Source: a virus (taxonomy: Duplodnaviria > Caudoviricetes). Taken from it: a DNA stretch of 35,053 nt. Of this stretch, positions 1-35,053 are shown one piece after another (the first letter of the stretch is position 1; every line of letters starts with the position of its first letter). The notes under the pieces are model-generated. The model saw only the letters and a program-made list of their open reading frames with translations. It was not told where the DNA came from and did no database searches. The translations under genes were made by a program, and so were the position numbers. The stretch covers positions 1-35,053 of IMG/VR virus record IMGVR_UViG_3300037195_000566; one strand, 5' to 3'.

Positions 1-2
1 TG

Positions 3-83
3 CAATACTGGGATAAAATAAATAACACTTCTACTTGGCAAGATGCAGTTCAAGCAGTCAAGGATAAATATCCTAAATCATAA
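3..83 (+). CDS. 3' end of a truncated small tail-fibre-associated protein (QYWDKINNTSTWQDAVQAVKDKYPKS*)
   Basis: Frame 3 is open from the window edge to TAA at 81-83. The C-terminal W..A...VK..YPK pattern is typical of small proteins that follow tail fibres in marine phages (recalled pattern). Confidence 0.55.
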   Translation, partial: QYWDKINNTSTWQDAVQAVKDKYPKS

Positions 84-124
84 TGTGCGTTTATCAATAG
101 TTGTATTTTCTGTAGCAACTATGA

Positions 125-346
125 ATGAATTTCGTTCTAGCATTTATTCTTTGTTCTGCAGTAGAAGGAGCTTGTCTTCCCCCAATTGAATGGCCTTATA
201 AATTCAATGACCATTATGATTGCATGATAGCAGGTTATGAAGAATCCTTAAAAAAACTTAATAAAATAGGTAGAGAAGAAGTTAATCAACATGGCTTATT
301 TATTAAATTTTTTTGTGTCAAAAATAAAAGATCTCAAGGAACATAA
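125..346 (+). CDS. Small exported or membrane-anchored Cys-containing phage protein
   Basis: ORF track: hydrophobic N-terminus and four Cys. No SD; the ATG lies 36 nt after a TGTGCG motif. Confidence 0.6.
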   Translation: MNFVLAFILCSAVEGACLPPIEWPYKFNDHYDCMIAGYEESLKKLNKIGREEVNQHGLFIKFFCVKNKRSQGT

Positions 347-579
347 TGAAAAAGAAAAGAACTCCTTCTGAAATGGTAGCCGAACAAAATTCAATTAGGA
401 TTTCTTATCATGAAAAAGTTTGTGCAGAAAGAATGAAAACTTTATTTAAAACAATAGATGAATTGAAAAAAGATGTTAAAGAAATGAGAGCAGATATGAA
501 TAGATGGAAAGGTGCAGGTGGTATCTTAATTTTACTGGGTGGACTTATTGGATCTATATTTTATTTCTTTATAAAATAA
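346..579 (+). CDS. Coiled-coil protein with C-terminal transmembrane helix (XhlA/holin-like)
   Basis: Heptad-like N-terminal region followed by GAGGILILLGGLIGSIFYFF; lies in the lysis region; TAATG coupling. Confidence 0.55.
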   Translation: MKKKRTPSEMVAEQNSIRISYHEKVCAERMKTLFKTIDELKKDVKEMRADMNRWKGAGGILILLGGLIGSIFYFFIK

Positions 580-581
580 AT

Positions 582-1343
582 ATGTTTAAAGGACATAGAA
601 TAATAGTAATAGGTGATACTCACGATAGCCCCAGTATAAAACAAGATAGATTTGTATGGATGGGTAAATATATTAAACAATGTAAACCTGACTATATAAT
701 CCAAATAGGTGATTGGGCTTCCTTTGATAGTCTTAGTTATTTTCAAAAAAATTCTTCTCAAGCTGGAAAACTTAAAGATGCCTTTATGGTTGATATAGAT
801 TCTTTAAGATCTTCAATGGATTTATTAGACAAATATATTGATAATCCTAGAATACCTAGACACGTTACATTCGGTAACCACGAACAAAGAGTTTATAAGT
901 TTGAAGAAAATATTCCAGAAATACAAGGTATGATGAAAAAAGAACTACATGATACTTATATAAAACGTAACTGGAAATTTTCTCCTTGTGGAGCATTTAA
1001 AATTATAGGGGGAGTGTCCTTCACTCATTGCCCATTAAATATAATGGGTAAAGAATATGGTGGAAAAAATTGTGAAGTACAAGTAGCAAATGATGCTACA
1101 AATGACATAGTATTTGGACATACTCACAAATTTAGAGATTGGAAAGCCCCTAAAATAGGGGATAAAAACTTCGTTAGAATAATCAATGTAGGATGTGCGT
1201 TGCCATTCGGCCATGTTGAGGAGTATGCAAGACTAAACTTAACTGGTTGGTCTTGGGGAATAGTTGAACTAGGAATTTGGGATAATCATATTCAAGAAAG
1301 TCAATTTATTTCTATGGACAGATTGGAGAAACAATATGCATAA
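582..1343 (+). CDS. Calcineurin-like metallophosphoesterase
   Basis: Motifs GDTHD, GDWASFD, GNHE, FTH, GHTH. Start moved to ATG 582 (MFKGHR), just after the previous stop. Confidence 0.88.
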   Translation: MFKGHRIIVIGDTHDSPSIKQDRFVWMGKYIKQCKPDYIIQIGDWASFDSLSYFQKNSSQAGKLKDAFMVDIDSLRSSMDLLDKYIDNPRIPRHVTFGNHEQRVYKFEENIPEIQGMMKKELHDTYIKRNWKFSPCGAFKIIGGVSFTHCPLNIMGKEYGGKNCEVQVANDATNDIVFGHTHKFRDWKAPKIGDKNFVRIINVGCALPFGHVEEYARLNLTGWSWGIVELGIWDNHIQESQFISMDRLEKQYA

Positions 1344-1455
1344 ACTGAGATTTATTTGGAAAAAGATTAAGATAGAAATTAATGAATTTAAGAATTGGTT
1401 AATACATTTAAAAGATAAGTACATAGAATGGTTATTCAAGGATCTTCATAAATGA
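1336..1455 (+). CDS. 39-aa amphipathic basic peptide (not in ORF track)
   Basis: MHKLRFIWKKIKIEINEFKNWLIHLKDKYIEWLFKDLHK*; overlaps both neighbours (ATGA with the endolysin) and fills the gap. Confidence 0.55.
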   Translation: MHKLRFIWKKIKIEINEFKNWLIHLKDKYIEWLFKDLHK

Positions 1456-1862
1456 TTGCTTCAGAAGATCAATGGGATTTAGAAAGATGGCCGAACTTCT
1501 CTTTTGATGAATTTAAGTGCAGCTCTCACGGTGGAGTTAAAATATCACCAGTTGTATTAGATTTTATTCAAGCTTATAGAAATGTCTTAGGAAAAGGTGT
1601 TTCTATAAACTCTGGATTTAGATGCCCTGAACATAATAATTCGGTATCTTCTACAGGTGAAGATGGGCCACATACAACAGGGTATGCAATCGACATTTCA
1701 ACAAACACTCAAACCCAATATCAGTTATTAAGATTTGCTTTTTCATATAATCCACAACCTTTGGGTATTGGAGTTGCTAAAACATTTACTCATATTGATT
1801 TTTGTAATGTTGATATGAATGATAAATTTTTAGTAAGACCTAACGTATGGAGATATGCGTAA
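1452..1862 (+). CDS. Peptidase M15 family endolysin (Zn-dependent)
   Basis: NFSFDEFKC, SGFRC.EHN, H..GYAID and HID motifs of M15A peptidases. Confidence 0.88.
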   Translation: MIASEDQWDLERWPNFSFDEFKCSSHGGVKISPVVLDFIQAYRNVLGKGVSINSGFRCPEHNNSVSSTGEDGPHTTGYAIDISTNTQTQYQLLRFAFSYNPQPLGIGVAKTFTHIDFCNVDMNDKFLVRPNVWRYA

Positions 1863-2251
1863 TGTGGTTTAGTGCAATTAAATTAGCTTTAAATGCTGGA
1901 ACGCATATCTATAAAAATAGACAAAAAACTAAAATGTTAATGTCTGATGCTCAGATGAAACACGCAGAAAAAATGAGTTCAGGTGAATTACAATACTCTG
2001 GTAAACTTTTAGAAGCTAGACAATCGGACTGGAAAGACGAGGCAGTTTTAATAATTCTCACTTTGCCAATTTTAGTAATTGCATACGGTGTTTTTAGTGA
2101 TGATCCAAATGCATCTCAAAAAATAAAAGAGTTCTTTGAACAATTTCAGCAGCTCCCTTCATGGTTCACAAATCTATGGATTCTTGTAGTGGCATCAATA
2201 TACGGGATTAAGGGTACACAAATATTTCGTAATGGAGGTAAGAAAAAATAA
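1862..2251 (+). CDS. Holin (3TM, GTA-holin-like)
   Basis: SDWKDE followed by hydrophobic segments, LP.W and SIYGIKG; directly after the endolysin. Start likely ATG 1862 (TAATG). Confidence 0.7.
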   Translation: MWFSAIKLALNAGTHIYKNRQKTKMLMSDAQMKHAEKMSSGELQYSGKLLEARQSDWKDEAVLIILTLPILVIAYGVFSDDPNASQKIKEFFEQFQQLPSWFTNLWILVVASIYGIKGTQIFRNGGKKK

Positions 2252-2357
2252 TGACAATACCTGATTTAATAAGAAAAATAGATCTATTTTGGTATAGAAG
2301 TTCTACGCCAGTTAAATGGTCTATTATAATTTCGGTAGCAATTATTTTATTTTTACT

Positions 2358-2753
2358 ATGAAGATAAGAGAAACATCTTCAGTAGATTTAAGCTTAAAAA
2401 ATTTAATTAGCATCGTTATAGCAGTTGCTATTGGTGTTTGGGCTTATTTCGGAGTTATTGAAAGACTTAATAACGTTGAAACAAACTACAAACTTATGAG
2501 TAGTGATTTAGAAAAGAATACTGACTTTAGAATCAAGTGGCCAAGAGGCGAACTTGGCTCTTTGCCAGCAGATTCTGAACAATTTATGTTAATTGAGCAT
2601 ATGGCAGGTCAACTTGAAAAAGTAATATTACAATTAGAAGCAGGGATGCATAACAAAGTAAATATAGAATTTTTATCAAAACAAGTTGATAAACTATTAG
2701 AAGATGTAGAAAAATTAAAAGATAAAATTAGAAAAAATGGAAATCACTCCTAA
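2358..2753 (+). CDS. Membrane-anchored coiled-coil protein (possibly spanin-like)
   Basis: Single N-terminal TM (LISIVIAVAIGVWAYFGV) then coiled coil. Start taken at MKIRETSS. Confidence 0.5.
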   Translation: MKIRETSSVDLSLKNLISIVIAVAIGVWAYFGVIERLNNVETNYKLMSSDLEKNTDFRIKWPRGELGSLPADSEQFMLIEHMAGQLEKVILQLEAGMHNKVNIEFLSKQVDKLLEDVEKLKDKIRKNGNHS

Positions 2754-2875
2754 TGCCAAGACAAATTAAAAAATTAATTGTTAAATTAAGAATGTTATAT
2801 GCCAATATAAGAGGTCATCATGGCAAGAAATGGAATTACGAACCAAGTGAACATTATATGGGTAAAAAAAAATGA
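2753..2875 (+). CDS. 40-aa basic hypothetical protein (not in ORF track)
   Basis: MPRQIKKLIVKLRMLYANIRGHHGKKWNYEPSEHYMGKKK*; TAATG coupling. Confidence 0.5.
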   Translation: MPRQIKKLIVKLRMLYANIRGHHGKKWNYEPSEHYMGKKK

Positions 2876-2987
2876 CAATTATAATTGATTATTTTTACAG
2901 TATTGTAGAACACTATAGTTCCGAGCTTAATGTATGGGCATGGAATAAAAGATGGTGTAGTAGAAAAAAAGGAACAGGATATAAAAA

Positions 2988-3206
2988 ATGATAGAAACTA
3001 TTTTTGTCTTACTTATGATTATAGACCATGAAATTAAGGAACACAGAATACAGGATTCATTAAGTGTTTGTTTAAAACATAAAAGAATAGCAGAACGAAC
3101 AACTATTAATAAAAACAAAATTCAATACAAGTGCATTAAATCAAAGGCAGAATTAGAAACTAATATAGATGGCTCAATCTCAATCAAAAAACTCATCCTT
3201 AAATAA
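2988..3206 (+). CDS. Hypothetical protein
   Basis: ORF track; upstream AGGA; hydrophobic N-terminus and a Cys pair. Confidence 0.6.
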   Translation: MIETIFVLLMIIDHEIKEHRIQDSLSVCLKHKRIAERTTINKNKIQYKCIKSKAELETNIDGSISIKKLILK

Positions 3207-3304
3207 AAAGACTGATAAAAAACATAAAGAACACGCTGAAGATATATCTTATGAAAATGAAATAGATAAATCATTCTTAGATGAATTATTAAATAATACT
3301 CCTC

Positions 3305-3529
3305 ATGAAGAACAATTTGAAGAAAACCTGGACAAGAAATAAAAAAGAAGTTTATGATTGTGGTAAATGCAATTGGTGTAATAAAGAATTAACCTCAGAT
3401 ATGGGTGGATGGATTATAAATGGTGAAAAAAAGCATTTTTGCCATGATGGTATAAATAAGCTTTGTTTTGACCATTATTTGGATTCTAGGAAGCCCATAG
3501 CTCAACGTACAAGTACTTCGGCAGCATAA
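3305..3529 (+). CDS. Small Cys/His-rich (zinc-finger-like) protein
   Basis: CGKCNWC ... HFCH ... CF. Confidence 0.55.
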   Translation: MKNNLKKTWTRNKKEVYDCGKCNWCNKELTSDMGGWIINGEKKHFCHDGINKLCFDHYLDSRKPIAQRTSTSAA

Positions 3530-3585
3530 TTCGACTCTAAGTATAGGCAGAATTAAATACTTAAATAAGAGTCTTATAGAGTCTT

Positions 3586-3855
3586 TTAGTTAAGCTTATT
3601 ACCATCTTCTCTAAACTTTTCGGACTCAACTGTAGCTAAAGCAGAAGATAATAAATCAATTACAAATTGTTTTTTATTATACCAACCTGCAATATTCATT
3701 GTAGTTGAAACTAATGCAACTAGAGATGCATCAACATTTCCTCTAAGTAAATCAACCGTTATAAAATCATTTAATTCTTCTACAGAATGTGCGCAATCTT
3801 TAAGTTCAAGATTTCTTTTTTTAAACTCTTTTTTTAAATCTAGAAAAGATTTCAT
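3586..3855 (-). CDS. Hypothetical protein, probably leaderless
   Basis: ORF track; ATG lies 7 nt after TACCCT and 35 nt after TGTGCG on the minus strand. Confidence 0.65.
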   Translation of the reverse strand: MKSFLDLKKEFKKRNLELKDCAHSVEELNDFITVDLLRGNVDASLVALVSTTMNIAGWYNKKQFVIDLLSSALATVESEKFREDGNKLN

Positions 3856-4252
3856 ATTGATAGGGTAGGAGTTTGTAGATTAATTTAAACGCACATTAAA
3901 GGAATATTTGGAGATGATGGTTTAAAATTAGAGGACAACTCTCCTAAACACACCAATATTTTAGATTTTTTCGATAAAAAAAAGTTAGCACCTACAGGAT
4001 TACATAGAACACAAATCTATTGCCCAGGGAAGATGCTTACTTTTTTAACTAGGGGAAAATCCCTAAAAGGTCAACTCCCCTAGCCGAAAGGAGCTAATCA
4101 TGAAGACTAGCTTTTATTTGTAGCATTTTTTATAAAGTGCTTTGATACCAACAGCAGATCCATGTTTTACGTATATACACTCTGTACTCGGTACACTCCC
4201 AGGAATAATTTAAATTGGATTTCCTGCTTTCATTGTCCAAACTACAAATTCT

Positions 4253-4633
4253 TTAAAACTGATTATTAAAATCACCATCATTACTTGACGGTGTAGCTTC
4301 CTTAGATTCTTTAGGTGAAACCATTTTGATTACACCTGAGTATCTTGGAACAACTACTTCTGTTACATATCTTTGATTGTCATTAGCATCTTTATAAGAT
4401 CTAGTTTCAATCTCGCCTTCAACATATAACATAGTACCCTTTTTAGCATACTTGCCCATTGTATCTGCGATACGAGGATCAAATACTACAATTTTATGCC
4501 AAGTAGTTTTTTCTTCATCTTTAAACTTCTTGTTAGTTGCTAAAGATAAATTAGCCATGCTATCACCTTTTTTAGTTTGCTTAACTTCAGGATCAGCACC
4601 TAATCTACCTACTAGGATTACTTTATTTATCAT
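4253..4633 (-). CDS. ssb: Single-stranded DNA-binding protein
   Basis: MINKVILVGRLGADPE, TTWHKIVVF, KG..LYVEG.I.TR.Y.D, YVTEVV; short acidic tail ending in F. Confidence 0.96.
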   Translation of the reverse strand: MINKVILVGRLGADPEVKQTKKGDSMANLSLATNKKFKDEEKTTWHKIVVFDPRIADTMGKYAKKGTMLYVEGEIETRSYKDANDNQRYVTEVVVPRYSGVIKMVSPKESKEATPSSNDGDFNNQF

Positions 4634-5144
4634 CTTTCTTACTCCTTAATTTAGAAGGATCTATTACTTTTACATTACTTTCTCCAGTAGATCCATTAGA
4701 ACTGAATTTAGTTTTCATTTCTGAAACATATTTATTATTGTCAAACATTCCAAGAAACACATCTGCATTAAGACCTAAATAACTAAATGCTTTAGTTAAT
4801 GCGTCAGTAGATGCTTTTTTACAAGCTTCATCATCTAACGTACCTGCTTTTTTATACAAAGCACACACACTAGATATTGGGCCAAAAGCATACCATTGTT
4901 CATTTTCTTTCCATTGAACAATAACTTCAGCAAATACATTTTGATCTGTATATGTAAAAGTATTTTTAAATCTCCAACCTTTACCAACTGGGCCAAATAA
5001 TCCTGTCATACACATAACTTGCGACATAGGATCAATAGTGGTTAAAGTTTTTCCAAATTTAGGAAATGGTTTTGTCCAACTAGGATCTGTAGATTTTGCT
5101 TTATCCCAAATATAATAGTTTTTTTGTTCACCTATTCTAGCCAT
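4623..5144 (-). CDS. Sak/Rad52-like single-strand annealing protein
   Basis: FGPVGKGW and DEACKKASTDALTKAFSYLGLNADVF; sits between exonuclease and ssb as in phage recombination modules. Confidence 0.75.
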   Translation of the reverse strand: MARIGEQKNYYIWDKAKSTDPSWTKPFPKFGKTLTTIDPMSQVMCMTGLFGPVGKGWRFKNTFTYTDQNVFAEVIVQWKENEQWYAFGPISSVCALYKKAGTLDDEACKKASTDALTKAFSYLGLNADVFLGMFDNNKYVSEMKTKFSSNGSTGESNVKVIDPSKLRSKKDDK

Positions 5145-5145
5145 T

Positions 5146-5481
5146 TTATACTCCTTTTTCTGTGTATTGATTGTTTATATGCTCTTTACTGACTACATAC
5201 ACATAAGCCATAGCACCGCTTGAGTTTTTTCTTTTATCTTTTCTTTGAATGTTACCAAGCTTATAAAGCTCAGTAACTCTTGGTCTAACTGTAAAAGGAC
5301 TCAAAGCTAATAATTCAGCAACCTCATCAGCAGTAGCACCAAAATTTCCTTTATTGATAATCACATTAAATACTTTCTTTCTTATAGTTTCAGCTCCAGC
5401 TTTTATTAATTCTGCAGCTTCTAAAGAAGTACCGTTTTCTTTAATTCCTGGAGACAACGGGTATGATGGTTCTATCTTCAT
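5146..5481 (-). CDS. Winged-helix DNA-binding protein
   Basis: GATADEVAELLALSPFTVRPRVTEL, R.NSSG..A.V. Start likely MKIEPSYP. Confidence 0.7.
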   Translation of the reverse strand: MKIEPSYPLSPGIKENGTSLEAAELIKAGAETIRKKVFNVIINKGNFGATADEVAELLALSPFTVRPRVTELYKLGNIQRKDKRKNSSGAMAYVYVVSKEHINNQYTEKGV

Positions 5482-6079
5482 TAAATTCCTTTTCGTTAAA
5501 ATTATCAAAACCAATATAATCAGGTGGAGCTTTCTTTTTTTCTACAAAGTGCCAAAATAATACTTCTGCGTTTTCTAATTTTTCTTGAAATTCTTTATCT
5601 GCAGTAACTTCCATTACTTCATATTTAAGATTGCCAAAAAATATAGAAATATACACTCTCTTACTTGCTACACACATTAAGTAGTGCTGTATTTGAGCTT
5701 TATATTTATCAGCAACTTTTTTAGGATTACTAAATGCGTTAGTATGTTTACATTCTAAAATAGAAACACCATACTTCATATCACTTGGATCTTTTTTGTC
5801 AGGCATAATTAATCCATCTACATGAGCATACATAAATTTATATTTTGGATGAAAAAATGTTTCTTGTTTACCATGTACTTTTAAACCAGTTTGTTTTTCA
5901 AACCATCTAATATTAAGATCTTCAGTATGTATTCCCATTTGAACAGGTAACACATTACTTAAATCAGGGTACTCGGACTTACCAAGCTTTTCTTCCCATA
6001 ATTGATACCAATCACCTTCATATAATCTTGTTGCATCAGATCCACCAATACCTTGTTTTCTATCAAACTCTTTATTCAT
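5441..6079 (-). CDS. YqaJ/lambda-exonuclease family nuclease
   Basis: RKQGIGGSD, G...E, AHVDG, LECK, QIQHYL. Confidence 0.9.
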   Translation of the reverse strand: MNKEFDRKQGIGGSDATRLYEGDWYQLWEEKLGKSEYPDLSNVLPVQMGIHTEDLNIRWFEKQTGLKVHGKQETFFHPKYKFMYAHVDGLIMPDKKDPSDMKYGVSILECKHTNAFSNPKKVADKYKAQIQHYLMCVASKRVYISIFFGNLKYEVMEVTADKEFQEKLENAEVLFWHFVEKKKAPPDYIGFDNFNEKEFNEDRTIIPVVSRN

Positions 6080-6492
6080 TAATTTTCTCCTATTTTATTT
6101 TTTTTTAAAAATCTCCAATATCCTAATATTGTTTTTATTCTTCCATTAGGTAATTCTACATCTCTCTTTTTTTTAACCCACACTTTATAAAACCTTGCAT
6201 CATTATTATGACCTATATTATATTTAGGATTCCATTTCTTAATAAGAATCTTTTCCCATTTTTTACTTAAATAATCCGATTGACTTTCAATATAATAATA
6301 ATGAGTATATTTTTTATAAGGTGTATAATTATTAAACGGATCTTGTCTTCTTCTTTTACCTTTATGTGCAACTAATCTTGAATTAAGATGTAATGTTTGT
6401 CCTATATATATAATTTGTTTTTTATTAAATAAAAAATATAAATAATATTGCTTAATATTTTTACTAATTAATTTATCGTTATTTATATTCAT
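6079..6492 (-). CDS. Free-standing GIY-YIG nuclease
   Basis: YYLYFL, IIYIGQT..L..RL..H, E..LI....P.YN. Confidence 0.78.
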   Translation of the reverse strand: MNINNDKLISKNIKQYYLYFLFNKKQIIYIGQTLHLNSRLVAHKGKRRRQDPFNNYTPYKKYTHYYYIESQSDYLSKKWEKILIKKWNPKYNIGHNNDARFYKVWVKKKRDVELPNGRIKTILGYWRFLKKNKIGEN

Positions 6493-6519
6493 ATCGTTCC
6501 ACCAATTTTAAAATAATGT

Positions 6520-6846
6520 TTAGGAAATTTTCTTAAATGAACTTCCAACAACTTGTCTAACTTTGATTCCCATATTTGTTGCTTTGTCTTTCTTAATCTT
6601 TTCCCATCTTTCTTTTTTTTCTTTCTCATGTTTCAACCTCAACTTTTCTATTTTATTTACATACTCATGGGGTAGAGTACCATCCAAAATTTTTTTTGCG
6701 GTAGCATTGTAAACATTCTCATTAAATTCAATCTGCTTATAAAATTTAAGCAATCTCATTCGAAATAACATTTGTCTATTATGTGGAGCTGAATAATCTA
6801 TGTTAGATTTTTTCTTCAGACTTTTCAGTAGATTCTTCATTAACAA
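6520..6846 (-). CDS. Hypothetical protein
   Basis: ORF track; overlaps its upstream neighbour in the leftward operon. Confidence 0.6.
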   Translation of the reverse strand: MLMKNLLKSLKKKSNIDYSAPHNRQMLFRMRLLKFYKQIEFNENVYNATAKKILDGTLPHEYVNKIEKLRLKHEKEKKERWEKIKKDKATNMGIKVRQVVGSSFKKIS

Positions 6847-7126
6847 ATGTTCCTTCTTTAAATTTAGCTAACATGGCATCTAACTCTTTCTCTTTAGATT
6901 TAAACTTATCCGTTATCGTTCTAGCTTTAACTAGATAGTGAATAGCATCTATTAGTTCCTCAATAGTTTCTTCTATCCATTGATCTAAAGGTCTATCGTT
7001 AGAATCCATTGTCTTGCCAAATTTTTCCATACCTTGCATATGGCGATTAACTATTATGTCGATCACCTTATTTACGATAGGATCATTCGTTATCTGGTCA
7101 GGTCTTATTTCTGGATTTATTGTCAT
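6803..7126 (-). CDS. Small helical phage protein, possibly all-alpha NTP-pyrophosphohydrolase-like
   Basis: R...G..KFG.T.D and W.EE..EELIDA..YL pattern; function is inferred. Confidence 0.5.
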   Translation of the reverse strand: MTINPEIRPDQITNDPIVNKVIDIIVNRHMQGMEKFGKTMDSNDRPLDQWIEETIEELIDAIHYLVKARTITDKFKSKEKELDAMLAKFKEGTFVNEESTEKSEEKI

Positions 7127-7361
7127 TGTTTAGCACCTTTGGAGTTAATGTAATTGTCATACCTAGAGCATCTGCCCAGCAACAAAATAACCAACCACTA
7201 GGTTTTCTAATTCCACACTCCCATTTAGAAACTAATCCCTTGGCAACACCCAAGATTTCATCCATTTCTAATTGTGAAATTTTTAACTTTTTTCTAGCAG
7301 CTATAAATTGAGTTATTATCCCATTATGGAATATTGGGCCTAATGCTTCATAACTAGGCAT
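7098..7361 (-). CDS. XRE/Cro-family HTH regulator
   Basis: ARKKLKISQLEMDEILGVAKGLVSKWECGIRKP. Confidence 0.85.
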   Translation of the reverse strand: MPSYEALGPIFHNGIITQFIAARKKLKISQLEMDEILGVAKGLVSKWECGIRKPSGWLFCCWADALGMTITLTPKVLNNDNKSRNKT

Positions 7362-7392
7362 ATATTTTTGTTTTTAATATATTCATATAATC

Positions 7393-7420
7393 ACAATACG
7401 CACAAAGAACAAAATGTCAA
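7393..7420 (-). promoter_or_regulatory. Sigma70-type leftward promoter for the Cro/recombination operon
   Basis: Minus strand TTGACA (7420-7415), 16-nt spacer, TATTGT (7398-7393). Confidence 0.6.
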
Positions 7421-7491
7421 CATACCTATTGTGCGTTGCTTTCACTCTCGCTTTCACAACGCAACAATAGATCGCAGTAGGGGTTAACCAC

Positions 7492-7776
7492 TTATTGTAT
7501 TTCCACCTGCTTATTAAGGACTGAAACGGATGACTCCGATGCCTTAAATTCATTAATTAAAGCTGAAAATTCATTTATTTTCCAACCATATACATGACAT
7601 AGTTTAAGTAATTGATGAGCAAATATCCTATTTGTTCCATTCTCAAATTTTTGTATCTGTTGAAAACTAACTTTTAATGTTTTAGCTAATTTTGATTGTG
7701 TGAGTTTATCTTTATTTCTAAGTGATTTAAGATGCTCACCGATTTTATTATTATATTCATTTCTAGCTTGTTTCAC
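7492..7776 (-). CDS. XRE-family HTH regulator
   Basis: IGEHLKSLR...LTQSKLAKTLKVSFQQIQKFENGTNRI, an alphaproteobacterial-type XRE signature. Start likely GTG 7776 after AAGGAAAGG. Confidence 0.88.
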   Translation of the reverse strand: MKQARNEYNNKIGEHLKSLRNKDKLTQSKLAKTLKVSFQQIQKFENGTNRIFAHQLLKLCHVYGWKINEFSALINEFKASESSVSVLNKQVEIQ

Positions 7777-8263
7777 GCAAAACCTTTCCTTTAATCTCAC
7801 TATAAATTTTATGATTATTTGGTTCTTTCCAAAAAGAACTTTTAGTTAATCTAGTTTTTACATAATGTAATACAGAAGTATGATCTTTATTTAAAATTCT
7901 AGCTATTTCTGGATAGGTTAGAGCAGTACATTCTCTCATTAAATTCGCTATCATAGATCTCGATATTACTAGATATTGATATCTATATTTACCTATTAAT
8001 TCAGATCTTTGAACTTGGTAATATTCAATAACTTTATTAAATATTATTTCTGCAATTTGTTGATTATTAATTATTGGGCCAGGTGGTACATCATGCTTGT
8101 ATTTAACTATTACTTTTTGAACTTTTTGTTCGGCAGCACTACCAGCTCGATAACCATTTCTGAAAGCATTTCTATATAAAGCTATTTCTCTAGTAGATAA
8201 TCCATCAAGATGAGATACTTTTCTTGCCATAGAATAAACATGTTTAAAGTCCATTATATTCAA
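7763..8263 (-). CDS. Protein with DnaA C-terminal (domain IV) DNA-binding domain and no AAA+ domain
   Basis: V.EYY.V...EL.GK.R....V..R......L.RE.T.L.YPEI..ILNKDHTSVLH matches the Bac_DnaA_C pattern. True start may be ATG 8254. Confidence 0.85.
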   Translation of the reverse strand: MNIMDFKHVYSMARKVSHLDGLSTREIALYRNAFRNGYRAGSAAEQKVQKVIVKYKHDVPPGPIINNQQIAEIIFNKVIEYYQVQRSELIGKYRYQYLVISRSMIANLMRECTALTYPEIARILNKDHTSVLHYVKTRLTKSSFWKEPNNHKIYSEIKGKVLRETS

Positions 8264-8414
8264 TTAGTTTATCAACTCCAATATTATAAACTAGTTCCTC
8301 TTTAAATTCAGTAATAAGTTTTCTTAATTGTTTTTCGTTTTTAGTTTGTTCCATTGTTTTAATTCTATTAGCAACATATAGAACATCTATTCTATATAGA
8401 TCTGATCTTTCCAT
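8244..8414 (-). CDS. 56-aa hypothetical protein (not in ORF track)
   Basis: MERSDLYRIDVLYVANRIKTMEQ...IEYNGL*; coupled to the upstream stop and fills the gap. Confidence 0.55.
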   Translation of the reverse strand: MERSDLYRIDVLYVANRIKTMEQTKNEKQLRKLITEFKEELVYNIGVDKLIEYNGL

Positions 8415-8737
8415 TATATATTTCCTTTTCTTCTAGAAGCTTCTAATGTTCTCCAAACATCTATTCTAAGAATTGCGGTAGCACGTTTATTTTTTATAGT
8501 ATTAACTTCTTTTCTTAACTCTTTAATTTTACTAATTTCAGTAAAATAACTTCCAGTAGAATAAAATTGTTCTGTTAATAAACCCATAGAAAGTTTAGGT
8601 TTTTCGGCAGCAGTTGCACCTATCCAACTACCTTTAACATTTTTTAAATTATCAATTTGAAAATCTAATAAAGCATCTTTTTCTGCATAAGGTTCATCGG
8701 TTTTTGCTAAATATTTTAAATCGTTTTCAATATCCAT
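8414..8737 (-). CDS. Hypothetical phage protein
   Basis: ORF track; C-terminal IDVWRTLEASRRKG is a recurrent phage motif (recalled). Confidence 0.65.
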   Translation of the reverse strand: MDIENDLKYLAKTDEPYAEKDALLDFQIDNLKNVKGSWIGATAAEKPKLSMGLLTEQFYSTGSYFTEISKIKELRKEVNTIKNKRATAILRIDVWRTLEASRRKGNI

Positions 8738-9008
8738 TTAGTTTATTCTCCATATCAATTATTTTATCATATATATCGTCATAATTGCTCTTAGCAATAT
8801 TTCTAATTACTTCTGTTAAGTTTTTTAGATTTTCTAATCTTTCATTTTTATATTCGGCATTATCAGTAAAATGTTGTGCATACCAATCCGTTTTTAAAAT
8901 CTTTTTAAATGCTCTACGAATATGTTCATCACACATATCTGAAACAGGAATCCATTTACCTTTTGAATTGCTAAAATATTGTGTTTCAAAGTTTGTTGGT
9001 TTATCCAT
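8727..9008 (-). CDS. Hypothetical protein
   Basis: ORF track; SD AAGGAG. Confidence 0.6.
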   Translation of the reverse strand: MDKPTNFETQYFSNSKGKWIPVSDMCDEHIRRAFKKILKTDWYAQHFTDNAEYKNERLENLKNLTEVIRNIAKSNYDDIYDKIIDMENKLNGY

Positions 9009-9192
9009 TTTTAATCTCCTTTAATTGTTTAATATCTAAATTCTCACAAAGATATTCTAATGGTTTAAACCTAACACCTTTTTTAAATTCAAATGCTCTT
9101 TCAGTACCATCTTTATTTTCTAATATCTCTCCAGTTTCGGTATTAATTAAATAAAATTGAATATCTAATACACACGCATGATAGTTATCCAT
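9001..9192 (-). CDS. Hypothetical protein
   Basis: ORF track; overlaps both neighbours. Confidence 0.55.
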   Translation of the reverse strand: MDNYHACVLDIQFYLINTETGEILENKDGTERAFEFKKGVRFKPLEYLCENLDIKQLKEIKNG

Positions 9193-10153
9193 ATAGTTCT
9201 CCCCAATAATCAGATCTCATCATTTCTGCGACTTGTTTTTCTCGTTTTCTTGATACGTTGTGAACTGCTCCTCTAGTGATTGGGTTGGTTGCCCAGTCAG
9301 TAGCTGTTTGGTAAATCGCAAAAACTGTAAAACCGTATTTGTTACAATACTGATTCCATAAGTGATCCAAATGCTTAAGGACAAGCATACTGTTGTCATC
9401 AATATCAAGCTTTGTTTTGCGGCTTGCCAAAGTTTTCCTAAATAAGTGAGTTGTTGCTGCATTAGTAACCTTTCTTTGCATCATTTTAAATAGATCTTCA
9501 CCTAATTCCTTATGAGCTGTAACACCCATTTTAAAATCATTCATAGTGAAAGATATATCTCGTTTATCGTTATGTTTATTATAGACAACAAATGTCCAAT
9601 CAGGTCTTACCATTCCATTTAAACAAACTACATAAACAGAAGACCACATGATTTGTTGGCCCCATCTACCATCCATAGATGAATAGATTCTTAATTGTGG
9701 TATGATTTTTTCTTCAGTACCCTTGATATGAAATCCACCATCTTTATAGTTGTTTAAATCAATAGCATCATCCCAAAAATTAATTGTACGGATAAACTTT
9801 CTACCACCTTCAAGAACTTGATCTTTAGGTGTAATAGTAAATCTTTCGTAATCAGGTACAGCTTCAACAATTACTTCGTTAACCTTTTCTGCTAACTCAG
9901 CATACGGTCTTACAATGTAATCATCTGTATGAATACCAAGTAATTTACCATTATCTTTTCTTACTAAAGCATATTTATTTACTGGTATATATTCTTTATT
10001 TTCATATATTTTACCAGCATACATATCTTCAATTAAATTCAAATATGTTAACTGTTTCTTCTCTACTTCAAAATACGCACTTTTATCTATTGTGAGTTTA
10101 TTATTCGTCATCTCTATGTTAGCTGCTAAATTCATAACACCTCTTTCTTTCAT
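9185..10153 (-). CDS. DUF932-family protein
   Basis: ALVRKDNGKLLGIHTDDY, S.DG, VC.NGM, H and C-terminal T.FA.YQ..T.W pattern. Start may be 10135 after AGAGGTG. Confidence 0.75.
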   Translation of the reverse strand: MKERGVMNLAANIEMTNNKLTIDKSAYFEVEKKQLTYLNLIEDMYAGKIYENKEYIPVNKYALVRKDNGKLLGIHTDDYIVRPYAELAEKVNEVIVEAVPDYERFTITPKDQVLEGGRKFIRTINFWDDAIDLNNYKDGGFHIKGTEEKIIPQLRIYSSMDGRWGQQIMWSSVYVVCLNGMVRPDWTFVVYNKHNDKRDISFTMNDFKMGVTAHKELGEDLFKMMQRKVTNAATTHLFRKTLASRKTKLDIDDNSMLVLKHLDHLWNQYCNKYGFTVFAIYQTATDWATNPITRGAVHNVSRKREKQVAEMMRSDYWGELYG

Positions 10154-10181
10154 ATCGAGTCAGCTCCCTCATTCGAGGGGG

Positions 10182-10397
10182 CTAACAATTTAATTTAAAT
10201 TGATTTCTTTCTTTTTCTAAAGCAAAATACCTTATATTTTCATGTCTAAAAGAATGATTAACTTTATCTAATAAAACTTGTAATTCTATTTTTCTACCTC
10301 TACGAGTTTCAAAATCATAAATCCAAATCCATTGACCTTTTTTCTGTCTAAAATATTTTAAAGATTCACTCATATTATTTATCTTCTTCAGATCCAT
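10182..10397 (-). CDS. Hypothetical protein
   Basis: ORF track. Confidence 0.55.
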   Translation of the reverse strand: MDLKKINNMSESLKYFRQKKGQWIWIYDFETRRGRKIELQVLLDKVNHSFRHENIRYFALEKERNQFKLNC

Positions 10398-10530
10398 TTT
10401 GTTTTTTTATTCTTTTTAAAGCAATCTGTATTCTGCTTAACTGTTGATTAATATGTACTTGAATATTTAATAAGGCAATTTGATATGCCATTAATTCATT
10501 TTCATTTGATTCTTTAATCTCTATATCCAT
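10375..10530 (-). CDS. 51-aa hypothetical protein (not in ORF track)
   Basis: MDIEIKESNENELMAYQIALL...GSEEDK*; fills the operon gap. Confidence 0.5.
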   Translation of the reverse strand: MDIEIKESNENELMAYQIALLNIQVHINQQLSRIQIALKRIKKQNGSEEDK

Positions 10531-10532
10531 AA

Positions 10533-10685
10533 TTAAAACCATTCGGCAGCATCAGCTACCTTCCATTCAATATTTCTTTTAAATTTATTACGCTTACCAT
10601 AAGAAAGTGCGTCTTCTTCTTGTAGCCACACTTCCGTTGTAAATAATTCCCATTTTCCGTTTCTTTTCCAAATAATACAGTACAT
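10533..10685 (-). CDS. 50-aa hypothetical protein (not in ORF track)
   Basis: MYCIIWKRNGKWELFTTEVW...AAEWF*; TAATG coupling. Confidence 0.55.
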   Translation of the reverse strand: MYCIIWKRNGKWELFTTEVWLQEEDALSYGKRNKFKRNIEWKVADAAEWF

Positions 10686-11008
10686 TACCAATCTCTTGAT
10701 ATTTTCTTCATGGCACCTGTTTCATTATTAATAAAATATAATAAATGCCAAACAGCTAAATCATAAGGTTTTCTAGCTGTCTTACAGAAATTAAAAGACT
10801 CTTGATCATTTTTTTTATTAATATAAAATGTTTCATGATCCAGACCTTTAATTGCCACCCCATTAAACATTATCTCATCTTTGTTTTCTGATTGATCAAT
10901 TATTATTCCTTCACCCATTTCTTTTAACCATTCATATTCATCTTTTACTCTTTTCCACTCATCATCAGTGAAAGCTCTTTTATTATACCAATAGTTTGTG
11001 TATCCCAT
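10685..11008 (-). CDS. Conserved phage hypothetical protein
   Basis: MGYTNYW ... I.FNG....HETF ... FNFCKTARKPYDLAV, a recurrent phage family pattern; SD GAGGAG. Confidence 0.75.
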   Translation of the reverse strand: MGYTNYWYNKRAFTDDEWKRVKDEYEWLKEMGEGIIIDQSENKDEIMFNGVAIKGLDHETFYINKKNDQESFNFCKTARKPYDLAVWHLLYFINNETGAMKKISRDW

Positions 11009-11010
11009 AA

Positions 11011-11253
11011 TTATTTCTCCTCTGGAAATGGCATTGGTATATCTAATACTGTAGTAGTAGGTTTAGTACCATCTAGTTTAAATTCATACCTAGCACTTTC
11101 GGCATCATCTAAATGCCATTCAACTTCTTCTTCAGTATATATTCCAATTTTATTTAATCCTTCAATAAATTCATGCTTGTTTATCTTACAAGCACCATAA
11201 TCATTTTGAAGTTTTTCTATTTGTTCTTTTAAACATTCACCTTGTTTGCTCAT
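11011..11253 (-). CDS. Acidic hypothetical protein
   Basis: ORF track; start taken at MSKQGE after GGAG. Confidence 0.6.
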   Translation of the reverse strand: MSKQGECLKEQIEKLQNDYGACKINKHEFIEGLNKIGIYTEEEVEWHLDDAESARYEFKLDGTKPTTTVLDIPMPFPEEK

Positions 11254-11322
11254 ATCATTCTCCACAAAAAAAAATAACAAGCTAATCCGCCAAGAATTAT
11301 AATTAATAAATCCATCAACATA

Positions 11323-11505
11323 TTATTCTCCTACATTAACATTAGGTTCTTTTCGTTTTAGTTCGTAAGGTATTTCAACTTTTTCAGGCATATGTTTTGC
11401 TACCGCATAACAAAGACCTAAAACTATTCTTATTGGAAACATGATTGCAATCCAAATCCATTTAGCTGCAACATTCATTAACCAATTTTGTATTGTTTTT
11501 AGCAT
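11323..11505 (-). CDS. Small membrane protein
   Basis: Hydrophobic core WIWIAIMFPIRIVLGLCYAVA; SD AAGGAG. Confidence 0.65.
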   Translation of the reverse strand: MLKTIQNWLMNVAAKWIWIAIMFPIRIVLGLCYAVAKHMPEKVEIPYELKRKEPNVNVGE

Positions 11506-11569
11506 TTCTTTCTCCTTTTTAAGTTACACTTATTGATTGTTATCATCACCGCACATTGTGAGTACATCA

Positions 11570-11998
11570 GGGTGAGTAAAATATGAGGTCTAGAATCTCC
11601 AACATATTAAACTCACCACTGATCCCAGACCCATCGGGGGCTAGCAGTTACTCAGATGCCCAATGGATCAGGGATCAGCCCTGTTCTGCCGTTATCTAGT
11701 ATCGGTAGCCTTGCAGAGTCTAAAACTAGAAATCCACTTGCAAGTTTAAATCACGACAACTGATCCCAGACCCATAAGCTAATCGTTTCTGCTCGTTACA
11801 CCCATAAACGACAATGGGCAAACTCATTACCCTATGGATCAGGGATCAGCCCTGGCGCGGTTCCAAGTATTTCTACCATCGCTACTTATCCAGATTCCTT
11901 TATCGCGCTGATCCCAAATCCAACAGGGATGCCATTCGGCAGCAACCCCAAGCGAGGGAGCCAACCAAAGTTGGCGACCGAGCTAGTGTTTTTGCCCC
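11570..11998 (-). ncRNA. Putative structured ncRNA array: repeated conserved stem with variable loops
   Basis: Identical ACTGATCCCAGACCCAT at 11618 and 11759; identical ATGGATCAGGGATCAGCCCTG at 11663 and 11834; degenerate third arm at 11908. G-U pairs favour the minus strand. Confidence 0.6.
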
Positions 11999-12006
11999 TT
12001 TGTTTT

Positions 12007-12023
12007 TTTAGAATAATTCTAAA
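12007..12023. promoter_or_regulatory. ICE-like (Irr-binding iron control element) palindrome
   Basis: TTTAGAA-TAA-TTCTAAA, an exact fit to the TTTAGAA-N3-TTCTAAA consensus. Confidence 0.55.
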
Positions 12024-12029
12024 CACGAT

Positions 12030-12067
12030 AAAAAAAGCCCCCATAGTAATAATTACTACGAGGGCTT
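12030..12067 (-). terminator. Rho-independent terminator
   Basis: Minus strand AAGCCCTCGTAGTAAT-T-ATTACTATGGGGGCTT followed by a T-run, just after the stop at 12079. Confidence 0.8.
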
Positions 12068-12078
12068 AATTTAATAAA

Positions 12079-12585
12079 CTAACCAACCAACTGTTCTTTT
12101 AGTTGATCTTTAAGGAATTGTTTTTGTGCCACATCTACTTTCTTATCTGATGTAGCATTATCTCTTTTAGGTTTAGGAACATAGTCCTTACCAAAAACTT
12201 TCTTATATTCTTTTGCTAAAGTATCTACAATTACTTCAGCTCTACGAATATTAAGCTTTTGGGCTTTGTTTCTAAACAATAAGCTCTCAAGCTTATTTGC
12301 AGAAATCTCAGTTCCTACATCTTCACTTGTAGCTTTCTTAGTTTCTGCAACAGTCTTATCAAATGATGCATTACACATTTCACAATGTCTATAAAAAGCA
12401 CCATAGATACTATCAAAATTCCATTCTGCGATTTTTGACCAATCTTTACACTCAATAAATGGTGTAATAAGACTGCTAATAGCTGTTTGAACCCCAGCTA
12501 TCATATTATTCTCAGATTCATCTAACACTATTTCCATGTTAGCTATTCTTGAATCTGGATCGTCTCTATAAGTTTCAGCACTCAT
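12079..12585 (-). CDS. Hypothetical early protein
   Basis: ORF track; SD AAGGAG. Confidence 0.75.
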   Translation of the reverse strand: MSAETYRDDPDSRIANMEIVLDESENNMIAGVQTAISSLITPFIECKDWSKIAEWNFDSIYGAFYRHCEMCNASFDKTVAETKKATSEDVGTEISANKLESLLFRNKAQKLNIRRAEVIVDTLAKEYKKVFGKDYVPKPKRDNATSDKKVDVAQKQFLKDQLKEQLVG

Positions 12586-12749
12586 ATTGCTCCTTCCATA
12601 TTATTTAATTCAGAGTCAATGTTAGCTAACTCACTAACATCACCCTTCTTAACAGCTTCATCTCTTTTCACTGCTAGTTCTTCAACTCTCTTGATATTTT
12701 TACTATCTTTTGCAATTAAATAGTAATCGAGTAGATCATTAATGTTCAT
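12582..12749 (-). CDS. 55-aa hypothetical protein (not in ORF track)
   Basis: MNINDLLDYYLIAKDSK...MEGAI*; SD AGGGGG; ATGA overlap with the next gene. Confidence 0.6.
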   Translation of the reverse strand: MNINDLLDYYLIAKDSKNIKRVEELAVKRDEAVKKGDVSELANIDSELNNMEGAI

Positions 12750-13026
12750 GAGTACCCCCTAAATCAATTTCACATTCCCATTCATCTTCTTCAGGAAACA
12801 TGTCTTGGAAACATTTATCACAGATACCACTCATCATCATTTCTCTTAAACCTTGAGAAATATAAGAAAAAGCATCTTGGATATATTTTCCTTGATTGAA
12901 TTGAAATAAATCAGAACCTTTAACTGAAACTTTATGCTCTGATTTACACTTAATACAATTCATATCAAAGTGATATTTATGAACTGGATCAAATGTTTCT
13001 TTACTCTTACATCTTAAAAAGTACAT
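12739..13026 (-). CDS. Zinc-ribbon phage protein (first leftward gene)
   Basis: CIKC ... IQDAF......RE...SGICDKCF; SD AAGGAG. Confidence 0.75.
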   Translation of the reverse strand: MYFLRCKSKETFDPVHKYHFDMNCIKCKSEHKVSVKGSDLFQFNQGKYIQDAFSYISQGLREMMMSGICDKCFQDMFPEEDEWECEIDLGGTHEH

Positions 13027-13062
13027 ACTTACTCCTTTAATTAACCCATATCATTTAACACT

Positions 13063-13781
13063 CATGGGATTAGTCGAGCAGTCATCACGAGGCAAAGCTC
13101 AATGATTACATGCGACACAGGAGTCCCTCTTAGGAAATTGTTTACAATTTTCCTTAGAGGTTGCACCTTTAGTGTGCGACTCTCGTGTCCTCGTTCACGA
13201 GCATGTTCATTGAGGCAAACTCGTGCATACAAGCGAGAACATCCCGTGTGTGTGGGGGCCCCATAGAGATAATGAGAAACACAATAATCGCCCCTATCAA
13301 GGAGGTGAATTGCCAAAGGCAAGAGGAACCGTAGGTTCCTGCGATTATGAGTATCGCAATGGTTAAAATCGTAGAGCTGTATAAAAGAGATCGACCCCAG
13401 GGAGATATCTTTTATTTCAAGCTACAGCTCACGATTATAAATCTCGTATGGGGTAACAGAGCGTTGCCTGTGGCAACTCCTTATTCAGATCTTAATGTTA
13501 TCGTTCCAAGGGAGATCGTTAAGAACCGTAGGTTCTTGACAGGTCTTGCCGAGGTCAGTGTTAAATAAAGCCCCCTGTGGGGGGCGTTTAATCTTGTTAA
13601 TTATTTAACATCTGACGAAAGCAAGACCAAGGGAGGTGAGAACCGTGGGCAACGCTAGTTTGCCCACTGTCGAGGAACCGTAGGTTCCTATCTTTCTACC
13701 CTTTGCACAAATCCGAAACGAATAAGTACTTTAAAATAAACGACCAGAGGGAGTGCACCACTTGTGGTTATTTTAAATACT
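13063..13781 (+). other. Large GC-rich structured non-coding element (candidate origin or large ncRNA)
   Basis: Many nested inverted repeats, three GAACC-GTA-GGTTC hairpins and five AGG(G)AG modules; lies between the divergent gene blocks. Confidence 0.65.
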
Positions 13782-13795
13782 TGATGAGTGCAGGA

Positions 13796-13830
13796 TGTGC
13801 GTTGACTAGGCAAATCTTGAGCTATAGTTA
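13796..13830 (+). promoter_or_regulatory. Promoter for terS with upstream TGTGCG motif
   Basis: TGTGCG-TTGACT-17 nt-TAGTTA. Confidence 0.6.
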
Positions 13831-13857
13831 ATGTTAGGGGCAGAATAGAATAACGTA

Positions 13858-14232
13858 ATGAAAGACGAACTAACAGATAAGCAACGAGCATTAGTGGATA
13901 CAATAGTAGCAACTGGATGTACCATTAAGGAAGCTTCTAAAAAGGCAGGATATTCAACGAATGGAAGTGAAGAAGCTGGACGTATAAGTGCTTCTCGTGC
14001 CCTACGTATTCCAAAGGTACAGACTTATATGCAAACACGTATTGCACAAACTCTGGGCCTTGGAGCAGTAAGTGCGAGTAGGAAACTTATCGACCTATCT
14101 AGTGGAGCTAGATCTGAATACGTTCAGCTCGAAGCTTCCAGAGATATACTCGATAGAGTAGGAATGAGAGCACCAGACAAGGTGGCTCACAACGTAACAG
14201 GCGACATTAAGGTTAATATCGACCTGACTTAA
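13858..14232 (+). CDS. terS: Terminase small subunit
   Basis: LTDKQRALV...IKEA.KKAGYS.......S..L..PKV..Y and ASRDILDRVG. Confidence 0.8.
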   Translation: MKDELTDKQRALVDTIVATGCTIKEASKKAGYSTNGSEEAGRISASRALRIPKVQTYMQTRIAQTLGLGAVSASRKLIDLSSGARSEYVQLEASRDILDRVGMRAPDKVAHNVTGDIKVNIDLT

Positions 14233-14403
14233 AAAGTGTCGGTACTACCGACTCTTTGTCCACACCGCTCGGTACGAGGGGTGGGGGCAAAAACACCCAT
14301 CGTTAGATGACTAGTGGAGTAACACACACAATAAGGGTTGTTTTTAGTTCGGTATCGCAGATCTCAAATAATTAGGATCTGCAAAAGGTTCGTTAATATA
14401 TTT

Positions 14404-14553
14404 ATGGCAAAGAAGAAAAATAATTTACTTGCGAAAGAAGTACACGAAAAGAAGTATAAGAAAACTTCTAGTAATAAGAGAAGACCTAAGAAGTCTTCAA
14501 TGAATAAGGGTAAGAAAAGAAGTTTCAAACCTTATAATAGGCAGGGGAAGTAA
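14404..14553 (+). CDS. Very basic small protein
   Basis: MAKKKNN...SSMNKGKKRSFKPYNRQGK; ATG start at 14404. Confidence 0.65.
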   Translation: MAKKKNNLLAKEVHEKKYKKTSSNKRRPKKSSMNKGKKRSFKPYNRQGK

Positions 14554-14594
14554 TGTGCGTTTTTTTAGATAGCATATATTGCTAGACATTAGTT

Positions 14595-14810
14595 ATGTCA
14601 GATAAATTAAAGAATGTTTGGAAACAAATTAAAAGTGCTGCAACAATACACATTATAGATAAAAGTGTTGTTCCTCAAGTTAAAGCAATTAACAAAGAAA
14701 TGAAAACTAGAGCTAATAAAGCACCTTGGTATAAAGAACCAACTTATCAAGATTTAACACTAGCTTACAAAGACGCAGCTAAAATTAATAAAAGTAAGAA
14801 AAAGAAATAA
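14595..14810 (+). CDS. Hypothetical protein, probably leaderless
   Basis: ORF track; no SD; ATG lies 36 nt after TGTGCG. Confidence 0.55.
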   Translation: MSDKLKNVWKQIKSAATIHIIDKSVVPQVKAINKEMKTRANKAPWYKEPTYQDLTLAYKDAAKINKSKKKK

Positions 14811-14878
14811 TCTTTAAGTGCGTTTTCATTTATAACCAATCATATAAATAAGATCCTTCAATCAACAACGGAGGATAA

Positions 14879-15028
14879 ATGTTTAACTTTAAATTAGAAA
14901 TTCCAACATACGCAGAATGGAAAGTTCAGTTTGAAAAGTTCTTAAAAGAACAACCTGAACAAGCTAAGAAATATCAAGAACAAATTCAAAAGTTTTGGCA
15001 AGATTTTTTTAAAGATCTTTGGAAGTAA
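14879..15028 (+). CDS. 49-aa helical protein (not in ORF track)
   Basis: Strong SD GGAGGA; MFNFKLEIPTYAEWK...FWQDFFKDLWK*. Confidence 0.7.
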   Translation: MFNFKLEIPTYAEWKVQFEKFLKEQPEQAKKYQEQIQKFWQDFFKDLWK

Positions 15029-15235
15029 ATGTATTACTTGGTAAAGATTTGGGATAATGAACAAGGCTTTATTTTAAAGAAAGAAATTCTATATCAAGCA
15101 GAAAACGATGTTAGTGCAATGCAAAAAGCAAGTGCTGCTACACCTGATGGCTGCAGATCGACTTACGAAACAATTGATAAAGAAAAGTATGAAAAAGAAA
15201 AGAGGGAAAGGGCAGAAGAAGAAGTTGCTGCCTAA
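15029..15235 (+). CDS. Hypothetical protein
   Basis: ORF track; abuts the previous stop. Confidence 0.6.
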   Translation: MYYLVKIWDNEQGFILKKEILYQAENDVSAMQKASAATPDGCRSTYETIDKEKYEKEKRERAEEEVAA

Positions 15236-15237
15236 AG

Positions 15238-15504
15238 ATGAAAAAAGCTGAAAAAATCCATATGGATAAGGTAGCTAGTCTTGGATGTTATATTTGTTTA
15301 AGACCAGCTTCCTTACACCATATTAGATATCCAGGTTTAGGCATGGGTAGAAAATCTTCAAACTTTGAAGTTATTCCTCTTTGCTATGATCATCATCAAG
15401 GTAAACACTCGATTCATTTAGATAAAAAAAATTTTGAAAAGAATTTTGGTTCGGAAAAAGAAATATTAAATAATATATTGGAGAGAGTAAATGAGCTTTC
15501 TTAG
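15238..15504 (+). CDS. Ref/DUF968-like HNH-fold zinc nuclease
   Basis: VASLGCYIC, HHIR, GMG.KS, VIPLC..HH.G...IH. Confidence 0.8.
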   Translation: MKKAEKIHMDKVASLGCYICLRPASLHHIRYPGLGMGRKSSNFEVIPLCYDHHQGKHSIHLDKKNFEKNFGSEKEILNNILERVNELS

Positions 15505-15679
15505 TAGTTTATCTTTAAAAGATAGAAGACGTTTAAGAACAATAGTTAAGAAAACTCATTTAAGTTATTACCCAACTCATATGATTACTGATTATGAAGC
15601 TGATAAATTAGTAGAAGCTCTTGGGGAAGAAACTATCTACAATATGCTTAAAGCTAATGTAGGTACTAATGTCGATTAA
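15491..15679 (+). CDS. Conserved small protein preceding terL
   Basis: ORF track; overlaps both neighbours. Confidence 0.65.
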   Translation: MSFLSSLSLKDRRRLRTIVKKTHLSYYPTHMITDYEADKLVEALGEETIYNMLKANVGTNVD

Positions 15680-17201
15680 TTTTCAATATAAACCAGAAGG
15701 ACAAACATTAAAAACCTTTATGAAGTCTAATGACTTCTTTAGAGGAATGAGAGGGCCAGTTGGTTCAGGCAAATCAGTTGCCTGTTGTATAGAAATATTT
15801 CGTAGAGCATTACTTCAAGAGAAGAATAGGGAAGGAAAAAGAAGAACAAGGTGGGCGGTAATAAGAAACACAAATCCACAATTAAAAACAACAACAATTA
15901 AAACATGGTTAGATTGGTTCCCTGAAGATGTGTGGGGAGACTTTGCCTGGTCTGTTCCTTATACCCATAGAATAATAAAAGGTGATTTAGATATAGAAGT
16001 TATATTTCTAGCTCTTGATAGACCAGAAGATGTAAAGAAATTACTATCTTTAGAACTTACTGGTGTATGGATTAATGAAGCTAGAGAAATACCTAAATCA
16101 ATTATAGATGCTTGTACTATGAGGGTAGGAAGATTCCCCTCAATGAGAGATGGTGGAGCAACATGGTATGGAGTTATGGCCGATACTAATGCTCCAGAAG
16201 AAGATCATTGGTGGCCCATAATGGCAGCAGATGTTCCTGTACCAGATCACATATCCAGAGAAGAAGCTTTAATGTTAATTAAACCTGATAACTGGTCTTT
16301 CTATTCACAACCACCTGCGCTAAATGAAAAGAAAGATAAGGATGGAATGACTACTGCTTATGATCCAAATGATCTTGCAGAAAATAAAAAAAACTTAACT
16401 CCTAAATATTATTCAAATATTATTAGAGGTAAAACAAAAGGATGGATTGATGTTTATGTTTTAAATAAACTTGGATCAATTGAAGAAGGTAAACCTGTCT
16501 ATCCAAATTTTAGACAAGAATTACATTGTGCTGTCGAACCTTTAGAACCAAATGTAATGCAACCTCTATTTATAGGAATTGATTTTGGATTAACTCCTGC
16601 AGCAGTCTTTGCTCAAAGATTACTTACAGGAAGATGGCATATCCTAAATGAGTTAGTTTGTTTTGATATGGGGGTGATGAGATTTTCGGAATTACTCAGA
16701 GGAGAAATAAGAAAATACTATAGAAATTATGATGTTCAAATCTACGGTGATCCTTCAGGAGATTTTAGATCACAAACAGATGAAAGAACTCCTTTTCAAA
16801 TTATGAGAAACTATGGATTAAAAGCATTACCTGCTCCATCTAATGATGTTGCTTTAAGAATAGAATCAGTAGATGCAGCTCTATCTAGATTGTTAGATGG
16901 TAAAGCTGGTTTCTTGCTAGACAAAAAATGTATTAATTTAAAAAAGGGTTTTAACGGTGGTTATCACTATCGAAGACTTCAAACATCAGGAGATAGATAT
17001 GATGAAAAACCATTTAAGAATAGATACTCCCACGTTCACGATGCTCTCCAATATTTAATGATGGGTGCTGGTGAAGGTAGAACTCTCCTTTCAGGTAAAT
17101 CACAAGCTAAGCCTACAATAGTTAAAAAGGAATGGGATGTATTTGCAGGACAAAAACGAAAGACAAGAAAAGTATGGGATCTATTCAAGAGGAATGGTTA
17201 G
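15669..17201 (+). CDS. terL: Terminase large subunit
   Basis: Walker A GPVGSGKS, Walker B WINEARE, coupling motif DTN, nuclease motif GIDFGLTPA, C-terminal HVHDALQY. Confidence 0.95.
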   Translation: MSINFQYKPEGQTLKTFMKSNDFFRGMRGPVGSGKSVACCIEIFRRALLQEKNREGKRRTRWAVIRNTNPQLKTTTIKTWLDWFPEDVWGDFAWSVPYTHRIIKGDLDIEVIFLALDRPEDVKKLLSLELTGVWINEAREIPKSIIDACTMRVGRFPSMRDGGATWYGVMADTNAPEEDHWWPIMAADVPVPDHISREEALMLIKPDNWSFYSQPPALNEKKDKDGMTTAYDPNDLAENKKNLTPKYYSNIIRGKTKGWIDVYVLNKLGSIEEGKPVYPNFRQELHCAVEPLEPNVMQPLFIGIDFGLTPAAVFAQRLLTGRWHILNELVCFDMGVMRFSELLRGEIRKYYRNYDVQIYGDPSGDFRSQTDERTPFQIMRNYGLKALPAPSNDVALRIESVDAALSRLLDGKAGFLLDKKCINLKKGFNGGYHYRRLQTSGDRYDEKPFKNRYSHVHDALQYLMMGAGEGRTLLSGKSQAKPTIVKKEWDVFAGQKRKTRKVWDLFKRNG

Positions 17202-17611
17202 TTTATTTTTTTGAAAGTAAATCAAGATATTCCAAATATTTATGGTGGTGGAAACATAAACCAGGATTTACTCATTGTGGAGCTTTAAAATATATAGCTG
17301 ATAAAGATGTGTGGGAACATATACAAGGAACTCATGCAGGTATTAGATCTGAAATACTTGATCCAAATGCGGCATCAGATTTATTAGCTAAATTATATCA
17401 CTCTAAAATATTAGTATGCCCAGTTAAAGATGATTGGCATTTTGTAAATTTAAATCTATTAAGTTGTGTAACATTTACAATGAAATTAATAGGATTTTAC
17501 AGATGGTGGATTATTACTCCTTACCAACTATATTGTGCGTTGCTAAATGCTGGATATAAGCCATTTTGGAAAAAAAGGGAAAATCATGGCCAAAAAACCA
17601 AAAACACCTAA
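17174..17611 (+). CDS. Hypothetical protein, possibly permuted papain-like (His before Cys)
   Basis: GFTHC ... LSCV ... TPYQL. Start likely MGSIQEEW. Confidence 0.55.
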   Translation: MGSIQEEWLVYFFESKSRYSKYLWWWKHKPGFTHCGALKYIADKDVWEHIQGTHAGIRSEILDPNAASDLLAKLYHSKILVCPVKDDWHFVNLNLLSCVTFTMKLIGFYRWWIITPYQLYCALLNAGYKPFWKKRENHGQKTKNT

Positions 17612-17750
17612 TGAGATCATTGAAGCTATTGAAGACTTACACGCACAAGAACAAGATCTATTAGAGCAATTAAAAAAAATAATTAACCCTGATGATGACG
17701 ATTTTAACGATGATGACTTTGACCGTAATGATTTTATGGATGACAAATAA
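17586..17750 (+). CDS. Small protein with highly acidic C-terminal tail
   Basis: MAKKPK...PDDDDFNDDDFDRNDFMDDK; SD AGGGA. Confidence 0.6.
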   Translation: MAKKPKTPNEIIEAIEDLHAQEQDLLEQLKKIINPDDDDFNDDDFDRNDFMDDK

Positions 17751-18430
17751 TGGGTGGTGATACTAACAGCGGAGCTGGTGATACAGAAGTTTCAGCATAT
17801 GAAGCTGAAATCACAAAACAAAATAAAGGCACTAAAAAAGAAATAAATAAAGGTGTTAACATTACAACTTATGCCGACAGAAAAGTTGATACAGCTAAAA
17901 ATACAAAAACTTTTCATGAATCAGGTAAAGTAGATAAAATTGAAAGTCCATTTCTTTTACTGAATGCTGGTAAAGATTTATTAAATAAAGGTTCAGTTGT
18001 AACTAGAGAATTTTTTACAGGTAAAGTTTTAAATAAAGGTATTAAACATAAAGGAACTCATATTAGTAAAACAGCATTTGAGCAAATGTCATTAGAAAAA
18101 CAAAATGAAATTTATGCTGGTTATATGGAAGAAAGAATGTCTGGTAAAACAGATGCTTATGGTAATCCTACAGGTGGATGGAGAAAGGAAACTGTTAAAC
18201 ATAAAAATAAAGATGGAACATATACTACTAAAGAAGTATGGGTGGGTGGTAATGATGGTGATAATAGAAAAACAGAATTACAAATAGAAACAGAATCATC
18301 AACAGCTTCAAAACAAGAAGAAGCCGAAGTTAAAATTTCGGAAGAAGAATATAAAAAAAAACGAGGATTGAAAGGATCAAGATCAATGTTTAGCAATGCA
18401 GGTGGTCGTGGTTTTCTTGATCCAGTATAA
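17750..18430 (+). CDS. Pre-portal hypothetical (virion-associated) protein
   Basis: ORF track; C-terminal KKRG..GSRS.F...G..G.L is typical of the gene before podoviral portals. Confidence 0.65.
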   Translation: MGGDTNSGAGDTEVSAYEAEITKQNKGTKKEINKGVNITTYADRKVDTAKNTKTFHESGKVDKIESPFLLLNAGKDLLNKGSVVTREFFTGKVLNKGIKHKGTHISKTAFEQMSLEKQNEIYAGYMEERMSGKTDAYGNPTGGWRKETVKHKNKDGTYTTKEVWVGGNDGDNRKTELQIETESSTASKQEEAEVKISEEEYKKKRGLKGSRSMFSNAGGRGFLDPV

Positions 18431-18432
18431 TT

Positions 18433-19995
18433 ATGGAATATATAGCAACAGAAGATACACAATCATACGGATCAACAGATAAAGCTACTGAGATTCTTAA
18501 AAAATATAAAGAAGCTCAAAACATAAAAGATTATTGGAAGGATAAATTCGAAGAAGCATATGAATATTGTTTACCTAATCGTGAGTCTTTTTATAATGAA
18601 TCCCCAGGACAAAAGCGCACCGATAAGATTTTTGATGAAACCGCTGTTGTTGGAGTACAAGAATTTGCATCTAGACTCCAAGCAGGAATTACACCAACAT
18701 TCGCTAGATGGGCAGATTTTCAAGCAGGTTCAGAAATCCCACAAGAACAAAAATCATTCATCAATCTCGAATTAGATAAAATTACTGATTACGTATTTCA
18801 AGTATTACAACAATCAAACTTTAATCAAGAGATACATGAAGCATTTATGGATCTTGCTATTGGTACAGGAATTATGCTTGTTGAAGAAGGTGATGCAGTT
18901 AATCCAATTAAATTTACATCAGTACCTTTAACAAGAGTATGTTTAAATAATGGGCCTGATGGAAAAATAGATACAATCTATAGAACAAGAATATGTAAAC
19001 CAGAAGAAGTAAAAATTCTTTATCCAAGAGCAGAGTTACCAGAAAATTTTGACATATTAAGAAATAAAAAGAAAGTTAAACTTATTGAAGCTATTTATAA
19101 AGTTTATGAAGACAATGTAGAAAAATATAAATTCTGTGTTGTTATGGAAAATCCTAAAGCAATTATCTTAGAAGAATATTATGAAGGCGAAGGTTCAAAT
19201 CCTTATTTAGTATTTAGATGGAATAAAGCATCAGGCGAGGTATATGGTAGAGGCCCAGTATTTAATGCAATGGGGGCAATTAAAACTTGTAACCTTACAA
19301 TAGAATTAATATTACAAAATGCACAAATGTCAGTAAGTGGAGTTTATACTTACGAAGATGATGGTGTAATTAATCCTGATAATATTTCCCTTGTACCAGG
19401 ATCTTTAATACCTGTAGCTCCAGGTTCAAAAGGCCTCTTACCAATTCAGGCAGCATCTAATTTTGATGTTGCCCAGTTGGTATTAAATGATATGAGGCAA
19501 AATATTAAAAAAGCTTTATACATGGAAGCGTTAGGAAGACCTGAAGGAACTCCTATGACTGCTACCGAAGTTTCAGAAAGAATGGCAGATCTATCAAGAC
19601 AGATAGGATCTTCTTTTGGAAGACTTCAATCTGAATTAATAACTCCATTATTGAAAAGAATTATTAGAATTTTATCTAAACAAGGTAGAATAGAAATCCC
19701 TAAAGTAAACGGTAGGGAAGTAAAAATAGCACCTCGTTCACCTCTAGCACAAGCACAACATTTACAAGATGTTGCAGATGTAACTCGTTTCAATGAAATA
19801 ATAGCAGGAACATTTGGCCCACAAATGATTAACTTAATTGTGGATCAAAATGAAACTGCAAAATATTTAGCTGAAAAAATGAACTTACCTGAAAAACTTA
19901 TTAGAAATGAACAAGAACAAAAACAATTATTAGATCGTTTACAACAATTAAATCAAAGTCCAGAAGAAGGAGGAGAAGCTCCACCAGGAGCATAA
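18433..19995 (+). CDS. Portal (head-to-tail connector) protein, T7 gp8-like
   Basis: IFDETA, DLAIGTG, RW.K.SGEVYGRGP, MTATEV.ER; 520 aa. Confidence 0.95.
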   Translation: MEYIATEDTQSYGSTDKATEILKKYKEAQNIKDYWKDKFEEAYEYCLPNRESFYNESPGQKRTDKIFDETAVVGVQEFASRLQAGITPTFARWADFQAGSEIPQEQKSFINLELDKITDYVFQVLQQSNFNQEIHEAFMDLAIGTGIMLVEEGDAVNPIKFTSVPLTRVCLNNGPDGKIDTIYRTRICKPEEVKILYPRAELPENFDILRNKKKVKLIEAIYKVYEDNVEKYKFCVVMENPKAIILEEYYEGEGSNPYLVFRWNKASGEVYGRGPVFNAMGAIKTCNLTIELILQNAQMSVSGVYTYEDDGVINPDNISLVPGSLIPVAPGSKGLLPIQAASNFDVAQLVLNDMRQNIKKALYMEALGRPEGTPMTATEVSERMADLSRQIGSSFGRLQSELITPLLKRIIRILSKQGRIEIPKVNGREVKIAPRSPLAQAQHLQDVADVTRFNEIIAGTFGPQMINLIVDQNETAKYLAEKMNLPEKLIRNEQEQKQLLDRLQQLNQSPEEGGEAPPGA

Positions 19996-19996
19996 T

Positions 19997-20278
19997 ATGA
20001 CATGGGATTCGTTAAAGAAAGAAAAACCAAAAATTGGAACAAGTGTTGATGGTTATGTAAGATCTGAAAAAGATGAACAGACCTTAAATAAACATTTTGC
20101 CAACACTTTTAAATGTGATGAAGGCAAAAAAGTTTTAGAATACTTGCAATCAATAACTACTGAAGCAGTTGCTGGGCCTAATATAACTAGCAATCAATTA
20201 TTTCATATTGAAGGTATGAGATTTTTAGTAGGAATAATCAAAACAAGAACAAAAAAAGGAGAACAAGATGGCAGATGA
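19997..20278 (+). CDS. Bbp19-like small protein after the portal
   Basis: F..DEGKKVL.YL ... EGMR.LV..I; position after portal. Confidence 0.75.
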   Translation: MTWDSLKKEKPKIGTSVDGYVRSEKDEQTLNKHFANTFKCDEGKKVLEYLQSITTEAVAGPNITSNQLFHIEGMRFLVGIIKTRTKKGEQDGR

Positions 20279-21014
20279 TAATGCTGAAGTTTCAGCACCA
20301 ATCGCTACAGAAGCACCTTCTGAAGCAGCAAAACCTGAATATGTGCAGGATAAGTTTTGGAATGAAACTACTAAAGAAGTTAACATAGAAAACCTTGCTT
20401 CAAGTTATAATTCACTTGAAACAAAATTAGGATCTAGAACAGAAGATTTAACTAAACAAATTAGAACAGATCTTGAAGCTGAAAAAATGAAGAATGTTCC
20501 AGAATCTTATAAACTTAATGTACCTGAAATGGAAAATTCAAAAGTTTCTGTTTCAGAAGATATGCCTATTGTTAAGTGGTGGGGAGAAACCGCTAAGTCA
20601 TCAGGTTTATCACAAGAACAATATGATTCAGGAGTTAAAGCATTTGTTGAAAATGCTGTAGCTAATTTACCTAATCCAGATCTTGAAAGACAAAAATTAG
20701 GAGATGCTGGTAAGGAAAGAGTAGAAGCTGCATCAATGTGGTCAAAAAAAAACTTAACACCTGAAGGTTATTCTACAATAGCTGATTTAGCTGGAACTGC
20801 TAATGGAGTAAAAGTTATTGAAGAATTAATGAAATTAACAAAAGATACAAGTATGCCTACATCACCTACACAAGTAGATGTTGCCGCTACCTCTGATGAT
20901 TTGAAATCAATGCTAAATGATCCTCGTTATTACGATAGTGCAAAACGAGATCCTGCATATGTAAGACGAGTAACGGAGTTATATGAGAAGGCTTACAAAG
21001 GACAAAACAACTAA
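20268..21014 (+). CDS. Capsid scaffolding protein
   Basis: Acidic; KPE....KFW, SY..LE.KLG, GLSQEQ, M..DPRY; lies between portal and capsid. Confidence 0.8.
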   Translation: MADDNAEVSAPIATEAPSEAAKPEYVQDKFWNETTKEVNIENLASSYNSLETKLGSRTEDLTKQIRTDLEAEKMKNVPESYKLNVPEMENSKVSVSEDMPIVKWWGETAKSSGLSQEQYDSGVKAFVENAVANLPNPDLERQKLGDAGKERVEAASMWSKKNLTPEGYSTIADLAGTANGVKVIEELMKLTKDTSMPTSPTQVDVAATSDDLKSMLNDPRYYDSAKRDPAYVRRVTELYEKAYKGQNN

Positions 21015-21255
21015 AGCTAAGTTTAAATTTAAAAAATTAAAAAAACCTTTTAAATGGCTAGATTGTGTTAGTCAAACAGGTTGGTTGACTACTGCCGAAA
21101 TTGAAGCGGCAGTACCTGCTAAATGTATCACAGGTGATTTTTGGGTTTATAAAGATACAGATGATTTTATTACTCTTTTTGGCACTTATTCTTATGATGA
21201 AAAAGGTGCAATAGAATTTGGTGAAGTAATTACTATTCCTAAACAATGGATTTAA
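20983..21255 (+). CDS. Hypothetical protein
   Basis: W.D......GW ... TIP..W pattern common to small phage proteins. Confidence 0.6.
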   Translation: MRRLTKDKTTKAKFKFKKLKKPFKWLDCVSQTGWLTTAEIEAAVPAKCITGDFWVYKDTDDFITLFGTYSYDEKGAIEFGEVITIPKQWI

Positions 21256-21403
21256 TGTGCGTTGCCAACAATATCCTTAATACAATATTTCTCTATTAAG
21301 ACCTTTAGAATGTTTAATGTTAGCCCTTAATTCAAGGACAACTTTCCTCTGCATTAAAAAGATAATCGGTAATAATAATAACTAACAAGAAGGACATAAT
21401 ACA

Positions 21404-22234
21404 ATGGCAAGTTCAATAACAAATGCCTTTATTACTCAGTTCGAAGCTGAAGTTCATATGGCTTACCAAAGAATGGGAAGCAAATTGAAAAATTTAGTTA
21501 GAACAGTTAATGGTGTTAATGGTTCTACTGTTAAGTTCCAAAAAGTTGCAAAAGGTTCTGCAAATACTAAAGCAAGACATGCTGAAGTAGTTGCAATGGA
21601 TCTAGCTCACACAGCAGTGAGTGCAACACTTACGGATTACTATGCAGCAGATTACGTTGACAAACTTGACGAGTTAAAGGTTAATATTGATGAAAGACAA
21701 GTTGTAGCTCAATCAGCGGCTTGGGCACTAGGCAGAAAAACTGACGAAGTGCTTATAGCTATACTAGATGCGGCTACTTCTATTGCTGTCAATGTCAACT
21801 CTGATGCAGTGGAAACAATGTCATTAGTTAAAGCTAAGAACATGATGGAAGTATTTAACGGAAATGATGTTCCAGATGACAATCAACGATACTGGGCAGT
21901 TGGGCCAAGACAATGGTCTGACCTATTATCAGTTGATCAGTTTTCTAGAGTAGAGTATGTTGGCCCTAACGAATTACCATTCGCTAACGGTGCAACAGCT
22001 AAAAGATGGATGGGTTTCCTATTCTTCGTACACTCTGGATTATCACTATCTGGTGACGACAGAAAAACATTAGCTTTTCACAAATCAGCAGTTGGCCTAG
22101 GTATTGGGTCAGACGTCAAAACTGAAGTTAACTACATTCCAGAAAAAGTATCTCACTTAATTACTTCTATGATTTCATTAGGTGCAGTAGAAATTGATGG
22201 CAATGCAGCAAGAGTTCAGCTTTCTGACGAATAA
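21404..22234 (+). CDS. Major capsid protein
   Basis: MASSITNAFITQF...Q..GSKL, ALGRK.D, WMGF.F; SD AAGGA; position after scaffold. Confidence 0.9.
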   Translation: MASSITNAFITQFEAEVHMAYQRMGSKLKNLVRTVNGVNGSTVKFQKVAKGSANTKARHAEVVAMDLAHTAVSATLTDYYAADYVDKLDELKVNIDERQVVAQSAAWALGRKTDEVLIAILDAATSIAVNVNSDAVETMSLVKAKNMMEVFNGNDVPDDNQRYWAVGPRQWSDLLSVDQFSRVEYVGPNELPFANGATAKRWMGFLFFVHSGLSLSGDDRKTLAFHKSAVGLGIGSDVKTEVNYIPEKVSHLITSMISLGAVEIDGNAARVQLSDE

Positions 22235-22255
22235 TAACTAAAGGAGATAAACAAT

Positions 22256-22504
22256 ATGGCATACGCAACATCAAATCCCATCAAGAAAATTTCTCAGATG
22301 GGTGCCTCTAATGCTCTTTGGTATTATACTGACGGAGATGCAATTGGCACAATAGATGATGCAGATTACTTTTTAACCGACTACGCAAACCTTACCGCAG
22401 GAGACATAATTTTTGTCAACAGTGGTGGTTCAAATGCTGTAGTTGATATATTAATAGTATCAGCTTCGTCTTCAAGCACTGTAACAACAGTAATATTAGC
22501 TTAA
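22256..22504 (+). CDS. Probable capsid decoration/cement protein
   Basis: Strong SD; follows the capsid gene and precedes a hairpin; YF.....L..GD.I. Confidence 0.6.
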   Translation: MAYATSNPIKKISQMGASNALWYYTDGDAIGTIDDADYFLTDYANLTAGDIIFVNSGGSNAVVDILIVSASSSSTVTTVILA

Positions 22505-22515
22505 GGCTAAACTAA

Positions 22516-22539
22516 CTTGGGGGAAGCAATTCCCCCAGG
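22516..22539 (+). terminator. GC-rich hairpin after the capsid operon (leaky terminator)
   Basis: CTTGGGGGAA-GCAA-TTCCCCCAGG with a GNRA loop and a weak U-tract. Confidence 0.65.
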
Positions 22540-22552
22540 TACTTAAAAAATT

Positions 22553-23152
22553 ATGGCAACAACAAGTATAGACATCTGTGCAAGAGCATTAGTAATGATA
22601 GGTGCGCAACCTATTTCTTCTTTCTCAGATGGAAGCACAGAAGCTTTAGTTGCATCAAATATTTATGATGATGTATGTGAAGCATCATTAACAAGACATA
22701 GATGGAGATTTGCAACTACTCAAAAAACATTATCATTATTAGCAGACTCTCCAACAGGAAGATATGACTATGGCTATCAAATGCCAACTGATCCTGCGGT
22801 ATTACAAATTATTTCAATTACAGTAAACGATTACGTAATTCCTTATTCAAGATACAAAGATTATATTTATGTAAATAGTTATGGTTCATCAAGTTCATTA
22901 GTGATGGATTATATTTATAAAGTTGGAGAAGGTTATTTTCCTCCTCATTTTAAATTAGCTTTAGAATATGAATTAGCTGCAGTCTTTGCAGGTTCTGTAG
23001 CTAGAGATTCAGCTATGATTAGACAATTCAAAGAACTAGCTGAAAGACAATTTCTTGTAGCTAAAAATATAGATTCTCAGGAAACAACTACAAAAGTTTT
23101 AGACACAAATAGATTTGTAAACTTGAGAAATTCTACAAGAACGGATGTATAA
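22553..23152 (+). CDS. Tail tubular protein A / adaptor (T7 gp11-like)
   Basis: IC..AL..IGA.PI, H.W.FA, Y..P.D; size and position. Confidence 0.85.
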   Translation: MATTSIDICARALVMIGAQPISSFSDGSTEALVASNIYDDVCEASLTRHRWRFATTQKTLSLLADSPTGRYDYGYQMPTDPAVLQIISITVNDYVIPYSRYKDYIYVNSYGSSSSLVMDYIYKVGEGYFPPHFKLALEYELAAVFAGSVARDSAMIRQFKELAERQFLVAKNIDSQETTTKVLDTNRFVNLRNSTRTDV

Positions 23153-25347
23153 TGGGAAGAACATTACGAACTGTTATAACCAATTTTTCATCAGGAGAGC
23201 TTAACCCATTATTAGCAACTCGTACTGATGTATCTTCATATTTTCAAGGTGCTAAAGAATGTAAAAATTTTGCTTTATTAGCAGAAGGTGGTTTAATGAG
23301 AAGACCAGGTACTTCTTATTTAGCAACACTTCCTGCAGAAAGTAGAATTATTCCATTTATATTTTCTGATGATGAAGTAGCTATAATTATATTATCTAAT
23401 AATAGAATGGATGTTTATAACACATCTGGTACAGTTATAACATCAAACTACACAACTAATTGTAATTGGACTACAGCTCAATTATTTGAATTAAACTTTG
23501 CTCAATTTGGAGATACAATTTTTATAACCCATAGAGAAAATGCAATAAGAAAAATATTTAGAGCTTCAGCATCATCATTTACTGTAAATACATTTTCATT
23601 TGATACTCATTCTTCTGGTTATCCAATATACGAACCATATTATAAATACGCAGATACTGCGACTACCATTTCCACAAGTGCTACAACAGGATCGGTAACA
23701 GTTACAGCAAGTGCAGATACTTTTTCTGCTTCTTGGGTAGGAGTTAAAATTAGAAAAGATTCCAAAACTATGACTATTACTGGATATACAAGTGCAACTG
23801 AAGTTACAGCTACAGTTAATGAAACATTAGCTAATACTACAGCTACTACTGATTGGGATGAACAATCTATTTCAGCTTTAAGAAAATATCCACAAGCTGT
23901 TACATTCCATGCAAAAAGATTATGGTTTGGTGGATTATATTCTAAACCTGCAGCAGTTATTGCATCTAAAATTTCTGAATATCATAACTTTGATGTTGAT
24001 GATGCAGATGATGCTGATGCTATTGATGTAGATATTTCTGGAGATCAAGTTAATGAAGTAAGACATATGTTATCAGGTAAAGATCTACAAATCTTTACTG
24101 ATGGTGGTGAATATTATGTTCCTGTATCTAGTACAGATAACACAATTACTCCATCTAATGTAAGTATTCAAAAACAAACTCCATACGGAATCTCAAGAAC
24201 AGCTCCTAAGATGTTTGATCTTGCAACAGGATTTGTTCAAAAGAACGGAAAAGCAATTAGAGAATTTATTTATTCAGATCTTGAAGATGGATATAAATCA
24301 ACTTCAGTTTCAATTCTTGCACAACATTTAATAGATAGCCCTAAAGAAATAGCTATCATGAAAGGTAATAATACAAGACCTGAACAATATGCTTTCTTTT
24401 TAAATAATGGAAGTACATACCCAGGTAAGTTATCTGTCTTTCATTCTGTTAGAGATGAAAAAATAGCAGGTTGGGTTCAATGGTCAACAAGAACAGGAGA
24501 TACTTTTCAATCAATAGCAGCTCTTAATGAAAATTTAATTACTGTTGGGAAAAGATCTTTAGATGGATCTACTGTATATACTTTAGAAAAATTTTCAGAT
24601 GATGATAGTACCACACTTGATTGCCAAACAACTTCAACATTAAATCAAAGAGGAACTCCTTTAGTTAAAGGTGGTTCACAAACAGGAACAACTTTAATTA
24701 CCGATGGTTTTACATCAGCACCCAAAGTAAATGAAAAATTTACAATAGCTGGAAACTCTACCGAATATACAATTTCATCATTAGTAGATAATAGTGGAGG
24801 AACATACACTTTAACATTAGATCAATCTTTAGCAGCAACTCCTGCGGATAATGCAGTTATTACTTTAACAGAAGGATATTTACATACTGTTAATGGAATT
24901 TATACAGCAGAATCAGTTAATGTAGTAGAAGGTAATAGTTCTATTGGAGCTTTTACGGTATCAGGTTCAGATACTATTACACTTACAAACGCACCCAAAG
25001 CAACAGCTTTAAAGGTTGGATTTAATTTTACACCAACTTTAGAAACTATGCCTATAGATAAAGAATTACCTGAAGGCCCATTAACAGGTCTTCCAAGAAG
25101 AATCTCAAGAGCTATCGTTGATATTAATACTACGCTTGATATGACTATCAAAGCTGCAGACAGCACCTCTAAAGCTTTAGTCGTTCAACAAGTATCAGAT
25201 GACGTTAGCTCTGACCTAGTTCCAGTAACATCTAAAAAAGAATTTTTCTTTTTAGGATATGATAAAAGTCCAACAATAACAATTTCACAAGATGATCCAT
25301 TACCTATAAAAATATTAGGAATGGCAGTAGAGGTAGTTTTTGCATGA
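23152..25347 (+). CDS. Tail tubular protein B / nozzle (T7 gp12-like)
   Basis: NFSSGEL.P.L..R.D, GG..RRPG, YP..V.FH..RL.FGG. Confidence 0.88.
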   Translation: MGRTLRTVITNFSSGELNPLLATRTDVSSYFQGAKECKNFALLAEGGLMRRPGTSYLATLPAESRIIPFIFSDDEVAIIILSNNRMDVYNTSGTVITSNYTTNCNWTTAQLFELNFAQFGDTIFITHRENAIRKIFRASASSFTVNTFSFDTHSSGYPIYEPYYKYADTATTISTSATTGSVTVTASADTFSASWVGVKIRKDSKTMTITGYTSATEVTATVNETLANTTATTDWDEQSISALRKYPQAVTFHAKRLWFGGLYSKPAAVIASKISEYHNFDVDDADDADAIDVDISGDQVNEVRHMLSGKDLQIFTDGGEYYVPVSSTDNTITPSNVSIQKQTPYGISRTAPKMFDLATGFVQKNGKAIREFIYSDLEDGYKSTSVSILAQHLIDSPKEIAIMKGNNTRPEQYAFFLNNGSTYPGKLSVFHSVRDEKIAGWVQWSTRTGDTFQSIAALNENLITVGKRSLDGSTVYTLEKFSDDDSTTLDCQTTSTLNQRGTPLVKGGSQTGTTLITDGFTSAPKVNEKFTIAGNSTEYTISSLVDNSGGTYTLTLDQSLAATPADNAVITLTEGYLHTVNGIYTAESVNVVEGNSSIGAFTVSGSDTITLTNAPKATALKVGFNFTPTLETMPIDKELPEGPLTGLPRRISRAIVDINTTLDMTIKAADSTSKALVVQQVSDDVSSDLVPVTSKKEFFFLGYDKSPTITISQDDPLPIKILGMAVEVVFA

Positions 25348-25787
25348 GTGCTGATCCAGTAACAATGTTTGTAATATCTGCAGGTAAAGCTCTATTTGAT
25401 ATTAAAGAATCTAAAAAACAAGCAAAGATTGAACAACGAAGGTATGAAGATCGTATTCTAAGAATAGCTGAAATAGCTAGACGTGAAGAAGAAGATAGAA
25501 TTGATGCATTAAAAAAAGCTCAAGCTCATAACTTAGCTATTCAAGCTGGAACAGGTTTTAGTATTGATAGTAGATCTTTTTTAAATATTCAAGATCAACA
25601 ATATATTAAAGCGGAAAAAGATATATCAACAATCAGACTCAACTTATCATCAGATATAAATGAACTGTCATTAGATTCACAGATGGCAAAATCACAACGT
25701 AAAAAAGAACAGTTTGGTGGATGGGCATCAATCTTAAGTTCAGGTTATGAATACAAAGCTAAAAAGGACAAATATGAAGCTCAATAA
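25344..25787 (+). CDS. Internal virion (ejection) protein, gp14-like
   Basis: MSADPVT start; helical; follows the nozzle gene. Confidence 0.65.
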   Translation: MSADPVTMFVISAGKALFDIKESKKQAKIEQRRYEDRILRIAEIARREEEDRIDALKKAQAHNLAIQAGTGFSIDSRSFLNIQDQQYIKAEKDISTIRLNLSSDINELSLDSQMAKSQRKKEQFGGWASILSSGYEYKAKKDKYEAQ

Positions 25788-25823
25788 ATTAATATTAATA
25801 TTTTTTTTTGGAGTATATCAATA

Positions 25824-28800
25824 ATGGCATTAGATAGTGGTAAAAAAGTAGTTCGTCTTAAACCTATAGATACTGCAGTACCTCATGTAAAATCAGAAAG
25901 TACTTTTAGTATTGCTGTAGATTCTTTTAAACCTACATTAGATAGATTGGAAATTGAAGCTGATGCTACTGCTAAAGCAAAATATTTTAATAATTTTGAT
26001 ATTAAAACTCGAGATCAGTTTATAAAATTTCAAGAAGAATTTAAATTTGATCCTTCTGGTATGAAAGCTGCAGTAGATACTTATGCAGGTACTCTTTTAG
26101 AAAAAGTACCACCTGCATATAAAATTCAAGCTCAAGCTAAACTTGCTGGTTGGAGTACTAATAGTGTTATTTCAGCAACAAGTAATAAAATTCAGAAAGA
26201 TAATAATGATCTAATAAGTGATTGGGGAATTACTTGGGATAAACAAAATGGTGATATTGAATTTAAAATTAAAAAAGCTTCAGATATAAGTTTAACAGGT
26301 CTTCCAAAAAGTTTAGAATTATCATTAGCTACAATTAACGAAGAATCTAAAAATGGAATGTTATTAATTGGTGATAAAGCTCAGACAGAGCTAGAATTAT
26401 TAGTTAATACAAAAGGTTTATTAACTGGTGAAGATCATGATAAAAATTTAATAAACAATATTAAAGGTCTATTGGTTTCTAGAGGTTATCATATTATGAG
26501 AGCTTTAGAAAATGGTTCTGGTGATGATCAAGTAGCTAAAGCTTGGTTATATGATTATTCTCAAGCTAAAGATAAATATGGTATTACGATAGATGAGAAA
26601 TTTAAAGAAAATCCAGTCTATAAAATAACTAATCGGTTAATGAAAGATGATGATACTAGATTAGAAATTATTAATTCAATACAAAAATTATACAAAGAAT
26701 TTCATGCTAAAACTATTTTAGATTTAAAAGAATCATATCAATCAGTAAATATTACAGGTGAACAAGAAGTAGGTGGTGCGTTACATATAAATGAATTTGT
26801 TGGTATTGACAATGCTCAATTATATATGCAAGAGAATTTTCCAAATATTAAACCATCTGATCGTGATAAAATTTTACCTATTGTTAATTATAATATGAGG
26901 ATGCAATCTATTGTTACAAAAGCAATTGATAACAAAACAGCTCCTGCTTGGACTGGTTCGGCATCTGATATTGCTAAAGATAAACGTGCTTTTACTAATG
27001 CTGTATTATCAAGATATGGAATTAATAATATTGAAAATGCAGATGTTGATAATTCAAAATTAAAAGATGCTATTGATATATTAAATCAGCATGGAGAATT
27101 TCCCCATATGTTAACTGAATATGTTAATAATGAAATTATTGGGGATATGTCAACACCCATGAATCTTAATAATTTTAAAAATCAAATTAAATTAGCAGAA
27201 TTTTTAGAAAGTACTATTCCAGGATTTACTCCTAATAATAAAAAATTAATCGCAGCTATGAGAAATGACTGGGATAGAAATGATGAATATTTAATTAGTG
27301 CAGCTAATGATTGGAAACCAAAGAATGATAATGAAATTATTCATGTTCAAAATGAAATTTTTTCAAAAGAAAATAAAGAATTTTTTGAAGAAAAATTATT
27401 TGATTGGATGAACAAAAGAGATGTAACTTCAGATGCATGGTGGTTTGGTAAATTTTTTAATGAACAAAATAAATGGACAAAACACGTTACTGATGAAACG
27501 ACTACTTTTTTTCCATGGGATGCAGAATCAATACTAACTGGGCCTGTAAAACATAAACTATTAGAATATATGGGTGTAGAACTTGCTAGATTATTGCCTG
27601 ATGGCGCAGATCCTACTAATGAAGCATATTCAAAATATATTGATGGTGCAATAATTTCAGCAATGAATAGATTAAAAGAAGAAAACTATTACCCTACCAA
27701 ATATTCTGGTGCAGCAGATGTTATTTTACAAAAAGATTCTTTTGAAAAACATTATCCTGGAATTAATGGTGATCAATTAAATAATGAAGTTATGGCTTAT
27801 GTTTTTAGTAAATATGATTTTAAAACACCATCAGAGTTATCTGCATTTAATAAAAAATTAGAAGAAGTATTTAATAAAGGTTATTTAGCAGAACAAAAAT
27901 CTAAATTAACTTCTTGGAAAGGTTTAACATCCTCTAAAGAAGAAAGAGCCGCAGCTAAAATTGAAATGGAGAAATGGTATAAAATATATGACGAAATGGT
28001 TGCGACTAATGAAGAAGCTATTGGTTCTGAATGGGGAGAACATAATCCTTTAGATGTATTAAAAGTTATTGCTGATAATGGTGGTAAAGGTTATATTATT
28101 GAACCTAAAGGTCATTTAGATGGAACAGGTAAACCTGCATATCATTTAGCTTTACAATTACCTAATGGTGAACGAATAGATATTACAGGAGCTAACGAAA
28201 CTTTTTCACCAAGTAACTATTCTAGTTTAGCAAGTAATTCACTTAATCTTCCTAAAAGCCATGCTCAATTTAAAAACAATTTAGTTAATCAAGAATATGA
28301 AGAATTTATGAAAGAGTATGGTCATATTATAGGAGATAGTGATTTTGCTAAAAGAGCAATGCACGGAATTATAGATGTTGCAATGGGTATGGGGAATTGG
28401 AGATATTATCCTGATGTACCTGGAATTGATGATGTACCAGCAGAAGTAAGACCATTTGCTTTTATAATGAAAGCATTAGGAGTTGATGTCGATTTTAGAG
28501 AAATGAATATCAAAATGAAAAAAGCTATTAAAAATAGAAATGAAGTTATTGCATTTGATAAACAAATTTCAGCTAATATGGATTTATCTAACCATGAAAA
28601 AACTGTAGAAGCATTAGTACCGTTTTGGGAAATGCCTTATAGTAAAGCTAATCTAGATTTAACTTATAAAACGTATGCTAAAGAAAATTATAATAATACT
28701 ACTCAAAATCTAGGATTAAGAACTAATAATTATCTTGGCGTACATTGGATTAATGAAGGTAAAACAGGAGAATTATGGGATGGTCAATTAAATTATAAAG

Positions 28801-29198
28801 TAGATGGAAATCATCAAGCTGTATTTTCCAGTCCTGAACATAGTGTAAGAGCAGCAATTAAAATAATAATTAACCATTCGGAATTAATCAGCAATAACAT
28901 TAAAAAAGATTACGGATCTACACCTACTGTTAAAGAGATATTTACTATGTATTCTAAAAATCCTACTCCATATTTTGAAGCATTTAAAAAGTTTGGTTAT
29001 AATGAAAATGATAGAATTAATTTTCTTAATGCTAATGAAGTACATAGATTAATTAAAATGATGATGAATGTTGAAATGGGTACACAAGTATTTGAACAAT
29101 ACTTCCCTTCAGGAAAACATCTTATGTTAGATGCTATAATATTTAAAGGATATAATAGTGCAATTAATTCATACAACGGAAAGTTAGGTAAAATATAA
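25824..29198 (+). CDS. Large internal virion protein with a possible C-terminal lysozyme-like domain
   Basis: 1124 aa; C-terminal GLRTNNYLGV ... AVF.SPE..VRA; position. Confidence 0.7.
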   Translation: MALDSGKKVVRLKPIDTAVPHVKSESTFSIAVDSFKPTLDRLEIEADATAKAKYFNNFDIKTRDQFIKFQEEFKFDPSGMKAAVDTYAGTLLEKVPPAYKIQAQAKLAGWSTNSVISATSNKIQKDNNDLISDWGITWDKQNGDIEFKIKKASDISLTGLPKSLELSLATINEESKNGMLLIGDKAQTELELLVNTKGLLTGEDHDKNLINNIKGLLVSRGYHIMRALENGSGDDQVAKAWLYDYSQAKDKYGITIDEKFKENPVYKITNRLMKDDDTRLEIINSIQKLYKEFHAKTILDLKESYQSVNITGEQEVGGALHINEFVGIDNAQLYMQENFPNIKPSDRDKILPIVNYNMRMQSIVTKAIDNKTAPAWTGSASDIAKDKRAFTNAVLSRYGINNIENADVDNSKLKDAIDILNQHGEFPHMLTEYVNNEIIGDMSTPMNLNNFKNQIKLAEFLESTIPGFTPNNKKLIAAMRNDWDRNDEYLISAANDWKPKNDNEIIHVQNEIFSKENKEFFEEKLFDWMNKRDVTSDAWWFGKFFNEQNKWTKHVTDETTTFFPWDAESILTGPVKHKLLEYMGVELARLLPDGADPTNEAYSKYIDGAIISAMNRLKEENYYPTKYSGAADVILQKDSFEKHYPGINGDQLNNEVMAYVFSKYDFKTPSELSAFNKKLEEVFNKGYLAEQKSKLTSWKGLTSSKEERAAAKIEMEKWYKIYDEMVATNEEAIGSEWGEHNPLDVLKVIADNGGKGYIIEPKGHLDGTGKPAYHLALQLPNGERIDITGANETFSPSNYSSLASNSLNLPKSHAQFKNNLVNQEYEEFMKEYGHIIGDSDFAKRAMHGIIDVAMGMGNWRYYPDVPGIDDVPAEVRPFAFIMKALGVDVDFREMNIKMKKAIKNRNEVIAFDKQISANMDLSNHEKTVEALVPFWEMPYSKANLDLTYKTYAKENYNNTTQNLGLRTNNYLGVHWINEGKTGELWDGQLNYKVDGNHQAVFSSPEHSVRAAIKIIINHSELISNNIKKDYGSTPTVKEIFTMYSKNPTPYFEAFKKFGYNENDRINFLNANEVHRLIKMMMNVEMGTQVFEQYFPSGKHLMLDAIIFKGYNSAINSYNGKLGKI

Positions 29199-29713
29199 TG
29201 GATGAAAATGATTTAAAAAAGTTATTAAAAAATAAAAAATTTAAAACTTATGAACAACATAAAAGAGAAAAAAAATTAAAAACAATAGGAATGGAATTAG
29301 GAGTTCCTTTTGCTATGGGTGTAGGAATGTATGCAATTGGCAAAGGTATATATAATGGTATTAATAAAGTAGCCAAAACTGCTTTCCCTGATTTAAAAGA
29401 TTATAAAGATTATACAACATTACAACAAGACTCTAGATATAGAGGAACACCAGGTATGTATGGAACAGGTTTAAGACATATGGGTGTTAATTGGTTAGGT
29501 AAAAAATATCCAGGTTTTCATAAATGGATGGTTAAAACAGAAAGAAAAGGGTGGGAATTTGAACCACATGAAACTGATATTAAAACAGAAGATCTTGAAT
29601 TTGCAGAATATGGATTAAGTAAAAACAGTTTAGTTAGATATATTCAAAAAAATTTTACTAAAAAAGGAAAATTAGCTGTTCAGGATAAAAAACTTAAAAG
29701 TGTTGAAAAATAA
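29198..29713 (+). CDS. Hypothetical protein between the two large ejection-protein genes
   Basis: ORF track; TAATG-coupled on both sides. Confidence 0.6.
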   Translation: MDENDLKKLLKNKKFKTYEQHKREKKLKTIGMELGVPFAMGVGMYAIGKGIYNGINKVAKTAFPDLKDYKDYTTLQQDSRYRGTPGMYGTGLRHMGVNWLGKKYPGFHKWMVKTERKGWEFEPHETDIKTEDLEFAEYGLSKNSLVRYIQKNFTKKGKLAVQDKKLKSVEK

Positions 29714-32700
29714 TGTATTATTTACCAACTCCTATTACTGAAGATTGGTCTAAAGACCAAGCAGATAAAAATAAAACACCTGTTACTTGGTCGCCAACAG
29801 ATGCATGGACAGGCTTTAAAGAAGAAAATCTGTCATGGATGGTGGGTAAAAAAGGTGTTGAATGGCTTTTCAAACATCAAGATTTTCCACCTGATGAAAA
29901 TTATAATCCATCAGAAGATCCTCAATTAGAAGGATATGATGATTTTTCTCATTTATTTATGTTTAGCAAAAGTTCACATGAGACATCATCAATATTACAA
30001 AAATTACAAAAACACAGTGAAATAAATTATGCATCTCCTTGGTATCATTTGGGTAGAGTAACAGGTGCAATTTTAGATCCATCTACATATTTATTATTTA
30101 CTAAAGTTGGACAAGCTGCAAAAGTTTTTGGTACTGCAATGTTAACAGAAGAAATAGCAAAACAAAATTTAGATCCTATTAGAAATGATAGTTATGTTCC
30201 TTGGGTAGCAGCAGGAGGATATGCTATACCAGCAATTATTAATAAATTAACACAAGTTAAAGCTCCTTTATCTTTAAAAAGAAAAATTGATAAACTAGAT
30301 GATCATTGGATAGAAAAATCTGCTAGAAATCCTAAATTAGAAACTTCTAAATTAAAAAATAAAGAAGATATTTTAGAAGATGCTCAACCAGGTACTTTTA
30401 AAGAACCTATGCCTTCAGTTGGATCAGCAGGAATAGGTACTGTAAAACGTCAAACTACTAAAGAAATAATGGAAGGTGAAGAATTTGTTAAATCTAATTT
30501 AAGAATATTTGGTGAAGATGGCCCTTGGACTCCAGTTTTTAGGGTAATGAAATCTGTTTCTAAAACTGCAAGAATAATGATGGCAGATCTTTTAGATACT
30601 CCTTTGCTTAAACTTAAAAATACTAAAGAATGGGGTTTTGAATCTACAGGAAAATCAATTGAAACTGATATGAGAATGTTAAGAATTGGTGAAATACAAT
30701 CTCATAATTTAATTAAAGAACAATATTTACTCTATGTTAAACGAGAACAAGGTGCACATAAAGTTCCAAAAACTACTTTAGGATCAATGGTTCATAATAA
30801 ATTTAATAATGAATTTATGTCTTTAAATGAATTTTCACAAGAAGTAACTAAAGCAAGATTAAATAAAGGAAGTGATATTAAAGAAGTTGATGCTGCATAT
30901 CGAATTTCTGAAGAAAAGGTTTATAAACCACTTTTCGAACAAAGTAACTTACTTAAAATTAGAGAGATGCCTGTATTACAAGAATTAAATTTTTGGTCTA
31001 AAATTCTTAAAGGAATAAGAGCAAAAAAAGAAGGAACATATAAATATTGGTCTAAAAAAGACAAAACATGGGTTGAAGTACCTATTACAGTTATAGAAAA
31101 AAAAATAGATAAATTAACTGAAAGATTAGCTCATATTCAATCTAAAGAAGGTGTAGATGGTTATATTAATTTAATTTATATTAAACACGCTATTGATAAA
31201 AATCCTGAAGCTTTTAAAAATATTATTAGAGATTTTTATACACGAAAAGGTAAATTAATTAATGAAGGAAAATTAAATGAATTAGTAGATACTTTATCTA
31301 ATCATTTTCCTTTTACAAGATTTGAAAAAACTAATTGGAGAGAAATTACTAAATTAAAAGAAGAAACTCTAGCTAAACTTTATGCTATGAGAGCTTCTGG
31401 ACAAAAAGAAGGATCTAAATTATATGAAAATGCCCTTGAAGAAATTAATGATAAAATATTAAAATTTAAACAGGGGGGTAAAGAAGATCTTGAAGAATTA
31501 TTTATTAAGTTACTAGGAAAAGAAACAGCACATAAAACATTTTTAGATGCTTTAAAAGATATTGAAGAAATATTATTAAGAGAAAGATATGTATTTCCAC
31601 ATCCAAGATACGCTAGAGCTAATAGAGCTAGAGAACTTAATTTAGATAAACAAGCTCAATTAGAATTAGTTAAAGGTGGTTTTATTATGTCTGATATTTT
31701 TGCTTTACAAAAATCTTATGTAAGACAAATGCTACCAGATATATTATTAACCCAAAAATATGGAGATACCATGGGTATAGGTTTTAAATATATTGATGAA
31801 GCATCTTCTCAAACTCATCCTGGATTATTAAAAGTACTTCAAGAATATAAAGGAAAAATTTTTTTAGCATCCAATAAAAAAGAAAAAGTTAGATTAACAG
31901 AAGAAATGTATAAAACTTTAGATGATCTAGAGGCAGCTATTGAATTAATTAGAGGTACATATGGATTACCTGCTAATCCTCATTCATGGACTTCTCAAGC
32001 TATGAGAACTGCAAAACATTATAATGCATTAACAATGCTTACAGGTTTTATGGCAGCTATGCCTGATCTTGCTCGTATTATTATGACCTCTGGAATTAAC
32101 AGAGGATTTAAAACACAATTTGAAGCTTTTGGTAATTACCTTGGCACTAGAGAACTTTTTAATATGGGTAAAAAAGAAGCTCAATCTTTTGGTGAAGCAA
32201 TTGATATGGTTACAGGACAAAGAGCTATGTTGTTTGCTGATGTAGGAGATATGTTTGGCTTATCATCTAAATTTGAAGGTAACATGGGTAAACTATCCTC
32301 GTTTAACTTTATGTATGTTAACCTTATGTCTAGATGGACTGAATGGGCTAAATCTATGGCATCAGTTACTATAGGTTCTAGAATTATAGAAGATTCTATT
32401 TTATGGAGCAAAGGCAAATTAGGAGATAAATGGAAAACAGCATTAGCTTCTTCAGGTATTGATGAACAAACTGCTGTAAGAATTGCTAATCAATTTAGTA
32501 AATATGGTGAAAAAACTAAACATAATTTTATGGCTAATACAGCTTTATGGGATGATGAATTAGCTAAAAATGCTTTTGGTGCAGCTTTAAATAAAGATAT
32601 TAATATTACAATTGTAACTCCAGGTTTAGGAGATACTCCTAAATGGATGAGTACAGAATTAGGTTCTACATTTGCTCAGTTTAAAAAATTTGCAATGGCA

Positions 32701-33180
32701 GCTACTCAAAGAATGTTAATGAGAGGTATGCAAGAAAGAGATTTAGATTTCTTATTTGGATCAATGTTACTTCTAGGATCTGGTATGATGATAGATGCTA
32801 TATACCATAAATATAGATTTAATAGAGATTATGGTAACTTATCATTAACTCAAAAACTACTTAATGCTTTTGATAGATCAGGATTAGGTGGTATCTACAC
32901 TGATGTTAATAAAGCGATAGAAACATTATCTGATAATAGAATTGGTATATCTCCGTTACTTGGAGAATCTAAACCTTATGGATCATCTGGTAGATGGAAA
33001 GCAGGAACTTTGTTTGGCCCAACAGGAGGCCAAATTTATAATATTTTTGATATACTTTATGATGTTAAAGGAAATAAATATAATCACCATACAGCTAAGA
33101 ATGTGCGTAGATTAATACCATTTCAAAATATATGGTATCTCGATTGGTTGTTTGACGACATTCAAAAAGGATTAAATTAA
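29713..33180 (+). CDS. Large internal virion protein (gp16-like)
   Basis: 1155 aa; C-terminal QFKKF and RRLIPFQN.WYL; last gene before the tail fibre. Confidence 0.8.
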   Translation: MYYLPTPITEDWSKDQADKNKTPVTWSPTDAWTGFKEENLSWMVGKKGVEWLFKHQDFPPDENYNPSEDPQLEGYDDFSHLFMFSKSSHETSSILQKLQKHSEINYASPWYHLGRVTGAILDPSTYLLFTKVGQAAKVFGTAMLTEEIAKQNLDPIRNDSYVPWVAAGGYAIPAIINKLTQVKAPLSLKRKIDKLDDHWIEKSARNPKLETSKLKNKEDILEDAQPGTFKEPMPSVGSAGIGTVKRQTTKEIMEGEEFVKSNLRIFGEDGPWTPVFRVMKSVSKTARIMMADLLDTPLLKLKNTKEWGFESTGKSIETDMRMLRIGEIQSHNLIKEQYLLYVKREQGAHKVPKTTLGSMVHNKFNNEFMSLNEFSQEVTKARLNKGSDIKEVDAAYRISEEKVYKPLFEQSNLLKIREMPVLQELNFWSKILKGIRAKKEGTYKYWSKKDKTWVEVPITVIEKKIDKLTERLAHIQSKEGVDGYINLIYIKHAIDKNPEAFKNIIRDFYTRKGKLINEGKLNELVDTLSNHFPFTRFEKTNWREITKLKEETLAKLYAMRASGQKEGSKLYENALEEINDKILKFKQGGKEDLEELFIKLLGKETAHKTFLDALKDIEEILLRERYVFPHPRYARANRARELNLDKQAQLELVKGGFIMSDIFALQKSYVRQMLPDILLTQKYGDTMGIGFKYIDEASSQTHPGLLKVLQEYKGKIFLASNKKEKVRLTEEMYKTLDDLEAAIELIRGTYGLPANPHSWTSQAMRTAKHYNALTMLTGFMAAMPDLARIIMTSGINRGFKTQFEAFGNYLGTRELFNMGKKEAQSFGEAIDMVTGQRAMLFADVGDMFGLSSKFEGNMGKLSSFNFMYVNLMSRWTEWAKSMASVTIGSRIIEDSILWSKGKLGDKWKTALASSGIDEQTAVRIANQFSKYGEKTKHNFMANTALWDDELAKNAFGAALNKDINITIVTPGLGDTPKWMSTELGSTFAQFKKFAMAATQRMLMRGMQERDLDFLFGSMLLLGSGMMIDAIYHKYRFNRDYGNLSLTQKLLNAFDRSGLGGIYTDVNKAIETLSDNRIGISPLLGESKPYGSSGRWKAGTLFGPTGGQIYNIFDILYDVKGNKYNHHTAKNVRRLIPFQNIWYLDWLFDDIQKGLN

Positions 33181-34595
33181 TGGCTATTACTATATCTGAT
33201 ACAGAACCTAGGGTTCAATATACAGCAACATCTGGACAGACTTCATTTTCTGTACCATTTGAATTTTTTACTACATCTGACATTAAAGTATATAACGGTA
33301 CTACACTATTAACCTATGCGGCTTCACCGTCATCAGGTTCATATTATTCGGTAACAGGCGCAGGAGTTTCTGGTGGAGGATCAATTACTTTAGGGAGTGG
33401 TGGGGCTACCCTTGATGATACAATTACAATTTACAGAGATTTAGGAGTTGCTAGATCAACAGACTTTCCAACATCAGGTGCTTTCCAAGTAGATTCATTA
33501 AATACAGAACTAGACAAAATTATTGCTATGATCCAGCAAGTAGAAAGAGATCTTAAATTTTCACCTAAAGCTGCAGCTACAACGTCAAGCACATACAACC
33601 TTACCTTTCCTGATCTTGTAGCAGATAAAATCCTATCCGTTAATTCGGCAGGAACAGCTTTAGAATTTTTAAATACAACAACAGATGTTTCAGCAGTTGC
33701 TGGAGTAGTAGATGAAATAGCTTTATTAGGAGTAGCTGATGTAATTACTGATATGGGTTTACTTGGAACAAGTGCTGTTATTGCAGATATGGCTTTATTA
33801 GGTACATCAGATTGTGTAGCTGATATGGCAATACTTGGAACCTCAGATGTAGTTTCAGATTTAAACACTCTTGCTACTTCAGCGATTGTAACTGATATGG
33901 ATTTATTAGCAACTTCAGCAAATGTTACAGCAATGGGATTACTTGGAACTTCAGATGTAGTTACTGATATGGGGTTATTAGGTACTAGTGCTTGTGTAGC
34001 CAATATGGCTCTACTTGGTACTAGTGACTGTGTAGCAGATATGGCTTTACTTGGAACTTCAGCTTGTGTTGCAGATATGGCTTTACTCGGTACTTCGGAT
34101 TGTGTTGCTGACATGGCGTTACTTGGTACAAGTGCTTGTGTAGCTGACATGGCAATCTTAGGAACTGCCGATGTTGTATCCGACATGAACACTTTAGCAT
34201 CAAGTGATATTGTAAGTGATCTTAATACTCTTGCGACATCTGATATTGTAACTGATTTAAGTACAGTTGCAGATAATATTGCTGGAGTAAGTAGTTTTGC
34301 CGCTAGATATAGAGTTGCAAGTTCTGAACCTGGATCAGATAATGATGAAGGAGATTTATATTATAATACTACTGCTAATACATTAAATTATTATGATGGA
34401 AGTTCTTGGAGCGCTATTACTGCTGATACAGACGTTAAAGCAGGAGTAAGTTCTAACGACACCACACCTGACTATCTTTTAAATAAATTTACAGCAGGTA
34501 CAGCAATTACAATAGTTGAAACCAATGATGGTGGAGACGAAACATTAACAATAAACGCAACAGACCCAACAGCTTTGGCGATAGCTTTAGGATAA
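33180..34595 (+). CDS. Tail fibre with T7 gp17-like N-terminal adaptor domain and a 12-aa repeat shaft
   Basis: YTA..GQT.F..PF.F....DI.VY, TDF...G......LN.ELD; repeated ADMALLGTSxCV. Confidence 0.85.
   Translation: MAITISDTEPRVQYTATSGQTSFSVPFEFFTTSDIKVYNGTTLLTYAASPSSGSYYSVTGAGVSGGGSITLGSGGATLDDTITIYRDLGVARSTDFPTSGAFQVDSLNTELDKIIAMIQQVERDLKFSPKAAATTSSTYNLTFPDLVADKILSVNSAGTALEFLNTTTDVSAVAGVVDEIALLGVADVITDMGLLGTSAVIADMALLGTSDCVADMAILGTSDVVSDLNTLATSAIVTDMDLLATSANVTAMGLLGTSDVVTDMGLLGTSACVANMALLGTSDCVADMALLGTSACVADMALLGTSDCVADMALLGTSACVADMAILGTADVVSDMNTLASSDIVSDLNTLATSDIVTDLSTVADNIAGVSSFAARYRVASSEPGSDNDEGDLYYNTTANTLNYYDGSSWSAITADTDVKAGVSSNDTTPDYLLNKFTAGTAITIVETNDGGDETLTINATDPTALAIALG
33708..34274 (+). 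repeat. About 15-16 tandem 36-bp (12-aa) coding repeats
   Basis: Units such as ADMALLGTSDCV, TDMGLLGTSACV and SDLNTLATSDIV read directly from the translation. Confidence 0.9.
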
Positions 34596-34617
34596 TTAAT
34601 TAAGGAGAAAATAATAG

Positions 34618-34968
34618 ATGGCAAATAATTTTAAAATCAAATCAAATGATGCAATGCCTGCATCAGCAGGAACTTTTGACACATTATATACAGTTCCAAG
34701 CGCAACTACTACAGTAGTTCTTGGATTGATACTTTGTAATGTTCATACTACTTCTGTAACCGCTAGTGTTAAGATGAGTTCAAACACAGTAGATACAGAA
34801 ACAAATGTAGATACTTTACTTGTAAAAGACGTAAGTATTCCTGCTGGAAGTTCACTAGAAGTTTTAAGTGGTTCAAAGTTAGTTCTACAAACAACTGACT
34901 TACTTAAAATTGATTGTAGTGTATCAGCAAAAATTGATGCGACTTTATCCATAATGGAGATAACATAA
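34618..34968 (+). CDS. Small tail-associated beta-sandwich protein
   Basis: MANNFK..., LYTVPSATTTVV.GL..CN, IP.GSSL.....K.VL...D; SD AAGGAG. Confidence 0.75.
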   Translation: MANNFKIKSNDAMPASAGTFDTLYTVPSATTTVVLGLILCNVHTTSVTASVKMSSNTVDTETNVDTLLVKDVSIPAGSSLEVLSGSKLVLQTTDLLKIDCSVSAKIDATLSIMEIT

Positions 34969-34969
34969 G

Positions 34970-35053
34970 ATGGCTTATATTGGGAAAATTCCTACAGCAG
35001 CAGCTTTAACTAGCTCTGACATAACAGATGGAATAATTACAAATGCTAAACTA
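34970..35053 (+). CDS. 5' end of a truncated tail-fibre-like protein
   Basis: MAYIGKIPTAAALTSSDITDGIITNAKL, open to the window edge. Confidence 0.65.
   Translation, partial: MAYIGKIPTAAALTSSDITDGIITNAKL

Follow-up and report, generated by a model that had tools for sequence, protein, structure and literature searches.

The system that the locus described here is most like, by analogy, is a polycistron punctuated by RNase III, of whose substrates it would be a putative member. The early RNA of phage T7 is a classical RNase III substrate and, according to the accessible part of PMC6212723, the E. coli enzyme has a footprint of about 22 bp, with A-U pairs at positions D and D' and usually a G-C pair between the cuts, while one half-site can suffice in the account available from PMC1540722. 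Like T7 early sites and pre-rRNA stems, the stems of the present array are long and irregular, of about 20 bp, lie on a presumably early transcript and have a G-C-containing centre framed by A-U pairs seven positions apart, in the manner outlined in PMC6212723; with SAR11-type pre-rRNA stems they also share a single U·U mismatch. They differ in parting non-coding modules instead of genes, in that their cleavage is predicted, and in that successive arms can re-pair and thereby close the modules lying between stems. Phage stem-loop arrays processed into small RNAs are also known from TIGR systems, which, in the accessible parts of the reports (PMC12045711; bioRxiv 10.64898/2026.09.09.750476), have variable stems, two spacers of 8-12 nt lying between box C and box D, and a Nop protein, whereas the array has a constant stem, inserts of 18-112 nt lacking such boxes, and no Nop protein that we could find. 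Both boxes occurred at offset 9 in only 2 of 219 module families, with no peak at offsets 5-13. With CRISPR the array shares a constant repeat, variable inserts and a changing number of units, but it is built on two complementary arms, not one direct repeat, its inserts vary in length and belong to common structured families without protospacers, and no cas genes accompany it.

In the large RNAs OLE, GOLLD and ROOL, apical palindromes switch sequence while remaining self-complementary, which the accessible part of PMC12286853 uses, for OLE and GOLLD, as support for intermolecular pairs; these are, however, single large RNAs, and the array consists of small swappable modules with predicted processing. 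The Rfam family Ocean-VII (RF03092) has in its consensus a 10-nt word identical to one variant of the 3' arm core, but its best score was 17.6 bits against a cut-off of 53.5, nothing exceeded that cut-off in five array-bearing records, and no stem was found in 10 of the 13 loci with the word that were checked. No family of Rfam 15 passed its gathering threshold in the window or in 20 loci, the latter yielding at E<=1 sub-threshold hairpin matches only. The palindromes of the array can also be likened to the HIV-1 DIS, a symmetric kissing-loop RNA homodimer, and its layout to eukaryotic polycistronic pri-miRNA clusters, which share with it several hairpins per transcript and a release, predicted in our case, by an RNase III enzyme; in the array it is apparently the loop module, and not a strand of the stem, that functions, and no base-paired targets were seen.

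The window, that is, the whole stretch of 35,053 nt analysed here, is a virus record that is 98% complete and encodes podovirus head and tail genes, with small early genes running leftward. Its capsid is closest to that of Pelagibacter phage Hodr (58%) and 26 of the 28 matches to one of its late genes are Pelagibacter phage records, on which grounds SAR11 is the probable host. Among other features of the window, early genes at 7763-8263 and 9185-10153 carry a DnaA C-terminal domain and a DUF932 domain, and the tail fibre gene holds about 11 copies of a 36-nt repeat (33680-34256). Before the small terminase gene, on its upstream side, lies another GC-rich non-coding block (13300-13700; fold z -8.0), which contains a 17-nt near-palindrome three times (13324-13340, 13521-13537 and 13673-13689) and had no Rfam match; it is possibly a packaging or origin region, or a separate RNA.

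Five matches to the arm occur in the window, where shuffled sequence gives 0.08 on average, and the two complete stems and one degenerate 3' arm lie where an earlier note, made from the letters alone, had placed them (Table 1). The note's description of the stems holds: pair 9 is U·U and pair 12 U·G in both, with loops of 28 and 58 nt, to which we add inter-stem pieces of 81 and 58 nt. So does that of a GC-rich block without a credible ORF, since GC content reaches 46% in 11501-12000 compared with about 30% in the adjoining bins, and two short overlapping ORFs (11814-12011, plus strand; 11886-12044, minus strand) are taken as spurious because the modules beneath them differ among close relatives. 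The proposed terminator was recovered at one boundary, whereas the promoter-like site at 11555 was not found in our scan. The CAGGG assigned to the constant handle has to be dropped, as the bases preceding the arm vary in relatives, and the second hairpins between units do exist but are modules equivalent to the loops, not spacers. Folding of the two window stems is stronger on the minus strand (-33.7 versus -26.4 and -40.6 versus -28.2 kcal/mol; z -5.6 and -6.4), while the 491-nt block as a whole folds on both strands (z -4.7 minus, -6.9 plus), so that its z-score gives no choice of strand; the wobble pairs do.

Table 1. Features of the array and its surroundings in the window, in minus-strand order
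Feature	Position	Strand	Remarks
Intrinsic terminator of upstream early genes (upstream boundary)	12035..12067	-	Present too in array-less L022
Operator-like palindrome TTTAGAA-N3-TTCTAAA	12007..12023	.	Exact match; just upstream of the array
Leader module, branched hairpin	11924..12000	-	Near-identical in L016, L017, L019; shorter remnant in L022
Degenerate 3' arm	11908..11923	-	3 mismatches; folding predicts that it pairs with the next 5' arm around the first inter-stem module
Module 1, 58 nt, between stems	11850..11907	-	Near-identical between stems in L041/L353 and L088; shorter version within stem loop of L033/L058/L324/L358
5' arm, stem A	11834..11849	-	Predicted cut 11841/11840 (register test)
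Module 2, 58 nt, loop of stem A	11776..11833	-	Identical in L299, an HTVC027P-type contig
3' arm, stem A	11760..11775	-	Predicted cut 11767/11766 (register test)
Module 3, 81 nt, between stems	11679..11759	-	10-nt palindrome at 11736-11745; homologues inside loops of L004, L014, L041 and after the 3' arm in L046, L091
5' arm, stem B	11663..11678	-	Predicted cut 11670/11669 (register test)
Module 4, 28 nt, loop of stem B	11635..11662	-	Palindrome GCUAGC at 11640-11645; identical in HTVC027P-type L053
3' arm, stem B	11619..11634	-	Predicted cut 11626/11625 (register test)
Tail module, hairpin	11566..11618	-	Folds; loop with AUUCUAGA, palindrome 11589-11594; kept in L017, L019
5-nt remnant of 5' arm closing the tail module	11566-11570	-	Folds

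The palindrome just upstream of the array appears to predate it, as judged from a similar motif in the array-less L022. The same palindrome lies at most 400 nt from 63 of 260 arrays, and in the host genome G670 it has four copies in one intergenic region (G670:C1:76166-76311) and one copy (389145) 22 nt before a Fur/Irr-looking regulator gene. It resembles the Irr iron box (ICE box), and we read it as a host operator on phage early DNA.

A scan whose search pattern fixed pairs 1-10 only returned 139 distinct units. In 123 of these, pair 9 is U·U on one strand, the other 16 being Watson-Crick there. On the U·U strand, pairs 11-18 include 87 G·U against 5 A·C, and one strand is therefore the one that folds, the molecule being likely RNA, with ssDNA as the alternative. 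Stem length is 17-22 bp in 114 of the 123, the distal 6 bp occur in 49 different combinations, and compensatory changes affect 7 of 17 pairs (11, 12 and 14-18) among 50 aligned units, so that the minus-strand RNA structure first proposed is upheld by both G·U bias and covariation. In a mismatch-tolerant search, pairs 1-8 and 10 were unchanged in 182-185 of 186 units.

What the stem carries is highly diverse. From 271 loci, 429 distinct inserts were grouped by BLAST into 255 families, 183 of them singletons, with a Chao1 estimate of about 500; these counts are rough, given that single linkage merges some scaffolds while dividing others, and that a pair of simple-repeat loci is included in the family, palindrome, word-match, target and remnant counts. 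Module order varies too, with 189 signatures in 260 loci and up to four stems in a row without an intervening gene, and 18 of the 255 families are present both in loops and between stems. The modules are interchangeable, being reshuffled at the arms and placed in loop and inter-stem slots alike. Families recur across lineages with covariation of their own, and ATTCTAGA is found again in 12 of them; folded alone, payloads show modest structure (mean z -0.71). The payloads are hence recurrent structured modules, not free spacers, and the earlier picture of a constant stem with a variable payload is confirmed by relatives that differ in number and content of units. The ends of inter-stem modules pair beyond the arms (1.82 versus 0.82±0.13 contiguous pairs; 49 families), and this pairing just inside the arms suggests that a unit's 3' arm also forms a helix with the 5' arm of its successor. 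A half-arm remnant opens the first module of many arrays (75 variants).

The array is widespread in marine phages. The 3' arm alone was found in 15 viral stretches, nine of them with the partner arm, and two 10-nt cores lying 30-60 nt apart occur in an estimated 1,100 or so IMG/VR stretches, of which 121 were fetched. Of 128 loci with ORFs, 83 are HTVC027P-like, four window-like and 41, mostly short, unassigned. The cultured phage HTVC027P (MN698241) itself bears an unannotated array on the minus strand (about 17,700-18,200), directly before gp34. In the accessible part of PMC12753301, gp33 and gp34 of this phage are reported as highly expressed at 6-9 h; the paper makes no mention of intergenic or non-coding RNA. 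BLAST of the array region against GenBank phages gave chance matches only. A single stem is present in 023Pt_psg01, and none was found in L021/L022, Hodr or the 13 kb examined of HTVC023P, so the array is dispensable. Among close relatives of the window, L016-L019 (89% identical in the upstream protein) have the same flanks with other modules, and L021/L022 (61%) lack the arms, L022 retaining the flanks. The window and HTVC027P lineages clearly have just four small late genes in common, one of which was checked and is a general pelagiphage gene, and none of the four flanks the array. Hence, two unrelated ocean phage groups, one known to infect SAR11, bear arrays, and the occurrence of identical modules in lineages with so little in common leads us to infer module exchange between phage families. 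A search of 185,579 GTDB genomes gave six matches, two of them simple repeats and the other four short contigs that bear the same modules. The four contigs (L143, L144, L147 and L148) belong to unrelated bacterial genome records and are probably phage contigs binned with bacterial genomes; the lack of a dispersed family disposes of a REP or MITE, and with the Rfam result leaves the array outside the described families that the earlier note had named as checks. A short AT-rich ORF is inserted between leader and first arm at L016:4600-4780 and in L017 and L018, and small genes may ride in the array. Many HTVC027P-type arrays, such as those of L082, L047 and L155, are followed by runs of a CAAGCTT-like 7-nt repeat, just before the next promoter-like site.

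Processing of the array into small RNAs is a reasonable inference from its stems, and the step would probably be of a known kind. RNase III (PF00636) is encoded in all five Pelagibacterales genomes searched, and the array stems match the substrate length of the enzyme, with about 20 bp of double strand. When 11 registers were tried, a centre at 8/9 was alone in giving A-U or U-A pairs at both D and D' (120/123), and this register also places G-C between the cuts. The fit is post hoc, with pair 5 fixed by the search pattern, and as that pattern fixes pairs 1-10, pair 12 is the one that informs it; the flanking base pairs differ from the E. coli consensus. The predicted site coincides with the border between invariant and covarying pairs, and in folds a cut there would release each module with a closing stem of 7-9 bp. 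Turning to the host, a single U·U is held by the SAR11-type pre-rRNA processing stems of 16S (45 of 47 contigs) and 23S rRNA (17 of 17), the latter in the same C-U-G/C-U-G context as in the array, and the host 23S stem obeys the D/D' rule on one side only. The occurrence of a single U·U in both stems (L175-L279, G670) may be a signature of the RNase III sites of this host. RNA-library contigs overlie three modules in two unstranded studies, and in a second test the flanking genes were covered too; those in X2 and X3 (shares 0.08 and 0.07) overlie modules and are unable to show strand, ends or level.

Stems of this kind might alternatively serve in cis, as in T7, maturing or stabilising early mRNA with loops that are mostly inert filler. 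The precedent of T7 early RNA (accessible part of PMC6212723) and the location of the array, which immediately precedes early genes of its own strand in the window and gp34 in HTVC027P, speak for it. Nevertheless, we consider it unlikely, since up to four stems follow each other with no intervening gene, module families that covary in their own way come back in different lineages, palindromes are selected and modules swap between loop and inter-stem slots.

Selection on the loops is most apparent in their palindromes. A 6-mer palindrome is present in 138 of 203 loop-family representatives and an 8-mer in 76, compared with 83±7 and 27±5 under a structure-preserving null, leaving 65 loop modules without a palindrome; the 52 inter-stem representatives show no excess over the null. 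Palindromes concentrate in mid-loop, 62 of the 138 being centred in a predicted hairpin loop, and in two scaffolds an apical palindrome of fixed place changes sequence and stays a palindrome (13 of 15 against 3.2 expected, and 12 of 17 against 4.9). Perfect palindromes alone are enriched, self-complementary words with G·U being at the expected level (z 0.2), which fits strict dimers and also a DNA-like site. Palindromic loop modules are accordingly predicted to form homodimers, mimicry of DNA sites being the alternative.

In that alternative, loops would look like 6-bp DNA sites and thereby block restriction enzymes, methylases or dimeric regulators of the host. In its favour, enrichment is limited to perfect palindromes; the window avoids several 6-bp palindromes; restriction-modification systems were the sole defences reported in 172 Pelagibacter genomes, 19 of them positive (accessible part of PMC11066056); and palindrome use in modules is weakly anticorrelated with that in pooled phage flanks (rho -0.26, p 0.036). 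Set against this, that correlation was significant in one of four tests only, failing for the window, Hodr and the host, phages do not avoid the palindromes of their own modules (O/E 1.03 versus 0.99±0.09; 73 loci), and an A-form RNA kiss is a poor fit for readers of B-DNA. With support so mixed, the restriction-mimic version seems to us quite unlikely. The avoided sites of the window are GAATTC, CAGCTG, GGATCC, GGTACC and TGTACA (O/E <0.1); Hodr avoids a different set, and the avoidance suggests restriction pressure on both phages.

The stems could also act as a sponge, copying host pre-rRNA stems to occupy RNase III and slow ribosome production. The U·U common to both host stems would suit this role, as would the loss of rRNA signal from HTVC027P-infected cells, but the accessible part of PMC11066056 reports that loss with HTVC031P as well. 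The sponge would leave hundreds of conserved module families and their palindromes unexplained, and the host rRNA operon contains no 10-nt arm core, bar one site with a single mismatch inside 23S; we regard it as improbable. Elsewhere in the host, an apparent 9-mer excess of arm copies is due to codon usage, and 17 of the 18 GGGATCAG sites among one-mismatch core matches overlap ORFs, near the Markov expectation.

Guide or antisense RNAs loaded on a protein, the reading favoured by the earlier note, would account for a constant handle with a variable insert and for the extreme diversity of families. In exact-word tests covering 1.30 of the 1.31 Mb of one Pelagibacterales genome (G670), however, 12-16-mers from the 255 family representatives showed no excess of matches to G670, pooled phage flanks or the window, the sole borderline cell being flanks at k=16 (4 versus 1.4±1.1), and there was no excess at 1,145 host translation-start regions (k=9-13) or in 32 host tRNA and tmRNA genes; these tests are limited by short G·U seeds and by the use of one host genome. 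Hfq was absent from all five Pelagibacterales genomes, which together with the start-region result also speaks against Hfq-type antisense sRNAs. Insert length is not fixed, internal boxes C/D are lacking, and RNA polymerase, Cas, Nop, integrase and RT proteins were all missing from the window ORFs of at least 50 aa that were scanned (52 against PHROGs, 29 + 14 against Pfam), in agreement with the earlier note's exclusion of CRISPR and of Cas, Nop/IS110 and RT proteins. A weak Cas-associated match (E 7e-4) falls on a protein far better fitting a RecE/YqaJ exonuclease. The Nop model PF01798 had no match in five records including the window and HTVC027P, although a divergent Tas could escape it. 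Nor does a partner travel with the array: its flanking ORFs occur in L021/L022, which lack an array, and are missing from HTVC027P-type loci, and the two lineages clearly share no more than the small late genes mentioned above. Guiding is thus very improbable. Mimicry of, or antisense to, rRNA was suggested by short resemblances noticed by eye, but these did not stand up, with no significant excess against SAR11-type 16S and 23S (k=8-12, best z 1.9); with E. coli 16S, z reached 2.5 and 3.5 at k=11 and 12 among 40 tests, about three families being responsible. The absence of a word excess likewise speaks against tRNA mimicry; for both rRNA and tRNA, structural mimicry without sequence likeness would escape such word counts. 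The lack of a cognate recombinase, RT or integrase among the scanned window ORFs removes IS110 bridge RNAs, retrons and integron attC sites. More broadly, attC-like ssDNA sites shuffling cassettes are hardly credible, because, despite the reshuffling at arms (189 signatures, 260 loci), the G·T wobble possible in ssDNA and the small ORFs that sometimes adjoin arms, no integrase or HUH protein was seen among those ORFs, inserts are mostly non-coding and fill the loop as well, and the U·U recurs in host pre-rRNA stems.

By elimination, protein-binding decoys are favoured, for the families are recurrent and structured, diverse, early and without a partner gene. It seems reasonable to postulate that the U·U strand is transcribed, very probably and likely early, and that host RNase III would then make, with good probability, a double cut around pairs 8-9 leaving 2-nt 3' overhangs and yielding RNAs of 45-110 nt. 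Such a cut would leave loop modules closed by pairs 10-18, and inter-stem modules closed by the 3' arm of the preceding unit together with the 5' arm of the following one, which would explain why pairs 1-8 are invariant and pairs 11-18 covary, even though recombination would account for the invariant pairs 1-8 just as well. We hold with moderate confidence that many modules would form loop-loop homodimers, and see about an even chance that they bind and titrate host proteins, a separate target for each family, and turn over through recombination at the arms. The whole model, that is, an early array cut by host RNase III into predicted palindromic homodimers acting as host-protein decoys, is tentative and leans slightly towards doubt.

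The array itself is real, widespread and apparently undescribed. In the literature covered, which largely comprised sources other than subscription journals, nothing like this array, with its self-pairing, exchangeable modules and no partner gene, was found, and the words hairpin, stem-loop, intergenic and non-coding do not occur in PMC9599517; this negative is limited by the supplement of PMC5737381, which may describe related marine motifs. The model can be tested directly, HTVC027P being cultured and array-bearing, with stranded RNA-seq of its infection public under PRJNA1253180, which is named in PMC12753301. A bolder and doubtful version would see in the modules hundreds of swappable natural RNA aptamers, carried by the most abundant marine phages in an array that the host cuts, whose dimers inhibit different host proteins; if this were true, their targets would include restriction enzymes or regulators of palindromic DNA, and the modules, passing between phage families, would do in RNA what early host-takeover and anti-defence proteins do. 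An RNA array of this modular kind at the early locus, exchanged with an unrelated podovirus lineage, would be a way of taking over SAR11 hosts that has so far gone unrecognised, and would supply natural structured RNAs in large number.

What the first reader, a model, noticed from the sequence alone, without database searches (positions are those of the whole stretch)
11791..14296. Array segments match the phage's own structured element and the post-terS G-rich site, all in one orientation
Seen: (a) loop 2, minus strand AGTTTGCCCAtTGTCG (11824-11809), matches + strand AGTTTGCCCAcTGTCG (13657-13672) at 15/16; the single difference would be a G-U pair in an RNA:DNA hybrid, and the target abuts a GAACC-GTA-GGTTC hairpin. 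(b) The neighbouring loop segment TATGGGtGTAAC-GAGC (11806-11791) aligns with TATGGG-GTAACaGAGC (13447-13462), one indel each. (c) The 5' end of the array, GGGGCAAAAACAC (11998-11986), is identical to 14284-14296, and the following GCTCGGT recurs at 14267-14273. Matches (a) and (c) are not nested, so one intramolecular fold-back cannot explain them. Inference: the RNAs could pair with the minus DNA strand of the origin/packaging region, either priming or regulating the phage's own replication or packaging, or interfering with co-infecting relatives whose sites match better. Match (b) and the 7-mer are weak on their own.
Basis: partly seen in the sequence, partly recalled or inferred. Interest (0 to 1): 0.85.

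Follow-up and report, generated by a model that had tools for sequence, protein, structure and literature searches.

The report
Phage RNA mirrors own packaging site
In a common group of ocean viruses, a short folded element carries a back-to-front copy of a conserved site just after the DNA-packaging gene, the two copies change together from virus to virus, and the element is likely a small RNA that would pair with that site to time packaging; the neighbouring hairpin array is a separate, swapped-in module.

Summary
All three matches are at the stated coordinates, but they belong to two different things. Match (c) is real. It lies in a post-terminator element found in 107 of 124 related phage loci with enough flank. 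That element carries an inverted copy (mostly 8-13 nt) of its own genome's post-terS G-rich/AAA box. The copy tracks the phage's own box across 18 box variants, even between phages with near-identical TerS, and its variable end is mostly predicted unpaired. Matches (a) and (b) lie in one cassette of a separate alternating-repeat hairpin array, which the scan had already noted on other DNA. That cassette is identical in three HTVC023P-type phages and absent from close relatives that keep target (a). Match (a) beats local shuffles (P about 0.003) but not genome-wide ones (0.09), and 144 family cassettes show at most a weak excess against these leaders. The 7-mer is not conserved. Best reading (0.35): an early RNA pairs with the bottom strand at a pac-like site. 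Expression, pairing and pac identity are untested. Inversion was not seen, and read depth argues against a 2.3-kb terminal repeat.

The parts
11935..12026 (-). Post-terminator element (candidate small RNA): TTTAGAA-N3-TTCTAAA hairpin, box copy, TCGG/CCGA stem, ends in TGCTGCCGAA
   Evidence: 107 of 124 terS loci with >=1.9 kb upstream carry one; fold (z -1.4, weak on its own)
11986..11998 (-). Box copy (match c), same sequence as the plus strand of the post-terS box
11935..11944 (-). TGCTGCCGAA, one of 5 exact strand-polar copies in the window
12030..12067 (-). Intrinsic-terminator-like hairpin and U-tract directly 5' of the element
   Evidence: sequence; same layout in relatives
12079..12585 (-). 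168-aa protein of unknown function, last gene before the terminator
   Evidence: no PHROG; no Pfam above cut-off; Atlas hits under 0.9
11619..11928 (-). Alternating L/R repeat array (R-L-R-L-R) with four hairpin cassettes; likely imported module
   Evidence: family mostly in HTVC027P-like phages
11776..11833 (-). Loop-2 cassette holding segments a (11824-11809) and b (11806-11791)
   Evidence: identical in L089, L529, L531; absent from L368 and L055
13030..13800 (+). Non-coding structured element: conserved core 13060-13283 and three C(GTA)G mini-hairpins (13326, 13523, 13675); likely a plus-strand ssDNA signal
13444..13462 (+). Target b; begins in a GTATGG(G/A) motif present in 40 of 72 leaders
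13657..13672 (+). Target a; 3' arm of a GTGGGCAA/TTGCCCAC hairpin, lineage-restricted
   Evidence: found in L368 (identical) and L053 (14/16 to the cassette)
13858..14232 (+). Terminase small subunit
   Evidence: PF03592 E 2e-8; phrog_51
14233..14340 (+). Post-terS site: hairpin, G-rich hairpin, AAA box (14284-14296), hairpin, CACACAACAG-type motif; candidate pac region
   Evidence: G-run/AAA layout in near and distant relatives; weak depth step

Best explanation
The post-terminator element carries an inverted copy of its own genome's post-terS box and is likely a small early RNA that would pair, through a loop or bulge, with the bottom strand of that likely packaging (pac) site and so hold back late read-through or the terminase cut until late in infection. 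SHOWN: the inverted copy; its conservation; its covariation with the phage's own box; and, in one clade, a two-piece copy that joins the sequences on both sides of the site's G-rich hairpin. PREDICTED BY FOLDING: the variable end of the copy is mostly unpaired, and the element folds better on the minus strand. INFERRED: transcription by read-through of the terminator, an RNA:DNA hybrid, the pac identity of the site, and the timing role. The repeat array with matches (a) and (b) is a separate module, likely inserted behind the element from HTVC023P-type phages.
For: (1) Element in 107 of 124 loci with enough flank. (2) Mean longest exact match to own box 8.8 vs 6.6 to others; own best or tied in 18 of 26. 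(3) One representative per box class (18 classes): none of 200 permutations reached the self score in any of 300 draws. (4) Own post-terS window in the top 5% of the locus's 100-nt windows in 27 of 52 and the top 10% in 37 of 52. (5) L515 and L518 share 123 of 124 TerS residues but have different boxes, and each copy matches its own box; likewise the window and L466 at 117 of 124. (6) L058/L420 pairs over about 30 nt with the stretch right after the stop codon, -38 kcal/mol. (7) Last 4 matched nt unpaired 0.71 vs 0.44 for the rest of the element, higher in 21 of 28. (8) Wobble favours minus-sense pairing 16 vs 4 of 26; the element folds better as minus in 35 vs 16 of 52. (9) Depth is 1.1-1.25x over and right of the site in 3 runs, and about 1.5x in the one X5 contig 13336-14967.
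Against: No expression evidence: the one RNA run covers only 12161-12436. 10 of 52 pairs have no exact match of 8 nt or more; in L047 and L441 the element is instead a direct repeat of a post-terS insert. L473, L265 and L020 mismatch their own box. 17 loci, mostly distant relatives, keep the G-rich site but show no element. The wobble bias comes mostly from one clade whose bases are also constrained by an internal stem; duplex energy favours minus only 17 vs 9. The window's element folds no better than shuffles (z -1.4). Its conserved 3' end is a strand-polar motif that also occurs in late genes, which points to a DNA-level signal. Rows are related genomes. The depth step is confounded by GC (0.37-0.38 vs 0.30-0.34). 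An 8-13-nt hybrid is short for invading duplex DNA without a protein, and no partner protein was identified.
Confidence: 0.35

Rival explanations
1. Both copies are DNA sites read by one phage protein (terminase or a regulator); they change together because the protein's preference drifts.
For: The element's conserved end is a strand-polar DNA-like motif (11 copies in the window, 10 on one strand, 0.13 expected). The post-terS site has fixed-spaced motifs.
Against: The box and its copy change while TerS stays at 123 of 124. One clade's copy joins two pieces about 45 nt apart across a hairpin. The variable bases are predicted unpaired. A terminal repeat bounded by the two copies predicts 1.75-1.9x depth; about 1.1-1.25x was seen.
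Confidence: 0.22
2. RNA-RNA antisense of the C4/CI type: the element pairs with a leftward (anti-terS) transcript across the post-terS site, one controlling the other.
For: Same covariation, loop display and G-U bias. The target box lies in a linker between two hairpins. In one clade the element lies just before a ribosome-binding site.
Against: No leftward promoter right of the site was evident by eye in the aligned flanks (no promoter scan was run). The site folds better on the plus strand (z -3.6 vs -2.1). No Rfam C4-type hit.
Confidence: 0.2
3. Long-range fold-back of one single DNA strand during replication: the two copies close a 1.5-2.3-kb loop holding the mini-hairpin leader and terS.
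For: Leaders carry C(GNA)G hairpins on the plus strand, 31 vs 4 distinct, the motif described at phage ssDNA origins (PMC13037366, passages).
Against: The mini-hairpins point to the plus strand, while the element's stems and wobbles point to the minus strand. An 8-13-bp closure over kilobases is weak.
Confidence: 0.12
4. For (a) and (b) only: the cassette is an anti-competitor RNA of HTVC023P-type phages aimed at the leader of this phage lineage, picked up here by recombination.
For: Two segments of one cassette hit one element on one strand (P 0.003 and 0.013 locally; duplexes -28.6 and -21.3 kcal/mol). The cassette sits in three HTVC023P-type arrays with no such target in their fetched flanks.
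Against: The cassette is invariant, so covariation cannot be tested. Family-wide excess is weak: 19 vs 9.8 at score >=12 and 4 vs 2.9 at >=13, one of 8 region/strand tests; 25 vs 26.5 against whole loci. An equally long match (14 nt) centred on its loop falls in a coding gene of 4 of 14 HTVC023P-type homologues.
Confidence: 0.2
5. Neutral homogenisation (template switching or inversion) keeps two short inverted repeats alike.
For: Imperfect tracking in several genomes.
Against: No inversion isomer in 177 loci. No strand-changing joint was listed in 8 runs. It does not explain the two-piece copy or the fixed position after the terminator.
Confidence: 0.05

Closest known systems
C4 antisense RNA of phages P1/P7 (PMC5320573, passages)
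   Same: Small structured phage RNA, processed from a longer transcript, with variable loops that give target specificity.
   Different: No Rfam C4 match. The target here is a non-coding site after terS, not ribosome-binding sites, and may be DNA.
TIGR-Tas stem-loop arrays (PMC12045711, passages)
   Same: Phage array of palindromic units with variable inserts; two-piece guide idea.
   Different: No Nop-domain protein found. Inserts are about 15-130-nt hairpins, not two 8-12-nt spacers. Both pieces here match the same strand.
Rfam Flavobacterium-1 RNA (RF02976)
   Same: Occurs at the 3' end of a leader of the same L/R array family (L527, 104 bits).
   Different: No match in the window or in 14 other array loci. 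It covers a different segment, not the repeat or the box copy.
ssDNA priming signals with GNA mini-hairpins: G4 origin, ssiA, N4 promoters (PMC13037366, passages)
   Same: CCGTAGG hairpins here; L053 has CCGAAGG, the ssiA core.
   Different: Concerns the target element, not the RNA. No primase gene was found and nothing was tested.
phi29 pRNA and ColE1 RNA II (both recalled, no call)
   Same: An RNA tied to packaging; a G-rich RNA hybrid at a functional DNA site.
   Different: pRNA is structural and does not pair with DNA; RNA II acts in cis. No Rfam hit to either.

Membership tests
C4-type phage antisense RNA | C4 three-stem structure (Rfam model) | tested here: not met
   no C4-family hit at E<=5 in 10500-15500
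C4-type phage antisense RNA | Variable unpaired segment complementary to the phage's own target | tested here: met
   (unpaired state is predicted)
C4-type phage antisense RNA | Target is an RNA | not testable with these tools
   only contigs available; the RNA run does not cover the site
TIGR-Tas | Adjacent Nop-domain protein | tested here: not met
   47 ORFs in PHROGs, 15 in Pfam, one in the Atlas: none; no fold search was run
TIGR-Tas | Two 8-12-nt spacers matching opposite strands | tested here: not met
   inserts long and variable; both matched pieces on one strand
CRISPR mini-array / DGR / retron | Direct repeats with cas genes, or a reverse transcriptase | tested here: not met
   repeats alternate in orientation; no RT; only a weak Cas-associated hit on the RecE-like gene
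Rfam Flavobacterium-1 | RF02976 score above gathering | tested here: not met
Invertible segment | Both orientations in the population | tested here: not met
   0 of 177 loci
Long direct terminal repeat bounded by the two copies | About twofold depth between the copies | tested here: not met
   about 1.1-1.25x vs 1.75-1.9x expected; contig means, library type not on record
pac site (headful packaging) | Fixed virion end with raised depth downstream | tested here: inconclusive
   small step, GC-confounded, no raw reads
Pelagiphage L/R cassette array (scan note e1-8181221) | Alternating repeats forming a stem with a U-U mismatch, and swappable cassettes | tested here: met

The most novel reading that the evidence does not exclude
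These phages use a self-encoded guide RNA to mark their own packaging site, so packaging specificity is set by base pairing rather than by TerS alone, while HTVC023P-type phages trade RNA cassettes that can jam competitors' origins or leaders.
Probability: 0.15. Interest if true: 0.92.

Novelty: new variant of a known kind. Interest (0 to 1): 0.68.

Why it matters
HTVC010P-type and HTVC023P-type phages are the two most abundant known pelagiphage groups (PMC12753301, passages). HTVC010P-type genomes encode no DNA or RNA polymerase (PMC8477408, passages), and how they time replication and packaging is open. A co-evolving pair of sites gives a clean compensatory-mutation test. The analysis also points to a candidate pac site, a candidate ssDNA origin and a strand-polar motif. 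Recognition of a packaging site by RNA base pairing was not found in the searches made.

Tried and rejected
- Rfam over 10500-15500: best E 0.039, on the terminator; nothing above gathering.
- Cassettes against their own flanks: no excess apart from local repeats. Against 80 terS loci plus the window: 25 vs 26.5 at score >=14. Against post-terS sites: 7 vs 4.4 at >=11 and 0 vs 1.5 at >=12.
- The 7-mer: not conserved.
- UNCG RNA tetraloops as the reading of the GAACC-GTA-GGTTC hairpins: the required outer C occurs in only 7 of 31, so DNA mini-hairpins fit better.
- Inversion and a 2.3-kb terminal repeat: rejected above.
- The polar motif pairing with the late transcript: a good complement only in a few lineages.
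- Skadi-1 was fetched for its ends; they fall in terL, and it has no C(GNA)G cluster and 1 polar motif, so it was uninformative.
- RNA run X20 (share 0.08) covers only the 168-aa gene; this is no evidence either way.
- The 168-aa protein gave only Atlas hits under 0.9.
- The last leader-fold comparison gave invalid energies and is not used.
- The supplement of PMC5737381 could not be read; it may describe the context of Flavobacterium-1 and related motifs.
- No covariance model, structure prediction or complex job was run.

Full report
CONTEXT. The window is a whole or nearly whole 35-kb phage record. Leftward early genes face rightward late genes; terS is at 13858, an HNH-like gene at 15238 and terL at 15669; there is a DnaA C-terminal-domain protein and no polymerase hit. 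This fits the description of HTVC010P-type pelagiphages (PMC8477408, passages). The only cultured terS match served was Pelagibacter phage Hodr, 58%. The group assignment therefore rests on gene content, not on an alignment to HTVC010P.

OBSERVATION. The three matches are exact as reported. Shuffle results: two array hits scoring >=13 in the non-coding plus post-terS plus strand, against a mean of 0.004; four genome-wide, against 0.84. Match (a) has P about 0.003 locally and 0.09 genome-wide. Match (b) has P 0.013 for the rest of the loop, but 47 of 200 whole-array shuffles reach it.

TWO THINGS, NOT ONE. L055 and L368 have the same 5' element as the window, followed by a small gene, and only then array units with other cassettes. 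So 11935-12026 and 11619-11928 are separate modules.

THE ARRAY. A scan for the repeat arm gave 120 stretches, about 380 estimated in the collection. Of 122 loci examined, 84 had two or more repeats and 57 had three or more, mostly alternating L and R. Most flank a different gene set: 44 of 83 carry a 200-aa protein that I recall as Gp88-like, a name not tested here. One array locus matches HTVC027P, and HTVC027P itself has an L/R hairpin behind a sigma-70-like promoter. Cassettes look like RNA: the sense strand is more stable in 106 of 144, GNRA loops are 8 vs 2, and there is no C(GNA)G on the sense strand. Rfam Flavobacterium-1 matches one segment of one such leader among 15 loci scanned. 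An earlier scan note (e1-8181221) describes what appears to be this family; it supplied the Flavobacterium-1 lead.

MATCHES (a) AND (b). The loop-2 cassette is identical in L089, L529 and L531, all in HTVC023P-type arrays or gene contexts; L530 is identical to the window over its length and is not independent. L368 keeps target (a) unchanged and lacks the cassette. Close strains in runs X6 and X7 skip or replace array units. Target (a) was found in only two other viral contigs. Target (b) starts in a motif present in 40 of 72 leaders, but only TATGGG is shared. Across 144 non-redundant cassettes (of 183), hits to these leaders were 19 vs 9.8 at score >=12 and 4 vs 2.9 at >=13, scattered in position; the opposite strand gave 16 vs 14.1 and late genes 12 vs 7.8. 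I read (a) and (b) as chance or, at about 0.2, anti-competitor targeting.

MATCH (c). A strict pattern found the element in 68 of 115 terS loci, 36 non-redundant. A broader pattern on more loci found 119 of 184, and 107 of the 124 with at least 1.9 kb upstream; the 17 without it are mostly at 50-74% TerS identity. It follows the terminator, about 1.0-1.8 kb upstream of terS. The copy follows the genome's own box: AAAATCAT, AAAATTCAT, AAACTCAC and AAACCCAC in one clade; GGGCAAAAAC followed by AC, AAC or C, GGGCAAAACTAAA and GGGAAAAATAG in others.

STATISTICS FOR (c). Self 8.8 vs non-self 6.6 nt; self best or tied in 18 of 26 (one row with N dropped, duplicates merged). An exact match of >=8 nt in 42 of 52, counted from the list (one row with N dropped; a few of these matches are to other parts of the site). 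Class-level permutation 0 of 200 in each of 300 draws; top 5% of own-locus windows in 27 of 52. Rows are related, so individual contrasts weigh more. L515 and L518 share 123 of 124 TerS residues but have different sites, and each copy matches its own. In one clade the copy joins GGCGTTG, just after the stop codon, to the AAA box across the G-rich hairpin; L054 extends the first piece to 12 nt where its site has an insertion. L058/L420 pairs over about 30 nt just after the stop. Exceptions: 10 of 52 lack an 8-nt match, L473, L265 and L020 mismatch, and in L047 and L441 the element is a direct repeat of a post-terS insert.

STRAND AND MOLECULE. The element folds better as minus in 35 vs 16 of 52. 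Wobble favours minus 16 vs 4 and duplex energy 17 vs 9 of 26, partly owing to an internal stem. The variable end is predicted unpaired in 21 of 28. The pre-terS element has a different signature: 31 distinct C(GNA)G hairpins on the plus strand against 4 on the minus, with outer base G in 15. This is the mini-hairpin motif described at phage ssDNA origins (PMC13037366, passages). It is likely a DNA signal, which is inference. The element's conserved end, TGCTGCCGAA, occurs five times in the window, all on the minus strand, against 0 in 100 shuffles. In 186 loci it has 56 distinct contexts on the minus strand upstream of terS against 2 elsewhere. A degenerate form gives 10 of 11 on minus, late genes included. 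This supports a DNA-level role for that part and is the main argument for the protein-site rival.

WHAT THE SITE IS. Contig depths over 11862-14967 are 22.7, 19.7 and 15.6 against about 19-20, 15-18 and 13 elsewhere. In X5 they are 21.9 for 13336-14967 and 14.7 for 11862-13038, against 11-17 (X1 may be the source sample). A terminal repeat between the two copies predicts 1.75-1.9x and is rejected, provided the libraries reflect virion DNA. A pac-type start near the site fits weakly and is confounded by GC. No inversion isomer was seen in 177 loci.

MECHANISM. I commit to an early RNA pairing with the bottom strand at a pac-like site, which is also the template for terS-to-late transcription, and acting as a timing brake (0.35). 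Rivals: shared protein site 0.22, RNA-RNA antisense 0.20, ssDNA fold-back 0.12, neutral 0.05. No step beyond sequence covariation and predicted folding is shown.

LITERATURE. Searches (listings only) and passages of PMC8477408, PMC10504331, PMC5737381, PMC12753301, PMC13037366, PMC12045711 and PMC5320573 showed no description of this element. The library lacks most subscription papers, and one supplement was unreadable.

VERDICT. Observation partly confirmed; interpretation partly supported. It works like a self-specific phage antisense RNA but fails the C4, TIGR and Flavobacterium-1 membership tests. New variant of a known kind, interest 0.68.

Noticed in passing
window 1640, 2331, 3517, 8129, 8603, 10542, 11098, 11935, 14348, 26957 (minus); 19561 (plus): Strand-polar motif G(A/C)T(A/G)CCGAA, 10 of 11 copies on one strand against 0.13 expected, in early and late regions; also polar in relatives, nearly absent from HTVC023P-type loci, Skadi and Hodr. 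Could be a Chi-like, priming or translocation signal.
   Followed up: partly
window 13060-13283: Non-coding core conserved across many related phages (68-90% identity), with no Rfam match.
   Followed up: partly
window 13444-13453: Motif TGCGTATGGG/TCGTATGGG followed by a variable hairpin, in 40 of 72 leaders.
   Followed up: partly
window 84, 1194, 7430, 13796, 14554, 17534, 21256, 33102: TGTGCGT(TG) boxes, 8 on plus vs 3 on minus, several in front of rightward genes; possible late-promoter activator sites.
   Followed up: no
L047:2400-2490; L441; elements of L003, L005, L006, L051: A different module (GAAAGAAC-N5-GTTCTCTC..CTCTCCC) fills the post-terminator element; in L047 and L441 it also sits right after terS in the same orientation.
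   Followed up: partly
window 11862-12002: The R-L cassette here has about 2000x depth in run X7 against about 10x for the phage, so it is shared with far more abundant phages.
   Followed up: no
L201 (HTVC027P, record about 17650-18220): A cultured phage with a published infection transcriptome carries an L/R hairpin and cassettes in the leader of gp34-gp33; a ready test system.
   Followed up: no
L094, L089, L104, downstream of arrays: Runs of CAAGC-type 7-mer repeats follow the arrays in HTVC023P-type phages.
   Followed up: no
window 12007-12023; L055, L089, L190: Palindrome TTTAGAA-N3-TTCTAA(A) recurs after terminators and after arrays in both phage groups.
   Followed up: no
L527, L528: The only two prokaryote-genome hits for the full hairpin are short contigs in a Flavobacterium single-cell genome and a Terriglobia MAG; L527 looks like phage DNA.
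   Followed up: partly

Follow-up and report, generated by a model that had tools for sequence, protein, structure and literature searches.

A modular folded element beside terS in a T7-like podophage and its candidate promoter, likely formed by single-stranded DNA

The locus and its folded element

The stretch of DNA analysed here (35,053 nucleotides, referred to as the window) is the record of a 35-kb T7-like podophage and is ~98% complete. Among named phages, Pelagibacter phage EXVC031P Hodr is the closest (terS 57.7% identical, capsid 58.0%, TerL 66.9%), and the host is likely to belong to SAR11. An earlier note on this DNA held that no replication enzymes are encoded: scanning 52 ORFs, we found this to be correct for polymerase, helicase, primase and rolling-circle initiator, with no nicking initiator of the HUH or Rep_trans type among them, but an SSB, a YqaJ exonuclease, a Rad52-like protein (4623–5144), a stand-alone GIY-YIG protein of 137 aa (6079–6492, − strand) and a protein with a DnaA C-terminal domain (7763–8263, − strand) are encoded. 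No phage RNA polymerase family was detected among the ORFs scanned, the largest of which encodes 1155 aa. A DUF932 protein is encoded at 9185–10153 (− strand); the window contains no exact DnaA box, and two 9-mers with 2 mismatches lie in the region.

The element (13063–13781) is located between a short leftward operon and terS. The operon (12079–13026, − strand), with genes for proteins of 95, 55 and 168 aa, is the predicted target of the promoter described below; the Shine-Dalgarno sequence of its first gene is found at 13032–13036 (− strand), 27 nt from the base of the first domain of the element, and an intrinsic-terminator-like hairpin closes the operon (12035–12067, − strand). Homologues of the 168-aa gene are present in 79 of 161 loci, including Hodr, making it a conserved partner of the element; the predicted model of its product contains helices only (pLDDT 91.8), with no named family and no informative match in a fold search. 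On the other side, terS (13858–14232, + strand; Pfam Terminase_2) is preceded by a predicted ordinary rightward promoter, TTGACT-17-TAGTTA (13802–13830, + strand), whose TTGAC-16/18-hexamer arrangement is kept in the clade.

Several further features were recorded in this neighbourhood. A second GC-rich non-coding element at 11520–12030 consists of cassettes of CTGATCCCAGAYCCAT, a variable spacer of 25–60 nt and ATGGATCAGGGATCAG; the right arm of this repeat is found in ~310 IMG/VR stretches and the partner arm in 88/134 matches, with some tandem arrays and with spacers common between phages. In run X2 its summed depth exceeds that of the flanks by up to 100-fold, contigs of RNA run X20 map here, and its occurrence in the clade is sporadic (the window and L056): it looks like a mobile repeat or array. 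The palindrome TTAGAAnnnTTCTAA, a candidate operator (12008–12022 in the window; L082:12806; L001:1897), is common to the window, the end region of HTVC010P and Hodr. Small hairpins 3′ of terS (14232–14420), 73–90% conserved in many relatives, represent a candidate packaging or regulatory site, and the short ORF region at 14860–15020 displays a 100–200-fold higher summed contig depth in four runs, which we read as a small gene widely common to co-occurring phages.

The fold of the element is real and conserved. All nine nested helices (18 arms) that the earlier note had described were found where it had placed them, and the GC content is indeed raised above the genome background (0.449 versus 0.316). 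The region 13050–13790 folds better than 20/20 dinucleotide shuffles as RNA and as DNA, on both strands: as RNA with −281.6 kcal/mol (z −11.1) on the + strand and −262.8 (z −11.4) on the − strand, as DNA with −150.3 (z −13.6) and −142.3 (z −14.4), respectively. Its non-coding character stands as well, there being no conserved coding signal in the overlapping ORFs: ORF 13062–13322 (− strand) is stop-free in 2/11 near-full-length matches, ORF 13347–13568 (+ strand) has no full-length match among relatives and ORF 13102–13266 (+ strand) has stops in 6/6 matches, whereas the adjoining 55-aa gene used as a control is stop-free in 44/44. No Pfam or PHROG match was obtained for ORFs 13062–13322, 13347–13568 and 13688–13912, and a protein-coding reading was rejected because the overlapping ORFs gain stops in relatives. 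Searches of the element for tRNA and tmRNA found none, and blastn against phages and 72,556 plasmids returned no match. An assembly artefact is excluded because a single contig crosses the region in run X1, possibly the source sample, and likewise in X2. The GC skew switches at the element, an effect confounded with gene direction.

On the + strand, the element can be divided into several parts. Domain A (13063–13250), which in the window is of subtype I, is a long stem with imperfect pairing, interrupted by a symmetric GCAAA internal loop and carrying a variable multibranch cap and, at its base, a conserved CGTGTG (13245–13250). Domain B (13258–13454) is closed by a CCCATAG/TATGGG helix that encloses a variable insert, the copy in the window having a C-GTA-G hairpin (13324–13340) and a C-AAA-G hairpin (13310–13322). 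The right-hand module (13463–13726) fills the slot that in relatives is occupied by a module shared with inoviruses (module C) and contains two GAACC-GTA-GGTTC hairpins (13521–13537 and 13673–13689), of which the window has three in total, with 4 matches in a pattern search versus 0.22 expected; its GGAGA..AGAAC hairpin is found in 7/82 loci. Module D (13730–13777), an A/T stem around AAACGACCAGAGGGAGTG, is also present in L006 and L056.

For comparison we used 80 IMG/VR loci found with the window terS and 80 found with the Hodr terS; a set of 82 loci, many of them incomplete, comprises the first set together with Hodr and the window. In these relatives of Hodr the element is modular and is situated between the short leftward operon and terS: subtype I of domain A is present in 25 and subtype II in 28 of the 82 loci, domain B in 45 (length 40–198 nt) and module C in 32. 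The domain A subtypes swap between otherwise close phages, and the domain A cap is swapped in a contig of run X7. Covariation was found in subtype I, where 12/29 pairs show changes on both sides (47 cells versus 17 in shuffles), and in subtype II (8/24 pairs), these counts being inflated by the relatedness of the loci, for which reason none of the locus counts given here represents independent events; in subtype I, 92.5% of cells are paired, above 500/500 shuffles and compared to 21–59% in slid controls. A long stem by the leftward gene (at least 25 long-range pairs) is present in 75/98 representatives, with 5/25 shuffles reaching 25 pairs. The subtype-I motif was found in 57 IMG/VR contigs; a leftward ORF adjoins the stem in 53 of these loci, the other 4 being incomplete, and hence the folded strand is the template of the adjacent genes. 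In some loci, L113 and L114 among them, the upstream-gene finder picked an incorrect ORF; these were kept in the counts. No such element was seen in the end region read of HTVC010P, a phage with a similar gene set, no such fold in the intergenic regions of MEP301 and no clear stem in two Rhodospirillales MAG matches (L300, L301). In the relatives L144, L146 and L152, which are without the long stem, an ordinary linear promoter directed leftward is found equally far from the gene.

Promoter-like arms of domain A and a shared module

The earlier note had not included what we regard as the main feature of the element: the left stem (domain A, 13063–13250) likely rebuilds a sigma-70 promoter from both of its arms, as Frpo does, firing leftward and aimed at the 168-aa gene. 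In the relatives, the promoter motifs are asymmetric between the two arms. In subtype II the 3′ arm carries TGnTAnnnT 14–19 nt ahead of the stem-base anchor in 14/17 distinct sequences (chance ~0.7%), and in subtype I the same place is taken by TGnTAYAAG in 14/15 distinct sequences, the window being the exception; against this, TGnTAnnnT itself is found in 0/15 subtype-I sequences. The A at −11 has a mean unpaired probability of 0.64 in subtype II, versus 0.16 and 0.25 for its neighbours (18 rows of this subtype only, including the mis-anchored L050 and three alternative folds). When scored with weights of our own, the −10 being read in the 3′ arm and the spacing being set by the 5′ arm, the fold-derived promoter exceeded the mirror arrangement in 30/43 cases (p 0.002) and in 42/54 of the Hodr set (p 6e-7); in this independent set (n = 54) TAnnnT was found 33 times versus 9 for the mirror, and high scores 17 times versus 1. 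A conserved linear leftward promoter was not found, with the best scores at shuffle level (13/43 and 27/55 above the shuffle mean), unlike the linear rightward terS promoter, which is conserved in the clade. Stem-poor loci have a linear promoter instead in 4/10 cases versus 8/65, a borderline difference (p 0.048; Spearman p 0.10).

The copy in the window is weaker. Its predicted non-template −10 hexamer in the 3′ arm is TACAAG (13228–13233), without T at −7, and an extra C (13226), bulged out in the fold, displaces the TG ahead of it (13224–13225). The template arm facing the −10 (13079–13084), located from sequence, folds and an alignment, reads as no −10 on the − strand, and 13080–13083 form a mismatched 4×4 bubble against 13229–13232. 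The putative −35 at the template-arm position 13103–13108, placed from the register in relatives and weak in subtype I, reads TAATCA on the − strand (3/6 matches). These deviations count against a promoter in the window, as does its best fold-derived score of 13.1 versus 14.3 for the mirror. In its favour, T at −7 is found in only 12/39 of the terS promoters of this clade and subtype I is in the same register as subtype II; loss of T−7 occurs in alphaproteobacterial promoters. We infer that the weaker subtype of the window works like its sister subtypes.

Module C is found well beyond this clade. Model R1 of the module gave no match in the window, where another module replaces it; a model built from the clade alone finds the Pf copy (E 2.8e-5) and nothing in the window. 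Of at least 120 loci listed from the scan (~240 estimated), 36 belong to this clade, 39 are Pf-type and 45 fall elsewhere. The module is present in 21 Pf filamentous phage records, just upstream of gene V, and in 50 plasmid records, one beside repC, with none in E. coli genomes by blastn. Among the loci listed it lies on the gene V strand in 44/44 and on the terS strand in 36/36. For the other loci, where of 62 candidate ORFs 35 were compared with Pfam and 18 with PHROGs, it shares the strand of Rep_trans (3/3), Zot (2/3) and related unnamed PHROG families (15/15); microvirus L508, the Zot locus L498 and L500, in which module C is opposite to the genes, count against this pattern. Across inoviruses, a microvirus and alphaproteobacterial plasmids, module C is a widespread and apparently undescribed folded signal, and is a candidate for the complementary-strand (minus-strand) origin of Pf phages; the accessible part of the Pf replication paper (PMC4863604) does not mention it, nor did a sequence search of papers reveal it. 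Copies are located in the Pf prophage record AY324828, at L480:2554–2646, and near 5000 in L481 and L482.

Taking these observations together, we consider it reasonably probable that the element functions as + strand ssDNA, in which the left stem would be a sigma-70 promoter only when folded and the right part a complementary-strand priming signal. A site for ssDNA priming only, of the primase or primosome type and with promoter-like hexamers that are either incidental or part of a rightward duplex promoter, would also account for mini-hairpins as in the G4 and ssiA sites, for module C lying on the inovirus coding strand and for the weak promoter features in the window's subtype. It appears rather unlikely in view of how the hexamers are arranged: given a −35-like hexamer on the template arm, TAnnnT is concentrated on the 3′ arm at a spacer of 16–18 counted on the opposite arm (35/352, versus 33/1310 at other spacers), and with the same anchoring the template arm itself exhibits 4/352. 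Furthermore, TTGACA-17-TAGGTT exists solely in the fold in L139, L142 and L145, where the linear spacer is 47 nt, and the −12 partner lies ~36–70 nt from the leftward ATG in most loci.

Strand and loop types

The earlier note had assigned G-T wobbles to the + strand: this effect is modest in the window alone, where z is alike on both strands and the DNA MFE structure has 2 G.T pairs on each strand, but clear across relatives. In a strand-neutral census of 43 representatives, 66 isolated G.T versus 8 A.C were found on the + strand, with 55 versus 21 in 55 representatives of the Hodr clade, and the + strand is more stable as DNA in 38/43 and 45/55 representatives, respectively. Loops of the cGNAg type are found in 30/372 hairpins on the + strand, with 2 on the − strand and 0.7 in shuffles, and in 10/321 of the Hodr set versus 0.8 in shuffles; GCGNAGC was counted 28 versus 1 times in the first set and 23 versus 1 in the Hodr set, and the cUUCGg loop 0 times on the + strand in both. 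Loops are exchanged within one module (GAA, GTA, GCA, AAA, TTT, TTTA). A − strand reading of the C-GAA-G and C-GTA-G loops as UUCG/UACG was rejected on the basis of the triloop register and the swaps to GCA, AAA and TTTA. GNA loops define DNA mini-hairpins and are present in G4, ssiA and N4 sites; such mini-hairpins bind SSB poorly, and the related GCGAAAGC hairpin, when made of RNA, already melts at 39 °C (in portions of PMC13037366). Because of its hairpins with DNA-type C-GNA-G loops, the element likely acts as folded single-stranded DNA and not as RNA.

The multi-domain + strand structure proposed in the earlier note is thus supported, and of the possibilities it had named the ssDNA or ssi-type folded origin is favoured by the loop spectrum and by the module common to filamentous ssDNA phages, with the large-ncRNA or ColE1 RNA II branch not being supported. 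A structured + strand RNA, either a large ncRNA or a ColE1 RNA II-like pre-primer, would be compatible with the multi-domain fold and its G.T pairs on the + strand, with the lower RNA energy on this strand in 38/43, with GNRA loops (6 in the first set, mildly enriched versus 1.2, and 3 in the Hodr set) and with an extended −10 in the 3′ arm that could fire rightward from duplex DNA. However, the loop spectrum is the opposite of that in terminators from the same loci (30:6 versus 1:16, p 7e-8): 86 control hairpins outside the element display cUNCGg 7, GNRA 9, cGNAg 1 and cTNCg 3 times, the 4/86 with cGNAg or cTNCg loops counting against the DNA-loop argument. Such an RNA is also unlikely given that Rfam returned nothing relevant at gathering or E-value thresholds, that domain A starts so close to the leftward Shine-Dalgarno sequence, that a promoter scan gave no + strand site and that a module is common to ssDNA phages. 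No contig of RNA runs X19 and X20 lies over the element; with contigs only and thin cover of the phage, this speaks neither for nor against an RNA.

Folded ssDNA remains the preferred reading, and two back-to-back duplex promoters or operators appearing as an inverted repeat, perhaps an N4-like cruciform with no free ssDNA stage, are improbable. The divergent gene layout would suit such promoters, and duplex activity could occur in four loci that count against a purely fold-derived promoter: the template arm of L015 and L034 scores 18.0 as a linear leftward promoter, a fair value, and the 3′ arm of L061 and L064 comes close to a perfect linear promoter pointing rightward. Yet G.T exceeds A.C on one strand, hairpins are extruded from one arm only in L092, L139, L142 and L145, a plain inverted repeat would have no use for multibranch caps or strand-specific mini-hairpins, and no phage RNA polymerase was found among the ORFs scanned. 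A reading as a packaging signal (pac/cos) or as accumulated mobile REP-like hairpins is very improbable: the element does adjoin terS, and contig ends accumulate upstream of this gene (11/80 at 0–300 nt and 10/80 at 300–600 nt, with at most 5 per bin downstream), which is no proof of termini because mosaic variation explains it equally well and contigs run through, but in runs X1, X2, X5 and X6 there are contigs that cross from the element to terS, with no fixed genome end evident, the spacing is fixed to the leftward gene and not to terS, and the subtype-I motif occurs at this site only (terS downstream in 55/57, the other 2 contigs ending early).

Proposed mechanism and known systems

For the combination of promoter and priming signal on folded ssDNA we infer the following course of polymerase binding and priming, and the following source of the ssDNA. 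The + strand would most likely be freed by displacement during rolling-circle or recombination-started replication, in which the exonuclease, the Rad52-like protein and SSB could start strand displacement, and GNA mini-hairpins may keep SSB and 3′ exonucleases off the freed strand. In domain A the −10 would then come from the 3′ arm as non-template strand and the 5′ arm would serve as template and set the −35 spacing, with the mismatch or bulge at or near −11 pre-opening the promoter, and host RNA polymerase would transcribe down the stem, leftward. The transcript would be the mRNA of the short operon ending in the 168-aa gene and could also prime − strand synthesis; the region would become duplex through priming at the right-hand module, which would switch the promoter off. 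Resection at entry is a bolder alternative for the source of ssDNA. We counted in favour of this scheme that SSB, YqaJ exonuclease and a Rad52-like protein are encoded without polymerase, helicase or primase, and against it that no rolling-circle initiator was found among the ORFs scanned, that module C is missing from the window and that the element was not seen in the end region read of HTVC010P. Rolling-circle replication has been proposed from gene content for a related pelagiphage (in sections of PMC10504331), and the replication of SAR11 podophages without polymerase genes is described as an open question (in sections of PMC8477408 and PMC10504331).

The closest functional parallels are the Frpo/ssp single-stranded promoters of the F and ColIb-P9 leading regions (sections of PMC9849209, PMC11541004 and bioRxiv 10.64898/2026.01.09.698686; Masai and Arai 1997, as cited there), where the Frpo transcript primes complementary synthesis and the stem acts as a road-block (bioRxiv 10.64898/2026.01.09.698686, in part). 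The element shares with Frpo a long ssDNA stem predicted to rebuild −35 and −10 (clear in subtype II and the Hodr clade, weak in subtype I), a folded strand that is the template of the adjacent genes and, as proposed here, a transcript that could prime complementary synthesis together with a switch-off by duplex conversion. In contrast to Frpo, it belongs to a tailed dsDNA phage, where we found neither relaxase nor rolling-circle initiator, and not to a conjugative leading region; it is without a blastn match in the plasmids searched, is capped by GNA mini-hairpins and in some copies needs hairpins extruded from the non-template arm.

The M13 minus-strand origin (PMC7948647, in part) and the G4 origin and RSF1010 ssiA (PMC13037366, in part) are complementary-strand origins of ssDNA replicons. 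With these the element has in common folded ssDNA with GNA-type mini-hairpins and, in relatives though not in the window, module C on the coding strand as in Pf and other inoviruses; it differs in that its replicon is a 35-kb T7-like podophage with no initiator found. Another complementary-strand origin of ssDNA replicons is ssoA. The hairpin promoters of the N4 virion RNA polymerase likewise involve GNA-capped DNA hairpins in transcription of a dsDNA tailed phage, but these are 5-bp stems read by a phage enzyme (portions of PMC13037366), while the element has a stem of 120–300 nt with sigma-70-like boxes and no phage polymerase encoded. By analogy, the element would work like Frpo and single-strand origins without being a member of either group by context or sequence. 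ColE1 RNA II and the large ornate phage RNAs GOLLD and ROOL resemble it in size, multi-domain fold and intergenic position; the element differs from them by its lack of an Rfam match and by loops of DNA type rather than RNA type.

Host-polymerase ssDNA promoters have so far been described from conjugative plasmids and ssDNA replicons, and our searches of the open-access literature turned up neither a tailed dsDNA phage with such a promoter nor an account of the element. Our reading would imply that viruses regarded as double-stranded throughout pass through a single-stranded stage. Only tentatively would we extend this to an abundant family of marine dsDNA tailed phages having an obligatory single-stranded stage with no known initiator (for example through resection of the entering end, by the host or the phage), a fold-only sigma-70 ssDNA sensor gating one conserved gene and a priming off-switch borrowed from filamentous ssDNA phages; if true, this would be the phage counterpart of a plasmid leading region. 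The results also point to a candidate minus-strand signal common to Pf phages, other inoviruses and alphaproteobacterial plasmids. Hodr on HTCC1062 offers a cultured pair for a direct test, as Hodr carries the same type of stem. In the Hodr clade (L001:5643–5830, L086–L102, L294) the stem extends further, with the complement of the leftward Shine-Dalgarno sequence pairing with an AGGAG-like stretch, and in L294 the stem spans ~300 nt.
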